Assembly (NCBI GenBank): GCA_951406725.2
Contig: OX597814.1
Location: forward strand, 43,214,001 to 43,278,000
Direction: 5' to 3'
Source: Octopus vulgaris
Taxonomy: Eukaryota
DNA length: 64,000 bases
The notes under the pieces were generated by a model. It ran no database searches, had not been told where the DNA came from, and was given only the letters and a program-made list of their open reading frames with translations. This document shows, in pieces, positions 1 to 64,000 of the stretch (within the stretch, counting starts at the first letter, position 1; each line of letters begins with the position of its first letter). The position numbers and the translations under genes are program-made.

Positions 1-1549
1 TTTAAACTTGCACAAGGCTAGTATAATCTCTGCACTCCTGTTCAGGAGAGGATTATCAGTCATGACACGTCAAAATTTAAGCTAATTGGAGAACTTCCAA
101 CAGTATGCTTTCGTTGCACTCTAAAGTCAAATAGAAGGAATAAATATTCAATTTTATTGTTAGTGTAACGGGAAAAAGCACTATTACTGGAGCAAATATC
201 TTTTGTAGAGAACATGTTGCTGTTAGAATAAATTCAATATCTAAGCAAATAATATATGGAGAGCTGAGTAAGAAAGAATGAATGGAACTTCTGCAGGGTA
301 TCGAGAAGCAACTTCAAAAATGTGTATCAGTAGCATCAGATAGGGGGATATTTGTCCTGTGACAGAACAATTTTGAGAGTGGCAGATATTCTTTATTATA
401 GACCAGATTTATGATATAAGTTAGAACTTTTTATGTCCATCATGAGTACAACATACGAAGAATCGTTTGTGTTAACAACCTTTTCGAATATTCAAAATCA
501 TTTTCAGTAACTTATTCTATGAGTATTTGAAATCTATTTCTCTTCAGTATACGGAATATATATTTAGAGGTGATTAATACTGTGTCCATTTATTTTCCAT
601 TATTTATCATTTATTTAATATTTGTGTATTTTTGCGCGTATAAATATTTGAAAGTATTTATTTTTATATATGGCTAAACAAAATATATCATATTACTTAA
701 ATATATTTACCCTTATATCTATTTAAATATACGGTTTATTAGGATATTTTCTTCTCTTTATACTTTAATGCTTACCCAATCCATATTATGTTATATATAT
801 ACTTATACCTGTAAACATACTACCTTTCCTCTTTATACGCTTTATACCAAGATTTTTCTATATATAAGCCACTTCATGGTAAATCAGTTCAGAAAGATGA
901 AATCCCGTCTGGAAATGACAGCTGGATTGTAAAAATTAATTCAAATTTCTGTGTTATGAGCGTGTGCGTAAAGTATTAAATCTTACATCAATTACTATAA
1001 AGAAACAAGTAAAAATATTTCAACGAACCATACAATCTAATAAGTTCAGTCCACAACCATCACAATTCACTTCATTATATCTTAAACACTTACCAATTGA
1101 AACTCTTTTATGTCCAGTATATTATCTTGTCATCACAACATAGAATAATACTATATGTGTGTATATAAATGCATATAATATTCTAATTCTTCTCCTACTT
1201 GTAAATACAACAAAAATATATAAACAATTACATCTTCAATACAACAACTCTTTTGTGTATTTAAAATAGTTGGTATAAACATTATGTTTAAATTAACTAA
1301 TAATAATCTTCTATGTTTATTAATTATTTTCTCGTATGATAATTACGTAGTAGATATGAATAGAAACCTAATGAAAATTTCTCTCTACTTAATCTTTCGC
1401 AGAGAGAATTCCGTAATTATTATATTTTAGACTACAACAATGGAAATCAAAATTACTAATTTTTCAGAGGTGACCAGAATTGAATTGACTTAAAAAAATT
1501 ATTATAATACGCACACTATAGAAGGAAGAATCTAGTGAATCGACAGAAA

Positions 1550-2215
1550 ACATCGATACAAACCAAACAAGCGCTTTTTTTAAAGCAAATTGTAAAAACA
1601 TGATGAGAAATGGATTATCTACCGATATGTTCACAGAAAGCGATGTTGGAGTAAGCGACATGAGCCACCCTTAGCCACCTCAAAAGCGGGTCTTCACACT
1701 AAGAAGGTCTTGCTTTGTGTCTGGTGAGATTGGAAAGGAATTCTGTACTATGAGCTTCTCCCAAGTGACCAGTCAATTAATTATGAGAAATACTGCACAC
1801 AACTGGATGAGTTAAAAGCAGCAATTCAAGAGAAACGTCCAGAATTGGCCAATAGGATTGGTGTTGTTTTCCAACGTGATAATGCAAGAACGCACATTTC
1901 TTTGGGAACCAGACAAAAATTGCAGCAGCTCTACTCAGCTGTGTTAGCCTACCCTCCATATTCACCAGATATTGCTCCTTCAGATTTCCACTTTTTCAGA
2001 TCTCTGCAGAATAGTCTTAATGGTAAACATTTCAATTCCTTCGATGAAGTAAAAAGATACCTTGATGAATTATTTGCCATGAAACCACGTCAATTCTGGG
2101 AAGAAGGTATTTTCAAGTTAAAAGAAAACATGAGACGCATTGTGCAACAAAATGGTTCATATTTGGTTGATTAGAAATGTAATAGCATGTATTTATTGAC
2201 CTTTTTCTTTCCTTT
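1550..2215 (+). mobile_element. Mariner (DD34D) transposase relic, C-terminal catalytic half
   Basis: Manual translation gives FLKQIV..DEKWI..., KKVLLCVW*DWKGILYYELL..., and ORF 1845-2174 has VFQRDNARTH and YPPYSPDIAPSDFHFF. Stop codon and frameshift are present. Confidence 0.9.
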
Positions 2216-2218
2216 AAA

Positions 2219-2230
2219 ATACACACACAC

Positions 2231-2307
<77 letters not shown>

Positions 2308-2345
2308 AGATGGACGGACAGTCAGACAGACAGATAGATAGATAT
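2219..2345. repeat. Compound microsatellite (CA)/(TA)/(GA)/(GATA)
   Basis: Visible directly in the sequence. Confidence 0.95.
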
Positions 2346-2795
2346 TTATAAATATATAATAATGTGTTTTAGTAGTCTAACTTTATTATCTGTTTAACTA
2401 AATATATCATAAATACCCGTCTTTTATCATTTTAAGTATACATATAACGGTGTATGTGTGTGTGTGTGCGCATGCTTGTGTGTATGTGCATGCATGTATG
2501 AATGTGTATATATATATATGTATGTGTGTGTGTGAGAGAGTGTGTATCTGTCTGTCTGTGTGTTTCAGGTATATTTGGGCTTTAAACAGAGGTTGAGAGA
2601 GATCATGCTCGGCCACCGAGCATGATCAATATTGATGTGGAAAAATCAAAACGATATGTGTAAAAATATGTGTAAAAATATCTACAAAGTCCTTAGTACA
2701 TTAGATAGGATGTTAGTAATTATTTCTTCATGATTTTCTCAATACAAGGTTTTCCGAATATAATCTCACTTCTTGGAACCAATTTGACGTCGCGT

Positions 2796-2884
2796 AAGTG
2801 TCTTCTACAATAACCTCAGGCCTATTTAAGATTTGTGAGTGGATTTGTTAAACAGAAACTGAAACACATTGTGTGTGTGTGTGT

Positions 2885-2940
<56 letters not shown>

Positions 2941-3280
2941 ACGTGTATATATAAGGTTAAATATTTAAGGTAAGGACAATATATTTCAAACTATATTTGT
3001 GGGTGAATCCCAGGTCCTGTGTCTCTGATTTTATCATTTATACACTCACACACACACACACACATACACATATGCGTATGTGTGTTTGTCTTTGTGTCTG
3101 TATTTGTACCCAACCACCACATGACAAATGGAGTTAATGTGCTAATGTGTTTACGTCCCTCTAACTTAGCTGTACTCGCAAAAGAGACCAAAATAATAAG
3201 TACCATTCTTTAAATGTATAAGTACTGGAATCGATTTTTCCAGTTAAAATTCTTCAAGATGGTGCCCCAGCATGGCCACA
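2796..3280 (+). mobile_element. SINE family A, body and 3' part with internal (GT)n/(CA)n
   Basis: Body AAGTGTCTTCTAC...GTGAGTGGATTTG overlaps the 5' copy at 28580. The 3' tail GGTGCCCCAGCATGGCC matches the minus-strand copy near 30840. Confidence 0.75.
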
Positions 3281-3743
3281 CATAATTGTATAGACAATCT
3301 AGATGGTGGTAGAATATAAGACACCAGACCGTAATCTGGGCTCCCTTACTTGAGTGTAAGACAAATCTGTTAAAGTATATGGATTTTTACACGAAATGTT
3401 TGCTTTTAGTGTTTTTCTCCTTACCCTTACAAATTTTAATGTCCACAATCGGAGTTTGATATTTAAAATGCATTTAGAGAGGGGTAAAGCATCGACAAGA
3501 ATAAGGCATCCGCATTTGAAGTCATCATAACTTCCCTAAATACACCATCTTCCACCGTGAAAAACAAAAGAATATATGCATGCTTCTAACAATTTTAGCA
3601 GAAAAACACCTTGAAACAGCTCAACCATCTGGAGTGCAAAATTACTAATCAGTTCAAGTCACGAAACAGCTTTGGACTCAAATGGCAGTATCGTTCTTCG
3701 AATAATGATTGTTTCATTCAATGGGAATCCAGACTGGTTCTTA

Positions 3744-4206
3744 TATTTATTTCTTTATTGCCCATTGGTGCCTAAATATAGAGGGGATGAACAATAACAG
3801 ACAAAGGGATTAAGTCGATTAAATCGACACCAGTACTTAATTTATCGACCCCGAAAGGATGGATGGCAAAGTTGACCTCGGCCGAATTTGAACTCAGAAC
3901 GTAACGACAGACGAAATACCGCAAAGCATTTCGGTGGAATTCGAACTCAAAACGTAAAGACAGAAGAAATACCTATTTCTTTACTACCCACAAGGGGCTA
4001 AACACAGAGGGGACAAACAAAGACAGACAAACGGATTAAGTCGATAATATCGACTCCAGTGCATAACTGGTACTTATTTAATCGACCCCGAAAGGATGAA
4101 TGGCAAAGTCGACCTCGGCCGAATTTGAACTCAGAACGTAACGACAGACGAAATACCGCAAAGCATTTCGTCCGGTGTGCTAACGTTTCTGTCAGCTCGC
4201 CGCCTT
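3744..4206 (-). mobile_element. Tandem/concatenated copies of tRNA-type SINE family B
   Basis: Two copies of ATCGACCCCGAAAGGATG..GGCAAAGT.GACCTCGGCCGAATTTGAACTCAGAACGTAACG. This is the reverse complement of the full copy at 46827-47062 and has a B-box-like GAGTTCAAATTC. Confidence 0.85.
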
Positions 4207-5529
4207 AGACTTGTTCTCATATTGTTGCTCAAATGTAGCAAATGAAGAGCACGTGATTAACTTTTACCAAATATTTCACAGATTTAACTTATGTAATGTC
4301 GAATTTATTGACGGTGATAGGAACGTAAATATCGTGAACCATGCTAGAGAACAGATCTGTTATCAGTGGAAATACCAAATATCCCCATGACTTTGAAAAT
4401 GAATAGGAAAGAGTTTCTATTTTCCTTTATCTTTCTGTCATCTTTGCAGAATACACATAGAGATTAAGCTGATTATGTTTACATGTAAGAATATGCATCC
4501 AAAACAATTGGATTACATTCAAATAAAAAGAAAACGAAAGAATACTCCACTAAACAATGAAGTTTACAGAAATTTGTCGGAAAAGATTTGGTTGAGATTC
4601 AGAGTAAATATGATGTTAATAAAAATATAGACCATATAGTGACTCAAGAAAATGTTTCATCTATGTAGAAGTGAGAAGCTTAGATGTTCACGAAATCTCC
4701 AACTCCCTTTTCAAAGAAATACAAATTCAAAAGCTGCTGATGCATATAATCCAAAATTAGAAACAAAGACAAGGTAGTTCTAGTGAAATCAAGGAAAAAT
4801 ATTAAGGCAAAGGGACTAATTAAAGTAATCTCATCAGAGTTAAGAATACATCGTCAAACCTATGAACAAGAATATGAACCTATCTTCAAAATAAAATATG
4901 CGCGAAAATTCTTCAGAGAACGTCTTCTTTCCCCGAGTCAGCTGTACATGAAATGACAAGAACAAATAATAGAAAAGGGAGTAAATTGAAGGAAACCATC
5001 CTAAATAGCTAATTAAAAAACAATGGAACACTTCCCTAACTCGAATTGACAATCACCAGCCATCATGAGCAAAATACAATTAATGTTTAAAGAAGAAAAA
5101 ACTTAGAAGTTAGAAAACATATTGCTATAAAACAAACGTTCAATGAAGCACATTATTATGTTTTAATTGTTTTAATTTATGTACAACGAAGCAGTAACGA
5201 ACTTTCTTGTAACATACAAGTAATATATTGTGAAATTAATATATTTTTTTTATAATTGGAATACTTCTGTGATCTTCTTAGTATGATAAATTGACTTTGA
5301 TAAGCAAAAGATTTCCCGTCGAAGGCAGTCAAACTCTACTCAGAACGTGTTACAACTGACCATGTGTGAACACGTAAGAACAGCGAGAGACCGAGGTAGA
5401 CTGTGACAAATAAATATATGAATATGTATATACAGATAGAAACATAGATAGATACACGGATAGATAGATAAGCAGTTTGATATGTATTAATGTATGTATG
5501 TTTGTACGCACGTATGCATGTATGTATGT

Positions 5530-5685
5530 GGGTAGGTAGGCAGATGGGTAGGTAGGTAGGTAGGTAGGTAGGTAAGTAGGTAGGTAGGTAGGTAGGTAGG
5601 TAGGTAGGTAGGTAGGTAGGTAGGTAGGTAGGTAGGTAGGTAAGTAGGTAGGTAGGTAGGTAGGTTGGTAGGTAGGTAGGTAGGA
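5530..5685. repeat. (TAGG)n tetranucleotide microsatellite
   Basis: Visible directly. It explains the PTYL-repeat ORF 5336-5755. Confidence 0.95.
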
Positions 5686-5902
5686 AGATAATTACGGAGC
5701 TAACTAACTGGCTAGCTAGATAGGCAGACAAAGGTAGCGAGATGAATAGTATCATGATATTTCATATTGTGATGAACGCAATTTATTAATATCTAACAGA
5801 AAATAACAAACATTTATCCGTAAGTTTTTTAATAACCTTCTTTTGAAAGGTTACAGAAAGGTACAGAAAAATAGGTGTCGGTGCTTAGGTATATACATCG
5901 AT

Positions 5903-7045
5903 ATTAGGTCATCAAGTATGAAATTGAAGAAAAGAAAAAATGTTTGCTAATGTTGTATAAATACAAATAATAGTTTTATTCATCAACGTATGCACCCATA
6001 TTGTCAGTACACTTGCTATTTGAGCGATAGCTTGTTGAACCCGGAACTATAAAAGCCTGGCAATCTAGAATCAGTAAAATCTTAGAAGGCCTGTTTTACA
6101 GCATCGTCGGAATTAAATTCTTTTCCTATGAAAATGTTACCCAATGTCTGGAAAGATCAGGTATGATGGATGATGGAGAACTTCCAACATCAACTCCCGT
6201 AGTTTCGCCAATGTCATTTTTGTAATGTGTGGTCTGGCATTGACTTGCAATAAAATAGGAGTGGATCTGTTGAATAATTTTGGCTTGTTTTGTAAGTTTC
6301 TCCATCATTTGATCCAGTTGGTTGCAGTATACTTCGGCCGTGATTGATGAACTAATTTTGATGAAATCATAATGGATCACAATTGCGCCAGACCAGCAAA
6401 CACACATCATCAGCTGTGGACTGTGTTTTGGGGGGTCGTCTTTGTCCAGCCAATGTGCTGAACGTTTACAGTTGTTGTATTGGATCCATTTCTCATCACA
6501 TGTTACAATTCGATTCAAAAATTATTCATTTTTGTGACGAGAAAGTAGCATAATGTAGGCTTCCAAACGTTGCTGTTTTTGATTTTCATTGAGTTCATGT
6601 GGAACCCACTTATCCAACCTTTTTCTTTTCCGATTTGAACAAGGTGAGTCAATATTGTTTACTTGCTAACACCAAACAACAACAATAATTCACGGGCATT
6701 TTGAGATGGATCTGACTCTAAGGTGGCATTCAGTTCGTCATCACCTTTGTTTCTGGTCGAGCGCGTTGCTCATTTGTGAGGTCAAAGTTGAAAGAACGAA
6801 ATTTTGCAAACCCGTTTGATACTATCTGCATTAGAATGAAATATTCCATTAATATTCCGAGCTGTCTGTGATGCTGTGTTTCCAAGAAAGAACTCATATT
6901 TAAAGACTGTACGAATTTCCGACTTATCCATCTCTAAATAAAAATAGCAAAAAACGATTTATAAACACTTTATAAAGCACAAGATGAATAAGAATGAAGC
7001 AATAGATGTGTTAGCATTCTAACAAAAAATAAAGAATGTCAAAAT
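5903..7045 (-). mobile_element. Near full-length degenerate mariner element
   Basis: Minus strand reads MDKSEIRTVFKYEFFLGNTASQTARNING (start ~6931), KWVPHELNENQKQQRLEA (~6610) and RIVTCDEKWIQYNN (ORF 6126-6518). A TIR-like TATTAGGTCATC lies at 5902. The other TIR is not evident. Confidence 0.88.
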
Positions 7046-7049
7046 ACAT

Positions 7050-7261
7050 TAATACATATACATACAAACACACCCACATACACACATACACACACACATA
7101 CACACACACAACCACACATATATACATATATATGCATACATACATGTATAGATACATATATATATATATAAGTCGGTTGGTAGGTCAATAGATAATAAGA
7201 GAGATGGATAAGCGTGTACATCGATTGATTGATAGATAGATAGATAGATAGATAGACAGAC

Positions 7262-7340
<79 letters not shown>

Positions 7341-7392
7341 ATGATGGATGGCATGTCTTTAAAAGATGGAGTGTTTAATGTCTTTACAAATC

Positions 7393-7432
<40 letters not shown>

Positions 7433-7510
7433 ATATATACATACATAGGTACCTATACACACATACATGCCTATGTATATACATATATACATACGCACAT
7501 ACGTATATAG
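7050..7510. repeat. (CA)/(TA)/(GATA)n microsatellite cluster
   Basis: Visible directly. Confidence 0.95.
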
Positions 7511-8310
7511 ATATATGCAGTAGAAGAGAGGTCAGGAAACAAACGGGTAGTGACGAATTAATCAGACAGAGTTGACAAAAATTATAACAATTTTAATATA
7601 GATTTATCTAATAGCCCGACAGTATTGCATGTTTCTCAGCTCATTTTGGCCTTAAACTGCTCATTAATCATAACATAGAACGAAGAAGAAACATCTTTCG
7701 TGAAGGCTTCTCACACACAAAGCATAAGAAACATCATTCTACACATATTGCTAAAACAGATTGTGGAAAGAGCAAAGAGCAACTATTACTTCAGCAACTT
7801 GAATAAGCTCCAAAAGAGATCGGACTACAAGCAATGAATATGAGGTTGAGTTAAGGTTTTCTAATAGAAGGGAAAAAAAAAACATTATAATACCAAACAG
7901 TGTACGATTTCATGAGTAGTAATGTCAAAAATTATGAGATAGTACGAACTATAATTTTTAGGTACACCGTTTGATAAATTGCATTTTACAGGAAAATACT
8001 ATTTTTAGTCGAATTATTAAATGACACCTGGTTACTGTGTATGATTCTCTTGAAAAAATGTGAGAACTTAAAACGGTTATGCCACGTATTATTATGGAAA
8101 TTGGTACATAGTAAACGAAGAGGTGACATCTAGTCAAATTTACATGGTGGAGGATAGAGAAGCGTAAACTGTTTTGCAGGATCCTAAGTTGCCCGGCATG
8201 ATAAGAAAGTTAATATAAGAGTTAAACACACATACATATGCATATTTATATAGATATCATATATGTATGTATACTATACAAATTATACATTACATCTTAT
8301 ATATGTATGC

Positions 8311-8346
<36 letters not shown>

Positions 8347-8863
8347 GTATATATGTATGTATGTATGTGTGTGTGTGTGTGTGTGTGCATGTGGGTATTT
8401 GTGTGTGTGTGTGTGTGCATGTGTGAGTATATCTGCATGTGTGAGTGTATGTAGGTACGTATGTATGTACATGTGTATATACGTTTGTGTACGTATATTT
8501 ATGTATGCATATCAATTTCGAGGTTTATTTTTAGGAAATCTCATAACTCATAAATTAACACTCAATCACTGCAGCGGGACGAAATTTGGTTATACAATAT
8601 ATGATGTATGATGATTTACATACGCATGCAGACATGTTTGTGAGACAGTACCTATGCAAATAAACACGAATCTCATACTGCATGACCAAATTCGTCAGAA
8701 TGCAATCATTGAGTGTTAATTTAAGAGTCTTTAGAAGTCATAAAAATATATCTTGAAAATGATAAACGCATTAGCGCTTCCGGTCTTTTGGTTATCTCTT
8801 CGATGTTAGATATTTTAATAGTAATTCTGCTCAGAATCTGATATGAGAAATATGATATGAAAA

Positions 8864-8945
<82 letters not shown>

Positions 8946-9431
8946 GAAAGGGCGTAAATTTCAGTTCGGAAAGAGATTAATTTCATTCGGACTCGTGTAA
9001 GTTGGCACACCTTGTAAAGGCATAATCATTTACTTTAATCAATATATCTATTTTAACGTATTGTTTGCGAAATGAAAATATAAATCAATGCAATCAACTC
9101 TTTAATAATACATTATTATTGAATTTAGATTAATTACGACGAATGTAAGCACAATTTTTCAGCGAATGTAACTCATCCATGGTGTCGTAATATAAAAATG
9201 GTTCTTCAGAGTTACAGGAAATTTTTGAAAACTTTTACAGCATTACATCAGATGCATTCTAGGTAGGGTATTGTAGTACCTACATATTGTAGATTTATGT
9301 ATTCTGTGATCATTAAGGCTCTTTCCACAAACTTATTTATTTTCATATCTTGTAATTAAAGAAAATGTTGTTTCAATGACTGAATTTTTTTCCAAAAGTA
9401 ACCACTTGCTAAATATTTTACTGAGTATGCT

Positions 9432-9474
<43 letters not shown>

Positions 9475-11387
9475 ATCTATATATTTAACTCCAGATTTGA
9501 ATATCACTTGGAATTGTATAAAAGTCCGTTATTTTACATATTGCCCTCTTTAATATCTGTATTAATAGCATTTATCGCTCACATTTTTTACTCAGATCTC
9601 ATGGCTCTTGCATTCTCTCGAATAGATAACATTATTTAATGAAATTCCTTATATTACCATTATTAACGTAAATTTGGAAAGTAAAAGGTAATGTATTAGT
9701 TGTGTGAACAGGTTATTTCATAAATGACTCGTTCACATGTGCAGCATCTATAAGCATAATGATAAATTCGTTTCACTAAATATAATCGATGTATAATGAA
9801 GCAGCCAGTTTTGTAGCTGGCTACCTGCTGTGTCGGAAATCGTTGCACAAATGGATGAGATATAATATTCTCAGATGAAATATTCTACATAACAATATCA
9901 GAATACCATAGTTACGAATTAAAGCATATAATAAGCGTCTATGACCTCAATCTACCAATGTACCAGCAAATCATTGCAATTCAGTTAATTTACATTAATT
10001 AAATTTCAATGAATACTCATTCATCGATAAGAAATATATTTTGATGTTACGGATTGGAAAATGTAGTTATGAGGACGTAACATTTGATAACGTAACTGAA
10101 TTTTATATGAAGATTTAAGTTTAAATTTAGTGACTGAAATAGGTGTAATGATATTTTGAACAGATAGAAAAGAGCAAAATTATCGAAAGACAACGTATGC
10201 ATCTAATGCTGGAGGAGCGGTTTCTCTGCCCAGTTAGTTAAAATACATATCATAAAATACAACACATATCACAGCGTGTTTATACAGGTGAGAAATGCAT
10301 AAATACATGTATACATACATATGTATATAAATGCATCTCATATACATTTATTTATGAATGTGCGCGCATGTGTGTGTGTTTATGTGTGCGTGGGTGTATA
10401 TGCATAGATAGATGGAAACGTACTCATTTCGTGGATACACGACAATCCGTTTCTGCTGGGTCTTTTCAACATAAGTGCCCAACAAATATTAATACGATAG
10501 AGAAACTTACATGACTTCAATTTGTTCTGAGATACATAAAAGAATAATTAAATAAGAACCTTCTTATAAATGCAATCATTAATATTACATGATGTGTGAA
10601 ACGTTATCACTCCTTTATACAGTGAAAGCGAAGTAACAGCCAGAAAATATGTCGTCTAATACACGACATGAAAAAAGTACGACAGAAATCGGATTACCAC
10701 ATCTCTCAAATCTACATGCAAAATGAATCCATTCTTGACTAGTAATCAAAAGAGATAGAGGTGTTGAATATGACTGTCTGATAAACAAATAAACCGAGGA
10801 GAATAAGCTGAATCATTTATTTCCACACGTTGCATGAGCCGTAAAGAGATACCGAAATACTGAAGATTATTTAGTGCGCATCAATCTCATTCCGAATTCA
10901 CTCCGATGTCGTTAGAATAATTATGTATATGTATTATAATACTACTGTCGCATCCCTACCAAATTCATGTAATTTCTCATTCATGAAATTATATAAAAAT
11001 TGAGATAGAAATGTATAACCTTTCCGAATGCAATAAAACCATGTGCGAATTACGATCATAAGATTAATATGGCCACCTATGTGTTAATCGGTTTGTTTAT
11101 AGCGAAAATTTTCGAGATATTTATCTTCATAAAATTCAAGCAATTATTAGAGCAACATTTACACTATTTCTGAGATAAGAGGGAGCAATATTATATATAT
11201 ATACATATATTTAACGTATGAAATAAATTCCAAAGTTGTTACAAGAATATTATGTAAAGTAATGTTTAAAAGTGTTCATAGCACATAAAGAATAAAAAAT
11301 ATCTAAAATGTAGATCCACGTTCATATGTGTGCGCGTGTGTGCCTGTGTATGTTTGTGTGTATGTGCGTATGTATGTATATGTGAAG

Positions 11388-11682
11388 ATGAGTGTGTTAG
11401 AAGTTAGGGTATTTGGTTCACGATCGTGAGATCAATTGACTGCGGCACTTTGTGTCCTTGAGAAGACACTTTATTTCATGTTGCTGCAGACGACTCAGCT
11501 GCCAAAAATAAGTAACACCTGTACTTCAAAGGTTCAGCCTTGTCGCATTCTGTGTCATGCTAAATCTCGCAGAGAACTATGTTAAAAGCACACGTGTCTG
11601 TGGAGTGCTCAGTCAATGTCACGAGTAGGCAATTTGGTTGATCGGATCAACTGGAACCCTCGCCGTCGTAACAAACGGAGTG
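11388..11682 (+). mobile_element. Degenerate tRNA-type SINE family C
   Basis: A tRNA-like head is followed by TGTGTCCTTGAGAAGACACTTTATTTC...ACTCAGCTG..AAAAATAAGTAAC, a typical conserved SINE central-domain pattern. Confidence 0.6.
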
Positions 11683-11998
11683 TTTTATATTTGTATATTT
11701 GTAAAAGAGTTGAGATAAATTTTGCAGCAAAATTGCTACGGTACCGCGTCGACCAGTTACCTCGGTCTGTTATGTGCATTGAGGTTGCTATTAAATTTTA
11801 TATCTGACACATTCTCCTCACTGGAGATTTCAATCCGGACAGAAATTATCCCCAAATGACAATATTCTAGAAAATTATGGATGACATCAAGGTTAAGCCA
11901 TGGCTGTGTTAAAGTTTACAATATATTTTACTTTTGCATTTCAATGAGTGCATACTTGTGTCAATGTTTTCTATTTCATTGTTGATAATATATTTCTT

Positions 11999-12057
11999 CA
12001 TATTTTATTCATATCTTACAGCTCATAACATATTTTATTCATATCTTACAGCTCATA
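11999..12057. repeat. 30-bp direct tandem duplication
   Basis: CATATTTTATTCATATCTTACAGCTCATA occurs twice. Confidence 0.9.
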
Positions 12058-12146
12058 CTGCACAATCTTAAGCCAGATTACCGAAGTGATATTATGAATA
12101 TAGAGAAGAATATTGATTCATTTATTTGTGCATGCTCACAAATGTT

Positions 12147-12213
<67 letters not shown>

Positions 12214-12280
12214 GTGTGTGTGTGGGTGTGTGTTTCTGTGTTCAATTTTATGTATATATATATATACATATGTATGCATA

Positions 12281-12323
<43 letters not shown>

Positions 12324-14440
12324 ACATATGCATATATATATATATACATGTATTGATATATGCGTATGTGTGTATGTGTATGTATGTGTGTCTGTGTGTA
12401 TCAATAGCAGTATTGTTGGTATCAAACCATCGATTCGAGAGGTATATAATTATACCGATTGATGAAAGAGTATTCAATAAAATTAAATGAAATTGTTTTA
12501 AAGCATTTGGAAAATGTGAATATGAGAAACATATATCACGAAATTCAAATGAACATAGTGCTCTATTTATAAACTATATCAAAGCATATAAAATGCGATA
12601 TATTTGATTTAGTAATCTACTTACGAGATATTTGTACGTCTTGAAATAAAGATAAATTTGCCTAGTAACTGACACCATCCTTAGAACTATTGCTTTGATA
12701 GATGTATGATCTTTTAGTAAATCCGATAATTATAATTCGTAAGATTCTATGTCAGAAAGTATGAATAAACTGAAAAGGAAAAATCTAGACGGGGAAATAT
12801 ATAGCATTTAAATTGACTGTAAATCTTACAGAGTCGGAAAATATTTATGCGTCGACACACCGATACACAAAAACACACACACGCACACACTTACACACAC
12901 ACGTGTACATACATGCACTCATGCATACACATACGTACATGCATACATGCATACATACATACATACATAAATACATACATACATACATACATATATTCAT
13001 ACATGCAAGCATACAGGCACAAAAACTCATATATGGGGTAGGTTTATGGCTGCGGTTGAGTGAGTTGTTGTTTTGACTATATAAGTGTGAACGTGTCACT
13101 TTGTAAAATGTGTACGTAATGATTTTAAAAGATGGGCGTATTTGCATCGTTTCGTAAAAGCATATCTAGGAAGAGAAATTAATACATTTATTCTGCGTTA
13201 GACATTTTTTGCAAAATTAAAATATTTAGTATTCGTGGCTCTATCGATTTGGGTGTGTTCATAAAGCGGTACGGCCATCTACTACTCTCCTGAAGCGTTC
13301 ATGCTCTGTGTTTAGTGAATCAACGAATCTGAAGCTTAATATTTGATTATACAAAATTGGAACTTTTATATTTTCTTTGAGTTTGTTGACATTTCTTCCG
13401 TGCAAATACCTCATACTTTGTGGAAGGATATTGAATTTGTCCTGCAATTTGAAACATAGGCTATTGGGATAGGTATTTGTATGCCAAAAGTTAGAGAGTA
13501 CCATGTTTAGATGTATAGAAGAGCATTAAATTTAGTTATTTGCAAGCTTTGAACGTAATTTTTGTTGCGAGTCTCACCAATATGTGTTAAGAATCAATCA
13601 CTATATCGCTCTCATCCTTTTGCACTTGGTAATTGATAATTTTATCCAGTTTTTCAGCTGTTTCGATCAATATCTTAAAAGTTATGTGAATAAAACCTAG
13701 ACTTGGACTGCGATTTCATGACCGAAACTAGTATTTCAGACATTTGTGTAGATATTAGTTCTCACAAATAAAACTAACAAATTGTAACTTTCTGATGTAA
13801 TCATCTGGTAATTTGCGATGTGTAAGAAATCAGTGTAAATATGTCACACTTATTCGGTACTTTTAGAATTGCAATCTGAAGCTTTCCTGAAATGAAACTT
13901 ATACTCTATATTCTACCTGTTTCTATATGATGATAAGTTACTTTTGTGGATTGTTGACTTAAATACATGGATTTAAGACATATTATTGACGTAAAGAAAG
14001 CGGCTGCTTTAGAGTTAACGTAAAGTTTACTGACCCCCGAAGCAATCTATTGACAATTTCTTTCAGCATTTTGTACACTTTTATAAGGGTACACTTAGCG
14101 GCATCTCAACACAATTTTCTTTATTTACATATCTTAGAACATTCCCTTTAGTTTTCAAGTTAGGCTGAATATATGTAGCTTCTGGCGTATTGTTGAAATC
14201 TTGAAAGTATAATATCCAAGATATGATACGTTTGTACGTTTACATTTCTTTACGTCAAACACATTGTGATGATAATGTAGAATATTCAATAGGTTTTCTT
14301 CTCACTAAATAATTATCACATTGTAACGTAATGTGATTCATTCTACTGGTTTATTTCACCAAGCTTCTGCAGCATAAAAAGGAAATTTACTGTTTTCGGG
14401 AAATATCTTGAAATATTTTAAATAACATATAGTTCTATAT

Positions 14441-14978
14441 TTAAGAGATGAGGAATTAAGTACATTATTTACATTATTTACAATTGTCAGATATTTGTCC
14501 TCATCTTGTTTGTTGTTAACTCAATAAAGCCATCCATGCAGTTCAGAATGGAAGAAGAAAGAGACAATCATCTAGAATTCCTGAACGTTTTAATAACACG
14601 CACCAAGTAGGGATTCAGCATATCCGTATACCGCAAGCCGACCTTCACTGGACGATAATCAACTTCAACTCCATCATCTATACAATTTAAATAGAGGGAT
14701 TGCTCAGCTCGAGCAATGAATATAAGTAGCGAGCCTGATACCCAACAGGAAGAAATAATCAAGCTCAGTAACAATATATTAAGCAACAACTACCCCAAAA
14801 GCGTACTCTCCACTCCAATTATGAAGAAAAGAGAGAATGAAACCGATAAACTCTCCACAGTCTGTCTACCCTATGTGAAATGCCTCTTCCATAAGATACA
14901 AAGAATATGTGGACCATATGACATCAGGACAGTATTCAAACGTAATACAACACTTCGCAAATATCTCCTTCGAGTAAA
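14441..14978 (+). mobile_element. Penelope-like element reverse transcriptase (thumb/linker) fragment
   Basis: Reads NSIKPSMQFRMEEERDNHLEFLNVLITR..SVYRKPTFTG..NFNSHH, then LPYVKCLFHKIQRICGPYDIRTVFK..TLRKYL. These match the PLE patterns FT.E.E...L.FLD, VYRKPT.T..YL and LPY...S..I.R. Confidence 0.85.
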
Positions 14979-15549
14979 AATTTCGGGCATTGTGCCTCGA
15001 GTAGAAAAGATTATTTGTATTGAAAATACTGAATAGACAAATCAGTACCCCAGTTAGTGTTTAATATTCTCACAGAAATTCTTCGTTTAATTAAGCCCAC
15101 AGTCTTATTTTTAAACACATTTAAACTATTTCGAATATAAATCTTTATAAAACGTGAATTTCTCATGCTTTTGTATTTTCAACAACCTACACACTCTTTT
15201 TTCAATTTCAGCTGTAATTTTAATTATATCTTTCAGAACTCATATTTGTATGTTTAATTTTCCAGCAATATCTCCCGTCACGTCATGGGAATATTTTAAG
15301 TCTCATCTTCACCAGAAAATATTCAATACATAATGTTAGCGTAATTAAACTTAATCCCTTGTATGATCGAACATTCCATTTTAAGTACCTTCAGTGGAAT
15401 ACATTTTGCTTCAAGAATTCAGACAAATCTCCTGTTTGTGTCACTTCACTCGTTATTCATACGAGTTCGCCAGTACGTCTTTGGAACACTAAAATTCTCT
15501 AAGTGTCTTAACTCATTTACAACACCCAAGCATAAAAACTGAAGTTACA

Positions 15550-16370
15550 TTTGAGAACGTGTTAGCTGAAAATGAGGACTGAAAGACATCGGAACATTGG
15601 AAGATAGTTACCTCTATCACAAAGATTCTTGCTGGGTAACACAAGGACAACATCATGACTGCTGCTCATTTCTCTGTCAACATTGTAAAGGCTGTAAAGC
15701 GTGAATCTACTAGAAACTATCGTCAATCCCTGACTGAGGAGGTTCACTGCTGGAAGGCCATATGTGTCACAGCAGGCTTCAGCTCATTGCCACACATCCA
15801 GAGAGAGTCAGGGATGATTGTGAAACAATTACCACTTCACCAGCCTCAAATTCTGACCTCCTAATTCCGTCGACTGTAATTTCATGGATTACTGTGCCTG
15901 GGTTGCGGTTGAGAAAGACACCAATTGCTTCGCTTGCAACACGAAGGTTGAGTTGGTTGGAGAAAGAAAATAAGAATAACTTTTCCTTCGTCTTAGTTTA
16001 ACAGCACTCATCGTTTGATTTTCACTGTTTTGTTCTCATTGTTCTGTCTTTTACTGTTTTTACTTTTTATTGTTTTTACTGCCTTGTTCTCACTGTCCTG
16101 TTCTTGTTACCACTTTCATCCTCCGCAAAAAATCCCAAATTCTATTTAATTTGGTTTGTGGGAAGGACTGTTTCAACGAAGTCGCGTCTTGTCCTTACCT
16201 TCGTTACGCGGAGTAGATGAAACAGTGACAACTGATGAAGGGGAATATTCTTTATGTGGTATGTCGCGTTTCTGTTTTTTTTCGTGGTTTGAAAAAAAAA
16301 TTAGTTTCTATGTTTTTGTTTTTATGTTTTCGTTTCTCATTGTCTTCAACGTTTTTTTATGTCCTGTGCC
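15550..16370. mobile_element. Unclassified interspersed repeat (probable retroelement 3' region with T-rich tail)
   Basis: Higher-GC block ending in a T-rich tail before (TA)n. No protein motif recognised. Confidence 0.3.
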
Positions 16371-16452
16371 CATATATGCATGTATATATACATATATGTG
16401 TGGGTATATACATGTATGTATGTATGTATGCATATTTTTATATATTATTTGT

Positions 16453-16530
<78 letters not shown>

Positions 16531-16533
<3 letters not shown>

Positions 16534-17275
16534 CAGTTCCGGCGTTGCTCAGGTTTGTAAGGGAAATAACTATAAAGCATTTTTAGAGAGTTATAGCCAA
16601 AAAATAGAAAAAAATGATGGTAAATTTTTTTGAGAGTTAAAACAGGTGGAGTTGCGTCCCTAGACGGTCTGTGGTTTGGGTTTCTCATTCTCGACCCCAT
16701 GTCGAATTTATCGATTTTTTCAGAACTGGGGGAACTTTTCAAAATTTTCGCTGCGTTAGTTTTGAATTATGACATTGGGCTATGTGTGTGTCAAGTTTCA
16801 TCAGAATCGGTTGAAAGCCGTGGTCAGAGTGAGGGTACGAGAAAACAGACACACAGAAACACGCACAGACAAACTGCCGTTTATATAGAGAGAGATAGCA
16901 GTATCGCCCGGCGTTGCTCAGGTTTGTAAGGGAAATAACTATAAAGCATTTTTAGAGAGTTATAGCCAAAAAATAGCAAAAAAATGGAAAAAAATGATGG
17001 TAAATTTTTTTTGAGAGTTAAAACAGGTGGAGTTGCGTCCCCTAGACGGTCTGTGGTTTGGGTTTCTCATTCTCGACCCCATGTCGAATTTATCGATTTT
17101 TTTTCAGAACTGGGGGAACTTTTCAAAATTTTCGCTGCGTTAGTTTTGAATTATGACATTGGGCTATGTGTGTGTCAAGTTTCATCAGAATCGGTTGAAA
17201 GCCGTGGTCAGAGTGAGGGTACGAGAAAACAGACACACAGAAACACGCACAGACAAACTGCCGTTTATATAGAGA
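16531..17275 (-). mobile_element. Two head-to-tail copies (~365 and ~380 bp) of a non-autonomous Helitron-like element
   Basis: Copies at 16531-16895 and 16896-17275 are near-identical. The minus strand starts TCTCT..ATATAAAC and ends with a CCTGAGCAACGCCGGG hairpin plus ACTGCTA. Confidence 0.8.
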
Positions 17276-17297
17276 TATATATATATATATATATATA

Positions 17298-17610
17298 CAG
17301 TGGTGGCCAAAATGTTCAGAACGGCATTGTTTTCGTCAGAAAAGTAGATATAATTTTTTATCAAAGTTGTTTTATATTCTATTATTTGTTATTTCCTGTG
17401 ATTTTGGTGTAATTTGATAGGATAATACAAAACTTATAGATGATTTAGTGATTTACTGCAAAACCCATGGCGGCCAAAATGATCAGAACGGTTGAAAAAA
17501 TAACAAAATAATCAAATATGAGAGAGAATACTGGAATTATTTAATATTTAGTGTGAAGCCCTTTAGATTCAATCACACTTTGACATCTTCGAGTGCATGA
17601 GGAAATTAAA
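17298..17610 (-). mobile_element. Tc1-like transposon 3' end with IR/DR terminal repeat
   Basis: Terminus TA|CAGTGGTGGCCAAAATGTTCAGAACGG has an inner repeat ATGGCGGCCAAAATGATCAGAACGG at ~17467. The minus strand encodes LISSCTRRCQSVIESKGLHTKY*, a Tc1 C-terminus. Confidence 0.85.
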
Positions 17611-20600
17611 TATGCAATTTCTTGCTATATATACACACAGGTATGTATGTATATACTCACATGGAGAAACATACGCACACCCACACGAACACGCGCACAC
17701 ACAAATACATGCACACATACATAAGTATATGACGTGTGCTTTACAATTGGGAGTTTATCCGTCACTTTACTTCCCTGCCTTATTTAGTCCATGGTTCATG
17801 GATAATATGTACTGACATACGTGCGTCGTATGTCAGCTACGGTTTTACCCAGGTACGATGTATTAGATAGGCAAGACTTGATTGTCATTGCAGTAAAATC
17901 ACAATTAGTAATCATACCTCAATCCATTACCAAATATTTTCGCTTATATATTTTTCTAGATCTTCTCCATTTCAGCCTTTTGAATAATATGCGATATGAA
18001 TCGGCAAATATTATTTAAACATTTGATTTTAAATATAATATTCGTAGTGTGCTTCGTGTATTGAAGGATATATACTTCGTTTATAACGATAAAACTTCAC
18101 TAATTCGTATAAGTGTGTGAGCCTCTATTACTCACTTTCAAGGGTAGTGTCAAGCCCTACACTTAACTAAATATCATAACCAGTTGTGAGTTTCAACCTT
18201 TGCTTCAATATTCAGTATAATCCGATGCGAGTCATCAGAATCAGTATACGCTAGTGCACGGGAGACTGATGAAGATAAGAACAATATAGTATAACATTTT
18301 TCAAATGGTATGTAAACATTACGGCATCTTCATGATAGGTGTGTATGTTATATAACGCACATACAAACCATGCCTCTTTTCTGTATATAATACATATACA
18401 TATATACATACATTCACACATACACTCAAATATACACAAACTTACACACATACGCACACACACACATAGACACATATATATATATATGTATCTATTTATG
18501 TATATATGAAATTACATATATATATATATATACATACATACATGCAATCATACATGCATAGATAAAACACACACACACACATATATATATATACGTCCTT
18601 CCATATGAACACATATATACATGTGTTTTTCATTTACCATTTCCTTGTTGTTTTGTTTTTAAACGTTACCAACATTTTTAGAAATTTTAAAGCGTTCGAT
18701 TTCATTATTTTATCGATCCACATTAATAAACCACTAGTCTTCTTAATATTCCCGCTCTGTTCGTCATCCACCTCTGCTTTATGTGTTTCATTAAATGCTC
18801 GGCGATATCAACTATTACAAGAACATTTTTTTTTTTTAAATGACTTCCCATTCATTTAAATATTCTCATTTAAATTTCGTTTGCTTCATCTCATTACAAT
18901 ATTTCTATTCTCAAATTTGATCACTTAATCAAAAATATCTCCATCTACACAAACATCTACACAATGTGCGGCAAACTGAATCCGGTAAATACTCATACGC
19001 TGACATTGACAGCCATTTTTATTTTGACTTCATTTTCCATAGCGCTGATGTGTATTATAAACGCTTCCATATGTGCACATGTCTGTACACGCGAATATGC
19101 ATATTCGTGAGCGTTATTTTTTTGTGTAATATGTTCTCTAGCTTCTTTCATAATAACAGATGATCTTATTGTTATTCCTTTCATGTGACACATATTAATC
19201 GACGGGCTAATTTTATTAGCTGTTGTTGAATTCTCATCGCATGCACACATAACGCACACTCAAAATATTCTACACATCTGCATATACATACATTCCATTG
19301 GTGGCTTTTTCTAACATATCCGCTATATTATTCCTAAAATATTTCAATAATTTGCATTCCTTTAAAAATAAATCAAACTTGTTTTATAATTGCAATGCTT
19401 TGTGATGAATTCAAATTCAAATTAAATATTACAGTGAACAAATAAATGTTAAAATATAAATGACGATAGTATGGTTTCAAAATACATAAATATCGGATGC
19501 AAGTATAATTACAACAATAGTATACATGCACATCCATAGAGATATCTGTAAATATGTAAATAGTTATAAGAACAGGGAGGATACAACAAATATTAAACGA
19601 ACTGAAGCAATTAATAAAATCTCGGTTGCATTAATTTTAGTTTGATTCAATATCATCATAAACAACATACCTTCATTCAACATCAGACTACCGCCATCCG
19701 CTACCACACCAGTCACAACCTCTACCAAAACCACCACCAACAACAACAACAGCAATAATAAAAAATAACAGCAATAACAACAACAACAGAACGGTCACAA
19801 TCAGCAGCAGCAGCATTTTCAACAGCAATATAATTATCATCAGTCTAACCATAATCTTCATTATCTTATTTATGAACACTTTAAATCTTCCATGCTCGTA
19901 TCGTAGTTATCACACTTACATTCATAGACACTCCCATTATGACTGTGAGAGAAACATCATCTTTTCCGTACGTCGAATTCTTTTTATTTTATTACATAAT
20001 CTGACATTTTAGACTAAGAACATTCACAATGACAGAACTACAAAATTTGCTCATCATTATCATCGTTATTGCAATCATATATTTTTTTCTTTTTATATAT
20101 ATATCATACACGTTATTTTCATCATGCGGTTGCCATAAACGTCTCCATTACAAATGAGAATGTAATAATTTATAAAGCCACTGAAATCTTTGACGTACAA
20201 TATCTTTGAGAGGGTTACCAGTTATGATGAAAAATCCCTCCCTGCAACGTGAGAGACTTACCACCACTGGGCACGATTGCATTTTATGTTGATCTCAGTG
20301 CATGTTTTAAGGTGACAGTAGCATCGTAGTGATTATCAGTAACTCTAAATCTAACTTCAAGAGATATGTTAATCGAAGCTAATGAGACAGACTTCGTCCC
20401 TAACCCGTTGTGCGAAAACTCGGTAGCTGTTGCCTTGGAAGCTCTATTGTTATAATTATCATTATCACCATCATCATCATAGGTAGTAGCAGCAGCAGCA
20501 TCGCTATCATCATTGGAATCATATTCTTATGAGTTTTACTTCCTTCAATTTTGTTTTAATTCCTAGCTAAATGTATTCCGACAGCTAGGGCAGAGCTACT

Positions 20601-20699
20601 GTACACATTGATAAGCCATTAAAATAAACACACCATTTCATTTACAAAATCCAATAATAATATAAAAAGATATTATTTACATGCAAGTTATCGTTCTCA

Positions 20700-21240
20700 C
20701 TGCAACAATTCTCTTCTCATTACATATGGCATTCAACTTAAAAAGATATTTGTAGTTCTTTGTGAGATTGTAATCCCGAGAGCATTCCTATATAATTTTC
20801 AGTTCTGTTTTTTTTTTATTATTCCTGGTGCTCGTACGATCACAGATATCGCACTCGCCTTGTGATGTCACACTTCTTTTTCCAATTCAAAGAAACAATC
20901 TTTATATTTCTGAGCTTGTCAAATTCATTTCCAGAAAAATTAAGATCATAAGGGATACACATCTCGATCAATAAGCAGACTTTAGCACTGCGATCTAATA
21001 CAATACTCGGTTTATTATCTTTGTTGATTCTGTCTCTTGGAAAGTCCCAAGGAAAAATTGGATTTTTTCCCCTCAGTTACAGCTTCAAGCTGATGATTAC
21101 ATCACTAGTCAACAGCTTTGATCCTATAAGACCAACATGTTAACCGCGCAAATTCTACGGTGCCTTGATTAATACTCGACTCGTGCTGCTATAATTTAGG
21201 ACGTCGCACATTATCCAATATCGTGATGCTGTTGATTGAA
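20700..21240 (-). mobile_element. Highly degenerate RLE (restriction-like endonuclease) domain of an R4/Dong-like non-LTR element
   Basis: Minus strand reads WDFPRDRINKDNKPSIVLDRS.KVCLLIEMCIPYD, homologous to the WD..TD...NRPD...C.LID..P motif of the neighbouring elements. Confidence 0.6.
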
Positions 21241-21244
21241 GGTA

Positions 21245-21895
21245 TTGTATCTACCAGTAGTTTGTACTAGCTGTCAAGCTACAAGATGGTCTTCAGACAG
21301 ACAATACTTTACGCAATATGCTTGCTGTTCCAAGTTATGGCGATTTTTTGCAATACACCTTGATTGTAGGGAAGTTCTAAAGTTTCTACATGTTCCTTCA
21401 GTCTGTATGGTATTGAACCCAATGCTTCGATGACAACATAGTCGACATTTATGTATGTCTCTCGTAGCTTCCACATATTGTTGATTACAATTCTCAGGTC
21501 ATCATATTTATCAATCTTTTCTCTTTCTTTCATGATATTTTGATCACCTGGCACTGCGCCATCGATTATTAAGCACTCTTGTTTGTCCCTCCTACTACCT
21601 TGTCTGTCTAGAATCAAAGTCCCAGAGGATTTTGCCTTCCTCTATTCATCCATTACCTTTTCCGGTGTATGTTGGTGTCAAGGATGCGTCACCTCGTATC
21701 CATACTTGCAGCAGAGTAGCCATTGAAAGTTTTGGGCTAACATATTATGTCCGTACTTGTACTCTTTCTGCGCAACACTTTCACATGCAATAACTATGTG
21801 AGTCACGCATTTGACCGTCTTCCCACACATTCTGCAGAGATTCGTTGCATATATATCCATTTTCACTGAACCTGGGCAGTGATGATTAGGCATTC
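21245..21895 (-). mobile_element. R4/Dong-like non-LTR element, CCHC + RLE C-terminal fragment
   Basis: ORFs 21678-21893 (CRMCGKTVKCVTHIVIAC..AQKEYK..H) and 21309-21617 (CLIIDGAVPGD.N..KEREKIDKYDDL...VVIEALGSI...LQKIA). Confidence 0.85.
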
Positions 21896-21984
21896 TGTAT
21901 TCTTTTTTAGGTTATTAGACATTCTTGTTTGTTCCTCCTAAAAGTTACTATATCCAGCATTCAGTGGTCTGGAAAAGTACTTTT

Positions 21985-25030
<3,046 letters not shown>

Positions 25031-25957
25031 GACGTACAGTAGGACTGTGTGGGTTTAGTACAAATAAGAAAGTGGTATAATGGATTCGAAACCCTGATCA
25101 GAAACTTTCGGCTTTCTGACAGGTATCGATTGTTTCCCTGATACGCCAGTGTGGATATGGAACAATCACAATGGGTCATCCAGATTGTATCTATATAGAA
25201 TGTTTTAGATCAGCAGATAAGGATAGTATAGGGTTTCCCCGATTGAAATTGGTCGACTACAATTTGAAATTGGTCGACTGTGATTTGCACAGTTAATTTC
25301 TATAGGATGAGTGGACATGATTCCAGTTACTGGAAGTTGAACGTGTCCTTTCCGGCGCACAAAGACTGCAGGGACCCGATTAGTAAACTGATTAGGCAGC
25401 AGTTGAAGTAGGTAATCGTTAACTCTGGAGTTGCATAGCCCTGAAGAGTGCGATTAGGACATAATCAGTAGAGTTTACCAAAAAGTTAGTTATAGAAAGA
25501 AACGGATTAGAGGGAGAACTAGAAGAAGCGATTAGTAAACACATGGCTAATGGCGTGTTTAGCGGCAAGAATGGCTCTTGACTATTTCTTTGAGGTGAAT
25601 CACAAAGGTTGCGTTGTCAGAGCTAAACCAGTGCGCTAAAGCATGAGGAAACTGAAGCGGTCCGAAAGCCCCGAACGATGGAGACTTGACGAGACTACAA
25701 AACCATGATCACTTCTTTGATGGATCGTGAAGGGGGCGTACTACATGGTTCTTAGAAGTTGTGTGCGGCTTTTCAACAGCACTTCCCGCAACTCCTTGGA
25801 GACGACGATGCGTCAACAACGGTGACGAAATTAAGTTCGTACCAGGATGAGCTGCGGCTGCTCTCGGTGGCGGGCTCGAGGTTCTTCCAAAAGCAGGTAA
25901 ACGCCACTGAAATACCAGATGTGTCGAGCGATTGCACAAGTTGCATATCATCAAGTT

Positions 25958-27760
25958 TAGGTGGTCTGTCCTATAAATTCTATGTATTCATGTCAGATTT
26001 GTTTGGCAACCCTTTGGCAGGCGTTAAACGCAACTGGTAAAATAAAGGGAAAATTCCCAGTGCTGATAGTCGGGCTGTGGTGACGCTGACAGTGAGAACA
26101 TACTAAGGAATTTTCGGCCCATAACTCTGGTAAACGCAAAGTCTGAGATTTTGGCCAAGGTCTTAGCGAAAATGTTGGGGCTTGTCATTGGTATTCTAAT
26201 AGGGGAAGTACAAACGTGTACCATCCCCAACAGGTCTATCCACGAAAGCGTCCACCTTATGCAATACTTCTTATAGATGGTTGGAACTAAAGATGGCTTC
26301 GGTGGGGCACGGATATATTTGGATCAATTAAAATCATTCGATAGGGCTACTTGGAAGCCGTCCCTGAAGCGGTCGGTTTCAGACCCCTTCTCAGAGGATA
26401 GATCACTGCAATGCACAGCGGTACCTGCTCAGTGGTCAAAGTAAATGACCATCTATCGAGACCATTTAGCATCGCACTGTCGGTCCCTCAGGGCTGCCTA
26501 CTCTCACCTCTTTTGTACCTGTTGGCTCCCGAGCCACTGCTACGGAAGTTGGAACAATTGAGAGGCATCCTTTCTGAATTGGGTCTCGGAAGTGCAGTGT
26601 CTGCAAATGCGGACGACGTAACTCTCATGGTGTCAGACGCCTTCGATGTGGAGACGGTTGGCTCCATTCCAGAAGAATATGAGTCAGTTGAAGCGACTAA
26701 AATCAATGCCGAGAGGTCGGTGGGCTTGCGGCTGGGCACCTCTTGAGGCAAGTCGATGCTGCCAGACAACGCCGTCGGACGCTATACTGATGGACCAGTT
26801 AAAGTGCTCGAGGTGTAGTTTGGTCTGACTACCAGGCGGATAAGGATTGAGACGAGTTGACGATAGGGCTACTTGGAAGCCGTCCCTGAAGTGTGACCGA
26901 TCTTACCCAGAAATCGGCTGAGTGGAAGCCATACGTGAAAAGTCGGGCAAAGATGACGAATGCCTACATCGTACCCGTTATCATTTATCGTCTAGCCGTC
27001 GTGCTTACTCCAGTTGTTGTTTGACCAAGTTGCAGCAACTTAATGTTCTTGTTAATGTTCTTGTTAATGCAGTTGTCAGGCAGTTAATCTGCTTTCAGCT
27101 CCCTCTGAGTGGCGGCTTAGGCATGCGGTGGAGTTTGAGCCGCAAACATGCGCTCAGGTTGCGCTACCTGCAACCATTTGTAGAAGGTGACCGTGTGGGG
27201 GCTCACTGTCCTCTACCAGTCGGGCAACGGCGACGAGATTTAGTTCGTACCTGGATCACCTGCAGGTAAACGCCACTGAAATACGAGATGCGGCTTAGGC
27301 ATGCGGTGGCGTTTGATACATAACTAAATGGGAACATATAGTTATTTATAGCGGATAAGTGGCGGTAAATTGCGGCAACATCCTAGGGGAGAATCTTGGC
27401 GTTGCGGATATTATGGATCATTCCCAAACGCCTTGAAAAGCAAATTGAAGGTGGCAAGGGAGGCGCTGTCCTCGAGTGAATTCCTGAAAAGGTGGGACAA
27501 AGTTACGAAAAGGGTAACAGTGGATGGTACCGCTCTCAGTGTAGGCCTATGAGTCGGAGGAAAGGAGTTGGAAAAGGGATTTGTCTGTGGTCAGTGTTAT
27601 ATTGAATGGTGGGGTTCCTCGGTCATACCTCGTGGTCCTTCTGTATCCGGAAAACCCACATCACATTTGTTTCCTTATTGCTGTATACTATGTATACGTC
27701 ACTTCTTTTTATATCATTCTATTATATGTACACCTACACACTTCGGCCTTGTGGCAAAGA
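25958..27760 (+). mobile_element. L1/Tx1-like non-LTR retrotransposon RT region, degenerate
   Basis: Reads NFRPITLVNAKSEILAKVLA, QTCTIPNRSI, LDQLKSFDR, VPQGCLLSPLLYLLAPEPLLRKL, SANADDVT, KINAERS and LPLSGGLGM. Confidence 0.85.
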
Positions 27761-27764
27761 GAAG

Positions 27765-27990
<226 letters not shown>

Positions 27991-28491
27991 TACTACTACT
28001 GAAAAAATCCGCAAAGGATATTAGCAATTCAAATTCTACGTAGGATTTCTTACACAGTGCCGAGATTATTTTCCCACGCTTATAGTCTAGCCATGATATA
28101 GGAAGAAATTAAATAGTGTCATCAATGAAATTAACTATAATATAGGTACATCTATTTGAAAGATTATTCAATTAAGATAGCTATCTGTGACGTATACACC
28201 GTTGAGAATTAAGATAATGTTTATTTTTGTCTAAGAATATATCTTCATAAGTATGGTGCGTTAAAAACATCATATATTCCTCAATAAAATAAAATTGCCG
28301 TTGAATTGATTCATGTGAATGCTTGACCCATTTCGGCCTTCCTGCGCTCCATCAAAGACGTGTAGTAAATAATCGCGAGTCGACACTATCTACCCACACA
28401 AGAACATAAGTAACAGGGAATAATGCTTTCAATGACACTACGAATAATGGCCGATTAAATAGCATTACTTAGAGAATTATGCTACTTAGTG

Positions 28492-28578
<87 letters not shown>

Positions 28579-28582
<4 letters not shown>

Positions 28583-28715
28583 GGAGTGTCTATGAGGTAA
28601 GTAGCTTGCTAAACAACCACATGGTTCGGGGTTCAGTCCCACTGCATGGCACCTTGAGTAAGTGTGTTCAACTCTAGCCTCGGGTCGACCAAAGAATGGA
28701 TCCCGCCGTATATAT
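28579..28715 (+). mobile_element. SINE family A 5' part (tRNA-like head)
   Basis: GCAGGAGTG..TGAGGTAAGTAGCTTGCT...GGGTTCAGTCCCACTGC (Pol III B-box-like), followed by AAGTGTG..CT.TAGCCTCGGG.CGACCAAAG. Confidence 0.7.
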
Positions 28716-28814
28716 GTGTGTGTGTGTGCGGGGTGTATGCACTTATCTATTATGTATATATCTATATATCTATCTATCTATCTATATACTTATATATATA
28801 TATGTATATATTTT

Positions 28815-29124
28815 ATATTATATTGAGGGTACTACTAATCGTAGATACCAACACGCTAAGAGGGACCAATGCGGTCAAAACTACTAAAAATAAACAAAAT
28901 TTTACCGAATGCAAAACTTCAAAACACATCATTTTAAAAAAGAATTCAGTTACATATCACATGTGATTTCGCATTTAATGCAGAATATGCATTTCATGTT
29001 CATCAGTGCAACAAACTCAAGAAATATAAGAGAAAACATAACATTACAAGCTCGATAGCCAACCGTAGAATTCATCGTAGCATGCACGAATGTTTATCTT
29101 TACATATCTATGAAAATGGCGGTC

Positions 29125-29130
<6 letters not shown>
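28815..29130 (-). mobile_element. Short non-coding element between (TA)n tracts carrying a hammerhead motif (Penelope pLTR/retrozyme-like)
   Basis: ~315 bp of unique sequence bounded by AT microsatellite. It contains the HHR at 28949-29012 and shares a terminal motif with the element starting near 63500. Confidence 0.6.
28949..29012 (-). ncRNA. Type I hammerhead ribozyme motif
   Basis: Minus strand: GUUGCA-CUGAUGA-A[CAU GA AAUGCA UAUUC UGCAUU AA AUG]C-GAA-AUCACAUGUGAU-A-UGUAAC. Stem I is 6 bp, stem II is long, and stem III is palindromic. Confidence 0.82.
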
Positions 29131-29181
<51 letters not shown>

Positions 29182-29259
29182 ATTTATGTATATATATGTA
29201 TGTATATATATTATATTTATGTATATATATGTATATATATATATATATGTATGTATTTG

Positions 29260-29295
<36 letters not shown>

Positions 29296-29315
29296 TATAT
29301 ATATAGATATATATA

Positions 29316-29701
29316 CTTTCCGGTCAGAGTTGCGGTCATGCTGATGCACAGCCGTTTTGCTACACAGTTATTACTGAGAGCCTCCTCTAATATGTGGCAC
29401 TTATTGAAGAATGGTGTTTGATGTAGGTACCCTCATTTGCGTCTCTTGCCGTGAGGTAGGTTCATCTAGAACTCTCGACAGGAAGAGGTCCAACTTTGAT
29501 TTTAAAATACCTAATCTACTTTGTGCAGGTTCCTCAGGCTCTTATTAAAAGGTTGTGGGCCCCTGAAACTCTGGCTGTTGCAGACACTGGTACTAAAGCG
29601 CGGTGGTGTTGCTGGGATCTTTGGCACTATGCAGTGTCGTCCCGTTCTGGTATTGGTGTAACTTTCAATGCCAAAATTTGGCACAATTCATTCCAGGTTT
29701 T

Positions 29702-29705
<4 letters not shown>
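29316..29705 (-). mobile_element. CR1/L2-group LINE 3' end
   Basis: Minus strand reads LE*IVPNFGIESYTNTRTGRHCIVPKI...FRGPQPFN...KLDLFLSRVLDEP. It is homologous to the copy at 52036-52925. Confidence 0.75.
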
Positions 29706-29757
<52 letters not shown>

Positions 29758-29761
<4 letters not shown>

Positions 29762-30711
29762 GACAAATTCATCGTCAGGAACTTTGTAAGGTTCAGTATA
29801 TAGTAAAGCAAATAAAAGGGCTAGCAGCAGGCTGCTTCACTTCATACCGAAGGAATTAGAAATGGCAGTCAAAGACTGTTTTTTCCATTTTCTGTAAGTG
29901 GAGATTCCAAAAACGAAGGCCCGTGCGGCTCACTTACACAAAACCGGTGTAGCAAATAGACGCAAACAGTCACTTACCGTTAATAACGAACATGTTTCTG
30001 GATCACAAACTTGGAAAAGTAGTTTGATTTCCTTCTTCGTCGCTATATTCGATAGATTTACCAAATGCCACAGGCCCTCACTTCTGACCCAGCGACATCA
30101 GATAGTGGGGGGAAGTGTGCATATGTTAAAACTAAGTAATGACTGGGAACGTAAATTTTCCCTCCAAAATTCTGTCATGCGCGCCTTCTGGGTAATCGTA
30201 ATGGAATAAGGGATCCACATGGTAATGCAATAAAAATGGTAAATAATTTTTCTGTGGTTTTTCATGTAACCAACTATTATTTACCGGTAAATTTCGGTAT
30301 GTAAATACGACACATTGATCATCAGGAACTTTGCAAGGTTCATTATATAGTAAAGCAAATAAAAGGGCTAGCAGCAGGCTGCTTCGCCTCATACCGAAGG
30401 AATTAGAAATGTCAGTCAAAGACTGTTTTTTCCATTTTCTGTAAGTGGAGATTCCAAAAACGAAGGCCCGTGCGGCTCACATACACAAAACCGGAGTAGC
30501 AAATAGACGCAAACAGTCACTTACCGTTAATAACGAACATGTTTCTGGATCACAAACTTGGAAAAGTAGTTTGATTTCCTTCTTCGTCGCTATATTCGAT
30601 AGATTTACCAAATGCCACAGGCTCTCACTTCTGACCCAGCGACATCAGATAGTGGGGGGAAGTGTGCATATGTTAAAACTAAGTAATGACTGGGAACGTA
30701 AATTTTCCCTC

Positions 30712-30714
<3 letters not shown>
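29758..30714. repeat. 547-bp tandem repeat, ~1.75 units, flanked by (TA)n
   Basis: Near-identical spurious ORFs at 29898 and 30445 are offset by 547. The second unit is truncated by (TA)n at ~30714. Confidence 0.95.
30262..30335 (-). ncRNA. Degenerate hammerhead-like motif at the tandem-unit boundary
   Basis: Minus strand: CUGAUGA-UCAAUGU..ACAUACC-GAA-AUUUACCGGUAAAU-A. The core and palindromic stem III are intact, but stems I and II are imperfect. Confidence 0.5.
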
Positions 30715-30786
<72 letters not shown>

Positions 30787-30804
30787 ATGTATGTGTAGGT
30801 ATAT

Positions 30805-30970
30805 ATTATTATTTGTCGTTTACTTGTTTCAGTTATTTGACTGCGGCCAAGCTGGAGCACTGCATTGATGTCGAAGAAATCGATCTGCGGACTTATTTGC
30901 CAGGTTGTAATCACGCCAACATCATTTATCAAACGGTGGTGCAGGACAAACAGGGACAAATAGACACACA
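30805..30970 (-). mobile_element. SINE family A 3' fragment
   Basis: TTTACTTGTTTCAGTTATTTGACTGCGGCCAAGCTGGAGCAC is the reverse complement of the SINE tail seen at 3258-3280. Confidence 0.7.
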
Positions 30971-31116
30971 TACATGCCTATGTGTGCACACGCACACACA
31001 CGCGCTTATGTGTGTATACACACACACGCATACGCACCTATGTGCACCCTTACTATCACACATGCATATTCACCCGCATTCATTCACACATGTTGATTTC
31101 GTTACATTCATATACA

Positions 31117-34100
31117 CTAGCTGAACCACCACTCTCCGGGCAGTCGATTCTGATAATACATATCTATACTACTGTTCGTAGTTTGAAGGTAATATTTGAA
31201 ACCTTATACTCTGAGTCCAATATATGCATATTGTTTCTAGATCCGGGTATTAGCAGGTAAATTCCAACTTTCTCTAAGGCCTGACCCTGAGATTTTTTTG
31301 ATGTCATTCCAAAAGCCGGCTTCACGAGAAACTGCTCCCAGGAAAATGAGAACGAATAGTCTTCAGTGATGGTCAGTGGAATTCATGGTACCGTTATTAA
31401 GGTTCCAGCATGTGTTCCATTGGCCACTTCTGCTTCAATAAGGTGGTTGTGCAGATTCAAGACTATACGTATTGTTCCGTTGCAATGACCTCCTGCTGGA
31501 TCAAGGTTTCTGAGCAGCATAATAGAAGAGGGCTTCTCCAAAACCAAAACGTGATTGATTGAGATCATAGATCAGTTCCAGTGGGAACTTAGGCGTATTT
31601 TCGAGTAAAGTTTTACAGCTTCGAATAAGTTTTACTATCTCCTTGTACTAGTTTCGGCATGACAAGTGTATTCACTTCTTCAGCAGCCTTGCTTGTAGGA
31701 ATATTGACGAATCTGCAGTTCATCCATAGTCCCTCTCTATATCTCTTATCAAAACCCCTGAATACCACTTCACAAAGGTCTTGTAGCTTTGTAGAGTCAA
31801 TCAAATGCGGTGGAGGAATAGATATGTTATATTCACCTATTTCTGACGTCTTCCTAGTTGAAAGATAGATCACCATTCAGCGTATGATTGAGGAACTTTG
31901 ACGTGATGTAACATCTGCCGGACATTGTAAGCGACAATGGGGAGGCGACCAATAGTACTGGTTTCATAGTTGCCATCTTCCATGATTGTTCCCTTTCCCT
32001 CTTTTACTGCTTCTCGTTTTTATTCTAAGTGTAAAACCTTCGATTTTCAGTATATAGCTTGCCTCTGGCGTCTGAGTCATATTCATTTAATTGAAAAACT
32101 CAAACTTATTTTTGCAGCAAGCTGAAGATTTTCGGGCAGCTCATCATCAAAAGTAAGAGATCATGAATTTTCAAAGGGCATGAAAGATTTATGAAAGTGG
32201 GTTGCCTGGAATGGATTGGAAATTTGAATATCTTCCAAATTCCCTCAAGACACGTGATGTATCTTGCATTTTGGTAAGTGTCAATTTCATTGTCAACCAC
32301 TTTAATGCTTCTGGTATTCCAATTGATTTCTCAGTACTAGGGCCGGATTTCAACAGTGACTCTACTAGGTCCTTTAGGGGGGTACCTGAAAAGTTATTTC
32401 ACCGCCAGAACAGCGTGCAAGGCGTCAACATTTAGATGGCAGTTGTATCGGATAGGAATGGGTTGTATGGCACTATGATGTATTTTCTACTACAGCAGAT
32501 ATCCGAGTAGTTCTAATGTGTAGCCTGCCTCCAGAGGCTGGTGACCGACGTCTGTATTCTGGATTGCAGTCTTCACTCACAAATGTGGTACGTCTGCATT
32601 GTTTGGGAATGGTTTTGGGGTTTTGGTGGATCACAATCCATGTATGAACTATTTGGACTATGGCATCCACATTGTCTGTGAACGTTGTTTTTTACAACAA
32701 TCTCCAATAGTTCTGGATTCGTATCCTTATCTAGTATCTCCGCACATACAAATCGATCAATGATTTCTGACGTTCTTGGCTTATCTGAAACAGCCATAGA
32801 GAGCAATAGTTGGACATGGGAAGACCTCTCTTATGCCATTCAATTGTTGCGACATGTTCTACTACTTCTCCCCATCTTTAATGGATCTTATTTCAGGGAG
32901 TCGTACTTCATTTTAAACAATATCGCTGTAATATCAGGTCGATTCTGTGTTCGTTCACCTTCAAACAGGGCTTCCATTATCTCAGTCAACTTTGTATTTG
33001 TTATCATAGTGATGAAATAGCCTGGCTTTCCAAACTCTCTCACCAGAGCCGTTCCATCTTGTAAACACACCCTGTAAAACCGAGAACAACCAGTATGTGA
33101 TGGCGGAGGAATGATTTTAGAACCTACCCAAAGTCATTCGTGTTACCATTTGCAATGGCATTCAGAAAGCCCTGGTACTTCTCATCACCGTTTTTGCTTC
33201 GGTCATTGTCCGTCAAGAGCACATTCCAGCCATCGTACTCACAGGGAAAAAGAAGTAAATAATAAAAAGTGTCATAACTTCTGTGGATTTGATTAATGTA
33301 GTCTAACTTTCTATTGCTCTCTCTGTACTGCACAACAATATCCAGAGGTTTAATGTTTGGATTATTGGTATCATTCCCAGCATAATCACAGCAACGTCTG
33401 ATGCAGTTAATAGACTATAGGTTCTCACATGTGACCCACCAGAAATAAGCCGTTTGTCATCAATTATGATAATATCGTCGGTATAAACTTTTCCTGGTGC
33501 AGAGTATTCCTTAATTTTATCAACAGCCTGTTTAAAATTTTGACATACGGATTGTGCATTTGCAGTACTCTCTGCAAGTCTAGCAGGATGTTGTCGTCAG
33601 GGCCATTGTCAGCTCCTCTGAATGACAGACTGTTTCTCATTTCATTTTCAGTGTCAACGAAATAGAGCTGTGCATAGACGGGCTTCTTATTTACTGCTAG
33701 TAGGGACAGCCTATGCGGTGGTACAACTTTTCTTGAATCTTGAAAGTTAGCATAAAAGTTCTACCACCCGGTAGTTCAACTGGTGGATAATCCAGTCCAA
33801 GTGACTGCAGAGATTAACATCATAGAACTTAGTTATTAATTCTGGGGGCTTTTTGTATCTGTAGAATTTTGTCATTGCTAGTTTTACCTTTGCTACATCA
33901 GAAGGTAACTTTCTCAGGAGCCTCCAAAGGTAAGCTTTGCAGTCAGGGCATGTTCTGTTAAAAATGTTTCCACAGTAGTACAACATAAGGCTTGGGTTTC
34001 ATTCTTTCTCATGAAAATATGCCACATCAACTTCCATAGCCGTTCTCTCAGTGTCAGTTCTTTGGTGACGAAGTTTCGATTGGTATCGTGCCTAGTTGTT

Positions 34101-35233
34101 TGTTTGCTTTTCGCTGCCGAATTTGTGGCAGTGATATGTTTTCTCTAGAGTCCTGCTTCCTCAGCCGATCAGTATTCCTCTTTCCATTGCCCGGGTTTCC
34201 TGGGTTCTCATTTGATTCGCATTCCTCCGTGCTTCTGAATATTCTGGTCTTTCCATTGCACATGTCACCTGTCTCATCAGCCGATCTGCATTTCTCCATG
34301 CCTCTGCTTCTTCTGGTATTTCCATTGCCCGGGTTTCTTGCATTCTCCTTCGCTTTATTTCTGGATACTGAGAAGAGCTATGTCCTTGTCTGTTTTCTTC
34401 ATTTAGCGTCTGTTGTCTTTGCACAGTGATCTTTTTTGAACGGGAAATTTTCGGGACAGGTTGTTGCCTTTTCTGGGCATAGTGTACTTTTGAAAGCGCG
34501 AATATTTATGACAAATATATAGTGAAGGTCTTTGGACGATTCAGCTAGTATTTGAGTTAATTTCTCTGAACAGGAAGATTTCATGGTATTTATTGTAAAT
34601 ATTTACAATGGGTATATATTTACAATTACACCACTATTGTTAATCCTATTATTTTAAAGTGAGATTTTTATGTTGATGAATTGTACTAACCGAATTTGAC
34701 CATAAAAATGTCGGACATTTAGTATTTTTTAAGGTAATAATAAAATTATTCGAATCTATTTTCATACAGTCGAATATGCAAAGTTTCCGAATGTTACATA
34801 TTTTTTTTACGTCTGCTATTTCAGAATTCTACGCATGCGTGAAACTTCAGACAAAAGTACATTCAAAAACATATTCATACACACAACGGCGTAAACAGGC
34901 ATAACGATAACACCGACGGCCGACGGCATCAAAATAGGTCCGACAAATTGTATTATTATTTTAAAAAATACTAAATCTCCAACAGTTTCATGGTCAAATT
35001 CGTTTAGAGAAATTCAATAATATAAAAATAGCACTTTATGAGAGTGTTTAGCAAGTATGGCGTAATTGTAATTTTTACCGAAGAATAACAGTATTTTTAT
35101 GGGGTTTTTTTTCAAAATGACGCTGATAGAGACATTTGAAAGAACGCAAGTAGTAAATATGTGTGAGAGAGAAAGAAAGAGAGAACTAGAGTTATGAGAG
35201 GTAACGTTGCTTGAGAGAGTGACTTCAATATGT

Positions 35234-35288
<55 letters not shown>

Positions 35289-35297
35289 ATAAGTATG

Positions 35298-35334
<37 letters not shown>

Positions 35335-35910
35335 TGGTATGTGTGTATGTGTGTGGGAGGTTAAGACAGAGTGAGTTAAGAGACGTAGTAAATATGCAGA
35401 AGGGAGAGATTGAGTTATGAGAAGTAGCATCGTATGCAATTCTGTCAATTACCATTCCTCACACTATAGCTTTCAATAAGAGAAAGATGTAGTAAACATG
35501 AGGAATAGTAGGAGAATCATTGAATAGTGAGGGAGGGGTAGTTCGTTTTATCGGAAATTACCAGACTGGAACCGGACCGGTTACTAATCGTGGATCCCAT
35601 ACCGATGTTGACACTCTCCGGGTAACCACGGTTCCTCATGTCAAATTTGGTCAAAGTCGGTTAAGCAGAAGCAAAGTGGCCACAGAGATCGGTTTCACAT
35701 ACACTTAGTATTTGAATGCGGTCCCCTCAGAATGGAAGCGTACCGTTTAATTTTCGGGAATCCCAATATAGATGTTGACACTGTCCCAGTGTTCACGGTT
35801 CCCCATGCCAAATTTGGTGAAAACAGGTCCAGTGGTTGCGGAGGAGTTTTGTAACAAAACCTTGACACAGATTTACACACAGACCTTAAATAGCACAATT
35901 ATAATAGAGA
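31117..35910 (-). mobile_element. Helitron with both termini and a decayed Rep/PIF1-helicase gene
   Basis: 5' end A|TCTCTATTATAA at 35910 and 3' end ...GCCCGG..GGTTCAGCTAG|T at 31117, i.e. an AT target with no TSD. Protein motifs: CPDCKAYLW zinc finger; IILPPSHTG..R..QDGTALVREFGKPGYFIT..RPDI; IDRFVCAEILDKDTNPELLEIV..CG; YQNARYITCLEGIWKIFKFP; MLLRNLDP..G.CNGT; QFLVKPAFGMTSKKSQGQ. Confidence 0.92.
34686..35007. mobile_element. MITE-like element with ~75-bp terminal inverted repeats, nested in the Helitron
   Basis: Left: CTAACCGAATTTGACCATAAAAATGTCGGACATTTAGTATTTTTTAA. Reverse complement of right: CTAAACGAATTTGACCATGAAACTGTTGGAGATTTAGTATTTTTTAA. Confidence 0.8.
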
Positions 35911-36599
35911 TGTCTGGATCGTAAACGTTGAAATGTTTAACCAAACGCAAGCATTACGCAGTAAATCAGAAATACAGCAATTCCTAACCGGGAAGCCATA
36001 CTGAATACGAACCAACAATGTTCGAATGGGAACATAACAATGAGATATGCAAATATTTGATAACATTGTATAGTTTTCACAATGAAAATTTCTAGGTCTA
36101 GAAATTTTGACTATGTTTGAATAAAATCGAACATGTGTTATAAAAAAAACAAACTGTATATCTTTCAACTTACAAATCAAATGTCTGCCGAGCAATAAGA
36201 TATTAAAACAATAGTAACCATAGTAACCATAGTAAAATACGTTATTTTCTACATCATAACTTAGTAAAAACATACGCAATCTTCGAAATCACTAAACTTA
36301 TATTTGCAGCAGCCATTGTGATAAGATAGAAACATGTAATATTTTTGACCTACAAATACAGTTATATTAAAATAACAAGACAGAAAGAAAGAACGTGTTA
36401 AACTCAGATCAAAATATATATCAATCCTTAAATCTATATGAAAGAAAGAAAAGAATAGGAAATGTAAGACAATGAAAACTCATTAAAGTCGAATATAATC
36501 TTCATTCGATCGTGAGAATGCTACCGATATTGAGTAAAAGTAACCGCCAAGAAGTGGGTAAAGCGTTTATGTCAGCACCAAACTAAAAGGTATTTTATG

Positions 36600-38270
36600 A
36601 AGGACTATGATATGAATGAATATAAATAAAATTTAAATACAAACTAATTGAGCACCAACAGCAAATGTAAGGGGAAACTTGAATTGTAGAGTATTGAACG
36701 AGCTAAACTCCAAAATATATAAAGCTATATCGATATTGCCAAATATGTTTACAAAAGAGATTTTTAAAAAATATTGAGATAATATCACGACTAAAGTTTA
36801 GATGAAATATATTGGAGTTACAAATATATAATTACCTTCCAAAAGAGGCATAAACTCAATTGAATCACTCGAATATAGGAACAGGAACATAACACCTAAG
36901 ACTACAGAACTGTTATACACACAGTTAGAGAGACAATTGCACATATCACAAAACAAATATTATTTCAAAACATTTTCAGAAGGTCAGAAAATAAACACTG
37001 ATGAAAACAAACAATGATAGAAAAAAAATATTTTGTTTCGTCTTTATTTTATCTCTAAGGAATGTTGCTCTTTTAGTTTAAAATTATCAGGCAACAAAGT
37101 ACATAGAGCTGTGTTCCCCAAGCTGTGTTCTCTAATCTGTTTTACTCAAAACACAAAGGCTTATTTCTACTGTCAGCGGCTGTGAAAATCCAAATAAACG
37201 AGAAGAAATCGATGGATCAAAGACCACTTCCCAGAAATTGTACACACATTATTAACATCTATTTCCTACCCAATAGACACAAGAACCATAATATTGATCT
37301 ATCAGATCTGGTGGAAAAAAAAAATCTATATTTAATGGGGAATGTATACATATCCCTAGTAAATAAAACTGCTTCAAAATAAGAATATAAGAATTAATAC
37401 ACTCCAAATAAAGCAAACCAACAAAACACTTACACAAAGATCGTATTCCAGGAACCAATGAAAGTATCAAAATGGCGCCTGCATAGCATAAAACTCCGAC
37501 ACCATACAACATGGAACAAAATAGAAGAAAAAATAACTGATGACAATTATGACACACGCAAGCAATCATGCAAACACTTGTCAACAACACTCGCACAGCA
37601 TGCATAGCAATACAGATAATAAAACCATATAATTCACAAGATTCAGCAGATTAACAAAAGGAAAATATAGCAGAGATATAATAAAAAACAATTGCCTATA
37701 ACTCTAACCTACCTAGGTCAATAAAAGGAAATACCTCTCAAACTGCATGTAAACAAACATACAGAGGATGTAATACCCCAAAACTGATACAATCATGAAT
37801 AGGGTAAACACTGGATTAAATCAGTTACCATGACATTATCGAAGAAAATATACGTCGAACCTATAATACATAGCAATATCCTTCAAACAAATAGATCTAA
37901 AGAAGAAAAGGCAAGTATTGTACATTACATTCGTTTCACAAAAAGAGAAATGTCATAGGCATGTTTGTTGAAGAAATAAGTAAATTTTAACAAGAAAACG
38001 CAAGAACAAAAATACATCACCTCATAATCAAAATTGTCTTCAAACTAGTGACTTACAATTATAGCCACATGTGTGTTGTTGACGATTTTCTACCCCCGTC
38101 TTCCTTTCCTATTTGACTTCTCTCTGTTTCTGAAGAAAATCGTTGCTCGAAACGTTAAACAATGTTTCTTCCCTTCCCTCAGCGTCCCCTAATATATTAT
38201 ATGGACCACGTCCTCGCGTTGTTGGTTTTTTCTTTTGTTTGTTCTTCTCTTTAGGGATTTACTATATATA
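36600..38270 (+). mobile_element. Probable highly decayed Penelope-like element ending in an HHR-bearing terminal repeat
   Basis: A-rich strand-biased tract with a faint GIY-YIG-like C..KQTY.G pattern near 37740 and a clear HHR at 38125-38161. The left boundary is uncertain. Confidence 0.35.
38125..38161 (+). ncRNA. Minimal type I hammerhead motif (stem II mutated)
   Basis: UGUUU-CUGAAGA-A-AAUC GUU GCUC-GAA-ACGU-U-AAACA. Stem I is a perfect 5 bp and stem III is palindromic ACGU. Confidence 0.65.
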
Positions 38271-41200
38271 TATGTATATACATATATATCTTTTTAATTT
38301 GCTTATGGTAAAGTTTCGAATATGAAAATAATGCTCCTATTCCATTCCATTGTGCTGGCCATCATCTAATGATGCTTACTAGTGAGGCATGTTTTTGAGA
38401 TTGCATCAAGTTACACTGATATAATTTAGTATAATTGCAATAACAGTAACAATACGCCTACATGGAAAATGATTTAACAATTAAATATTACAAGCCGAAC
38501 ACAGTGTTAACATTAAGACTGAAAATATGAATACATATACATAATAATCTCTTATAAAATAAAATAAAATCTATAAAGACTCTCACAAGAATTGATCTGA
38601 GAGAAATACTCCTAAAAATGCAGAAGTCTAGCTTGAGAGTAGGTGTACAGCAAAGTATATAGTAATGATCTATTAGAACGTAACAGCAGTGTGTCTAATA
38701 GGATACTGAGAAGCAAAGAAAAGACGACTGTTTAGTATAATGAGATAACATTACAAAACCAAAGCATTTATTCATGTTCCAAAATTTAAATGGAAATACA
38801 ATAAAGAAGCAGAAAGTACGCACGCAAAATGGGACGTTGCTACTTCCTCGTCACTTATCGTACAAATCATCTTTACAATTTCATTCCTTTGACGATAATA
38901 TTGTTCTCCCTTCGTAGCGCCAGCGGCGAGAAGCTACCGGGAATAGCGAAATAACTTTGGAGACAGTGCCGAAAACAAACATGAGGCAAATGAGAAAATA
39001 CAAATAAAATAAAATATATATGATGCAAAAAAAGGCCATACAGCTTTAAGACAAGGACAATATATGAGTAACGCGAAAGAAAATGTCCTATACGACCAGA
39101 AACAAACAATGGAAAAAGGTGGAAAATCAGAGCGAAATGCGAAAAGAAGATGAACGTTGAAAAGAAGCAAACCGTGTTGAAGGTAAAAAAGGGGAAAGGG
39201 AGAAATGTTACCGATCGAATCAAGGGCCAGGTGAGAAAGGAAGTAGAACAGCGAGAAGAAAATGTCCATGATTCAAGTGATGGTAGAAAGAGAGAGAGAA
39301 TGTGGGTGGGCGCAGCTTCGCACAAACAAAAAATACAAACTTATACACAAGAAGTGAACTACTGTGAGACGAGTTGTTTCATTGAGAAAAGAAAGGACAT
39401 TTGAAGGAAAATGGCGTTTTCTGAAGATATGATATAGTTAACAAGTATTGCAACGTCTAAGGTATTGCTAGGCGGTTTTGAAATAGCTGAAAAATGTACC
39501 TTGTGCATACTTTGTACAATATACATTGCATGGTTCTTATATAGCGAACGCTGATAGTATAAATAAAAATAGAATGTTTCTGCTAGCATGCATATGATCA
39601 TAGCTTCGCGTTATGTCAGTTGGCCTAAGAATTACAAAATAATAAAACATAAAAACAACGGCAAAACCATTCTAAAAATATCCCCTTAAGTCTTTTGAAA
39701 GAAATAAATCGTTGATAATGCAGTCCTGGAGATATTATGTGAGAAAGCAATTAACTTATGGTGACAACTGAAATGCTGCTTCAATAATGGTTCCAGTGTC
39801 TGCCATCATACCATAGATATTCTCGATAAAATCTTACCTAAGGCTAAGGCAACATGAATAACAAAAGCAGTAACAAGAGTAGCAACAGCAACAACCACTA
39901 CAACGTCAATATCAACAACTACAACAGCAACAAAGTGAACAGCAGTAAAATATATACCAACAAATATAATAACGTCATAAACAACAGCTACAGCAAAGGT
40001 ATAAATATAGATAAAAATATGATTTCAATACAACCACGCAACCACCCAAAAATATACGTACAAATGAAATTCTCCATAGTAGATATCCTGTCAGACTAGA
40101 CTGAGAGAATGGTAACTAATATGAAATCTGACTGCCATTGGAAAGCTGCGAGAGAAATTTTGATATTAGCCTCATGTGATCAATAGACATTTACAAGCAC
40201 TAGAGTAATATTATAAAACAAGAAACTAATGTGCATTGTTGTCGATGCAACCATGATAATAACAATGGTTTCTGATAATAACAATGATTTCTGATAATGA
40301 TTATAACAATATTAATAAAATCAAAGGTGATAACTTTAATAAAACTAGTCTTTTATGTGGCTGCCAGATTACATGATGTAAATTAGTAATTGAAACAAAG
40401 TACGCTTACATTTCAATAGTACTGAAATCCTTTAGTTTCACTTACAAATGTACGGGTGTCCACCGGCTAGACTCAATAAAGGTATTCCATAATAGAGATC
40501 ACATGTAACAAATCCATATCACTAGATCAGACAGTGTAGCTGAGCATCCGCTGTTTCGGACTAGGCAAAACATATCTCATATCAGGGACAACATTACAAA
40601 AGAGTAGCACAGCATAGTTCAGATATATTCATTAATGCTAGTGCCAAATCACCATTAATTTGAAACCCAAATGCTCTACATACTTCATACAATAAATTGC
40701 ATATACTTTTGTATTCTTTCATTTCATTCATTAGTTCAACTAGCTGTTCCTTTCCGCAACAAATCTGAAAACTTCACTGCAACATGAATAGAAATGGATT
40801 CCTTCTCTAAATTCTCATTTAGATTATCGAGTTGTGCGTTTTCCCCTTTTTTGCTTTCACAAGCTATTGGCCATCGTCACTTAATTTTCATTCTTTCTCC
40901 ATTATTACAAGATGATGGTTTGGCGCTTATTATCGAAGAATATTGCGAAATATGTAGTACTCATAATCCAGCTGCTTTCATTTGTTTTATCGCAGATTAT
41001 ATTATCTCATTAAGAATTCCTTTGCTCCAGTGGCGTTAATGCAACGTCTGGAAGCTACTGTTGCTGTGATTTTTATTCATTAGATATTCCAGATCGTTTG
41101 GGCAAATACCTACATAACCACCATACTTTACGTGCGGCAATTGATCATCGTATCGTACAATACTTATGGCAACCTTCCATCACATTATTCAACAAAGACA

Positions 41201-41384
41201 GGAAAATCATGGATACTTCTCTTTCGTTAATGAATCTCGGCGACATTGCATATCAATAAACAACCCCAAAGAGTAATTATCGCGAACAGTCATATCCACA
41301 TTGACTACCTACTCATAATGTAGTTGATATGGAAAAATTTGTGGTACAAAAACACTTTATTATTCTGTATTTTATCCAATATAA

Positions 41385-41592
41385 GACAGTCCGCTTGCAG
41401 AATCGTCATCACGCCAGGTGATGAACTGCATTTCGTCCATCTTTACGTTCTGTGTACGAATGCGGCCAATGTCGACTTTGCTTTTCATAGTTTTGGATCG
41501 AGAAGCTAAGTCCTAGTTGAGTACTGGTGTTGATTACATCGACATACATCCTCACCCGAAATTGCCGGCCTTGTTTCAAAATTGGAACCGTT
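41385..41592 (+). mobile_element. Old SINE related to family B
   Basis: GCAGAATCGT..CACGCC.GG..ATTTCGTC..TTTACGTTCTG..GTCGACTTTGC.TTTCAT aligns to the copy at 46827-46960. Confidence 0.7.
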
Positions 41593-41778
41593 ATTATATT
41601 AAACAATATGTCCATTTCTTTTAGAAGTTATTGCATGTAATATGAATGAGTTTTTTTAGCAATTTCAGTTAAGACAAGTAAATTATTTGAGGACTTGATT
41701 AGAAAGCAAGATTGTGGAGCAACTATGTAATTTAAAACATTAATCAATTCTGCACAAAACAAACAATTAACTGAAAGT

Positions 41779-41840
<62 letters not shown>

Positions 41841-43033
41841 CAAAATCAAAATGAAAGCTAACCCTCTTGAAGAACCTATATTTCAATAATCCATTTATTC
41901 AACATTTTGCATGAGACTTGAAATTCCAAAAAGTATGAGAGCAGAATCAACGGTATAGTGAATATAAATAATATCAAGTTATCGACTGCAGATGGTAAAC
42001 AACTTATTCGCTCATAGAGTACACACAGAAACAGTAAACTAGAAAGAGGTTAAATTCATTTTAAAATACAGCAAACCTACATTGATGCGAGTAAATCTAA
42101 TAAGACCCACTAATATAATAATATAGTAAAAGTGATAAACGAATTATAAAATGCACAGAACTCTAACTAGATTAAAATTTTATTAAGTATACAAAATACA
42201 AGAAACATGACAACATGCCAACTAACTGTCAGGATTCAGCTTAATTAAAAAGAAATTACATTAATAAAAACCTGAGCACTAAGTGAGAAACACAACGAAA
42301 ATCTTGATCCAGATTTTAACAATAGCATGCAATGACATATTATCTAGAGACAAGATAGAGAATCAACGTAGACAAGTACAGGAAAACAAATTGGTAATAC
42401 TCTAAACATGCTGATTATACCGTACATAGATAGTAATGCAATTCATCTGGAAACTAACGCAATTGATCTCTACTTTTCGATATACGATTTCTCAGGTCCC
42501 AAAAAATTGTTTGTAAAAGAAAAGAAGCTTCTATTGAAATATTTGTATCTGAAAGTAATGAAAATTACAATGCAGTTGGCAAACAGAAATAATTCTCATA
42601 AGAATATGTCTTTGGAATGATAACATATAATGCTGGTAACTTCATAAGTAAAATACCAGACATTGCACATCCAAGGATTTTAAGAATATGATATACACTA
42701 CATTCAGGGGGTTATATACTTCCTCACTTTCCAAAGGCTGGTACAGCAACAGACTATTGTGAAGTGAAAGGGCAATCACTCGTCCTTATTATGTTATCAA
42801 GTAACATAATCTTCCAAGGTATCAATCGACTTCGCCAAAACATGATGCAAAAATGCGATTTCGAATTTTTTCCTGCATTAACATGTGTGAAGTAATAATC
42901 CTGATTATACGTGTGAATACGGGCCTATCTATCTATCGATCTATCTATCTGTCTATGTATCTATGTATCTATGTATATATCTATCTACCTCTCCATCAAT
43001 CTATATATCTATATATCTATCTCTCTTTCTCTA

Positions 43034-43089
<56 letters not shown>

Positions 43090-43094
<5 letters not shown>

Positions 43095-43235
43095 CGGGAA
43101 GCTTTATGAAAATTAAAAAAAGACGAAGGCAGGTGGAGTACAAACAAACAATTGTATTAGTATGGCGCTCAGGAATATAAATAAAACAAGTCTTTTACGT
43201 TTCGAGCCTACGCTCTTCAACAGAAAGATACACAT
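43090..43235 (-). mobile_element. Short Penelope pLTR-like repeat next to (TA)n carrying an HHR
   Basis: Downstream of the HHR, the minus strand reads TTCCTGAGCGCCATACTAATAC..CCACCTGCCTTCG. This resembles 38170-38220 (TTCCCTCAGCGTCCCCTAATAT..CCACGTCCTCG). Confidence 0.6.
43191..43228 (-). ncRNA. Minimal type I hammerhead motif with CUGUUGA core variant
   Basis: Minus strand: UCUUU-CUGUUGA-A-GAGC GUAG GCUC-GAA-ACGU-A-AAAGA. Stems I and II are perfect and stem III is palindromic. Confidence 0.72.
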
Positions 43236-45291
43236 ATATATAAATGCATATATATATGTATATATACATATATAACTATATGTAAAGAGAAAGAGAGAGG
43301 GAGAAGGAGAAAAATGACAAGCGCGTGGGAGGGAATCAGGAACGAGAAGGAAAGAGTTTAGAAGAGAATCAGTGAAAAATATAAGCAAAAAGACTCAAAG
43401 ATGGTCGAATGTATCTGTGTGGAATCATGTTGTACACACACAAACACACACACACACACATGTATCGAGAAATAGACAGAAAGAGAGAAAGATGCGTCGA
43501 TAGATAGATAGAAAAATACATACATATGTTCGTACGCACCTACATACATATGATCGAAAACACTTATAGAAATTGAGTTAAGAGAAAAATTGATGTAAAT
43601 CCTTGTCAATCATGAATATTAGGCATCAATCAAAAATGTAGGTGTCGTAGACAAAAACATTATTTGAAATAGCTGTCAAATCAGAAAACTTTTTGGAATA
43701 GACTTCAAGAAAGTTATTAATTGTAAATGTGTTGTCTTACAGATGTATTGTTAATTGATTATGGAGTTTCAGTATTTGTATAAAATCAATTCGGAAATAG
43801 GTATCATGCAACGAGATATAGTCACATGATAACATTAGTCGTTTATAGCATGATAATATTAATCACGTTGTAAGCGAACAGAAACCTTTTACCTAGTACT
43901 TAAATCACAGTAAATGTTGCAGTAAACTATTTGTGCTGTATTCTGTGGAGTACATGACTTTGCCTACCAGAATGTAACTTCTTTAATCCGTTAAATGTTT
44001 AAAGAAAAATGTCAAATATAATGATTCAGGCGAATGGAAACTAAAGAAATTGATATAGCACCTGGCCAAAACGTTCCATCAAAATGTAATATTGATTAAA
44101 ATTAAAGATTTTAGATACAATTTAGACATCAATTCTGTATTTCTACAAGGAAAATATCCTTGCTTACTGGAACATGATATTTTTAAATGTCAACCTTTCA
44201 TTCAAGATAAAAATTTTAAAATATTATACCTCTTCCTATTAGCAATATATTTGCTTTTTCCAAACTACTCCATAAGTAGCAAGTCATTTTTCACTTTTAA
44301 TCAGCATATCTATTTTTCTCTTTTTCTCAATCTAATTTCCTCTATGTCCCTCTCTCTTCCATCTCTCTATCCCTCACTTCTCTCTCTTTTCTTATCGCTC
44401 TCTCCTTCTCTCTTCTTCTCTCTCTCTCTCTCTCAATCTCTCATCCACTGCCGATGTATTTCCACCAATCCAATACGCGAGATTATTCCAATTATTTTAT
44501 CATGTTATTCATTTCACTTTTTTACAAGAAAATCTAATTAAACTGATTGATAGATTTTTCCAGGTTTACCGAGTAGTTATTGGTAAGTGTATTTATTTAG
44601 GACACCAGAACTTCGAATAATATGGCTCGGTAAAGAATGTAATTAACTTAATGATGATAAAACGGTTATTCTACAAATACAAATTGCATTGCTAGAAGGG
44701 TATATAAATACAGTGTGAGGTAACATGATAAACAAGTTATATTACAAATAATGTTTCAGGTTGCATTAAAGAGTACTAACTATTGGATAAATTAACTTCA
44801 GCATTTGTATATACTATTTGAATGCTGATATATACCCACACATTGCATATACACCACACGTACTACATATATCTGTATGCGGTAAGATTTGTATGTGGAT
44901 TTAGCATGTGTGCATATAATATACATAAATATATATGCTATTTGCGTCCGGCTGTCTATCGAATTCGATTATGACCTACTCCTTTATTCACGACTCCTTT
45001 TCTGACTGTATATCCCAAGCCTTCATGTGCAGCTTCGGTTACTCTTAAGGTGTTTAAATGTTTGACAACAAAGAATGGCTATTAATCTGCGTTCAATACA
45101 CTATTCATCCGTCTCATATGAAAACAGAGTCTGTTTCTGTCACGCAATCACGCAGACACATACACACTCATATAGAGGCAAATGCTCAGCCAACACGCAC
45201 ATACATACATAAATTACAAATAATGCTTCAATAATATATGAAACCCATGTACAACTCTGTAATTGTAAAAAATATAGAAACACACAGACAG

Positions 45292-45351
<60 letters not shown>

Positions 45352-45531
45352 TATATATATATACATATATATAAGAATTTTTTGCGTAATAAAACAAAAA
45401 ACCAAGGTTATTTAGATATTAGAACATTTATAGATAGAAGGTTTTACAGGTGTTTCTATGATATTTATTAATAATATCGCTTCATCGGAGACGGTGTGAG
45501 AGGATAGTTAAATCATAGTTAGTTTAGATGC

Positions 45532-45579
<48 letters not shown>

Positions 45580-46826
45580 ACACACATAAGCATGTCTGAA
45601 ACAGACACATACACCTATTTGGATAAAGCAAGGCTACAAAAAAACAAGTAAACGTATGCCAACATCAGAACAGGCGCAAGCATCAATACAATTACATTTG
45701 GGATAAACTACATGACAAATAGCAAAATGCAACGGAACAGATAGCATAGAAATTGTAAAATATATATATGCAACGTAGATTTTGGGTGTAAACGTTGACT
45801 GTAAAATGTGTATAGGGTGTATTACAGTAATTGAAAGTATAACTAATGCATAGAGAGAAGGGTTAAAGAAGAAGGTGAACGTAAAAAAGAATAACTAATA
45901 GGTTTGGGAGTCTAATGGTTGTACGAAGGATGAATGTTGAGACACAGACGAGCGTATACAAAGTATTTAATCTTACTCATATCAGTAAAGAGTGAGAGAG
46001 GTAGAGAGAGACATAAATGAGAGAAAGATAGAGAGAGGGGGAGAAAGAGATAGAACGTACGTATCTGTATATGTGTTTACGAGATGTACATGTGAGGGTG
46101 TATAGTTCTCTGCATATGAGTGCAAATGTGTTTATGTATAATTTATACCATGTGCACAGATATATGTCCGTATTTTATGCAATATATTATTTCTTCTTAG
46201 CATGTAGATATAATTGTTCATATATTAATTATAGTCATGTGAATAGGTATTATCGTTTTTGTTTATTAATGAGTGCAGTAAGATTTTATGTATATATGTT
46301 TTTATTGATACACGCACATATGTATCGCTTACGAATGCATGTTAAAACTATGTGCTTGTGTATGTCTGCGCATGTACATATGCCATTATCACTGTCGCCA
46401 TCGCAACTATCACCATCACAAATATTTCCCGCACTACAGTTATCACTTTCTACCACCCGAATGAAACTACCAATTGCGCATTCAATTTCCAGGCGCTACC
46501 TATATCTTGCTCCGGCCGCATTTAGCGTCACCACTTGATATCTAATCTGTTTCACAATCTCATGATCCATTGATAAACAGACAGACATGCAATCAGCCAG
46601 ATAGATAGGTAGAGAAACAGGCAGGCAGAGAGAGAAAGAGAGAGAGAGAGAGAGAGTGAGGCAGAGACAGATAGACAGACATATAGAATGATAGATAGAT
46701 AGATTGATAAATAGATAGATAGCTATATAGATAGACAAGCAGACAAATGAACGGCCAGGCGAATGAACAGAGACAGACACACAGTCAAACAGATGGACTG
46801 ACAGACAAGCAGACATAGGTAATTTA

Positions 46827-47062
46827 AAGGTGGCGAGCTGGCAGAATCGTTAGCACGCCGGGCGAAATGCTTTGCGGTATTTCGTCTGCTGTTACGTTCT
46901 GAGTTCAAATTCCGCCGAGGTCGACTTTGCCTGTCATCCTTTCGGGGTCGATAAATTAAAGTACCAGTTGCGTACTGGGGTCGATGTAATCGACTTAATA
47001 CCTATGTCTGTCCTTGTTAGTCACTTCTATGTTTAGCCCCTTGTGGGTAATAAAGAAATAGG
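46827..47062 (+). mobile_element. Full-length tRNA-type SINE family B
   Basis: AAGGTGGCGAGCTGGCAGAATCGTTAGCACGCCGGG...GAGTTCAAATTCCGCC (A/B boxes)...CATCCTTTCGGGGTCGATAAATT..GTACCAG...AATAAAGAAATAGG. It matches the copies at 3744-4206. Confidence 0.88.
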
Positions 47063-47064
47063 TA

Positions 47065-47141
47065 ATTAGATAGATAGATAGATAGATAGATATATAGATA
47101 GATAGATAGATAAACATATAGACAGAGAGATATATAGAAAT

Positions 47142-47228
<87 letters not shown>

Positions 47229-47232
47229 CATG
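47065..47232. repeat. (GATA)n microsatellite
   Basis: Visible directly. Confidence 0.95.
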
Positions 47233-48150
47233 GGATATTACATAATTTGATCTATGAATTATAATAGTAGATGGTAGATGAGTAGACAGTTACATAGACA
47301 GAAGCTTCGTTCATCAGACAGAGATGCGCAGACTGACGCATAATTTGATAGGGCTTGCATCTTTTACTACGTTAGAGATTTTGGATTATTTCATATGTTC
47401 ATTTACAGAAGTAGAAGGGCATATAGTTCATAGACCTACTCTGATAGACGGATAAACATACATAGATACACTAGCAACAGAAAAAGAGAAAGTAAGATTG
47501 AAAGAGATATCTGTAAAATGGCTTCTCAGTCTGGTTCAGTCATCCATACGATAACCAAAATATGACTGGTCTCTTTTGTACGTTTCTGTAGCGATTGATT
47601 TGTAGATATATGAATAAATAACAAGACCATTAGATACATAGATTGTTGAATTCATAGGCAAATAGACAGGAGACGTAGATAAATGGACAGATGTAGAAAC
47701 AAAATAACACTGAGCGGATGATGTACATAAATAAATAGCTAGAGTGTCAGACAAAATGACATCCAAATTGATAGCTATGTCGTCAGATAGATGACTATTT
47801 TGGCAGTGTGTTAAGTAGCTCTGTAGGTAAGTAAATAATATGTTAAGAGATGAATTCACAGAGTTAGATTGATAGAAAGACGGACATGTAGATATACACA
47901 GAAACAGGGGGTTAGATAGATGAATTGACTGTTAGTTTGATAGATAGGTAGATAACTGTGAGACATATGGCGAAAGATGCAGCAAGCACTGCATGTTGAG
48001 AGATGTGCATGTATATGCTAGAAGAATTCTTCTCCTTAAATAAGTCTAAGAATGAATATATACATATATGTATTGTAGCATGCATGAATGTACTGTTATG
48101 TATTCCCACTGCTGATAAAAGCCCTACCTCCAACGTTCAGTATGTATGCC

Positions 48151-48203
<53 letters not shown>

Positions 48204-48632
48204 GCTGTCTAGAAGCCTTTACTTATCTGCTGATAGATAGACGTTTGACCATTTATTGACAGTTACCAACCGAAAATAAAAACGAAACATCACTTTACTG
48301 TAGATATCATTGCCAATACCAATACTGTACTGGCACACCAACACTGACGACTTATATACTCCAACTTCATAACACCATAACCATAACAGTGCCCCTCAAT
48401 TTAGATTCTACAACAGATATTCGTACTATAATCAGAATCAGCAACATCATGATCATCATCAATTTTCATCATTTCACTGCACCTAACCAAAATCAATCCG
48501 CATCATCAACATATCTCAGAGAAATCTAATCCTCATGATCCCCTACCACTACCACCGTTAAAACAACGTCTTTTTCGATCCTACAACAACATTACTATGC
48601 CCCCACTTCCCTCATCTCACTTTCCTCTAATT

Positions 48633-48690
<58 letters not shown>

Positions 48691-50744
48691 CATACGCACA
48701 AGTGAGACCTTCTCGACTTTTAACAACGTACTCATATCAAGAAATGCCTTAAAAACAATTTCGATCATATTCCTATCAGGAGAACAGTATCGAGCCAAAC
48801 ATGATTTATTGCCACAATTTAAACCTAATGATAACGGTTTCAACTTAACCGTCCGCAGATAGGTATTGCTACTGTCATGGGCCCTAGCACAATTGAAAAG
48901 CATAATTGAACAAACCATAATTGAAAAACCACCAAATAGCAATCTGATGAGCTCTTAGTTACCGACAACTATTAGTCATCATATCACGAAGGCTAACACT
49001 CAAAACACATAAATAAATCCCACTAACACACACAAACACAAACACACACACAGACACATGCGAATACACACACATATGCGCGCACACACACACATATATA
49101 TGTGTGTGCATGTATGAGCTGATTGTTTGTGTATGAGTGCATGTGTTGTTGATGACAGTTTTTTGCAGGTTTTATGAATCAATGTCATATAAACTCTGTT
49201 GGTAAATGGGATAATGCCTTCGCACGTCGAACTTAATGATACTTTAGCTGGGGTTTTTTAAATGCTGCGAAAAATTGCAATTAGTTTTCCTTACTTAAGA
49301 TGCTTTATCAGTAGTAATTTTCCGTTGCTAGAGGATTTGTCTACTTCTCTGCATTTCCGTTCTGGATGAAATTACTCAGAAACATATATTAACATATTTG
49401 CTGTTATGGTCTGGCAGATGATAAACATAAGATCACTCTTCGTCATTTAGTGAATCTGTTATCGTAATAATAAGATTGCTTCGGATATCATGTCCAAATT
49501 CACATCAAACATATCCCACAATATTATACATACAGGAAATATGAAATATATTAGCATTATCTATAATAAAACTTCAAATTCGAGTTGTAGCACCAGTGTA
49601 ATAATCTGTGGGATTGCGTGAAGGAACATGCAAGTTTTCTTCTCGGGAAATGAAAGCTTGCACCGTATTGAATTCATTAAAGTACGCTCAGTCTTAAAAT
49701 GTTTAACAGCACTATGTACTCATCTTAGGAGATATAAATGTTGAGATATAAAAGTTGAGATTTTAAAAAATGCAAATACAATAAATTCTTCCATACACCT
49801 ATACTGAAATTAATGGGAAAATTTTAATTGAAATTCATTTAAATGGCAGTTCTACTCTAAAAGCAACCGAGAGAGCAAATTCTCATAATGAATCTCATTC
49901 AATGGAATTGAAACCCGTAAGCAGGAAAGATTTATCCATATTCTTATTCCGTTTACAGGCTTTCGACTAAAATGAGGGTCTAATACATGCTTTTGATATA
50001 TATTAATATCAATACCCGTACAATTATCATTCTCCGGTATTTGTTTTTTATATATATATAGTACGAATGCACATGCACATGCACACACACATGTGTAAGT
50101 GTTTGTCATTGTGTCTTTTCTTGTCCCGCTGCACCGCTTGATATCCGGTATTGAGGTGTTCCGTTACCTTAAAATGACTGGTAGAGTAAGTATCAGTCTT
50201 TGCAACAAAGTATTTGGGTCGATTCATTTCACTAAAATACTTGAAGTTGTGTCTCAGCATGGACACAGTGTAATGAATAAAATGTGTAAACGATAAAAGT
50301 TATATATATATATATAGAGAGAGAGGGAGAGAGAGAGAGAGGAGGGTGTTTGTATGTGTGTGTTTGTGTGTGTGCGTGTGTGTCTTTGTGTGCGTGTGAA
50401 TGAGTTCAAGAAGAACTGATAACTCAGATATTATGTGGGTAAAAGTTGTACGGATAACATTTGTAAAAACGTATTGAAGTTAATTATAGATCAATATTCA
50501 AAAGAGAGAAGGGACAGAGAGAAACAGGATGAGAGGGATGGTGTGAAGAAGAGAGAGTGGGAGAGGAAAGGGAGAGGGAAAAGCGGTGTGGGAGGGGAGA
50601 GGAAGAGAGGGGAAATAAAAGAGAAAGAGGGAGACGAAGGAAGATCAGGAAGGGATAGTAGTTACGTGATTTACACACACGTATAAAATTACATTTGGTA
50701 CAGATAAATATAACACCAATACAAGTTAATAAAAACAGTGCATG

Positions 50745-50792
<48 letters not shown>

Positions 50793-51244
50793 ACATATAT
50801 ATAGGTTAATGTATTCGTCTAGCATAATTCCTGATTTTAAATCGTGTGTTGAAAGAGATATTGTTATAATTCTGGATGGTCTATTATTCATTTATTTACT
50901 TATTTAATTATTTACTATATATTCAATCCGAATATGCAGTGCATTTGAGAAGTTAGCCAAGAAAACTGATCAGCCGGAAATATAACTATACATCTATATA
51001 TATATATATGTATGTATGTATGCATGTATGTATGTATGTATATATTAATCGATTAAATTTAAATTTAATTGTAATTAAATTATAACCATGAAACGTACGT
51101 AATCTTTTTACTTAATATATATTTTTATTCATTTTTGTACTTTTTGTGACCTAGTTATAAGTTTTAAAATATATTTTATTTTTTATTTATGATTTGGTTT
51201 ATGTCTATCATTGTTTGAATAGCATAATAGCGTTTTATTCTTTA

Positions 51245-51289
<45 letters not shown>

Positions 51290-51404
51290 GAAGGGTAGAA
51301 CAGAGAAGGTGGACGTTTTGAAAATAGCTATTACTCAGCTCCGAGGGGACGAACCTGGGTCGGACAGCTACTATTCGGTCTGCGTTGTCTTAGCACTTTT
51401 TTGT

Positions 51405-52035
51405 TTTTGTTTTCAGGTGAAGCCAAGTTTCTGTGGATGATAGAGCATCGTATGTTTGCCTACGACAATTTCGTGAAGGATAATGAGACTGTCACACCAG
51501 TTCAGCGTGATTTACATCGTCACTTCAACATTCACCGAAATCAGGTTATTCCCACCCATAACACAATCTTACTTCGGATGAACGCACTTCATTACACGAG
51601 GTACAATAATGAATAGGAGACGAGTGGGTGCACCACAAAAGGTACAGACCTCGAGAATTGTTGAAGGCTTCAGAGAAGTTTAGGTACAGAGTCCGAACGA
51701 CTCTGCTCGGAAGCATTCCAAGGAACTTGTCATCGGTAATCTATCAATATGACGTAATATGCATTAAGACCAGCATAGCGACCCATACAAATCGGTCATT
51801 AGGCAACAGTTGAAACCATGGCACTGTATACAGTGGCTTAACTTCGTACGTCATATGGAAGCAATTGTTTAGGTAAATCTCAACCTCATTTTGTTAATGA
51901 GTTATGAAGCTCATTTTCATCTCAATGGCATGGTTAATCAATAGAACTATTGTTATTAGGCTCTTGAAAATCCGAAAGAACTGCACCAAAGACCACTGCA
52001 CAGCCCAAACGTGATGGTCTGATGTGCAGTTAGAC
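51405..52035 (+). mobile_element. Tc1/mariner-superfamily transposase relic, DD41D (rosa/Visitor)-like, N-terminal half
   Basis: HTH-like EHRMFAYDNF...VQRDLHRHFNI...PTHNTI, followed by PYK...Q.LKP and MSYEAHFHLNGMVNQ*NYCY*ALENPKELHQRPLHSPNVMV*CAV, which matches the SDEAHF.LNG.VN.QN..W..ENP signature. Confidence 0.8.
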
Positions 52036-52925
52036 TAACATTCAGTTTAATGCTCGGAAATTTCAGGCACTGAGCTGTCAGCTCAAAAATGCACCGCAGC
52101 CTAAATATAGAGGACGAGAAGATATCACGATCCCAGAGTTATAGGCAGTGAGTGATTTCATATGTACATTTATAATATGGCAACAAAGTACAGATAACAG
52201 TCATGATGGATATTATGTCCTTCAGGGCAACAGGCCAAGAAATCTAATTGACCAAGCGGTTAATTTATTTTATCAGCTGCCTGAACTACTGTTATCATCT
52301 CTGGTCATCACAAGGCACCAAACTAACAGCAGAGCTGAAAGTGGTTCAACGTCAGGGTACTGAAATGATTGTAACAATGCAGCAGAGGAACTACTTATTT
52401 CCTGGAGAGAAGACGTGACACATGTGATTTGAACTACATGTACGAAATTATGGAAGGATTAGTATTTCATTTTGGCATCAAGTGTTATGAAAACGGCGAA
52501 ACAGAACGCCATTGCATCGTACGAAAGATACTGTCTACCCCATGTACAGTCAGGACCATGTAGGTTAGCGTTAAAATGTTAGCCTTAAAAGGGTCATAAC
52601 TCTTCAATGCGCATCAAAAATGTGAAGAAATCTAAACAATGTGAACGCGGATGCTCTCAAAAAGGAACTGAACATTCTCCCATCCACGTTATCGGATGTA
52701 TCAACTGCTGGTATCATGTATAGGTGAGGTCAGTAGTGTCAAACTCTGTCATCAAACAATTGAACCAATAACCAAGGGGAAAACAACATGCAGCAGTGGT
52801 GATACGAAATCACACCTCCCTGCAAAAAAATCTACCAGAAAAGAACGATATCTAAAAATACAAAATCACAGCGGTGCTCCAGCATTATCGCTGTCGGCTG
52901 GCTGAAACAAATGGCAGGATAAAAC
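52036..52925 (+). mobile_element. CR1/L2-group LINE 3' part, degenerate
   Basis: Reads N.QFNARKFQAL, YFLERRR, MEGLVFHFGIKCYENGETERHCIVRKI and LFN...KKELN. It ends in GCGGTGCTCCAGCAT..GCTGAAAC. Confidence 0.75.
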
Positions 52926-52951
52926 AAGACAGAAATTGTATATATGTGTAC

Positions 52952-53036
<85 letters not shown>

Positions 53037-53043
53037 TATACAT

Positions 53044-53088
<45 letters not shown>

Positions 53089-54682
53089 CATACGCATATA
53101 TGCATATACCTACATATATGTAAGTATGTATGTATATATATATATGTACATACATTGGCATATATATGTATTCATACATATATAATTATTTAGAATGTTA
53201 TACATAAATATATGTACTTACATACATACCCAACATGACTAGTTGAATTTATATAGAATGGGGGTTGATGTATGGGGAAGCTGTTGGAAACATTGATAAG
53301 TATGAATGAAGAAAAGGCGAGATGAAAAATGCGTTTGTGCATGAATTCAAGAGCGTAGGCGTGGACACCTTGTACTATATTACATAAGCTGCTGCTTCAA
53401 GTAGTGACTTGGATAATATATTCAAAATGTTTCTCTAAAATCTGATCGCGTCTGCAGACACAATGTTGTCGGAGAATTAGAGAGTAGGCGATGATGTGTT
53501 ATATTTTCAGTCATGTCCTAATATACAAGGATAGAACAGGATTGTACGATAAAAGACGTACAAGATCGAAGTAAATTGATAAGCTGAATTTTTCATACAT
53601 GAAATAATTTTGTGGTATAATAATACATTAATGTTTCCAGCGTACTTTTTATGGTGAAGGGTAGTAGCTTCATACAAAAAACATACCTTATCTATTCGTC
53701 GAATAATGTTACATTCTAATCGATACACACACACACACGCACACACACACGGACACACACACGAACACACACGTGCATACACACACTTCTTTCAAATGAA
53801 TTTTAGGCACCACTGCCGGTGTGATTCTTTCAAATAGTCATTTTTCTGTCCCAGGTAAGATCGTATCTAATCTCTTAATAGTCATGCAAAAAATTCTTTA
53901 AAATCTACACGCATTAGGCTGTTAATACCTTTCTTAAACACTTTATATATCCCCGGGGAAAAATAATCTTACTTTATATGACAAAAAAAAAAAGAAATAG
54001 TAACCATAGTAAACGCTGTGCAGTAAATATTTTGTATGCACTATCCAGTAATGTAGACGAAAGTATTTTATGAGGAAATATTTGATAATGTACGGGCTAA
54101 ATGACTGGTCCAGTGTAGCACGAGTTAGAGCTCAGACAATTACAAAACTACATACATACATACACACATACGTATAGAGACAGGGGCAGAGACGAATTTA
54201 GCTGATAATAGTTTTTGAATGTAGGACGGCGTAGGATGAATGTCAAGTAAAATATATTTTAGCATACTGTTGGAGAGTGAATATTATCGTGACAACAAAA
54301 TGTGAATCCTTTTTCTAAGGTAAGAGTATAATACATATTGAAAATGGCCATTTTGTTTCATTAACGCAAATTATAGAACATGGAGTTTTCTTTTGGTTGA
54401 TAAAGCTTTCTTAAAACGTATCTAAGGTTTAATATTCTTTTTTTCTAGACAGCTGATAAGAACACTACAAATATAATAACTCGAAATGATGTAATAGAAA
54501 ACACTTTTTTCCAGTGAGAATCAATGAATGTCAATCCTCTGAATGTTTTGACACTTAAATTAAAATTTATCAAAACTGAGTATACGGGTAGGTTCGTGCC
54601 AAAATGAGAGTATGCTCATTTTTTAATATAATACACAAACTATAAGTCGTTATATATAAATATGTGTGTGTGTGTGTGTGTG

Positions 54683-54744
<62 letters not shown>

Positions 54745-54799
54745 TCAATTAAAAGTAGATTGCTATATATTTTTTATATAATTCACAAACTATAAGTCG

Positions 54800-54834
<35 letters not shown>

Positions 54835-54839
54835 ATATG

Positions 54840-54876
<37 letters not shown>

Positions 54877-55067
54877 GTATATATATATGTATATATATAT
54901 ATGTATAAGAAAAGGTTTATAAACGATGTTTATATATATTGTATATATATATATGTTAAAAAGTTTTTACATATATATATATTTATATATATATATGACA
55001 ATTTAAAAGATATATATATATGTTTAAATTGCATTTTATATATATACTCGTGATACCCACAACTCAA

Positions 55068-55172
<105 letters not shown>

Positions 55173-56376
55173 TCAATTAAAAGTAGATTACTGCCTATAC
55201 GACAGCAGATGTTTAATGAGAATGTATCGCAGCAATTTAGTAGTACCTTGAATAATAGTAACGCTAAGCACAATTAAATAATAACGACGTCATTCCCATG
55301 AGACCATGTCTAGGATAGTATTAGCACTGTCCCTAAAAAAATGCATTTCTCAGTGATTTAAATACCACCTTACTACGCATTATCAGAGCACATTCAATTT
55401 GATTGTATGACTTCTTGTAATGAATCTTCCACATGTTGTTAACTATACTGGAAGACCTTGCGGTATAGATGTAGTTCTGCGCAGAAAGTGTTTGTGGTTT
55501 TGTAGTGAGAATATGACAGAAGAGCAAATTCTGAGTGCAGAACATTTTCCGGCTTGCTAAAGGAAATTTATGATAATTTGAATTCAATCAGGTGTATATA
55601 AATCAAGATGTCAGGAGTAAACTCGTACACGAGGTCAAGTGGAAGATGTGTCACGTTCAGCGTTAAAATTCCATTGGTTGAAGGATTTGGGTTGAAGGAG
55701 TAATGAAGGTCGCATAAAAGGCGAAGTATTGCTACTGTAGGGGATTTCCAATAATGCTTTTGGATGATATCAGCTCGATTTCTAATTGAGCGTAGGCAAG
55801 ATGGGAGCTGAATGATACAGTTAAATGAAAGACAATTTTTCAGAAATCTTCAACTTAAGCATTTTTGGGGGGGTGGGAGGTTAAATGAAATATTGCACCA
55901 ATAAAAATTTCATTACTGTAAATAATTTGTCAGAAAATCCTCATATTATGACATCCGGATGTATTGTATGATGATAGACACGTATGTCATTCACATACAC
56001 ACATGCATACCCATATATACGCACGCACACACACACACACCTTCACACACATACATATGTATGTCGCTTTTGTGACCACTATTAAGTTTGCCTTTAGGTT
56101 CTAATTGCTAATATGCCACCTTCTTTATTTTTTACACTTCTACCGTTTGAAAGTCAACATATGTTTTCAACAGCTTTTCTTATAGGATTGAAAAAGGAAG
56201 TTGAGTTAATCCCTAGGCGTTAACATCCGCTGAGGAGAATTGAAGAGATCTAGAACAAAATTCGAAATCGCGATATGGCTATATATGCTTGGGCCTTACC
56301 TCCCTTTGTCAGTCATTAGGTATAGTGCTTTAGTGGCTTTGGAATTAATGTAACTCTTATTGTAGCATAAGCGGTG

Positions 56377-57345
56377 CTAGTCAGCACCCTCCGTCACTTT
56401 TGCGATCTCTATTAATTTCAGGCTTTACTTGCTAATAAGCCTTTTTTAATATTTTTGCATTGCTCAGAAGTTTGAAGAATGTTAAAAGTAAGAAATATAT
56501 ATATTCTGATAGAAAATATATATTCAGAAAAATTCTATCGCATGAAGTTAAAATAACTTCATGTTAAAACAACTTCACAATGTGAAGTTAAAATAACTTC
56601 ACATGAAGTTAAAATAAACAGTTATTAAAACAAATCCTGAAATCAATCACAGTTTTATTTTGTAGAACTTCTAAATTTACAATGTTTTCTATAATTGGGA
56701 TGCGCCTAAAAAGAGCTCTAGGACCTCCAACTCACGAATATTCTCTCCATGAGAGAAGCAAAGAGAAGCAAGATTAAGTCCAACAATCTTGAGAGATTGT
56801 CCTTGAGATTTGTTTATCGTCATAGCAAAACTCAGTTTCAGTGGGTATTGGAATCGTTTAAATTGAAAAGGGAGATCAGGTGGGATAAACAGGAACCGTG
56901 GAATGAAGACATCTTCACCATTATATTTCCCAGTAATAATTGCTGCTCCTAGGACTTGATGTTACACAGCTTTCACCACCAGTCTGGTGCCATTGCACAG
57001 ACGAAGTGGATATAGATTTCTAAGCAGCATGTTTGGGGCTCCTATTTCAGTGTTAATTTGTGTGTTGGTATCCCGGATGTCTGTTGTGTGTTCAGGAATA
57101 CAGTTTACAAAATTACAGCTTCGTCCCAATAAATGACAGTGTCGATGGATTTGAAAGACTGTTCCGGTCCTGGCAACAGCTGCAAGCGATTCTAATTGAT
57201 TCTGTCGGCAGCATCATTACGTAGAACTAAGATGGTTCGCTCACTTAGCCATGGACTGTTGCTAAAGTTTTGTGGAATGTTTGGAAACACCTGCTTTTTG
57301 AGATCATTTACAGATGGTACTCTCTCACCACAGTGTAGCTTGTGT
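56377..57345 (-). mobile_element. Second Helitron fragment: PIF1-like helicase C-terminus and probable 3' end
   Basis: Minus strand reads VFPNIPQNF...WLSERTIL..RND, SIDTV, FLNT..TSGIPTHKLTLK.GAP.MLLRNL.P.RLCNGTRLVV, GEDVFIPR...PFQFKRFQYPLKLSFAMTINKSQGQSL..VGL....FSHG. A CTAG lies at 56377-56380 next to a small hairpin. Confidence 0.88.
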
Positions 57346-57919
57346 TGCTGTTACAATTATCATATAAATGATAACAAATTGTGTTTTAAATGAAATTAAA
57401 ATCCTGGTTCAGTGACATATCGATTGCGTTCGTACGGTTTTAATGTTTTTGCTAACAACATATTCTCTGTTCTAATTAAATATTGAAAAAAGAGATAAAA
57501 TGCCACTGTCGCTTTTGCAAGAAAAATTAAGTTAGCTTGGCTCGTGAAGGGTGCATGGTATTGCCTGTAAGCCTTTCCAAAGACTAGTATGTACATGTAC
57601 AACCTTTAGACCGGTGTGGGTGTGGGGATATGTTTTCGTAACAAAGAGAAAAAATGTGAAGCTTGATCATGTGGAATCATATTTCGTGAATTTCTATGAA
57701 AAAATGTTAATTCTTTAATCTCTTTGGAAGGCGACATTTTCTTTGATATGAAAGCAGATAGTGAGAGGGGAAAGTAAAAGATGTATGTAAGTGTATATGA
57801 AATGGAAGTCTGCGTGCGTGTGAGAGATAGAGAGAGAGAGTGGGCGGGGGAGTGAGTGAGTGAGTGAGTGAGTGAAGGTGGGTGTTGTCATGTATATTTC
57901 TGCATGTATGTGTAAATGG

Positions 57920-57969
<50 letters not shown>

Positions 57970-59984
57970 GTCTTTCGCACATACTCATCTTTCAGATGCA
58001 AGTACATGCGTATTTCTTTTTTGTATGTGCGTCTGTGTGTGTGAGAGAGAGAGAGGGGAAGAGAGAGAGTGAAGGTGTGTGTTGTCAAGCATATATGAGT
58101 GACACTCTCTCGCTCATTCACTGTCTTTCATATAAACGTACATACATCACTACATATGCATAAATCTTTTTCGTATATGTGTATGAGAGAGGGAGGGAGA
58201 GAGAGAGTGAGTGAAGATGGGTGTTGTCATCTATGTATTGTTTTGCATGCATGTGTAAGTGGCACTCACTCTAACTCGCACACACGCACACACTACCTTT
58301 CATATACAGGTACATATATAGATACATATACACACAGCTTTTGTGTGTATGTGTGACAGAGGGAGAGAGAGTGTGTCACTTACACATTATAACACACCTT
58401 TACTCACTCAAATTCTCCCTCTCTCTCATTCTCTCTCTCTCTCTTTCACACACACACACACACACACGTCCATCTTTCTTTTTCTCCTTTCATTCGGTTT
58501 CTGCTATCGAGGTAACGAAATACTACCATGGAGGGCGTGTAATAGGAGGGTTAAGGTGGATGGTCATGAGAGGTGGAGGTGTGGTTGGAAGGGTAGGGGA
58601 GAGGTTCCTCAAACCCTTCCACTTTAACCGGTGGTATAACTGAGAAATGTATAGGGAAGTGTATAGAAATGTGCCGCAGCCACCCGTCTAGGAGGGAAGG
58701 TGTCGTCCCCTCGTTTACCGGGTTGTATGTAATGTTAGTTATTAGTATACAATATTTTTTAATATCTCTATCCAAGTATGGTTGCTCACATTTTATTTAA
58801 AATAGAAATATCCAGTGATAATAAGTCGAGTTGCTCGAAGAATTTTAAAATAGGGAATGTAAGCATATATTAATTTTTTATCCATATCCAAGAATAAATA
58901 CTCACATCAGATTTAAATGTGAAATATCAAGTGTTAACAAGGCGAGTTGTTTCAAAAATACCCAAAAATATGTATTGGAATTTTATCAAGATATAACATT
59001 TTGTAATTCCTATGCAAGTAGAAATAGTCTTATCGAATTTAGATCTGAAATATCGAGTGTACACTAGCTAATATTATTAGGTCCATCCCACGAACAATTA
59101 TTTGAAACAACTCATGTCGATATATCTAACTAATGTCACGGGAATATTGAAATTTAAAATTTATTAAAATGAAAGATATCCTACAGTGTATATTAACTAA
59201 AGGACCTAATGAATAAATAACTTATATCAATGTAATAAGAGTTTTTATCGGTCGGGCGTCCGTATGAAATGCTTTCGTTATTTAGAAACCTTCCTGCTTT
59301 TTTCTTATAAAAATTACGTTGTCTAACATCGAATTTTAAGTTTTACATTATAGTAATTCCAGTTCTTCACGGAGAAACCCTGCACTGAAGGGGTGACAGG
59401 TGCGTAGCACCAGCCTTGCTGTAAACACGTTTATGGTTTAGGGATAGAGTTATGGTTAGTTTTTAGTGGGCATGTTGTTATTGGAGATATGTCCCACATT
59501 TTGGTCCCGTCACAATTATGTTTATCTGGAAGCAAGAATTGCTTGTAAGTGTTGGAGTCAATGCGCGCGCGACAGGATCGTACACAGAAGTTTTGATGAG
59601 AAAAGTACTTTTACATACCTTGCTGCCAATTCATTGGATTAATCCCAACGTTTTTGATAACAACATATTCTCTCTTCCAATTAAATATTGAAAAAGAGAG
59701 AAAATGCCACCCTCTCTGCTGCACGAGAAATTGATTTTGGCGCTAAGAACTCAACCACTTGTTTCATTATCACAATTAAAAAGTGTTTATCTTTACTTTT
59801 AAAATAAAAGAGGTAGGGTCGTAGACGTATGACGGAGAATAATTCAGTATCGTGTTTGCTTTTCAAATTCAATTTAAGGCGTTATATTTGAAGTGATTTA
59901 GAGAAAATCTTACTTACTTAATTATTGATGTGTACCCTTTAATGATTTTTTTATTAATTTCTTTCGAAATATAATTTTAGATAG

Positions 59985-60460
59985 TAGAAATCCTTAAATT
60001 CAAGCTTGAAAAAGCAAAAATGTGTTTACTTTTGTGCATGAATTGAAACTTGGACACAATGCTTCCAAAACAGCCGCCAATATCAGCAAAGCATGGGGTG
60101 AAGGTTCCACTAGAGGTCGGACGGTACAACGGTGGTTTGAGAGATTCCGTAGTGGACATGGGGACCATGTTGATCAAGACGGTAGAGGATGCCCATGCAC
60201 CCTTGATGATCAGCATTTGAAAACAATACAGCTTTCTAAACCTAACATTACATATGCTCATTACATAGGAAATTTACTTTTAGCAACCGGTAGAAATGTA
60301 TCTTCACTTGAGCAAAATGCACTGTTAATCGGTGTGATTCAATTATTTTTTAAGACAATGCTCAACCGCACGTTTCCGGGAGGAAACTACAAAAGCTCAC
60401 AAAATCAGGATAGGAGACTTCAAGAAATCCTCCATATTATTCTGTTCTTTCACCTTTAAG
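59985..60460 (+). mobile_element. Internally deleted mariner transposase relic
   Basis: ORF 60022 has ELKLGHNASKTAANISKAWGEG..RTVQRWFERFRSG...GRG.P (HTH). Another frame has F*DNAQPHVS...KL....NPPYYSVLSP. Confidence 0.85.
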
Positions 60461-61228
60461 AGCGGTCTGGTTCATTATTAGTATGCTCGTTTGTATGAGC
60501 AGTCGTGTTTATTTCAGATATTCTTATTTAAAAAATCATCTGTGCCTAATCGTTGAGGGGATATTGGTGTTATTTTGGCGGAGGTGTGCGCTCTCTGATT
60601 ACTCTTGCTTTAATTTAAAATAGGCAATTCAATCTATTTTAAATTTCCTTACTCGCAGAATTTAAAACTTATGTATTTATTTATTTTATTTTATTAATCT
60701 GTTTGATAACATTTATGTATGAACGGAAATAACACTTCACCAAATTCTATTTAAAGAAACATGTTTGTTTGTTTGTTCTTTATATATTTTGTGTATTAAT
60801 TACATTGCCTCATCCGCTAGGCATCAATTTATTACAGCTTCATTTTATCGTATCTGTCAAGTTAGCTACATATATATTTGTTTCCATCTCTTTGCGACTA
60901 TTTGAAAAGAAATCATCGTCTATATTTATGAGCTGTATATGTACACATACATAAAACATCACCCAAACACCTTTCATGTTTAGTTCTTAAGGAAGTTTAA
61001 CTATTTCTATACAAGCTGCAATGGAAATTTATAATAATTGAATTTATGCTAAACTTAAGTATAGTTTATGTAACACTAACAAGGTTTGACTGCATAAATT
61101 ATTGATGAAGAACAGAAAATCCACCAAACACGGGGAAAAAAAAGGAAATTAATTTATATTTTACACCTAAATTAAATTATCGACTGCATCAAATATATGT
61201 GGGATATCTAAGCTTATATGCACACACA

Positions 61229-61282
<54 letters not shown>

Positions 61283-61799
61283 CATGCTTTTACACTTATA
61301 TGAAACCTGAGTATTTGGTTAAGGGGTTAATGCTTGATTCATGTATTTAGTTTACATGTTATATCAAAAACCTCATTAGTAGTTCATAATATATTTTCGA
61401 ATTAATTTTTAACTGTACAAATTTGAAAACATGGTATCGAAAAGAATTACAAGATTATATTACTTTGCCTTCAATTCAATCGTCATCAACAGTCAATCTC
61501 ATTATGTATTTGAGTATTCCTATGTTTCTTAGTATCATATACATATCGATTACTATTTTCAATATCGGTATTTTCATTGTCGAAATTCACAAGCACTAGT
61601 TTTATATACATGTGTATCATTTACTTATCATGCTTTGTGCTTGTTAATTTTACTCCCAATAGAATGTTTCTTTTGAGAAGATTCTCACAGAGACAATATA
61701 CTTATTTCCTTGGTAACAATTCTCTGTTAAGTACTACGTTCGTTTTTAGTAAGATTAGGGAGCGCGAAATTCGAACGACTAGATTATGTGTGTGTGTGC

Positions 61800-61834
<35 letters not shown>

Positions 61835-63025
61835 TGTGTCTGTCTGTGTGTGTCTGTGTATATGCTTGCGCGTGTTTGTGAGTGAGTGAGAGAGAGATGA
61901 GATATTACGAATATGTGTACTTTGAAATGTAATATCCGTTAAAAATTTATGATAATAGTGTAATTATATTTCCGCATTAAAAAGTAAACTGTATAGATAT
62001 TTATCTTCAAAAAATGTAGCTTCCAAAATATTGGTTTTCGTCTTGTATAACATTCAAAGCAGAAAGGAATTGTTGTAGTTTGAAAAAAAGGAAGGATAAA
62101 TGGTTAAGAACTTTGTAATGATTACAAACGCATGCACAACTAAGAATGGTGGGTATAAACATTTGTTTTTTTTATATTTCAGTGTGGGATAACTTGTTCA
62201 ATATCTAAACAGCATAACTAACTTATTATTTTAGATGATTATTTCAAGTTAGCTAAATGCACGTTCATGTACATTTTTTTACTAAGGGATGAAATGATAA
62301 TTACATACAAGATTATTTCCAAAAGACGATGCAGTGTAACAGCTACCAATTTTATATATAGTATAAATACTTGAATCCTTCTGTGAACAGAAGATAGGTA
62401 TACTCTCAATGAAGTATGTTAAATGATATGATGAAGTGGAAACTAGTGAGAGTGATTCTATTTTTCTACATGTAGGAAGATAAACTCTTACACGTGAACC
62501 ACTAAAGATGTTTTTCATGCCTAAGCCAAAAGTGTACGTTTATGAAAATGATACATTAGATTACATTTCAAAACAACTCTGCAGTGCGTCATTAATAAAT
62601 CAATGAACCGCACATCTGATCCTGTAGTGTTAAGTAAACAAGATAGAGAAGTTTCACTGTGTTCTAATTTATATAGCGAATAAATTCCTGAAAGCTGCAA
62701 TACATTTTTTTGAGCGTTTGGTGTGTGTGTGTTTACGTGTTCAGGCGATGGATATCTTCACAGAGATGAAAGCCTAAACAGACTGGGAAATAATGAGATC
62801 GATCCCAAATTTTAAGATCTGGGAGATATAAAAAAATTGTGTTTAAAACATTTTTCTATTTACTTCTTAATTGAAAAGAAATCAAACAAAATTGATAATT
62901 GCGTATGTTTAACTACGCATGTTGATAGATATGTAAGTAAATGTATATAATTGCATGCATTCTGGTCTATATATTTATATGTAGAACATATAAATCTATC
63001 TATCTACCTATCTATCGGTTAATAA

Positions 63026-63106
<81 letters not shown>

Positions 63107-63434
63107 TGACACACTCTAAATGTTTTCTTGGTGTTAAACACTTTTAAGATGTGGTACTTCGTCGAGAGTCCTTCTACAGTGTTAAAAATATAAACACAAT
63201 ATATTTCAAAACCTGGCGAAACAAATACCCCGAGAGTTGAAGGAAAATAATGGATAAACTGATTTCCCAGTAATTTCTACTCGATTCACCCTCGATACAA
63301 ATTCGAATCATTGAGCTGAAATATACACAGGTAGTGTCAGATCTCTGTTTATTTGAATCAGAGCTATATAAGTATAAAAAAAAATCAAATTGTAAAGAAC
63401 AGTCATATATATATATATATATGATGGACTCTCC

Positions 63435-63502
<68 letters not shown>

Positions 63503-63636
63503 ATGAGGGTGTCTAAAAGACACCAACATGCTGAAATAGCAGTCGAAACTCTGACTATAAAACCACGTTAAATGTTCATATCGCACCATGAGGTAAAGCG
63601 GAGGGACAAAACATACAAGCAAAAATTATTGAATAA

Positions 63637-63694
63637 TTCATGATCCAAGGATTTCTGGTTCTGCTTTAGATAAGCTTTACCGTCATCAATTGAA
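63637..63694 (-). ncRNA. Hammerhead motif, mirror copy in the left arm
   Basis: Reverse complement of the 63868-63925 motif. The inner stem II GCUU/AAGC is intact and the first stem-I pair is mismatched. Confidence 0.6.
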
Positions 63695-63867
63695 TATATC
63701 AAGGGTACATAAATACAGATACATATATGCACAGCAAATGATGATTTGGCGGGCGACTCAAACTGGCTGTGTCCATACGTGCATATGTATGTATGTGCGA
63801 CGCTCGTATATGTAAGTATATCGTTTGCTGTGCATATATGTATCTGTATTTATGTACCCTTGATATA

Positions 63868-63925
63868 TTCAATTGATGACGGTAAAGCCTATCTAAAGCA
63901 GAACCAGAAATCCTTGGATCTTGAA
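63868..63925 (+). ncRNA. Type I hammerhead motif (UUGAUGA core) in the right arm
   Basis: UUCAA-UUGAUGA-C GGU..ACC A-GAA-AUCC UU GGAU-C-UUGAA, with a 5-bp stem I and an AUC cleavage triplet. Confidence 0.68.
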
Positions 63926-64000
63926 TTATTCAATAATTTTTGCTTGTATGTTTTGTCCCTCCGCTTTACCTCATGGTGCGATATGAACATTTAACGTGGT

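Follow-up and report, generated by a model that had tools for sequence, protein, structure and literature searches.

The minus strand of the 64-kb window (the whole stretch of DNA analyzed here) carries a type I hammerhead motif at 29012-28949, and this motif lies in a truncated copy of a multi-copy repeat. Taking all the evidence together, we consider it likely that this copy derives from the pseudo-LTR at the 3' end of a Penelope-like element (PLE), with a ribozyme predicted to work best as a dimer. The window is AT-rich, microsatellite-rich and without long ORFs, resembling in this the DNA of an animal genome.

Structure of the hammerhead

Read along the minus strand, the motif opens with the 5' strand of stem I, GUUGCA (29012-29007), which pairs with the 3' strand UGUAAC (28954-28949) through one G-U wobble. 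The core CUGAUGA (29006-29000) is followed by position 10.1, an A at 28999 that stands opposite C 28971. Stem II then forms with 9 interrupted base pairs, in which a lower helix of 3 bp (28998-28996/28974-28972) and an upper helix of 6 bp closed by a 5-nt loop (28993-28988/28982-28977) are separated by a 2x2 internal loop, GA/AA. The GAAA core (28970-28967) leads into stem III, a perfect 12-nt palindrome (28967-28956), and the AUA triplet ends at H17, which is A 28955. In hammerheads, the NUH rule places the cut 3' of position H17, and the predicted cleavage site is consequently 3' of A28955 (28954..28955, minus strand). An earlier note on this DNA had claimed the same CUGAUGA/GAAA/AUA core, 6-bp stem I, extended stem II, 12-nt palindromic stem III and cut 3' of 28955. 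All of these elements were recovered here from the sequence (the core also by the descriptor scan), and the predicted site agrees with the NUH rule.

The motif matches the type I consensus in the sequence and in the descriptor scan (C3-U4-G5-A6-N7-G8-A9, G12-A13-A14, A15.1-U16.1 and H17), and its three helices with an open-ended stem I are found both by the scan and by folding. The departure of the window copy lies in the pair beside the core, where A·C takes the place of G10.1-C11.1. Using a strict type I descriptor, 29012-28949 was the sole match within the window, and none of 300 dinucleotide shuffles (2-kb blocks) contained a match, while a loose descriptor was matched in 3 of 300.

A hammerhead-like arrangement that arose by chance in AT-rich DNA could be argued from several observations. 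The Rfam scan of the window returned no hammerhead match at the gathering score, and between 28600 and 29400 no hammerhead family matched at E<=10, the 23 weak matches there being far under their gathering scores and mostly on microsatellites. Likewise, the fold energy of the hammerhead 64-mer is ordinary in comparison with shuffles (z -0.57), and the palindrome of stem III is not rare by itself, as the window holds 36 perfect 12-nt palindromes. Nevertheless, no shuffle passed the strict descriptor, and the relatives of this sequence restore G10.1-C11.1 and, among the listed changes, vary in the core at position 7 only. The chance reading is already largely refuted, and we give it hardly any credence; the motif is real and beyond chance expectation.

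The repeat family and its truncated copies

The hammerhead sits in an inserted fragment of about 312 bp (28815..29126, minus strand), delimited by loose ends of contigs at 28814-28815 and 29122-29126, which is likely what 5' truncation has left of the 3' end (pseudo-LTR) of a longer repeat. Self-comparison revealed no second copy of it within the window. In public data, 20 of the 24 listed runs hold at least half of the words of the fragment, under 8 organism labels and in 12 studies, many of these runs being small, and X21-X24 hold next to none. Four of these runs, all consisting of contigs, were aligned to the fragment (X1, n=14; X7, n=621; X2, n=18; X20, n=1), a kind of data that cannot show RNA ends. 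Their identity to the fragment ranges from under 90% to over 99%. The fragment is a member of a diversified multi-copy repeat family, and its description as an orphan element in the earlier note is true inside the window only.

Upstream of the fragment, the loose ends at 29122-29126 share one sequence in runs X1, X2 and X7. An X2 record with this sequence is 979 nt long, of which 48 nt lie on the stretch and up to 931 nt extend beyond it. Because the mean depth of this record (67.4) is close to that of the main hammerhead contig (80.8), the upstream extension, known from 30 letters of loose end, represents the body of the repeat and not unique flanking DNA. The repeat unit is at least about 1.2 kb long, and the window copy is cut short on its 5' side. 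The size of about 315 bp proposed earlier is close to that of the fragment, but this length was set by truncation and is not that of a monomer unit. Other copies are also truncated at the 5' side, as seen in loose ends at 29038, 29049, 29097, 29117 and 29126. The summed depth in X7, about 470,000 at 28834-28866, declines to about 14,000 at 29065-29075, in agreement with 5' truncation, with the reservation that depth is no copy number and favors query-like contigs. The loose ends at 28851-28852 are mostly diverged homologues and not true ends.

The segment that follows the ribozyme (28815..28948, minus strand) ends about 140 nt past the cut, and other copies carry it in inverted orientation where they are truncated on the 5' side. 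In two X1 contigs, the match to the fragment breaks off at 29038 and 29097, and what comes next is the opposite strand of this 3' segment, the loose ends matching minus strand 28918-28903 and 28888-28874 (chance expectation 0.01 and 0.00). These inverted junctions were read from 30-letter loose ends and concern 2 of the 8 X1 contigs among those listed (14 in all). No head-to-tail joint was present among the joints listed for the four runs, in a table that also missed the inverted junctions, and the window has no tandem copy; the tandem arrays raised as a possibility in the earlier note are thus not borne out.

Both ends of the window copy adjoin microsatellites, (TA)n/(TATC)n at the 3' end (28744..28823) and a (TA)n-type tract at the truncated 5' end (29126..29315), and (TA)n likewise follows the 3' end of the repeat in three X7 contigs. 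Microsatellites at both ends occur in 31 of 48,448 comparable stretches, a feature that is not specific to PLEs. A near-identical copy in one X1 contig instead runs 119 nt past 28815 into non-microsatellite sequence absent from the window. Along this extension, the minus frame 28956-28813 stays open by eye and contains an ATG with which a tandem ORF might begin. We also found that 28902..28913 (minus strand) is complementary, apart from one bulge, to what relatives carry immediately upstream of 29126, as read from loose ends of three runs (pattern match, 0/100 shuffles). This complementarity may correspond to a long-range RNA stem around the ribozyme or to an old inversion.

Regarding RNA, the one recorded RNA run, X20, yielded a single contig of depth 2.2. 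No joint was listed for this run or for X2, which is RNA by guess, contigs being weak evidence on circles.

Variation among relatives and predicted activity

Position 10.1 separates the relatives into two forms, with G in the most abundant ones and A in the window copy and several others. In X1, five contigs span 28999 (depth 84.8), three of which have G on the minus strand (70.2), leaving by subtraction two that keep A; one of the latter is near-identical to the window copy with a different 3' neighbor, and the other shows 9 differences from it in 121 nt. G is present in two of the three X2 contigs (115.9 of 127.4 depth), and the single contig of X20 keeps A. In X7, G was seen in only 2 contigs (5,294 of 67,054), a count in which changes near the ends of short contigs are not included. 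Because five of the nine long contigs from X1, X2 and X20 have G10.1, G is likely the functional state of this position, and because the other four keep A, the contig sequences indicate that the A·C pair is common to several copies and is not decay private to the window copy. In X2 and X20, the A contigs might represent the locus of the window copy in other individuals. Therefore, the earlier view of A·C as a G>A mutation stands in that G is the likely functional base at 28999, and falls in attributing the change to the window copy alone. An A·C mismatch at 10.1-11.1 is expected to lower the activity of a hammerhead.

The listed core changes among relatives are restricted to position 7, the free position, supporting the conserved structure among homologues that had been named beforehand as a test of the hammerhead. 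One X2 loose end belongs to a relative in which the center of the stem III palindrome is imperfect. Listed variants affect none of the 24 positions in the core, stem I and the upper part of stem II, compared with 17 of 73 positions upstream (p=0.010). This contrast ranges from p=0.0025 to 0.010 over sets picked post hoc, and becomes 3 of 34 (p=0.11) once the set is widened to 10.1 and the fourth stem II pair; it must be interpreted with the position set chosen after the data were seen and with changes close to contig ends unlisted.

The minimum fold predicted for the monomer pairs the core with stem III (-12.4 kcal/mol), and the active monomer fold is placed 2.8 kcal/mol above this minimum with a probability of 0.004. 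For the homodimer, the predicted minimum-energy fold is the active double hammerhead (-35.8 kcal/mol), a result also obtained for all four variant forms modeled. Stem III (28956..28967) is predicted to form 4 bp with a 4-nt loop in the monomer and a 12-bp duplex in the homodimer. The energy gained in the dimer lies within the range of shuffles (40 of 300 are as strong), and consequently the topology, not the energy, is the relevant point. According to these models, the hammerhead is predicted to cut best as a dimer. Since it has no partner in the window and bears A·C beside the core, the window copy is probably a weak or inactive ribozyme. Several copies have inherited the A form, suggesting that they spread without needing a fully active ribozyme.

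Searches for a linked protein

The earlier note attributed no coding capacity to the element. A Pfam search of 5 frames of the 312-bp element gave no match, which upholds this statement for the window copy only. PLEs are defined by an ORF with a telomerase-like RT and a GIY-YIG endonuclease. No RT or GIY-YIG gene linked to the family was found in 73 frames of 23-36 kb, and the frame downstream of the ribozyme had no match among 18 candidates. Peptide searches with the element frames retrieved nothing relevant, a weak blank given the poor coverage of the host. Indeed, using the LINE RT at 24367-25097 as query, the relatives were only 40-55% identical among 20 matches; with a host so poorly covered, blank protein searches weigh little. 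When the 5' part of the element was tested for coding, 6 of 11 changes were silent in the minus frame 29124-29047, compared with 3-4 of 11 in the other five frames, numbers too few to call. The sole protein match of this frame (P0022) was discarded, because it adds up alignments to an NHL-repeat protein that are all weak (<=26 bits each). The stem II pattern had 0 matches among metagenome and viral contigs, and the sole match to a gapped pattern (L001) was rejected, being located inside a bacterial ORF and without the stems. A bacterial promoter scan remained at chance level and is not relevant here.

Probable relationship to Penelope-like elements and alternative origins

The (TA)n flanks, the palindromic stem III, the upstream continuation and the inverted junctions all fit the pseudo-LTR end of a PLE. 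In its passages on PLE insertions, PMC8557442 describes copies truncated on their 5' side, accompanied by an inverted truncated copy next to them, and microsatellites as targets. The repeat analyzed here shows frequent 5' truncation (from loose ends and from depth, the latter being biased), an inverted 5'-truncated copy at the 5' end, microsatellites at both flanks and a hammerhead with a palindromic stem III in what would be the terminal repeat. PLEs also have a partial tandem, in which the pseudo-LTR precedes the ORF, and a tail of 30-40 bp; the contigs that bear on these traits are the X1 contig running 119 nt past 28815 and those with loose ends at 28851-28852. PLE hammerheads themselves are characterized, in the relevant sections of PMC4209133 and PMC6765202, by a palindromic stem III, a long stem II and a conserved G10.1-C11.1, and are reported there to cut slowly and as dimers. 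Several points count against this affiliation: no RT or GIY-YIG gene was linked to the family, PLE hammerheads usually have an extra base between positions 9 and 10.1 (PMC4209133, in its motif description), which is lacking in the G form here, and our stem III is longer than that of metazoan PLEs, called "extremely short" in the corresponding statement of PMC6765202. On balance, the repeat family is likely a member of the PLEs.

As far as they are portrayed in the consulted sections of PMC4209133, the hammerheads of metazoan PLE pseudo-LTRs resemble the present one in being type I, in their long stem II and palindromic stem III, in the predicted dimer, in G10.1-C11.1 (for the main relatives here) and in occurring mostly as single motifs in truncated copies. 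In contrast to their minimal or small stem III, the one described here is a 12-nt palindrome that gives 4 bp as a monomer; stem II has an internal loop, the G form has no extra base after position 9, and an ORF was not seen. The same sections present fungal and protist PLE hammerheads that share with ours a longer stem III and no recognizable loop 1-loop 2 contacts (PMC4209133). However, these cleave as monomers, whereas the present hammerhead has a palindromic stem III and, in its predicted monomer fold, a hidden core.

A further comparison is offered by PAc, the Poseidon element of Anolis carolinensis, for which the relevant parts of PMC11167929 report insertions that end 111-118 nt into the ORF with a cut at +26, dead ribozymes that still insert in vitro, and ribozymes that need the protein. 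Its insertion end, roughly 100-140 nt past the cut, and its AT-rich target are similar to those observed here, and the dispensability of catalysis for insertion in vitro fits the spread of the A·C form (PMC11167929). In contrast to PAc, whose ORF starts in stem II (PMC11167929), the stem II ATG of the window copy runs into a stop codon immediately past the cut, and this ATG is altered in the G-form relatives.

If this affiliation is correct, the parent element would be transcribed as a tandem precursor, in which two hammerheads would dimerize via their palindromic stem III and cleave the RNA 3' of A28955. At an AT-rich target, reverse transcription would then begin about 140 nt past the cut and often end prematurely, leaving fragments such as the window copy in its (TA)n tract.

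The family could instead consist of ORF-less, non-autonomous retroelements that carry a ribozyme, have units of more than 1.2 kb, depend on borrowed PLE enzymes and maybe form RNA circles via double hammerhead cleavage, an origin we regard as unlikely. No coding frame was found for the family in the searches with element frames, the upstream loose end complementary to 28913-28902 could close a long stem around the ribozyme, and non-autonomous PLE derivatives with pseudo-LTRs exist in Chlamydomonas, according to the section of PMC8557442 concerned. However, only 30 letters of the upstream extension are visible, where an ORF is possible; no joint was listed in the two RNA-type runs; and the X1 contig that passes the 3' end by 119 nt shows, by eye, an open frame that includes an ATG, which would be expected ahead of a tandem ORF. 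The more specific version, in which an ORF-less family of more than 1.2 kb would carry an obligate-dimer hammerhead (via an unusually long palindrome of 12 nt) and a long-range clamp, and in which one subfamily would have multiplied after the loss of G10.1-C11.1, has a similarly small chance of being correct. If true, the family would be a new non-autonomous one that carries a ribozyme, and it would serve as a natural test, in vivo, that spread does not require cleavage.

That the element is a small non-LTR retrozyme, with a monomer of about 315 nt producing circular RNA, as suggested by its size in the earlier note, is more doubtful still. The fragment falls within the 150-450 bp and the low GC of metazoan retrozymes as given in part of PMC7229834, and the family is present in small runs guessed to be RNA. 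The retrozymes of coral, mussel and axolotl likewise combine a type I hammerhead and low GC with a non-coding stretch of similar length (PMC7229834, same part). Nevertheless, they are head-to-tail tandems of 150-450 bp with canonical hammerheads and abundant circles (PMC7229834, same part), whereas the repeat studied here has a unit of more than 1.2 kb, inverted truncated junctions, and neither a tandem copy in the window nor a joint listed in any of the four runs (from the table that overlooked the inverted junctions too). At its 5' boundary the loose ends pass into other sequence of up to 931 nt, at the 3' side they enter (TA)n or sequence absent from the window, and the 311-nt strand, which in linear form folds no better than shuffles (z -0.87), is not highly self-paired. 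With no tandem, no joint listed and relatives that extend far upstream, the retrozyme idea is not supported. Finally, the hammerhead could belong to another mobile element, such as a LINE 3' end or the Helitron remnant (PF14214, PF21530) situated 2-5 kb upstream on the same strand, and this we judge very improbable: microsatellites and at least two other repeats lie between the two, one 3'-side loose end is absent from the window, and the inverted truncated junctions fit a PLE better.

Genomic neighborhood

The Helitron at 31200-34500 (minus strand) is broken and retains Helitron_like_N (PF14214) at 32891-33133 and a Pif1 2B domain (PF21530) at 31386-31571. A CUGANGA-GAAA arrangement inside it (31683-31652) was discarded as a hammerhead, since it fails the descriptor. 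A 69-bp tandem is located near the 5' end of this remnant (34179-34337), and just upstream of it is an imperfect, MITE-like long inverted repeat (34620-35071; 67% over about 450 bp). Remnants of LINE reverse transcriptases (PF00078) are present at 24367-25097 (minus strand) and 26402-26743 (plus strand).

Closer to the element, the short repeat at about 28580-28740 looks similar to octopus SINEs, and 29320-29700 (minus strand) looks like the 3' end of a CR1/L2-type LINE from the peptide of frame 29541-29401. Between two (TA)n tracts, 29751-30715 contains a 547-bp partial tandem with 418 bp duplicated at 96.9%, and at 30325-30280 (minus strand) CUGAUGA...GAAA precedes a 14-nt palindrome, although stems I and II do not form. 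This region may be a second, decayed PLE-type insertion. Common descent of the two hammerhead-like motifs was rejected, as their alignment is without homology. The minus frame 30280-30101 has what we took for a GIY-YIG-like look; this assignment found no support and no matches in the searches. Self-comparison further detected a 365-bp partial tandem at 16517-17281 (93.5%) and a long palindrome at the window end, 63562-64000 (88%).

Implications

Penelope elements are among the octopus repeats treated in PMC13282606 and PMC8967140, both of which, in the parts drawn on here, have 0 mentions of "ribozyme". Among the papers covered by our search, none describes hammerheads in octopus or other cephalopods. 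PLE hammerheads are already known, with thousands per genome, and one more truncated copy matters little by itself. The length of stem III, which exceeds that of the described metazoan PLE motifs, is of modest value. This hammerhead is probably a further example of the known PLE kind, and not a lone circular-RNA element. The role of PLE hammerheads is open according to PMC8557442 and PMC11167929, and since the present family includes G10.1 as well as A10.1 copies, it lends itself to comparing cleavage rates directly with the number and age of the copies.

Follow-up and report, generated by a model that had tools for sequence, protein, structure and literature searches.

Head-to-head partial copies of a 482-nt repeat with a hammerhead-like motif in Octopus vulgaris, probably inserted by a Penelope-type mechanism

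Metazoan non-LTR retrozymes have been described as non-coding, low-GC tandem units with one type I hammerhead motif each, which are dispersed as monomers to tetramers and are likely derived from Penelope-like elements (PLEs), according to the accessible parts of two surveys (PMC7229834; bioRxiv 10.64898/2026.07.22.740005). An inverted, 5'-truncated copy together with a tail at one end is reported as typical of PLEs (PMC8557442, PMC3846280), and the openly available text on EN+ PLE insertions further describes a head-to-head arrangement of the copies, partial tandems, AT-rich or (TA)n insertion sites, an optional target-site duplication (TSD) and junctions at microhomology (PMC3846280, PMC8557442, PMC11167929). 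Dual hammerheads on opposite strands, 100-700 bp apart, were reported in 2014 for Schistosoma mansoni (PMC4209133); the accessible part of the same paper describes minimal and variant PLE hammerheads with an unpaired base after A9, a G at position 10.1 and a short, palindromic helix III suited to dimers.

The octopus family analysed here resembles the metazoan retrozymes in its non-coding, low-GC tandem unit with a single putative type I motif and in its dispersal. Its length of 482 nt is covered by the 51-972 bp that Li, Clavereau and Pollet 2026 (bioRxiv 10.64898/2026.07.22.740005) give for such units and exceeds the 150-450 bp of Cervera and de la Pena 2020 (PMC7229834), as these ranges stand in the available text. 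Unlike those retrozymes, its predicted hammerhead core has U3 facing G8 and an extra base before G12, and about a third to a half of its loci are arranged head-to-head, a layout not described in the accessible portions of either survey. The insertions share with those of EN+ PLEs each of the features listed above, whereas the element itself is without an RT/GIY-YIG ORF and has a tail of ~100 nt, compared with the 30-40 nt described in the parts of the PLE papers that are open to us. The motif has the unpaired base after A9, the G at 10.1 and the dimer-suited helix III of the PLE hammerheads in PMC4209133; the core variant given in the available part of that paper is a compensated U3-A8, in contrast to the uncompensated core of the young octopus family and the C3U4 or C3C4 cores of its sister subfamilies.

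The window, by which we mean the whole stretch of DNA analysed, comprises 64,000 nt of contig OX597814.1 (43214001-43278000) in a genome of 2.8 Gb and 227 contigs, and the sequence to its right was read on as locus L001 to complete the right arm. An inverted-repeat search confirmed the long foldback recognized in the initial annotation, with arms of 181 nt (63562-63742 and 63820-64000) that are 98% complementary and separated by 77 nt. Once read past the window the full arms measure 248 nt (63495-63742 and the window-equivalent 63820-64067) and differ at four places (63532, 63641, 63673 and 63739 in left-arm numbering), three of which fall inside the 181 nt visible in the window. The element is asymmetric, the left arm ending at a fixed site A and the right part extending to a second site, B. 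The proposed check on whether the right arm continues to a TGAGGGT terminus and (TA)n had a different outcome on extension: the arm passes the mirror terminus, and a tail of ~100 nt precedes the (TA)n. The right part is 430 nt long, includes the 77-nt spacer, crosses site A and runs about 100 nt further to site B. The total insert of 675 nt is flanked by (TA)n tracts of 58 nt on the left and 61 nt on the right, and outside both of these lies a 17-nt direct repeat (Table 1). One base of the head-to-head junction has likely been changed by CpG decay. Fragments of mariner-type transposases or reverse transcriptases are present elsewhere in the window, at 1728-2171, 6129-6521, 60010-60456, 24504-25097 and 26402-26743.

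Table 1. Coordinates of the features of the OX597814.1 locus, in window numbering.
Feature	Position	Strand	Remarks
17-nt direct repeat, left copy; likely target-site duplication	63420..63436	+	Right copy L001:2234-2250, window-equivalent 64228-64244
(TA)n tract of 58 nt, separating the left direct repeat from the A end of the element	63437..63494	no strand	
Left arm: 248-nt, 5'-truncated, tail-less copy of the 482-nt unit with its 3' end at site A (63495)	63495..63742	-	
Type I hammerhead-like motif of the left arm	63633..63698	-	Core U3 at 63689; predicted cut between 63642 and 63641
Head-to-head junction with 3-4 nt of microhomology between two 5'-truncated copies	63739..63742	no strand	
77-nt "spacer": upstream stretch of the 482-nt unit, in the right copy only	63743..63819	+	
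Right arm	63820..64000, continuing past site A (equivalent 64067)	+	Tail of ~100 nt as far as site B (~64169); 61 nt of (TA)n beyond it
Type I hammerhead-like motif of the right arm	63864..63929	+	Core 63873-63879; GAAA 63907-63910; predicted cut after 63920

At almost every mapped locus the 3' ends adjoin AT-rich DNA or (TA)n, while a direct repeat in unique sequence was found at one of 39, namely the 17-nt repeat of the OX597814.1 locus. On the left side of this locus the 58-nt (TA)n sits between the repeat and the element, and on the right the repeat copy (L001:2176-2250 region) is followed by unique DNA. If the 17-nt repeat is a TSD, the 58 nt of TA were gained in the course of insertion or later. 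Long TA at the 3' end only is seen in several loci with a single arm (L005, L009, L019 and L024).

The DNA of the arms belongs to a non-coding tandem unit of ~482 nt that carries one type I hammerhead-like motif. With the left arm as query, a genome search in which 40 of 1527 candidates were scored yielded 46 matches, nearly all of them 97-99% identical. An exact 28-nt core pattern matched the genome 183 times, compared with no match for a backwards control pattern, and the family is therefore not a product of chance. The 100 core matches listed fall into 61 clusters, and among these matches 16 of the 19 same-strand spacings are 478-486 nt. With a period of 482-486 nt, a GC content of 34% and a longest stop-free frame of 101 aa, the repeat has the properties of the non-coding, low-GC tandem units that define retrozymes. 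A natural monomer, folded as a circle, has a predicted energy of -123.8 kcal/mol, compared with -96.9 +/- 4.5 for 40 shuffles (z about -6), a value compatible with a circular RNA. Private changes among the young copies amount to ~0.6% per base (117/19629), which indicates that the family is young. Sister subfamilies are found at 80-89% identity, with 223 matches to one motif, and a helix II pattern that spans the subfamilies has 437 matches in the genome. The unit was also found in public sequencing runs coded as four organisms, metagenome rows with a small share being set aside. We consider that the element is best read as a non-autonomous Penelope-type retrozyme.

An older related subfamily, about 78% identical, is also present. 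It forms palindromes of ~250 nt without a hammerhead (L084:808-1076; L088-L107), in which one arm is tailed and both arms are truncated near one near-palindromic spot; these were taken from 2466 first-look candidates with a query that is itself a palindrome, so the sample is biased. Two of these elements, L088 and L089, lie 2 kb apart on C9 and are near-identical, by local duplication or as an assembly duplicate. Within the young family, L014 and L015 (C23, at 42.45 Mb and 42.29 Mb) hold a near-identical element with identical flanks and are local or assembly duplicates.

The inverted layout is a recurrent property of the family. Among the matches listed, both strands are present in 20 of the 61 clusters, and in all 20 the minus-strand copy precedes the plus-strand copy with the 3' ends outward. 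Mapping of the 60 loci fetched yielded 39 distinct loci, the others overlapping, and 38 remained once L015 was dropped as a duplicate of L014. The count of palindromic versus monomeric copies that had been proposed for this family came to 20 two-armed loci and 18 with a single mapped arm. In the two-armed loci the main copy faces an inverted, 5'-truncated one across a head-to-head junction, as in Penelope insertions. Their ends are highly regular, with an A end and a B end at 18 of the 20, A/A or B/B at none, and an odd end at two; the tail is accordingly at one end only in the 18 A/B loci, again as in Penelope insertions. Single arms end at A in 13 cases and at B in five. The junctions vary at every locus, with overlaps of 0-6 nt or short fillers and one overlap of 35 nt, which indicates that the palindrome was formed anew at each insertion.

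These observations bear on whether the palindrome could be an artefact of assembly or of fold-back reads, a possibility that the initial annotation had raised. The junction is absent from the contigs listed for runs X1, X3, X7 and X13, as an artefact would predict; these contigs are mostly pieces of ~60 nt within the repeat. In a search for an empty allele at the left flank, contigs from X3 and X2 end before the (TA)n, and none was obtained from X1 or X16. Against an artefact, the arms differ at four private sites, the element is asymmetric and carries the 17-nt direct repeat on both flanks, and the 20 inverted clusters among the matches listed share one polarity and fixed ends. We therefore regard the palindrome as genuine and an artefactual origin as extremely improbable.

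In order to relate the two arms of each locus, we compared 14 family-polymorphic alleles, each present in at least three loci. The arms of a locus share 11 such alleles and differ at one, whereas 1.5 shared and 28.9 differing would be expected if one arm were swapped for a random family copy. One of 20 loci is discordant, compared with 10.1 expected, and none of 5000 random draws was as good; six of the 11 shared alleles represent one linked trio counted in two loci, and the informative loci number six. The OX597814.1 locus is among them, with both arms carrying an allele that occurs in 10 units out of 56. The sharing of family variants indicates that the two arms come from one template lineage. 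It would be equally expected with two RNAs from one source locus, or with gene conversion homogenising the arms.

Shared variants would also be accounted for by self-priming fold-back, in which a short palindrome or microhomology lets a cDNA or antisense template fold on itself, so that copying yields a hairpin insertion, the reading offered for inverted PLE junctions in the available part of PMC3846280. This route fits the OX597814.1 locus, where the B arm contains all of the A-arm sequence and the junction has 3-4 nt of microhomology, it fits six of the 18 A/B loci, and the arms of the older relative are joined at one near-palindromic spot, as fold-back would give. Other loci are difficult to reconcile with it. 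In 12 of the 18 A/B loci the 5' reach of the A arm exceeds that of the B arm (one a near tie; half of the mapped loci were chosen by a query starting at site A, which may favour long A arms), yet the tail is on the B arm only. At L008, L032 and L050 the A arm has no counterpart of the B-arm tail, and these loci could not be made by copying one arm. Fold-back also gives no reason for copying to stop exactly at A. As each arm can hold sequence absent from the other, two priming events are needed, and we consider fold-back an unlikely origin for these insertions.

Both arms carry the hammerhead-like motif described in the initial annotation, outward and one per strand, with cores at 63873-63879 (+) and 63689-63683 (-). 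Helix I of the motif has 6 bp, a base is left unpaired after A9, helix II is in two parts, and helix III is palindromic, which would allow pairing between two copies (predicted -8.9 kcal/mol). Across several subfamilies, represented by 14 sequences, pairing is present in 96% of 238 helix cells, a level reached by 28 of 500 shuffles; between subfamilies helix II shows a double change, from C-G to U-A, and a G-U/G-C change, so that covariation amounts to a single event. Activity is argued against by U3 facing G8, by the extra A before G12, by a predicted lowest-energy fold other than the hammerhead and by the lack of an Rfam match; the base of helix II is also mismatched (C·A). When single arms are folded, their energies do not surpass those of shuffles (z -0.4 to +0.2). 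According to the accessible parts of the relevant papers, a compensating A8 accompanies U3 in nature (PMC3088659, PMC4209133), a mismatch at the base of helix II occurs in active natural hammerheads (PMC7229834, PMC3088659), and PLE hammerheads work poorly and as dimers (PMC4209133). An Rfam scan of 56000-64000 gave 72 matches at E<=5, of low-complexity miRNA type, and no hammerhead; a genome search with RF00163 gave six hits from 73 scored candidates, all to other families, with the motif of the arms not among them. In the open literature, subscription papers being mostly outside reach, we found no paper on U3-G8 or C3U hammerhead cores. A separate type I hammerhead family with a long helix II insert passes the RF00163 cut-off (L109, L110, L113, ~1501-1608).

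The U3 variant is common to both arms, as had been noted, and is found throughout the young subfamily (U3U4), whereas the sister subfamilies have C3 (C3U4 or C3C4); U3 is thus probably derived. Two of the arm differences do lie in hammerhead helices, at 63641 in the first helix I pair of the left arm and at 63889 in upper helix II of the right arm. Both are private to the OX597814.1 locus, being found in 1/65 and 1/63 unit copies, respectively. The proposal that each arm preserves a pairing the other has lost is correct as a description, but the changes are two private, post-insertion mutations and not a complementary design. Both hammerheads of this locus have begun to decay. Purifying selection on the core was sought among the young copies and none was seen, private changes being no rarer there than elsewhere (6/774 versus 117/19629, with the core window offset by one base).

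A read-through transcript of the locus is predicted to fold into a long duplex of ~248 bp (-469 kcal/mol) that would hide the hammerheads, in agreement with the initial annotation. Such a duplex might suggest that the palindrome is a selected two-strand device, which would supply a ribozyme from either strand or be kept as a hairpin substrate for Dicer or ADAR. PLE copies give small RNAs in a rotifer, according to the available part of PMC3846280, and the unit is present in contigs of X7 and X13, two runs presumed to be of RNA, although contigs cannot show strand, ends or circles. This interpretation has to contend with junctions that are locus-specific, so that the palindrome is not amplified as a unit, with the private lesion in the hammerhead of each arm, and with core changes as frequent as those outside the core. 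Nor was a host gene detected in a scan of 72 of the 78 non-repetitive window frames and one downstream frame, in which small exons would be missed; Pfam matches were found in 5 of these 73 frames, all to transposase or RT fragments. We judge a selected device to be very improbable. The opposite-strand motifs point away from each other, and as a consequence the two cannot form a head-to-tail dimer. The opposite hammerheads are best read as a by-product of the insertion route, and not as a two-strand ribozyme device.

Intact ORFs with RT and GIY-YIG domains are present in the genome (781 aa, with a 785-aa relative), and in the coding PLEs at L083, L218 and L214, which lie in (TA)n, one end carries an inverted arm without a tail and the opposite end is tailed. 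A comparison with 20 GIY-YIG loci and 19 larger PLE regions revealed no autonomous partner sharing the 482-nt unit; the GIY-YIG search gave at least 148 matches from 6136 candidates, and a partner can have been missed. RT searches and two long loci of inverted or odd structure likewise gave no partner. The only real match to the unit in these comparisons lies ~1.3 kb from an ORF and represents a separate, older relative. There was no match between the unit and the pLTRs of the coding PLEs compared (39 loci and regions), and no RT and GIY-YIG ORF in the unit or within 10 kb around the locus. The identification of the foldback as a pLTR dimer of a coding Penelope element was rejected, given a non-coding 482-nt unit, an asymmetry of a ~100-nt tail and no coding partner found. 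The "young inverted pLTR dimer" of the initial annotation is retained as regards its Penelope-type origin, its youth and its inversion, and is revised to head-to-head partial copies of a non-coding unit.

The 781- and 785-aa PLEs represent two young coding families (L082:1745-4087 (+), L206-L210) whose RT parts are ~75% alike; many of their copies are open, and a second long frame often lies upstream. Canonical-looking hammerhead motifs lie upstream of coding PLEs in L073 and L207. A third PLE, L085:1821-4983, has 766-nt inverted ends that are 100% identical, each with a C3C4-core hammerhead motif that is also found in L212.

Taken together, these data make it highly probable that the 675-nt element is an insertion of two 5'-truncated, head-to-head copies, likely made by a PLE RT/endonuclease priming both ends of a break on the same RNA template. 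The intermediate would be a multimeric or circular RNA of the 482-nt unit. An enzyme dimer would cut both strands in AT-rich DNA, the two cDNAs, primed from opposite broken ends, would start one at A and one at B, and their ends would then be joined by microhomology or filler. Hammerhead cleavage would take place as a dimer, at a low rate if at all. Within the accessible part of PMC11167929, purified PLE protein is reported to cut and extend both strands of AT-rich DNA, to start at two RNA sites bounding the tail and to be a predicted dimer, and insertion in vitro does not need hammerhead cleavage. The start site in vitro did not differ between the strands, which leaves the strict one-A-one-B rule unexplained by what is available of that study. 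A tentative and more specific version of two-ended priming is that at each insertion one RNA is copied twice by a Penelope dimer with subunits at A and B, which may add TA, and that cleavage may be dispensable. The 58 nt of TA inside the duplicated target at the OX597814.1 locus point to possible TA addition at the primer end, and the drift of the core from C3U4 to C3C4 and U3U4 while the family keeps spreading suggests that cleavage may be dispensable. In the open literature, with subscription papers mostly outside reach, we found no paper on twin priming in Penelope-like elements.

The head-to-head layout and the opposite-strand hammerheads were already known, and the supplements of bioRxiv 10.64898/2026.07.22.740005, beyond the part available to us, may list related elements; the gain from the octopus family is mechanistic and modest. 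How PLEs make tandem and inverted insertions is described as still undefined in the accessible text of PMC8557442. The countable footprints of this young family, with one A and one B end per insertion and variants shared between arms, favour two-ended priming on a single template over fold-back. Its natural core variants, C3U4, C3C4 and U3U4, provide material for asking whether retrozymes must cleave in order to move.
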